A stretch of 20,721 bases of DNA from Synechococcus sp. Lineage in GTDB: Bacteria > Cyanobacteriota > Cyanobacteriia > Thermostichales > PCC-7336. A model generated the notes under the pieces. The model made no database searches. It had not been told where the DNA came from and worked only from the letters and a program-made list of their open reading frames with translations. The stretch is from contig JBFRWN010000074.1 in NCBI GenBank assembly GCA_051439605.1, positions 1-20,721 on the forward strand, in the 5' to 3' direction. Position numbers and translations under genes: made by a program. Positions 1 through 20,721 of this stretch are shown here, one piece after another (position 1 is the first letter of the stretch; the number at the start of each line of letters is the position of its first letter).

Positions 1-66
1 AGCTTCAATCAGGCGATCCACTTCGGCATCTTGCGCATGACATTCGCTGCCGATCCTTCTTTCCAA
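1..66 (-). CDS. possible 5' end of a gene running off the left edge (LERRIGSECHAQDAEVDRLIEA...), product unknown
   Basis: Open frame from TTG at 66 to the window edge, bounded upstream by an in-frame TAG; protein-like helical sequence; too short to assign. Confidence 0.3.
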   Translation of the reverse strand, partial: MERRIGSECHAQDAEVDRLIEA

Positions 67-391
67 ACTATTCTTCTACTTCGAATTTGCTCTCAACGAC
101 GGAGATTCCTTTTTCAGCAAGCCCTATCTAGAGCTGTTAAGGTTTTTTCTCAACCATCGGACATTTATGCGAAGCGAGCATCCCGAGCGGGTGGGGGAAA
201 AGTCCAGTGGAACTGACGACGGGGCAACCGCATCCTCATTGGTTGGAGCTTTTGGGCTTTGAGCGCTTCCGACGCCCAGCCTAATATCGCAGCCTGACGA
301 CCCATTTCGGCGCTTACCGCAGCCATCAATAAGGTGGCTCGTTTTTGCCTGTTTTATTACCCAAAATCGAATGTTTTTGAAACAAGCCGTA

Positions 392-802
392 TTAAGCGTC
401 TGGAATGCGGTCGTAATCGTCATTGAAGCGAATGATGTCATCCTCACCGAGATACTGACCGTTTTGAACTTCAATAATCACGAGGGGAATCACCCCAGGA
501 TTTTCCAGGCGGTGTCTGCTGCAGGGTGGAACAAACGTTGATTGATTGTTCGATAACACCTGTTCGCTACCATCGCAGGTTACCTTCGCCGTACCGGAAA
601 CTACAATCCAGTGTTCGCTTCGATGATGATGCATTTGCAGGCTAAGACGGTGCTTGGGCTCGACCACAATCCGCTTAATCTTGTAGCCAGGTCCCTCTTC
701 TAGCACCGTGTAAGTTCCCCACGGGCGTCTTTCGGTTACTAACTGAGTTTCCGGTTCGGACTGAACGGCTGTCAAGTCTGAAGTCGCAGGTGCTTTTGAC
801 AT
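392..802 (-). CDS. cupin-domain protein, stand-alone mannose-6-phosphate isomerase type II (ManC C-terminal-like) domain
   Basis: RPWG...LSLQMHHHRSEHWIVVSG...HRLENPG...IEVQNGQYLGEDDIIR is the MannoseP_isomer signature. Confidence 0.9.
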   Translation of the reverse strand: MSKAPATSDLTAVQSEPETQLVTERRPWGTYTVLEEGPGYKIKRIVVEPKHRLSLQMHHHRSEHWIVVSGTAKVTCDGSEQVLSNNQSTFVPPCSRHRLENPGVIPLVIIEVQNGQYLGEDDIIRFNDDYDRIPDA

Positions 803-980
803 AACTTCACCTCGATAGACGTTTTCAATTATACATTGTCAATTTTAAGCACTACTCATGTTTATGTAATGCCAAATTTGAACAACTGTTCTACTAGCTA
901 CCCTACTTTGGAGCAGAATAACCGGCACCGTTCCAATCTAACTAAACGAGATTGGCTATGAAACTTGGCAGCTGTTATCC

Positions 981-1259
981 TCATAACCCACCAGCGATCG
1001 CGGGGATAATGCTAACAACATCGCCATCGCTCAAGCCAGTGCTGGTGTTGTCCAGGAAGCGAATATCTTCGTCGTTCACGTAGAAATTAACAAAACGGCG
1101 CAAGCTACCGGAATCATCGCACAATCGCTTTTTAATGCCGGGACAAGAAGACTCTAGCGAGTCGAGTAGTTCAGTAATGGTGCCGCCTTCGCATTCCACT
1201 TCCGCTAGATTGTTGGTGAGTTTCTGCAGAGGGGTGGGAATCAGAACTTTGATAGCCAT
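981..1259 (-). CDS. MoaD/ThiS/CysO-family ubiquitin-like sulfur carrier protein
   Basis: [15 protein letters not shown]...[16 protein letters not shown]...[12 protein letters not shown] at 1259 preferred over the upstream TTG start at 1280. Confidence 0.9.
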
Positions 1260-1374
1260 AGGGTGTTTACTTTCAGACAATGAACTGGAATAAGTGGAAT
1301 TTGGTCAGAGGGAATGAACAGTAGTGACGTTCGGTGCAAGCCAAAAAGCTCAACCGAGGGCCAGAATCAGGTGG

Positions 1375-2688
1375 TTATACCGTAACCTCTTGCCAATCGA
1401 GACGCTCCAGGGTGCGGGCGCGCTCTAAAGCTTGCTCAAAGCTCTCCAGTTTGGGTGAGATGACCAAGGGATGACCGACGTGGGACTGGATCGCCTCCTG
1501 GGTCTTGAGACCGTTACCGGTAATGTAGGCAACGGTGACTTCATCAGCACCAATTCGACCGGACTCCGCCAATTTCTTCAGTACGGCAACGGTAGTTCCA
1601 CCAGCGGTTTCAGTGAAGATGCCTTCGGTCTCTGCTAGCAGCTTGATGCCTTCAATGATTTCGGGGTCGTTGGCCGCTTCGATGTTGCCGTTTGTCTTGC
1701 GGGCTAGCTCAAGGGCGTAGATGCCGTCAGCGGGGTTACCGATCGCGATGGACTTGGCGATGGTGTTGGGCTTCACGGGGGTAACGAAGTCCCGACCGTC
1801 TTTGAATGCCTGATAGATGGGAGAGCAGCCTTCAGCCTGGGCGCCGCTCATGCGGACATCTTTGGCCTCAACCAGACCAGTCTTGATGAATTCTTGGAAA
1901 CCCTTGTACACCTTGTTGTACATGGAGCCGGAAGCCAGCGGGGTAACTACATGGTCGGGCAGTTGCCAACCCAGCTGCTCGGCCACCTCGAAGCCCAGCG
2001 TCTTGGAGCCTTCGGAGTAATAGGGACGAAGGTTAATGTTGACAAAGCCCCAGCCGTAGGTGTTGGCCACTTCGGAGCAGAGGCGATTCACCTGGTCGTA
2101 GTTGCCCTCAACCGCCATCACGGTGGGGTTATAGATCAGAGAGCCCAATACTTTGCCTGCTTCCAGATCGGAGGGAATGAAAATAGTGCATTCCAGACCC
2201 GCATGGGCGGCGATCGCCGCGACGGAGTTGGCCAGATTACCGGTGCTGGCGCAGGAGACAGTGCTGAATCCGAGTTCTACAGCGCGTGTCAGGGCCACGG
2301 ATACCACCCGATCCTTGAAGCTCAAGGTGGGCATGTTGACTGCATCGTTCTTGATGTAGAGGTTGTTCAGACCCAAGCGGCGACCCAACCGCTCGGCCTT
2401 AACTAAAGGGGTCATGCCGGTGCCGACATCGATGGGGGTATCGGTATCGACAGGCAAAAACTCGCGGTAGCGCCAGATGGAGTTGGGACCGTTAGCAATA
2501 CTGTCGCGCGAGACCGTCCGCTTGATGAGGTCGTAATCGTAGGCCACTTCTAAAGGACCAAAGCAAAATTCGCAAACGTGTTGAGCGGTGGCTTCGTGAT
2601 GTTCGCCGCACTCTTTACATTGCAGGTGGCTGACTTTGGAGGTGAGAGCGGTGGATAGCTCTGACACCGGAGAAATAGCTTGGGTCAT
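1375..2688 (-). CDS. thrC: threonine synthase-family PLP enzyme (fold type II) with N-terminal CxxC...CxxC; true substrate uncertain
   Basis: PTLSFKDR (PLP lysine), CASTGNLA, EGSKT, SIAIGNP, ETAGG and TGNGLK motifs. Confidence 0.88.
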   Translation of the reverse strand: MTQAISPVSELSTALTSKVSHLQCKECGEHHEATAQHVCEFCFGPLEVAYDYDLIKRTVSRDSIANGPNSIWRYREFLPVDTDTPIDVGTGMTPLVKAERLGRRLGLNNLYIKNDAVNMPTLSFKDRVVSVALTRAVELGFSTVSCASTGNLANSVAAIAAHAGLECTIFIPSDLEAGKVLGSLIYNPTVMAVEGNYDQVNRLCSEVANTYGWGFVNINLRPYYSEGSKTLGFEVAEQLGWQLPDHVVTPLASGSMYNKVYKGFQEFIKTGLVEAKDVRMSGAQAEGCSPIYQAFKDGRDFVTPVKPNTIAKSIAIGNPADGIYALELARKTNGNIEAANDPEIIEGIKLLAETEGIFTETAGGTTVAVLKKLAESGRIGADEVTVAYITGNGLKTQEAIQSHVGHPLVISPKLESFEQALERARTLERLDWQEVTV

Positions 2689-2734
2689 CTCTAAGACTTG
2701 GTATTTGGGTCAACGATACAAATCATTGAGAGCT

Positions 2735-2763
2735 AAGTTAGCATTCTGTTTTTCGCTTGTCAA
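2735..2763 (-). promoter_or_regulatory. sigma70-type promoter of the thrC-like/sulfur carrier operon
   Basis: Minus strand reads TTGACA (2763-2758), 17-bp spacer ending TGC, TAACTT (2740-2735), i.e. an extended -10; 46 nt upstream of the ATG at 2688. Confidence 0.75.
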
Positions 2764-2794
2764 ACAATTCAGACTATTTTAGTCTGAATTGTTT
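2762..2794. promoter_or_regulatory. perfect 15-3-15 palindromic operator, Rrf2/IscR-type core
   Basis: AAACAATTCAGACTA-TTT-TAGTCTGAATTGTTT; core GACTA-www-TAGTC matches the IscR type-1 core GACTRwwwYAGTC; overlaps the -35 by 2 nt. Confidence 0.7.
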
Positions 2795-2870
2795 CAGGCT
2801 TTTCCTGGTAAGGCTTTCGGCCGTTTTAGGGTGTCTGAAGTGCTGTGGAACGAGAAAAAATATTTGTGGC

Positions 2871-2899
2871 AATAAAAAAAGCTCCCGGTAGAGAGCTTT
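2871..2899 (-). terminator. rho-independent terminator at the 3' end of 6S RNA
   Basis: Minus strand AAAGCTC-tctaccgg-GAGCTTT followed by TTTTATT. Confidence 0.7.
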
Positions 2900-3068
2900 G
2901 CTTTGGCTATTCATTTGTAAAAAGGGTTAGTCCCGCAGTGCCGTCTTACCTCAGGTTTCGACCCCTGATTGCCAGGAAAGAGTCTCGGCAGCCTTAGATA
3001 GTTTCCGGGTTGTTACGTGGCGAACCACTACCCGGCCTACTGCTCTGTAGCTTATCTCCCGACTCCTG
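2874..3068 (-). ncRNA. ssrS: 6S RNA (cyanobacterial 6Sa/SsaA); ends approximate
   Basis: Minus strand GCAGTAGGCCGGGTAGTGGTTCGCCACGTAACAACCCGG...GCTGCCGAGACT...CTGGCAATCAGGGGTCGAAACCTGAGGTAAGACGGCACTGC follows the cyanobacterial 6S pattern as I recall it; GCAGT..GCCG pairs with CGGCACTGC; about 190 nt between a TAATCT -10 (3081-3076) and a U-tract terminator. Confidence 0.8.
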
Positions 3069-3200
3069 ATGTCGAAGATTACAGATCAAAAAACATATTG
3101 GCAGTCACCAACACCTCAGGACTTGAATCATATTAGCGCAGTTCACCGGGTTACTTGGGTTTTTGGCCTACAAATTGGGACTGTGGATTTTACGGATCTT

Positions 3201-3320
3201 AAGAGGGGTGGACTGGCGTTGAAAGATTGCGAGGGGCGCGACCGCCCCCTCGTGCTCCCGCGACAAAGGGGCGAGGCGCTTTCCCCTTGACCCCTGTTGC
3301 CACAATCGTGAAGAGGGGAG
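3201..3320. repeat. GC-rich double-hairpin REP/MITE-like element
   Basis: Hairpins CGAGGGGCG-cgac-CGCCCCCTCG (3230-3252) and AAGGGG...CCCCTT (3266-3288), bracketed by direct repeat AAGAGGGG at 3201 and 3311. Confidence 0.45.
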
Positions 3321-3403
3321 GCCCCGTTCGGAGGCCGGTAGAGATAAGAAGTGCGTTCGAAAATATTTGAAGAGGGGGAGGAATTAGATCTAAAAGAATG
3401 GAC

Positions 3404-4867
3404 TTAGAGATCGAAGACAATCAGCTTGATTTCAGTCATTTCCTCGATTGCATAACGGGGGCCTTCTCGGCCTGAGCCGGATTTTCCACGGCCTCCGTAG
3501 GGCATGTGGTCCACTCGCCAGGTGGGGCTGTTGTTAATTAGCACCGTTCCGGGGGTGAGCTCTCGACCGGCTTTTAGGGCTAAGCGATAGTCGTTGGTGA
3601 ATACCCCCGCGTTTAAGCCTGTGTAGGGGGTGTCGTTGGCGATCGCGATCGCCTCGTCAAAGGTGGCGTAGGGTTGCAGCACCACTACGGGACCGAACAC
3701 TTCGCTGCAGGCCATTGTGGTTTCTGGAGGCAGATTTTCGATAACGGTTGGGAGATAGCAGGTGGAGTGCTCTGCATGCACCTGTCCCCCGGTCAGAATG
3801 GTGGCTCCCGCAGCAGCGGCTTCCGTCACCCATTGATGCACTCGCTCGACGTCTTTCTGGCGCACCAGCGGCCCCACAAACGTGTGTTCGTCAAGCTGAT
3901 CGCCCACCCCTAAAGCATTGACGGCAGCTAGAAACTTCTGTTTGAACTGCTCGTAAATGGCGGCATGCACCAACACTCGCTGGGTATGGATGCACACTTG
4001 ACCGGAAAAAGCGAACCCGCCAAAGACACATTTCTCAACGGCTAGATCTAGGTCAGCATCGCTATGGACGATCGCCGGGCTCATGGAGCCAAGCTCTAAC
4101 ATGACTTTCTTCTCGCGGGCTAGCGATCGCAGGTGCCACCCCACATCGGCGCTACCAGTAAATGTCAGCACTTCGATGCGAGGATCGGTGGCCAACGTTT
4201 CGGCGATCGCCCCTCCGCAGGGCACCACGTTAAAGACGCCGGGGGGTAAACCCGCTTCGGACAAAATCTCCGCCAGCATGAGGGCGGGGGATGGCCCGTC
4301 GCTGGGGGGCTTCATCACGACGGTGTTTCCGGCGGCTAGAGCAGGAGCTACTTTGTGAGCGACCAAGTTAAGAGGGAAGTTGAACGGGGTGATGCCGCCC
4401 ACAACGCCAAGGGGTTGGTGCATGGTGACTGCAAATTTCCCTTCCCCATTGGGCACGACGTCCATGGGAATTTGTTCTCCCCGCAATTCCAGACAGGCGT
4501 GGGCCGCATCTTGAAAGGTCTTGACTGCTCGGCTGGCTTCCCCACGCGCAACTTTAATCGGCTTGCCTACTTCCTCAGCGATCGCTTGGGCCAGTTGTTC
4601 ACCCTTCGCTTCAATTAAAGATGCTGCATTGGTCAGTATGGTGGCTCGTTGGTGGGCTGGGGCGCCGCGCCAAAGATTGATAAAGGTGTTGTGGGCGATG
4701 GAAATGGCTTCATCCAGCAGGTCCGCATCACCAAAATGCACGCGGCTGACAGTGCTGCCGTCAAAGGGGTTAGCAATTTCTCGCACTTCTCTACCCGCTC
4801 GCCGTTGACCCCCAATCCACAGCAGTTGTTCTCGCACTTGACGATCTTGCTGTTTCAATACCTGCAT
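3404..4867 (-). CDS. NAD(P)-dependent aldehyde dehydrogenase (y4uC/GapN-like subgroup)
   Basis: ITPFNFP, FTGS, LELG, GQVC (catalytic Cys), EVFGP and MPYGG motifs; start at 4867 or 4894. Confidence 0.92.
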   Translation of the reverse strand: MQVLKQQDRQVREQLLWIGGQRRAGREVREIANPFDGSTVSRVHFGDADLLDEAISIAHNTFINLWRGAPAHQRATILTNAASLIEAKGEQLAQAIAEEVGKPIKVARGEASRAVKTFQDAAHACLELRGEQIPMDVVPNGEGKFAVTMHQPLGVVGGITPFNFPLNLVAHKVAPALAAGNTVVMKPPSDGPSPALMLAEILSEAGLPPGVFNVVPCGGAIAETLATDPRIEVLTFTGSADVGWHLRSLAREKKVMLELGSMSPAIVHSDADLDLAVEKCVFGGFAFSGQVCIHTQRVLVHAAIYEQFKQKFLAAVNALGVGDQLDEHTFVGPLVRQKDVERVHQWVTEAAAAGATILTGGQVHAEHSTCYLPTVIENLPPETTMACSEVFGPVVVLQPYATFDEAIAIANDTPYTGLNAGVFTNDYRLALKAGRELTPGTVLINNSPTWRVDHMPYGGRGKSGSGREGPRYAIEEMTEIKLIVFDL

Positions 4868-5203
4868 GGCCGAGATCCTCGCTAGGGACAACATGTCTAC
4901 CCTAGCTAAGGAGATTCTGAGGTGACTGCAGGCGTTCGGGAATCTTTACGAGTGCTTGAAAGAGTCAATGGCAATCTGTAAAAATCCAAAGCATGGCATA
5001 CAAGCAATGCTGAGTAAAATCCTATGCATACATCTACTGGATAACTTCTAGGGGAAAGCACCAAACGATTTGGATCCAGGAATTTTACAAGAGGACTCAT
5101 GCCCAATAGTTAACGTAATCTAGGCAGTGCTCATTTTCCTCCGAGTGGAACTTTCAGGAAAGAAGCATATCTATTCAATAGCCTCTTTCTTTATTACACA
5201 CAG

Positions 5204-5944
5204 CTAAGGGTCTGGTTCCCGACCAGACTTTTTGTCAGTGATATAAGCTTTGACAGCTAAATCAAGGACTGATTCGGAACAATCGATCGCAGTCAAATAA
5301 CCTCTCCTATAGGAGGAGAAGTTAAAACATCTAAAAGCAAGCTGATACAAGTAATAGCGGGCTTTGTGAAAGATGAATCTTTGACAGATATAGATCTTGA
5401 GAGCAAATTTGCTACGAAAGAAATGTATAGCCTTTATTTGTGGAACCTCTTTAGACATTCGTTGTATATCAACAGTTACATCTAAATAGTCGTTTGCAAG
5501 CCTGATAAGATTATTTATCTCATCGTTAAACTTGGTGATAGGCTTTGAAAGCCAAATATCCTGAGCAATGCAGCTTCTGCTTGCTAAATAGCCTGCAACA
5601 AGCTGAGCACCTATACTTTTGCCGCAAATACTCAAATAACGTGTCAGCGATTCACTCAAGTCACATTGAGCTTCCTCCTCCATTGCCTTGAAAACAAGCT
5701 CAATTGAATATAAGGCGATAGGATGATTGTTTGGCATAAGGGAGATCATTTCTTTCTTTATTTTATTCAATCCCGTCTCGCTAGGAAGCTGTTTCGTTGA
5801 GTCATATAAATCATCAAGTTCAAAAGTCAGAACTATTAATTTGTAGATATTTACCAAATCTTTTTCGGCGACAAAGATTTGATGATTTTTCAGGATTTCA
5901 TTGTATATTTTTACGTAGTATCTGATTCCTTCTTTGTCAAGCAT
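5204..5944 (-). CDS. putative class I terpene synthase / isoprenoid synthase-fold protein (orphan, AT-rich)
   Basis: GGAG RBS upstream; DDLYD (aa 44-48), SLTRYLSICGKSIG (aa 99-112), RLANDYLDVTVD (aa 148-159). Confidence 0.55.
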   Translation of the reverse strand: MLDKEGIRYYVKIYNEILKNHQIFVAEKDLVNIYKLIVLTFELDDLYDSTKQLPSETGLNKIKKEMISLMPNNHPIALYSIELVFKAMEEEAQCDLSESLTRYLSICGKSIGAQLVAGYLASRSCIAQDIWLSKPITKFNDEINNLIRLANDYLDVTVDIQRMSKEVPQIKAIHFFRSKFALKIYICQRFIFHKARYYLYQLAFRCFNFSSYRRGYLTAIDCSESVLDLAVKAYITDKKSGREPDP

Positions 5945-6616
5945 ACTCCACTCCCATTTGTTAGAATCTGCAGCAAAGGTCGTGTAAAGTCATTAGAGAA
6001 ATTCAGGTCGGGAATTCAGGAATGAAAGCAGGTTCTGGTTGGTACAGATGTGCAAAGCACTCAAAGCTTGTGGGGAAAATTGGATGGCAAATCGCCCTTG
6101 CAGGCTACAGGCTTGCATGACGCTGGGCAAGTCAACAGTTGGATCCAATTGCTTCCTCAAGCTCGATCTCCCATTAACTTTGTTCTTGGCTGCAGCCAAC
6201 TGGAACAGGCGTTCCCCTAAATTAATCTTCGGAACAATCATCCCCGCATGGTCTCAGAATTACCGCTGTTGCACTGTCTTTGGCTGTAGGGAGCGGAGCA
6301 ACGTACGCTTAGCCCAGACAGCCGCCTCTGTTTCTCCGCGCTCTGCAACATGACTGTGGTGACGCTGATACTCCACTATCTCCATCGAAATTGCTACAAA
6401 CGGCACCACCTGTTGCTAATGGACGCTCATCAACTGTTGTCCAAGTAAAGTTATGGTTGCCATATCGATTGCATGCTTGATGGTTTGCGAGGGGAGCATC
6501 ATTACTTGCACACCATACCGATATGGACTTTGGAAAGAGGTGCCTGATGGCTGGCAACTACTGTCTTTGGATCTGTTAGTATTGGGTGCTACATAATTCT
6601 TTAGGCTTTCCGGTTC

Positions 6617-8029
6617 ATGAGTCGCGGAACATTATTTGACAAGGTGTGGAATGCGCATACGGTAGGGACGCTGCCCTCTGGCCAGACTCAGCTATTGATT
6701 GGTCTACACCTGATTCATGAAGTGACCAGCCCACAGGCGTTTGCGATGTTGCGCGAGCGCGGTTTAACGGTTGCAATGCCGAACAGAACAGTTGCAACTG
6801 TCGATCATATTGTTCCCACTGAAGATCAGTCGCGACCTCTGCAAGATGTGTTAGCGGAGGAAATGATGCAGGCATTGGAGGCCAACTGTCGGGATTTTGA
6901 TATCCAGTTGCAAAAGGTGGGGTCTGGCAAACAAGGAATTGTGCATGTTATTGCTCCCGAGCAAGGACTGACCCAGCCGGGTATGACCATTGCCTGTGGA
7001 GATAGTCACACCTCGACCCATGGGGCCTTGGGGGCGATCGCGTTTGGTATCGGTACCAGCCAAGTCAGAGATGTTCTTGCCTCTCAAACATTGGCTTTAG
7101 ACAAATTGAAGGTTCGACGAGTCGAGGTTAACGGAACGCTGGCTCCAGGTGTCTACGCGAAGGATGTCGTTCTTCACCTCATTCGCAAGTTAGGGGTGAA
7201 GGGTGGAGTGGGCTTTGCCTACGAATACGCTGGCTCGACGATCGAATCATTGTCGATGGAAGAGCGGATGACCATCTGCAACATGTCTATTGAGGGTGGG
7301 GCTCGTTGCGGCTACGTCAACCCTGATGCTGTGACCTACGAGTATCTGAAGGGGCGCGACTATGCCCCCAAGGGCAAGGATTGGGATCGGGCTTTAGCTT
7401 GGTGGGATAGCCTGCGTAGCGATGCAGATGCGGATTATGACGACATTGTGGTCTTTGACGCTGCAGATATTGCACCGACTGTAACCTGGGGGATTACCCC
7501 CGGCCAAGGGATTGCCGTGGATGAAACCATTCCCACACCCGATGAATTCTCTGCTGATGAGCGCCAGACAGTGGAAGAGGCTTATCAATATATGCACCTG
7601 TCTCCCGGTCAACCCATTCAGGGCACTAAAGTTGATGTGTGTTTTGTGGGGAGTTGTACTAACGGGCGCTTAAGCGATTTGCAGGAGGCTGCCAAATATG
7701 CAAAAGGTCGCAAAGTCGCCGCAGGGGTGAAGGCATTTATTGTGCCGGGGTCTGAAGCTGTGAAGCAGCAGGCCGAGGCAGCTGGGTTAGACGAGATATT
7801 TATCGAGGCTGGTTTTGAATGGCGTAATGCTGGATGTTCTATGTGTCTGGCGATGAACCCTGACAAGTTGGTGGGGACTCAGATGAGTGCCTCCTCTTCA
7901 AATCGCAACTTTAAGGGCCGTCAAGGATCGGCGACCGGGAGAACTCTGCTGATGAGTCCAGCTATGGTTGTGGCTGCTGCTGTTCATGGTGCAGTGGCTG
8001 ATGTTCGAGAGATGGCAACAGAGGGCTAG
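6617..8029 (+). CDS. leuC: 3-isopropylmalate dehydratase large subunit
   Basis: [36 protein letters not shown] and [12 protein letters not shown] motifs. Confidence 0.97.
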
Positions 8030-8031
8030 TC

Positions 8032-8622
8032 ATGGCAAATGAAATTCAAACTGTTCAAGGGCGTGGATTGCCCTTGCTAGGTAACGATATTGATACCGAT
8101 CGCATCATTCCAGCTCGGTTTCTGCGCTGTGTGACCTTCGATGGGTTGGGTGAGCAGGTTTTCTTGGACGATCGCAAAGCTGCCGAAGGTTTGCACCCAT
8201 TTGATTTGCCCCAGTTTCAAGGGGCGAAGGTATTGGTGGTGAATGCCAATTTTGGCTGTGGTTCTAGCCGAGAGCACGCTCCTCAAGCCATTGCCCGTTG
8301 GGGAATTGAAGCAATTGTTGGAGAGAGTTTTGCCGAGATTTTCTTTGGGAATTGTTTGGCAATGGGGGTACCGTGTTTGATTACCTCACCTGAGGATGTC
8401 GCAACTTTACAGGATGCAATTGGGGCGGAGCCTACTCTCGATATTTTTGTTGATGTCACGAACTTGAGAGTGACGTTCGGAGATCGCTCGATTGCAGTGG
8501 AAATGAAAGAGGGTCCCCGACAAATGCTGGTTGAAGGCACCTGGGATATGTGCGGACAACTGGTGTCGAACACAGAAGATACTCGTGCAACAGCTGCCCA
8601 ACTTCCCTACATGTCTTGGTAA
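8032..8622 (+). CDS. leuD: 3-isopropylmalate dehydratase small subunit
   Basis: DIDTDRIIPARFL, NFGCGSSREHAP, SFAEIFFGN; starts 2 nt after the leuC stop. Confidence 0.97.
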   Translation: MANEIQTVQGRGLPLLGNDIDTDRIIPARFLRCVTFDGLGEQVFLDDRKAAEGLHPFDLPQFQGAKVLVVNANFGCGSSREHAPQAIARWGIEAIVGESFAEIFFGNCLAMGVPCLITSPEDVATLQDAIGAEPTLDIFVDVTNLRVTFGDRSIAVEMKEGPRQMLVEGTWDMCGQLVSNTEDTRATAAQLPYMSW

Positions 8623-8726
8623 GAGGGTCTAACTTATCAGACTCCCATTTTGCTTTAAACCAACATTTTCAGGATGATTGTACTGGGGAGATAACAACGG
8701 TAGTTATTGTGCAATTAGGGCAGAAG

Positions 8727-9170
8727 ATGGGCAATTGGAGGCGGACCCTGTGGGCGATCGCAATGACGTTACTGTTGTGGAGCATAGGAGTGGTTGGCGG
8801 CTTTGATATGGCAGCGGTATATTCTGCAAACCAGATGCCCAGCACAGCAGTTGTAGAGTGGCTGGAGTTTAACGTCCCAGTTACCGAACAAGAGGAGTTC
8901 TTGCGGCGAGATGAAAAAATCTGGACGTCGGCCTTGCGGGAACAACCAGGTTTTTTACATAAGTCCGTATGGCGATCGCCAAAACAGCCCGAATCTGTGG
9001 TGCTGGTTATCTATTGGGCCAGTCGAGAAGACTGGCACGCGTTTCCAGAGCCACTGATTGAGGAACTTGACCGGCAGATGCAGCCAACAAATGCAGTATT
9101 AGTTGATGCGAAAGAATTCTCAGTGAACCCGCCTGTGCCTTTGTTATTGCTGCCTAACCGGCAGAACTAA
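8727..9170 (+). CDS. TIGR03792-like cyanobacterial protein (ABM-like dimeric alpha-beta barrel) with N-terminal signal/TM segment
   Basis: VVEWLEFNV...EEFLRRDEKIWTSAL...PGFLHKSVW...VIYWASREDWHAFP; start uncertain. Confidence 0.7.
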   Translation: MGNWRRTLWAIAMTLLLWSIGVVGGFDMAAVYSANQMPSTAVVEWLEFNVPVTEQEEFLRRDEKIWTSALREQPGFLHKSVWRSPKQPESVVLVIYWASREDWHAFPEPLIEELDRQMQPTNAVLVDAKEFSVNPPVPLLLLPNRQN

Positions 9171-10910
9171 CCGGGATGGCCATTGATGGAAATGAAAAAT
9201 GGTTTGGGTCGCCATTTGAAAATCGCTGAATTGGGCAGTGGCTGGGCATTGTCCCGTGTTGGGATTGCGATCGATCCAGGGGAATGCGGAACTGGCGATC
9301 GCAATTTGTAGCCTTTCTCCCGCTTGAATCCTCCAGCAGGTGGGTCTGAGGTCGATAGTGAAATCCAGAATTCGATCTGGAGTTAATTCTTCGGGTTCGG
9401 ATAAAGAGTTTCTAAACCGGGCCCGCAACACACCAGCCGTCAGGAGCAAAGCCTGACCACTGTCGCTAATGCGCATAAGTTTGACAACCCAGTCCGTATC
9501 CAAGCCGGTGGTAGCAGCATACAAATGAAATCTTGGGGCTCCTAAAATTGCCAGCGGTGTTTCGAATGCTTCGCTGGTGTACAACACCAAATCGGGACGC
9601 TGGTGAACAGACTGCTGAACGTAAGGACCGTAGGGAGTGGTGGGGTTGGCAATTCTCGGATCGTAGACGTAAGTGTCGAACTCTACATCTGCGATTTCAT
9701 CAGGGCTATCCACCAACTTGCCATCGCTGTCAGGCCCATTCGCAAGTCCTTGACTGGATAACCACAAGGTTTTAGGTGTGGTGGGGACTGGCCAAGATTT
9801 GAACTGTATCCAACGGTTGCTCCCCATCTCAAAAAGCTGTACGGGAGTCTCATCCGTCAGAACAATTTCAGACTCCTGTTGAGGTGTCGTCGTTGATTTG
9901 AATGATGTAGTGGGTTGGGGTTTTCCTGTAGAGTCGCTGTCTTCGCGGAGCCAGCGGTTAAACCATTGCACCTGCAGGCGATCGATCTGGGGGCTGGCGT
10001 CGGGTCCAAAATCCATTTCTCCCACCCGTCGGGACCAGGGAATATGTTGCCAGGGTCCCACGATAAGATGTTGGGGATGTTGAGTTTGGTTGACCAGCCA
10101 CTCGTAGGCTTGCAGGGTGCCTAATAGATAGCTGTCCGCCCAACCGGCAATGTGCAGGCCAGGAAGATCGTAGGTTCCCTGCAATCGCTGTTTGGGGTTG
10201 AGTTTGATGTCGTACGGGCTGTCGGCAATTGCCTCGCGAACCCAATCGAAATAAAACTTCCCGTAGCTTTTATTGGCTAACGGTGCTAGGCGATCGAGGG
10301 GGGTGAATTCTAACCAGCGACCGATCTGCGAACGAGCTTCTCCTAATTCAGTCGCATCGGGTTCTTGGGCTTTGAACTGAGCTCGATCCTGAGCGAGCTG
10401 CAGGCTCCAAGGTAAAACGACATCGAGGGCTAAGGCTCCTCCCCAGTAGCACCATCCACGAAAGCGGTCAATCGCTGCCATACCAGGGGCGATTGCCACC
10501 AGTCCCGCAGATGTTGCGCCACCGGCTACAGCCTGGAACTGGGTTATCCCTTGATAAGAGAATCCATACATGCCCACCTTGCCGTTGCTGCCGGGGAGTT
10601 GGCGACACCAGTTGATGCTGTCAACACCATCAGAGATTTCAGCGGTTTGCAGGGGATAAAACGTCCCTTCAGAACGACCGCAGCCCCTGACATCTTGAAT
10701 AACAACGATAAATCCGTGAGTTGCGTACCAACTGGGATGGGCATATACCACTGTTGATGCCACCTCCCGTCCGTAGGGCAAGCGCATCAATAAAACTGGG
10801 AGGGGGATTTCAAAATTACGGGGCCGATAGATGTCGGCGCACAGAGAAATACCGTCTGACATGGGGACGGAAACGGCGCGCTCGATAATCACTGATGGGT
10901 GACGGGACAT
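9144..10910 (-). CDS. CocE/NonD family serine hydrolase (peptidase S15-like)
   Basis: VPMSDGISLCADIYRP, RLPYG, QDVRGCGRSEG, nucleophile motif GFSYQG, GWAD, GPWQH, C-terminal PepX_C-like beta domain. Confidence 0.92.
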   Translation of the reverse strand: MSRHPSVIIERAVSVPMSDGISLCADIYRPRNFEIPLPVLLMRLPYGREVASTVVYAHPSWYATHGFIVVIQDVRGCGRSEGTFYPLQTAEISDGVDSINWCRQLPGSNGKVGMYGFSYQGITQFQAVAGGATSAGLVAIAPGMAAIDRFRGWCYWGGALALDVVLPWSLQLAQDRAQFKAQEPDATELGEARSQIGRWLEFTPLDRLAPLANKSYGKFYFDWVREAIADSPYDIKLNPKQRLQGTYDLPGLHIAGWADSYLLGTLQAYEWLVNQTQHPQHLIVGPWQHIPWSRRVGEMDFGPDASPQIDRLQVQWFNRWLREDSDSTGKPQPTTSFKSTTTPQQESEIVLTDETPVQLFEMGSNRWIQFKSWPVPTTPKTLWLSSQGLANGPDSDGKLVDSPDEIADVEFDTYVYDPRIANPTTPYGPYVQQSVHQRPDLVLYTSEAFETPLAILGAPRFHLYAATTGLDTDWVVKLMRISDSGQALLLTAGVLRARFRNSLSEPEELTPDRILDFTIDLRPTCWRIQAGERLQIAIASSAFPWIDRNPNTGQCPATAQFSDFQMATQTIFHFHQWPSRLVLPVRQQ

Positions 10911-10928
10911 ACCGATCGGGTAACGGGA

Positions 10929-12515
10929 CTAGAGGGGGCCAATCCCCAAACGGGTTGCCAGTGGGGGAGCCACCGGAAGTAACATCAGGGCCATCAGAAA
11001 CAGAGCGACCAATGCCAGGGCATCCCGTGTTGCATCAGTTTCTGTGATTTCATCTTGTGGAGGACGTTCTGTATCGCGGGCAATCAGTAGCACCAAAAGA
11101 GCCCAGTAGAGGGCGACCTGGTTGCCCAATGCCGCTAGGGCTAAGAGGGCAATAGAAATAAACGTTGTTCGACCCACAATTTTGCGGCCGTACACCGCTT
11201 GGACAATGCGTCCACCGTCCAACTGCCCTGCAGGAATGAGGCTGAGGGCCGAGATCAGCAATCCCAGCCAACCGACCACAGCCAGAGGATGAATTCCGAC
11301 TACCTCTGCTTGTAGTTGTGTCCCCAATACCAGCCGGGAAAGTCCGCCTGCCAATACGGAGTACTGGAAAAACGAGCTGGGGATAAACAGATCGGAGGAA
11401 TGTCCGGATAGAAAGAGACCAAGAACAAACAGAATCAGCGAGGCAATCCCCCCAAATGCGGGGCCGACGATCGCAATGTCAAATAGGGCCTGGCGATTGG
11501 GCACGGGGGACTCAATGCGATTGAGGCTGCCAAGTGTCCCTAGCCCTAAAGTGGGTATGAGAAAGGCCGGACTGAGACGAACGCCATAGCGCCCAGCCAT
11601 CCATCGTTGACCAATCTCGTGTAGGAAGGGGATGCTCATCAGTCCGATAGCAAACGGAACGGTCTCCAGCCAACGTTCGGGAGCAGCTGTCAAACTAAAC
11701 CCAAATAGGTTAGCGGCTAACTCCATCACCAGGGCAACGGTGGCCACCAGCAACGTACTGGCCAGTGCTTTGAAGGAGGTGGGTGTGGGCTGATTCACCG
11801 TTTCATCCGGTAGCACCACCACCGAAGCTTTCTGTTCCCGATCGCGCACGATAAACAGCCAGTAGCGATCGCCCACCCTCTGTTTAAGACTCTTTTGCAG
11901 GTTAGGTAAGACAACAGCAGCCTCTTTGCGCAGATTGCCCTTAAAGATAGCTCCATTGCCGTACGGTACAACTTCTGTCACGTAGTACGTATCGATACCA
12001 AAGATGCTCTGAATTGACTGTAGGTCTTCTGGATTGATGCCTGACAATTCTGCTTCCTGTGAGGATTTAGCCTCAGATGCCTCGGGACCCGCTTGATTGT
12101 CTTTTCCAGAGGAGTCTGTTCTGCGATCGCCTCTGCCTGCTTCTGTCAACGGAGACTTGTGGCTGTTCTCATCATTCTGTCGATGTTCTACTGTCTGCCG
12201 ATCTCGCTCTGCAAGCTTGCGTTGAAACTCAGCAGTTGCCAGCCTCTCTTCTTCAGATACTTTCCGCGCTAGTCGACCCACGGCGATGTAAATACCGCTT
12301 GAGATGGTCAACAGCAGCACAAATCCTGTGGCGTTGAGGTAGCCATCCGTCGCAAATAAGCCTAAAAACACCAGCCAAGGAAGCATTAGCGAAACACTTT
12401 GCAGCCACCCCAGTAACCCCGCTCGACCCTGCTGGCGCGATCGCCAATATCCCCACCCCAAAATTGCCAGGATGGAAAGCGCGAATAAGGGGACAAGATC
12501 GAATGTCGAATTCAT
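10929..12515 (-). CDS. site-2 protease (M50) family membrane protein, EGY-like, with degenerate zinc motif
   Basis: FGIDTYY...FKGNLR, HEIGQ (at the HExxH position), FDIAIVGP, HPLAVVGWLGL, SLIPAGQLDGGRI. Confidence 0.88.
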   Translation of the reverse strand: MNSTFDLVPLFALSILAILGWGYWRSRQQGRAGLLGWLQSVSLMLPWLVFLGLFATDGYLNATGFVLLLTISSGIYIAVGRLARKVSEEERLATAEFQRKLAERDRQTVEHRQNDENSHKSPLTEAGRGDRRTDSSGKDNQAGPEASEAKSSQEAELSGINPEDLQSIQSIFGIDTYYVTEVVPYGNGAIFKGNLRKEAAVVLPNLQKSLKQRVGDRYWLFIVRDREQKASVVVLPDETVNQPTPTSFKALASTLLVATVALVMELAANLFGFSLTAAPERWLETVPFAIGLMSIPFLHEIGQRWMAGRYGVRLSPAFLIPTLGLGTLGSLNRIESPVPNRQALFDIAIVGPAFGGIASLILFVLGLFLSGHSSDLFIPSSFFQYSVLAGGLSRLVLGTQLQAEVVGIHPLAVVGWLGLLISALSLIPAGQLDGGRIVQAVYGRKIVGRTTFISIALLALAALGNQVALYWALLVLLIARDTERPPQDEITETDATRDALALVALFLMALMLLPVAPPLATRLGIGPL

Positions 12516-12710
12516 ACCTGCAAAGTTACACCAACAATAGTTATGGCCGTTTCAGTTCGGACAGCGGTTCTTTACCCTATCACTGGCTTGGCTGATGAAA
12601 TGTCCGAGTCGAAGACGCCAGCCGCTATGCATGCGATCGAGCCTTTAAGTCGAAAGCAGCCCCGATTTGTGGGGCTGCCGAGCTCAAGCAAATTCAGCTT
12701 GTTGAATTCG

Positions 12711-13811
12711 TTAAGCGGTTGCTGCTTGACCCGCAGCTTGGCGGTCTGCACGGTATTGCTTGTCCACCGGACTGGTGACGGGCTTCATGGCGTACAAACG
12801 GATGAATTGCCACACATTTCCAGCGTAAAGTGGAAGCTTTTGCAGAGACTTCACGAACCCAGGAGCGCTGGATGCATCTATCTGTTTCATTTGCTCGACG
12901 TTGGAAACACACCGATCCAGGCAACCTTCGAACTCTGGATGCTCGACGTTGAGGACAACGGGAAACACCTTAGATGAATCGTGGTTGGTCCACTTGATGA
13001 CTTCCAAGTCGTAGTCTTTGGGATTGAGACCCAACAGTTCGTAAAACTCAGGGCGTATCGCGACGTCGTTCAAGTACATTGTCCCGTAGACCGAGAGCAG
13101 GAAGAATCGGCACCACAGCTTTGCTAACCAGTTATTTAAGAAGCGGGGCTGACTTTTCATCACGAGAGAGAAGAAATCGCCATGGCGACTCTCGTCTTGG
13201 CACCAGTTCTCGAAGAAGTTGAAGATTGGATAAACGCGGTTATCAGGGTTCTTCTCTAGGTGACGGAAGATCTTGATGTAGCGCCAGTAGCCGATTTTCT
13301 CGGACAGGTAAGTAGCGTAGAAGATGAACCGTGGGGCAAATTTAGTGTATTGCTTGTTCTTTGTGAGAAAACTAAGGTCGAGGGCCAGGTTGAAGTCCGC
13401 CATCGCTTTATTCAAGAATCCCGCATGGCGAGCTTCATCGCGACTCATCAGCAGGAAGCACTCCGCTAGCACGGGGTTGGTGTTCTTCAGCTTGCGAGAG
13501 AGTTCTTTATATAGCAAGAAACCAGAAAATTCTGCGGTGCAGGAGCGCTCGAGAAATTCTACAAACAGCCGCTTGGCTTCTTCATCAAGTTCTTCCCAAG
13601 AGCGATTGAACTCTTCCCCCCGGACAAAGTGGTGCCGGTTGTAGTCCGTGCGGAATTCTTCCAGTAGTGCTTCGAAGTCCTCTTCATATCCGGATATGTC
13701 CAGGTCAGCCATGGCCTCGAAGTCGGTGGTGTAGAAACGCGGCGTCAAAATTGTTTCATCGGGCACGCGGGCCTTTGTATCGGCTGATTGTTGAGGGGAA
13801 GTTGCAACCAT
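12711..13811 (-). CDS. acsF: Mg-protoporphyrin IX monomethyl ester oxidative cyclase
   Basis: [62 protein letters not shown] di-iron motifs; start placed at MVATSP (13811). Confidence 0.96.
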
Positions 13812-14066
13812 ATGTTTTTTAACGAGCAAAACACAATCTAATTCGTTAGCAGAAATAGCGAAACTTGATTGAAAAGCCTCTATCATCCTGCTTTGTTGCA
13901 GTTTAACAGGGTCTTTCCTCCCCCAAGTCCTCAAGTACGTTAAGAAGTGTTTCTCCAGATAAAGGCACTGGCCAATAGTTAGTTTATGAGAAGCTGTGAG
14001 CCATACCATGCAAGCGTTATGGTGTTCAACTTGGAGATCGGCTAAGAGCCAGTATCGGTAAGCTAT

Positions 14067-14106
14067 ACGAATATTCGATGCACTAAACGAATATTCGATG
14101 CACTAA
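14067..14106. repeat. perfect 20-bp tandem duplication
   Basis: ACGAATATTCGATGCACTAA twice (14067-14086, 14087-14106); each unit contains the palindrome CGAATATTCG. Confidence 0.95.
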
Positions 14107-14242
14107 CTTCCAACCAGTGCCCTCAAGTCTATGTATAGCAAGCGCTTTAAGCTGTACGTACTTTCTTCGTCAGAGTTGGTACCATACCCCTGCTGAGATT
14201 TCCGAGGTATTGAGTCCACACCCAGAACGAGACCAAACACCA

Positions 14243-15460
14243 ATGCTGACCGAGGTTGCCATCATCATATTAGTTGCCCTCTTGGGTAACCTGGCCTTCA
14301 ACAAACTGGGTCTGCCCGGCATCTTAGGCATGATCGCCACAGGCATTCTCTTGGGCCCCAGCGGTCTGGACTTAATCGATCCAGGGATACACGGGTTCCT
14401 GCAAGAAGCAAAGACGGTTGCCCTGATCGTCATTCTGATTCGAGCTGGTTTGGGGATCAGCAAGGAAACGCTGAACCGCATTGGGGGACCGGCCATCCGG
14501 ATGAGTTTTGTGCCTGGTCTGCTAGAGGGGACAGCGGTCACGGTGGCGGCTTACTATTTGCTGGAACTCCCCTTCCCTGAAGCAGGCATGTTGGGCTTTA
14601 TCATCGCAGCGGTCTCCCCAGCCGTGGTGGTGCCATCGATGCTGCAGTTGAAAGAGGGGGGCTTTGGCAAGAAAAAGGAGGTACCGACGCTGGTGCTGGC
14701 CGGGGCCTCCGTAGACGACGTCTTTGCGATCACGATATTCGGCATTTTTGCCGGTATCGCTAGCGGGTCATCGACCGGCTGGGGCTATCTGCTCGTGGGT
14801 GTGCCGGGGGGCATTGCCCTGGGTGCCGCTCTAGGTGCCGCCATTGGCTTTGTCCTCGTTCGCTTCTTCGAGCGATATCACATGCGAGACACCAAGAAAG
14901 TCATTATCTTCGCGATCGTTGCGGTGGTGTTCTACGATCTGGCCGAAGACCCTGCCATTAAAGCAATCCTGCCGATCGCCGCACTGCTGGGGATCATGGC
15001 GATTGGCTTCGTCATCCTCGAACGTAACAACGGGTTGGCCAACCGCCTGGCAGCGAAGTTTGGCAAAATCTGGGTGCTAGCTGAGATTCTGCTGTTTGTT
15101 TACATTGGCACCGAAGTGCAACTGGGAGAACTGAATGGCGATCTAATTGGGGTCGGTCTTTTGACCTTGACTATCGGATTGGCAGCTCGCAGCTTCGGAG
15201 TGTGGCTGGCGTTGATGGGATCGGACTTGTCGAGGAAAGAACGTCTTTTTTGCGTCATCGCTTACTGGCCCAAGGCAACGGTTCAAGCCGCGATGGGAGC
15301 AGTTCCTCTGGCGATGGTGGTGGCGGGGAAGATGACTTCAATGACGGTGGAAAGCGGTCAAACAATCCTGGCGATCGCCGTGTTGAGCATAGTGGTTACA
15401 GCGCCGTTGGGGGCTGCAGGGATTAAGTCGATGGGGCCGCGTCTGTTAACCCAGGAATAG
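14243..15460 (+). CDS. cation:proton antiporter (CPA superfamily, NHA2/SLC9B-like)
   Basis: ILIRAGLG, AAVSPAVVVP, AGASVDDV (DD motif), PKATVQAAMG, TAPLGA; many hydrophobic segments; start at MLTEVAII. Confidence 0.9.
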   Translation: MLTEVAIIILVALLGNLAFNKLGLPGILGMIATGILLGPSGLDLIDPGIHGFLQEAKTVALIVILIRAGLGISKETLNRIGGPAIRMSFVPGLLEGTAVTVAAYYLLELPFPEAGMLGFIIAAVSPAVVVPSMLQLKEGGFGKKKEVPTLVLAGASVDDVFAITIFGIFAGIASGSSTGWGYLLVGVPGGIALGAALGAAIGFVLVRFFERYHMRDTKKVIIFAIVAVVFYDLAEDPAIKAILPIAALLGIMAIGFVILERNNGLANRLAAKFGKIWVLAEILLFVYIGTEVQLGELNGDLIGVGLLTLTIGLAARSFGVWLALMGSDLSRKERLFCVIAYWPKATVQAAMGAVPLAMVVAGKMTSMTVESGQTILAIAVLSIVVTAPLGAAGIKSMGPRLLTQE

Positions 15461-15524
15461 AGGGATTAAGTTAGACCCCTAGATTGTCCAACATCCAAGC
15501 CAATCAGTTTATTGTGGGAACTTA

Positions 15525-15725
15525 ATGTATAAGTTAATCCCCGAGCGTCCTTTAACCTGTGATTTCTACGGGCTGATATTGCCCGCAGGAGACCTCGAAT
15601 GGACGGCGACTGTGAATCAGTGGCTGGAAAGCGAAGCTGCTATGGAAGTCTGGGATCTCTGGTTCGAAGAGAATATTCCTTATGTTTTGGTCGACTATGA
15701 CTACTGCGTGAATTTGCGACCCTAA
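15525..15725 (+). pseudogene. C-terminal remnant of an amino-acid ABC transporter substrate-binding protein
   Basis: LIPERPLTCDFYGLILPAGDLEWTATVNQWL...WDLWF resembles the C-terminal part of cyanobacterial SBP_bac_3-type proteins; no signal peptide or N-terminal lobe upstream. Confidence 0.55.
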
Positions 15726-15994
15726 CTGAAACCGAGTTCGGCTCAAGCTAAGCCCGTGCAAAACAATTGTGGCAGTGTCCAATGGAGAAGGGTCCAGATT
15801 TGGGTTGGTGGCAGGAGTCAACAGCAAGGCACGAGCCAGTAAGTTCGAGGTAGCCGCTCGATCGGGGCAATCAAAATTATAAGTTTGTCGTGATTGGCGG
15901 CATCGAGGGCGATCGGCAGAGGGTCAGTATTTATACCGAATTTTTTAAAACATTAAATTCTGCGCTGATGAGTGCCGATTGCATAAGAATCGTC

Positions 15995-16000
15995 TACTAT
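15995..16000 (+). promoter_or_regulatory. probable -10 box of the porin gene
   Basis: TACTAT about 106 nt upstream of the ATG, just 5' of a structured leader. Confidence 0.4.
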
Positions 16001-16082
16001 GACTACTGAGTCTATTTAGGGTGCGTCAATGTGCATTTGTACGTTTGAACACCTGTGGAGGAAACTCCGTCATAAATAGGTC

Positions 16083-16092
16083 TGTGTGAGGA
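16083..16092 (+). promoter_or_regulatory. Yfr1 sRNA target-like site in the porin 5' UTR
   Basis: TGTGTGAGGA contains GTGTGAGGA, complementary to 9 nt of the conserved Yfr1 motif ACUCCUCACAC, immediately upstream of the AAGGAG RBS. Confidence 0.6.
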
Positions 16093-16106
16093 AAAGGAGT
16101 TCATAA

Positions 16107-17597
16107 ATGTCCGCAATTTCTTGGAAAGCCCTATTGGCAGGTACTGCTGCCGTAGGCGCTGCGCTCGTAGCTGGTGGCGAAGTTCAAGCGCAAGTTCAGC
16201 CCGAACAATTCGCTCAAGTCAACGCTCTATCGGATCTCAGCGACGTTCAGCCCACTGACTGGTACTTCCAGGCACTACAGTCCTTGGTTGAGCGCTACGG
16301 CTGTATTGCCGGTTATCCCGATGGTACCTACCGCGGTCAGCGCGCCATGACCCGTGGCGAGTTCGCTGCTGGTTTGAACGCATGTTTAGACGTCATCAAC
16401 CAACTGATTGCTGAAGGTCTGGCTGACAAAGTTACTAAAGACGATTTAGCTGTTGTACAGCGCCTTCAGGATGAATTTGCAGCTGAACTGGCTGCTCTGA
16501 AGGGTCGTGTTGATGCTCTGGAAGCGAAGACTGCCGAGTTAGAAGCTAACCCCTTAGGTTTGAATGCGACTACCTCGAAGCTGGGCTTCGAAGTAATTTC
16601 TGGTATTTTTGCAGCTAGCGAGCCCGACGATGTTACTAACAACGTTCAGGTTCCCTACCGTATCCGGATGAACTTCGATACCTCCTTCAGCGGTGAGGAT
16701 CAATTGCGCGTTCGCTTGCAGTCTCGCGAAGCCAATCAGTTCAGCACCAATATTGAAGACCGAAGTACTGCTGCTGCATTGACCTTCTCCGGTAACAGCA
16801 GCGGTAACGAAGACGATAGTGAAGACGTAGAACTGGACGATGTTTACTATCGCTTCCCTCTCTTTGATGGTCGCGTGACTGGCTTGTTCGGTATCAACAG
16901 CATTGCTTCTACTGACCTCGTTCTTTTCGCAACTCCCTTCGACGGTCTCTCTGACTGGGGAGATGGTGGTAGCGACTTGGTTTGGGACGGTCTCGGTGAG
17001 CAAGCCGTGATGTTCTCTTGGGAAGCTGTTGAAGACCTATTCTATGTCACCTACGGTTATGCAGCTGAAGGTGAAGGTAACGATAGAAACGAAGGTTTCT
17101 TCGCTGGTCCCTCTCAGCACTCGTTAGAATTGGCAGCCACTCCTGTTGATAGTTTGCTTCTGTCTTTGGCAGGTACCTCCACCGCGGTCGATCCGAGCAG
17201 CGATAGCACTGACGATTTCTTCTCCGTTGGCTTTGGCTTTACTTGGGAGATCGTACCCTGGGCAATTTTCTCCGGTTGGTATGCTCACGCCTTCGAAACC
17301 GATGGAATTGACGACACTGATGACTGGCTAGTTGGTTTTGCTTTCCCCGACCTGTTCATCGAAGGCTCTAACGGTGGCTTTATGGTGGGTAGCCCGGACT
17401 TCTTCGTTGCGAAAGATCGCGGCGACGATGATACTCTCGATAGTGCGGGCGATATGCCTATCCAAGCTGAGGTTTACTACAGCTTCCCGCTCACCGAGAA
17501 TCTCACCATCACCCCCGGTGTCTACTACATCTCTAATGTTGATGGCGATGATGAAGACATCGTAGTTGGCGGTGTTCGTACCACCTTCAAGTTCTAA
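16107..17597 (+). CDS. cyanobacterial outer-membrane porin with SLH domain (SomA/SomB, OprB-like 'iron uptake porin' family)
   Basis: Signal peptide; LSDVQPTDWYFQALQSLVERYGCIAGYPDGTYRGQRAMTRGEFAAGLNACL (SLH); coiled coil; NFDTSFSGEDQLRVRL; C-terminal GVRTTFKF. Confidence 0.93.
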   Translation: MSAISWKALLAGTAAVGAALVAGGEVQAQVQPEQFAQVNALSDLSDVQPTDWYFQALQSLVERYGCIAGYPDGTYRGQRAMTRGEFAAGLNACLDVINQLIAEGLADKVTKDDLAVVQRLQDEFAAELAALKGRVDALEAKTAELEANPLGLNATTSKLGFEVISGIFAASEPDDVTNNVQVPYRIRMNFDTSFSGEDQLRVRLQSREANQFSTNIEDRSTAAALTFSGNSSGNEDDSEDVELDDVYYRFPLFDGRVTGLFGINSIASTDLVLFATPFDGLSDWGDGGSDLVWDGLGEQAVMFSWEAVEDLFYVTYGYAAEGEGNDRNEGFFAGPSQHSLELAATPVDSLLLSLAGTSTAVDPSSDSTDDFFSVGFGFTWEIVPWAIFSGWYAHAFETDGIDDTDDWLVGFAFPDLFIEGSNGGFMVGSPDFFVAKDRGDDDTLDSAGDMPIQAEVYYSFPLTENLTITPGVYYISNVDGDDEDIVVGGVRTTFKF

Positions 17598-17621
17598 ACT
17601 GACCTAGTTTCGGTTTGAATT

Positions 17622-17656
17622 AAGAGGAAGAGTTTAACAACTCTTCCTCTTTTTAT
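17622..17656 (+). terminator. rho-independent terminator of the porin gene
   Basis: AAGAGGAAGAGTT-taac-AACTCTTCCTCTT followed by TTTAT. Confidence 0.88.
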
Positions 17657-17961
17657 ATTGACTTTATCCGGTTTATCCTGAGTTTTGCGGAGATTTAATA
17701 TGCGTAAATATACGGTTCCATAGCAACCCACTCTGTCCTGATTCAAATGTTTTATGAGGAATGCTCCTTCACAGCTTCCCTTAAAACAACGTTGTTCCCT
17801 GTCGATTGCGGAAAATACGTAGAAGGCTCCTCCACCATCGCCGATGGGAGGTTTTAAACAACTGGGCACATTGATGGTATCTGACCTGTGGATTCGCTAG
17901 TTAAGTTTGCTTTTTGGCTCGCGATTCGCCCACCTGAACGAGATTATCCAACGAGACCCTA

Positions 17962-18435
17962 ATGATCAGATCGCAACCTATCGACACCAGCGCCCAGCGT
18001 CGCAGAGTTCGTCATGTCCTCGTGATTGAAGATAATTCTGGGCGTCGTGCTGTATCCCTCGAAGCCGCTACCTACTCCTTGGGGCGGGATCCTAGCAGTG
18101 CGCTAGTCCTGCATTCCAATTATGTGTCACGCCAACATGCCATTTTGTTGAGGGTACCGGTGCCGGGTCAAGCGAACCATCTTTATCGCATCTTAGACGG
18201 CAATTCTCGTGGCGAACTCAGCACCAATGGTCTGACAATTAACGGCAAGCGTCAAACGTCCTACGACCTGGAACATGGTGACACTATTGCATTTAGCCGT
18301 GATGCTGTCGCAACTTACTACATGACCGATAACTTATCTGACGCAGAATTATCCAACTATGCTGAATCGGCAGGATATCGTAGCCTCAAGTTAGAGGTTC
18401 AAGACCCCTCCCTCACCTCTTTAGAAGTCAAGTAA
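17962..18435 (+). CDS. FHA domain-containing protein
   Basis: YSLGRDP, VSRQHAILLR, STNGLTING, LEHGDTIAF are the conserved FHA G-R, S-x-x-H and N-G motifs. Confidence 0.9.
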   Translation: MIRSQPIDTSAQRRRVRHVLVIEDNSGRRAVSLEAATYSLGRDPSSALVLHSNYVSRQHAILLRVPVPGQANHLYRILDGNSRGELSTNGLTINGKRQTSYDLEHGDTIAFSRDAVATYYMTDNLSDAELSNYAESAGYRSLKLEVQDPSLTSLEVK

Positions 18436-18486
18436 TATTGGATATTAACGGCGCCAAACGTTTACCCCACTCAATAGGTTTTCCTT

Positions 18487-18523
18487 CAATGCTGGTGGCA
18501 ACTGACAGGTTGTGCCAGCATTG
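18487..18523. terminator. inverted repeat after the FHA gene (possible terminator or 3' stabilising hairpin)
   Basis: CAATGCTGG..CAAC-tgacag-GTTG..CCAGCATTG; no strong U-tract. Confidence 0.45.
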
Positions 18524-18602
18524 CTCGTATGGCGACTGAAATGACCGCAGCTAAAGCAATACCTCTGTTGCCTTGGGCAAACGCAGTGCTGTGGGCAATC
18601 CG

Positions 18603-20063
18603 ATGACACGACCTGCACAACCTCTACCTTGTCCCCAAGATTGCCGGGTAAATCGAGCAGGCAGGTTAGCCATGCTGGTCATCTGGGCGATCGCCTTGGG
18701 GATGCGGTTGTGGCATCTTGGGGCCATAGAGCCACCCGTGTTTGATGAAGTGTATTTCCCAGTTTTCGCCGAGAGCTATTTAGACGGGGTGGCGCCGTTT
18801 GATGTCCATCCGCCGTTGGGTAAATACGAAATTGCCCTCGGAATTTTGCTGTTTGGACGCAATGCCATTGGTTATCGAATCGCATCAGCGATCGCCGGTT
18901 CGTTGATTCCAATTGCACTGGCGGGCTTGGTCTATCGGTTAACCCAGCGATGGCGCTTGGCGCTGACGGTCGGGTTGCTAATGCTGCTGGAGGGGCTGTT
19001 CTTGGTAGAGTCCCGATTTGGGCTGATGAATGTATGGCTGGTGCTGTTCGGGGTCACCGCCCATATTTATGCCGTTGCAGCACTTCAGCGACAGGGTTGG
19101 CAACGGTTTTGTCTTTTGGGGGGCTGTGGGCTGTTGCTAGGGGCCAGCTCCGCAGTGAAGTGGAATGGACTGGGGTATGCCCTCGGGCTGGGGGGAATGG
19201 CCTTGCTGGCTCTGGGAGCAAGGGTCATCCCTACGATTGCAAAAGGTTTGAAATCCCCTAGCTCTGCTCGAAAGGCAGGCCACCCACTAGGAATCTGGGC
19301 TCAGCTGGGATATTTGCGATGGTGGCATTACCTACTGTGTTTAGGAGTAGTACCCGTTGCCGTCTACGGTCTGCAGTGGTTGCCCCACCTGTGGTTACTA
19401 GAGAACGATCCACCGCTTTCTATTGCGAGCTTTCCTAATCAGCTGATGCAGATCCACCAACAGATGTTGGGAGGACATGCCAGTGCCACCTCACTGACAG
19501 GAGATACTCCAGTCCATCCTTACTGTTCTTCATGGTGGACTTGGCCACTATTGGGGCGTCCCATCGCCTATTTTTTTGCTGAGGATGGTGAGGTATGGCG
19601 AGATATCCATGCCATTGGGAATCCGCTGCAGTGGTGGGCATCGACAATAACGATTGCCTCATTTTGTTTCCAGAAGTTCTACCCGCTTCTTCGCAGCAGG
19701 GATTCAGCCATCAAGTCCGCAAAGGAACCGCAAAACGCTATTGACGGGAGTTTCAAGCTGTATTTGCTGGTGGGGTATGCAGCCAATCTTCTCCCCTGGA
19801 TGGTGGTTAGCCGCTGCACATTTCTCTATCACTACATGGGAGCACTGGCATTTAGCACCATGGCTCTGGCTTGGGGTATGGAGCGGATGTTATTTCACCC
19901 CGATCGAGTCTATCGCTGGTGGGGCTGGAATCTGGCGATCGCTATTCTGGCCTGTGGATTATTTTTCTGGCCCTTATGGTTTGGGCTGCCACTATCCCCC
20001 ACTGGGTTTTACCGCCGGATGTGGTTTCGGGGTGACTGGATAGTCCAAATGAGCTGGATCTGA
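18603..20063 (+). CDS. dolichyl-phosphate-mannose--protein mannosyltransferase family (PMT/GT39-like) membrane glycosyltransferase
   Basis: VFDEVYF (DE motif), FDVHPPLGK, ESRFGL, AVKWNG, HPYCSSWWTWP, GNPLQWW, TFLYHY; start uncertain (18573, 18603 or 18672). Confidence 0.88.
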   Translation: MTRPAQPLPCPQDCRVNRAGRLAMLVIWAIALGMRLWHLGAIEPPVFDEVYFPVFAESYLDGVAPFDVHPPLGKYEIALGILLFGRNAIGYRIASAIAGSLIPIALAGLVYRLTQRWRLALTVGLLMLLEGLFLVESRFGLMNVWLVLFGVTAHIYAVAALQRQGWQRFCLLGGCGLLLGASSAVKWNGLGYALGLGGMALLALGARVIPTIAKGLKSPSSARKAGHPLGIWAQLGYLRWWHYLLCLGVVPVAVYGLQWLPHLWLLENDPPLSIASFPNQLMQIHQQMLGGHASATSLTGDTPVHPYCSSWWTWPLLGRPIAYFFAEDGEVWRDIHAIGNPLQWWASTITIASFCFQKFYPLLRSRDSAIKSAKEPQNAIDGSFKLYLLVGYAANLLPWMVVSRCTFLYHYMGALAFSTMALAWGMERMLFHPDRVYRWWGWNLAIAILACGLFFWPLWFGLPLSPTGFYRRMWFRGDWIVQMSWI

Positions 20064-20080
20064 TTGCCGCAACTCGATCG

Positions 20081-20563
20081 CTATGGTGAAACCGAAAACG
20101 CGGCCTCCAAGTCCCGCTGCACGTGCTTGGGAACTAGGTGCTGAATGGGACCACCGTGCCGGGCTATCTCTTTGACGACGCTGCTGCTGAGAAAACTGTG
20201 CTCGGTGGAGCAGGATAGGAAAATCGTTTCTAGATCGGGTTCCAATGTCTTGTTGATGTGTGCCATTTGCAACTCCATTTCAAAATCCGAAACGGCTCGT
20301 AGCCCCCGAATTAGAACGGCTGCATTCTGCTGGCGAGCATGGGTGACAGTTAGCCCCATAAAGTTGGACACCTCCACATTTGACCACTGCTGGGTTGCAA
20401 TTGCGATTTGCTGCATCCGCTGTTCGACTCTAAACAGCGGATCTTTAGTGGGATTTTTGAGCACGGCCACAATCAGGCGATCGAACAGGCTGGCTGCCCG
20501 CCCAATGATATCGAGATGGCCGAAGGTAATAGGGTCAAAGCTACCCGGGTATAGTGCAATCAT
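20081..20563 (-). CDS. coaD: phosphopantetheine adenylyltransferase
   Basis: [43 protein letters not shown]; start at 20563 (alternative 20590). Confidence 0.97.
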
Positions 20564-20721
20564 GAAGGGCTCAAACGGAGTCGCTTCCATCTTGACGGGA
20601 AATGGCAGGTTTAGCCTCGTTTGACGGTAGGAGATTCATAGCAATTGTCAAGCTGCTTGGGACCTCTCACAGTTTTGCCGTTTGCTGAGAACCTTTATCG
20701 CAGGTGCAGGTAGCGGTGCCC

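Follow-up and report, generated by a model that had tools for sequence, protein, structure and literature searches.

A minimal, divergent protein with a predicted class I terpene synthase fold in scattered cyanobacterial genomes

P0001 is a 246-residue protein encoded in the window, the 20,721-nt stretch of Synechococcus sp. DNA analyzed here. Its modeled fold, its family profile, and its pattern of residue conservation agree and support its assignment as a minimal, divergent enzyme of the class I terpene synthase fold, as a first-pass annotation made from the DNA letters had proposed. We consider it likely that P0001 is a stand-alone, Mg2+-dependent synthase that ionizes an acyclic prenyl diphosphate of its host and yields a simple terpene, either an olefin or an alcohol. 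The first-pass reading frame, motif coordinates, and D44/N151 numbering were all right (Table 1), with ND of the second motif at 5494-5489 and the last D of RLANDYLDVTVD at 5470-5468. The gene is also AT-rich, as described: its GC content is 36.8%, against 51.3% for the genome, a value equally low in 0.7% of 6,539 same-size windows.

TABLE 1 Features of the P0001 gene, with positions in the window
Feature	Position	Strand	Basis
P0001 gene, class I terpene-synthase-fold protein, 246 aa	5204..5944	(-)	ORF, homologs, model, dN/dS
GGGAG, likely ribosome-binding site, ATG 6 nt downstream	5951..5955	(-)	Read from sequence; function inferred
DDLYD (D44-D48), first metal-binding motif, terminates helix 27-48	5801..5815	(-)	Sequence and model
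Y103-G112, helix broken at S110-I111-G112; S110 the predicted linker, I111 the predicted effector	5609..5638	(-)	Model and conservation
RLANDYLDVTVD (R148-D159), predicted sensor R148 and metal triad N151/D155/D159	5468..5503	(-)	Conservation
R162-x3-E166-x2-Q169-x-K171, family signature, predicted active-site lid	5432..5461	(-)	Conservation; low-confidence loop
Helix 179-206, candidate membrane-docking or oligomer surface	5327..5410	(-)	Composition, model
C-terminal SGR (S240-R242), likely RY-motif counterpart without Tyr	5219..5227	(-)	Conservation

P0001 had been called an orphan, but a word-based search retrieved 73 proteins with 39 to 99% identity among 366 candidates, one of them P0001 itself, leaving 72 relatives. 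A profile built from 56 near-full-length sequences recovered 35 representatives among 1.84 billion proteins; these were close members, fragments, distant members of 211 to 251 aa, and one plant-like protein (P0106). PF19086 matched 18 of 19 members. The Terpene_syn_C_2 Pfam score of P0001 was 22.3 against a cutoff of 23.7, and 7 of the 11 carrier genomes had a score above the cutoff. No NCBIfam family matched P0001, and a fused, longer form was absent among 7,991 candidates (weak evidence). The expectation that the gene would be annotated as hypothetical held only in part, because four relatives (P0023, P0048, P0066, and a Gloeothece protein) already carry terpene synthase family names from NCBI or JGI. 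The family is otherwise undescribed in the literature found: no study of it turned up in a search that included the supplements of PMC12009305 and PMC11234867 and that lay mostly outside subscription papers.

The P0001 gene is under purifying selection, with dN/dS of 0.13 to 0.35 in the 14 unsaturated pairs listed; 13 of the 17 pairs that included the window gene were saturated. In a tree, members clustered by host lineage, and the window gene joined the Chamaesiphon group in an open set whose support, 94/88, was below the tool's threshold. Chamaesiphon-type members (P0022, P0031, P0033, P0039, and P0041, and the genes of L003, L005, and L037) carry in-frame insertions of about 10 to 45 aa right after DDLYD, and one such insertion matches a dispersed repeat at L068:890-935 (96% over 46 nt). 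Small repeats seem to insert into the loop after DDLYD while the gene stays intact. Two other Chamaesiphon-like copies (L039:2309-2905 and L041:5002-5394) are missing some 50 codons close to the start, DDLYD included, and are therefore probably inactive.

The structure model of P0001 (pLDDT of 91.2, pTM of 0.90) matched class I terpenoid synthases over its whole length. When 48,161 chains were compared with an exhaustive structural aligner, the best 50 rows spanned model residues 1 to 246 with Z scores of 18.1 to 13.2, and 49 of them were terpene synthases, the other being the N-prenyltransferase DabA. Terpene synthases also made up 40 of the 41 rows listed by Foldseek, where LrdC had the top TM-score (0.63) and no match reached an E value of 0.001. 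This whole-length superposition suggests that both metal motifs face one cavity. A model of the distant member P0084 (32% identical) had an identical helix order and a similar kind of structural matches, and for the Stanieria member the Atlas model gave TM-scores of 0.74 to 0.78 to Terpene_syn_C_2 clusters versus 0.49 to 0.53 to UbiA and to squalene/phytoene synthases. Sequence searches of solved structures found nothing significant (best E value of 0.12 with the protein, none with A1, and 0.32 with A2), and in a viral fold library only an Orpheovirus synthase matched (E value of 0.12). An Atlas match (0.92) to a CO2-hydration protein was dropped as an identity when the structure gave it no backing.

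At 231 to 251 aa, the proteins of the P0001 family are shorter than every solved relative among the best 50 structural rows. Residue 1 of the model falls on residues 42 to 79 of most single-domain chains, on residue 35 of the Orpheovirus enzyme, and on residue 23 of BjKS. As the model starts about 45 residues into class I chains, P0001 would correspond to the catalytic core without the first helices; the pocket could be too open for cation chemistry after their loss. The only match outside the family among the 1.84 billion proteins was P0106 (E value of 1e-7; HH probability of 63%), which we read as a piece of a plant-type terpene synthase, covering the alpha domain. It aligns with P0001 at E91, Y103-L104, RLxND, and R162, and plant terpene synthases differ from P0001 in that P0001 has no beta or gamma domain. 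The highest identity among the best 50 structural rows, 18%, belonged to tolypothrichol synthase (9kgb; Z of 14.9; 336 residues), which from its name we take to be of cyanobacterial origin and which had no sequence match to P0001 at an E value of 10.

The co-occurrence of DDLYD and the second motif exceeds chance. Only 1 of 1,477 stop-to-stop frames of 200 to 330 aa in the genome, that of P0001, held the pair, and it arose in 5 of 20,000 shuffles of the P0001 protein. Among the 65 word-search hits of at least 225 aa (8 shorter ones were dropped), DDxxD was present in 63, RxxNDxxD in all 65, and the final D/E in 61. Seven residues (D44, Y103, G112, R148, N151, D152, and D155) did not vary across all 19 members compared, whose identity goes as low as 19%, so the metal motifs pointed out at first pass are conserved among homologs. 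Beyond these motifs, R162, E166, and Q169 were found in 56 of 56 close relatives and K171 in 55; the loop that holds this signature follows helix H, and residues 161 to 170 have a pLDDT of 64. Other family-specific conserved residues are H193, E224, and S225. An RY motif at the C-terminus binds diphosphate in class I enzymes. In its probable counterpart here, S240 was present in 56 of 56 close relatives, while R242 was Arg in 35 and Gln in 19, the latter forming a Pleurocapsales-type clade; 9 of 10 distant members have Arg.

The first-pass annotation had placed a Lys where the Arg sensor is usually found. That position, K109, is variable (it is Lys in 39 of the 56 close relatives and 4 of the 10 distant members), and the predicted sensor is instead R148. 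By sequence register, R148, S110, and I111 match the sensor-linker-effector triad of Sat1646, Stt4548, and BjKS; because they fill the triad positions, the diphosphate sensor does not appear to be missing. According to the accessible text of PMC9814573, helix H carries the sensor Arg of Sat1646 (R220) and of Stt4548 (R236), three positions ahead of the second motif, and the linker and effector of both enzymes (S198 and I199 in Stt4548) lie at the helix G break; both placements are like those in P0001. For BjKS, the available portion of PMC4180811 gives S165 and I166 as linker and effector and describes R204 of RLxND as essential. In the P0001 model, the break sits between helices 100-110 and 113-123.

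The pimarane class I diterpene synthases Sat1646 and Stt4548 (7e4o and 7e4m) were also among the closest structural matches. Sat1646 was first by Z score (18.1; root mean square deviation of 2.9 Å over 210 residues), LrdC (6oh6/6oh8) had a Z of 16.8, and Stt4548 had a Z of 15.5. The three share only 9 to 14% identity with P0001, which starts at their chain residues 49 to 60 and has Asp for Ser at position +4 of the second motif. BjKS (4w4r) had a Z of 14.4, and the NGR234 ent-kaurene synthase (KS) aligned in register at DDxxD, RLxND, and Y-L-x5-S-I. The rhizobial KS, of 301 residues against 246, is weakly similar (HH probability of 5.7%; E value of 0.007) and differs by Gly at +4 where P0001 has Asp, by Ala at the helix break where P0001 has Gly, and by its gibberellin operon, which P0001 lacks.

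Such likenesses raise the question of whether P0001 is a labdane-type synthase acting on copalyl diphosphate (CPP), its class II cyclase being too divergent to recognize or unassembled, or CPP being supplied by a squalene-hopene cyclase. The triad layout and the leading positions of Sat1646 by Z score and LrdC by TM-score would fit this idea, and cyanobacterial class I/II synthase pairs are reportedly the subject of Yu et al. (JACS 2025). A cyanobacterial CPS-KS exists, according to the accessible part of PMC11469919. Sat1646, Stt4548, and LrdC, however, use CPP from a clustered cyclase, as do the known cases generally, whereas no class II partner was seen in the 27 loci of the family, and the window, as stated at first pass, has neither a class II cyclase nor a GGPP synthase in its ORF list, read by eye. 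In the 11 carriers, PF13243 detected only squalene-hopene-cyclase-type genes in six and nothing in five, so that even this conceivable supplier lacks a match in 5 of 11; as a control, PF13243 scored the rhizobial CPS above the cutoff. With the rhizobial CPS as the query, only the same squalene-hopene-cyclase-type genes were retrieved from the 11 carriers, and a cyanobacterial class II domain added nothing further; both were single-sequence searches and therefore weak, which leaves the labdane reading some room. Six-frame searches of the host genome, which is 99.98% complete (a figure for the host only, the ten other carriers being without a stated completeness), gave no class II diterpene cyclase candidate either. 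The host appears not to make CPP. As to the labdane-related class, the sensor Arg of RxxND is present and R148 is invariant, and a class II genome partner was not found in the 11 carriers. The first-pass likeness to small bacterial diterpene synthases therefore stands for the catalytic layout (RxxND and the S-I-G break) and falls for the pathway, and we regard use of CPP by P0001 as very unlikely. A same-genus genome without the gene carries, at L057:1-1878 on the (-) strand (G001:C113), a 704-aa frame in which a domain that resembles class II terpene cyclases and has a DADST motif is joined to a second domain without assignment.

Compared with (N/D)Dxx(S/T/G)xxx(E/D), the second motif of P0001 has N, D, and the final D/E at the correct spacing, while the middle position is Asp in 65 of 65 hits, outside the canonical set. 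The Asp at the S/T position had been remarked on at first pass, and it is indeed invariant; the associated suggestion of kinship with squalene/phytoene or trans-prenyl synthases was not supported. Phytoene synthases resemble P0001 in having Asp at +4 (NILRDVGED), in their N-x3-D-x3-D arrangement, and in the location of the first Asp motif around residue 45. Judged by analogy, Asp at +4 need not exclude terpene synthesis, because such spacing occurs both in phytoene synthases and in the ionizing class IB synthase BalTS, whose second motif is D-x3-D-x3-D, DY(F,L,W)IDXXED (PMC11234867, in part). The same portion of that source gives DYLDNLXD as the class IB first motif and D(N/D), ND, and RXXKD as class ID motifs, and it describes the class ID enzyme PeuTPS as a producer of diterpenes from GGPP whose gene has no other terpene genes around it. 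The P0001 family differs from both classes in its canonical DDxxD and its PF19086 match, and alignments inspected by eye contain neither DYLDNLXD nor RXXKD.

The resemblance to phytoene synthases, together with a possible membrane helix, would suit a prenyl-diphosphate hydrolase (forming geranylgeraniol or phytol) or a head-to-head condensing enzyme whose third Asp alters the metal cluster. The profiles speak against this: SQS_PSY and polyprenyl_synt matched 0 of 19 members at an E value of 0.1, and the profile-profile probability against phytoene/squalene synthases was 0.2%. Membership among squalene/phytoene synthases was not supported, since the invariant Q, N, and R of Q-x2-N-I-L-R face R-x2-N-D-Y-L in P0001, where the Gln (-3) and Arg (+3) are replaced by Arg and Leu. 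No squalene or phytoene synthase is among the best 50 structural rows, and the host already holds two SQS_PSY genes. Hydrolysis or condensation is thus quite unlikely. Trans-isoprenyl diphosphate synthases have an Arg pair after the first Asp motif; this identity was likewise not supported, as P0001 has no such pair after D48, no polyprenyl_synt match, and no alignment to a GGPP synthase.

DabA (6vkz) ranked fourth among the structural matches and shares the fold, with a Z of 17.0 over 233 residues, near the best synthases, and this is counted against a solo synthase. DabA-type enzymes are marked by acceptor-binding residues and by prenyl transfer to glutamate; the feature seen in common with P0001 is the fold. 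According to the accessible text of PMC8833176, DabA and RadA are N-prenyltransferases, DabA belongs to an algal toxin gene cluster, and RadA takes either GPP or DMAPP and has a structure homologous to those of bacterial terpene cyclases. A protein of this kind would ionize DMAPP or GPP and pass the cation to an N, O, or C nucleophile of a small molecule, bound by R162/E166/Q169/K171 and H193/E224/S225. Several invariant polar residues do lie outside the metal motifs, and the truncated N-terminus could open the pocket. DabA is nevertheless only 8% identical to P0001 and has 429 residues against 246, and no gene for making or tailoring an acceptor is conserved nearby. We consider prenyl transfer unlikely.

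For a stand-alone synthase, the reading we prefer, a mechanism can be proposed from known enzymes. The two trans-prenyl synthases of the host would supply the acyclic prenyl diphosphate, and three Mg2+ ions on D44/D48 and N151/D155/D159 would bind its diphosphate. Ionization would be triggered by R148 as the sensor, S110 as the linker, and I111 as the effector, with the site closed by the R162-K171 loop and R242; the allylic cation would then be quenched by proton loss or water, with little or no cyclization. Points that count to some degree against a solo synthase are, besides DabA, the phytoene synthase-like Asp at +4, the three CPP users among the top structural matches to the model, and the Gln that takes the place of R242 in the Pleurocapsales-type clade. 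The weakest parts of the proposal are the substrate and the location. GGPP is put first, with FPP next, because GGPP is the main pigment precursor in cyanobacteria, and helix 179-206 is imagined to hold the enzyme on the membrane in which long prenyl diphosphates reside.

Aromatic residues make up 34% of helix 179-206, basic residues 22%, and acidic residues 2%, and its hydrophobic moment is low; its composition suggests that it may dock the protein on membranes. It was the most membrane-favorable 30-residue window in 16 of 19 members, with the best window elsewhere in the other 3. Among 1,003 control host ORFs without a transmembrane-like stretch, 24 scored equally well, and 7, P0001 included, had a basic, acid-free window of this kind. 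The membrane score of the soluble rhizobial KS was -5.5, versus -7.0 for P0001. The signal is modest, weakened by AT-rich codons, which favor Phe, Tyr, and Lys, and an oligomer surface would resemble this helix in composition. It is possible, if speculative, that the family is a minimal, membrane-docked class I group, set apart by an all-Asp second metal site and its own lid, that acts on membrane-bound prenyl diphosphates (for instance GGPP, phytyl-PP, and solanesyl-PP) and forms a mobile one-gene terpenoid pathway in cyanobacteria and in AT-rich non-cyanobacterial hosts. If true, such a pathway would tap pigment and quinone precursors, and the protein would be a natural minimal scaffold for the fold.

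The gene is rare and patchily distributed. The 6 genomes from the host's family yielded no copy, whereas 4 of 401 genomes of its class, 3 of 401 of its phylum, and 3 of 27 Chamaesiphon-genus genomes had the gene; these samples overlap, so that the counts are not additive. A pattern scan of 185,579 species, which can miss members, found 11 loci in 10 genomes, all cyanobacterial; metagenomes gave 14 loci, and 1 of 72,556 plasmids carried the gene. The 27 loci compared (the window, L002-L012, L028-L041, and L046, of which L029 duplicates the window locus at 99%) represent about 15 neighborhoods, and gene context is not fixed. This homolog neighborhood search, a check proposed at first pass, uncovered no recurrent partner. 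A Pfam scan of 41 neighbors, with the remaining ORFs read by eye, revealed no P450, UbiA, prenyl synthase, or class II cyclase. Two lineages have flavin monooxygenases upstream of the gene, and three have methyltransferases close to it; since neither is general, no pathway is claimed. In Gloeothece, an NRPS gene lies about 7.6 kb away from the family gene, and the genes that separate the two are unrelated. GC content was below that of the flanks for 18 of 18 genes measured. We infer transfer followed by frequent loss and claim no donor. Remnants of the 3′ end of the gene adjoin hydrogenase-maturation-like genes in two Chamaesiphon-genus genomes (L072:1495-1620 and L068:1520-1689), one of which also holds a full copy. 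A distant member at L040:363-1067 lies on a contig of 30% GC next to HTH and GAF domain genes and does not look cyanobacterial.

Many defense genes are similarly patchy, AT-rich, solitary, and often lost, and P0001 might in principle retain the fold in a noncatalytic or unrelated role, for example as a mobile defense or lipid-binding protein. Its most conserved residues, however, are the metal and diphosphate ligands. PADLOC gave no credible match (best E value of 0.004, in 1 of 19 members), no defense-island context was seen, the 31 pattern matches in viral contigs yielded 0 confirmed members, and phages yielded none. A role of this sort is highly improbable.

As stated in the accessible portion of PMC12009305, no cyanobacterial class I diterpene synthases were known before 2025. 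Few are known, and the P0001 family, which has no visible need of a partner, is accompanied in its hosts by no other class I synthase that could be detected: PF19086 found only the family gene in 8 of the 11 carriers, nothing in 3, and no second class I synthase. The family probes the minimal size of the fold, whether an ionizing synthase can have Asp in place of Ser/Thr at its second metal site, and the function of a KS-like catalytic layout in the absence of CPP. Two strains in culture have a member: Stanieria cyanosphaera PCC 7437 (Sta7437_4230) and Gloeothece verrucosa PCC 7822 (WP_245602820.1).

At its own locus, the P0001 gene is flanked by leuC and an aldehyde dehydrogenase gene. These two were not adjacent in 5 of 5 related genomes searched, so an insertion scar could not be mapped, and no flanking DNA common to 18 family genes was found. 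Positions 5216-5231 and 5999-6014 form an inverted pair of 16 nt, which on a rough estimate is about what chance would give. Neither a promoter on the (-) strand nor a terminator was predicted at the gene. Directly upstream, positions 6001-6139 of the window have 71% copies at G000 C97, at G000 C11, and in G002, contain an imperfect inverted repeat (arms at 6065-6085 and 6143-6163), and are crossed by an 82-aa ORF with no Pfam match; the stretch is possibly a small dispersed element. The gene content of the host and its 4,208 HIP1 sites identify it as a cyanobacterium. Elsewhere in the window, a cation/proton-antiporter-like gene at 14117-15460 (+) has a GC content above that of its surroundings (58% at 14501-15000).
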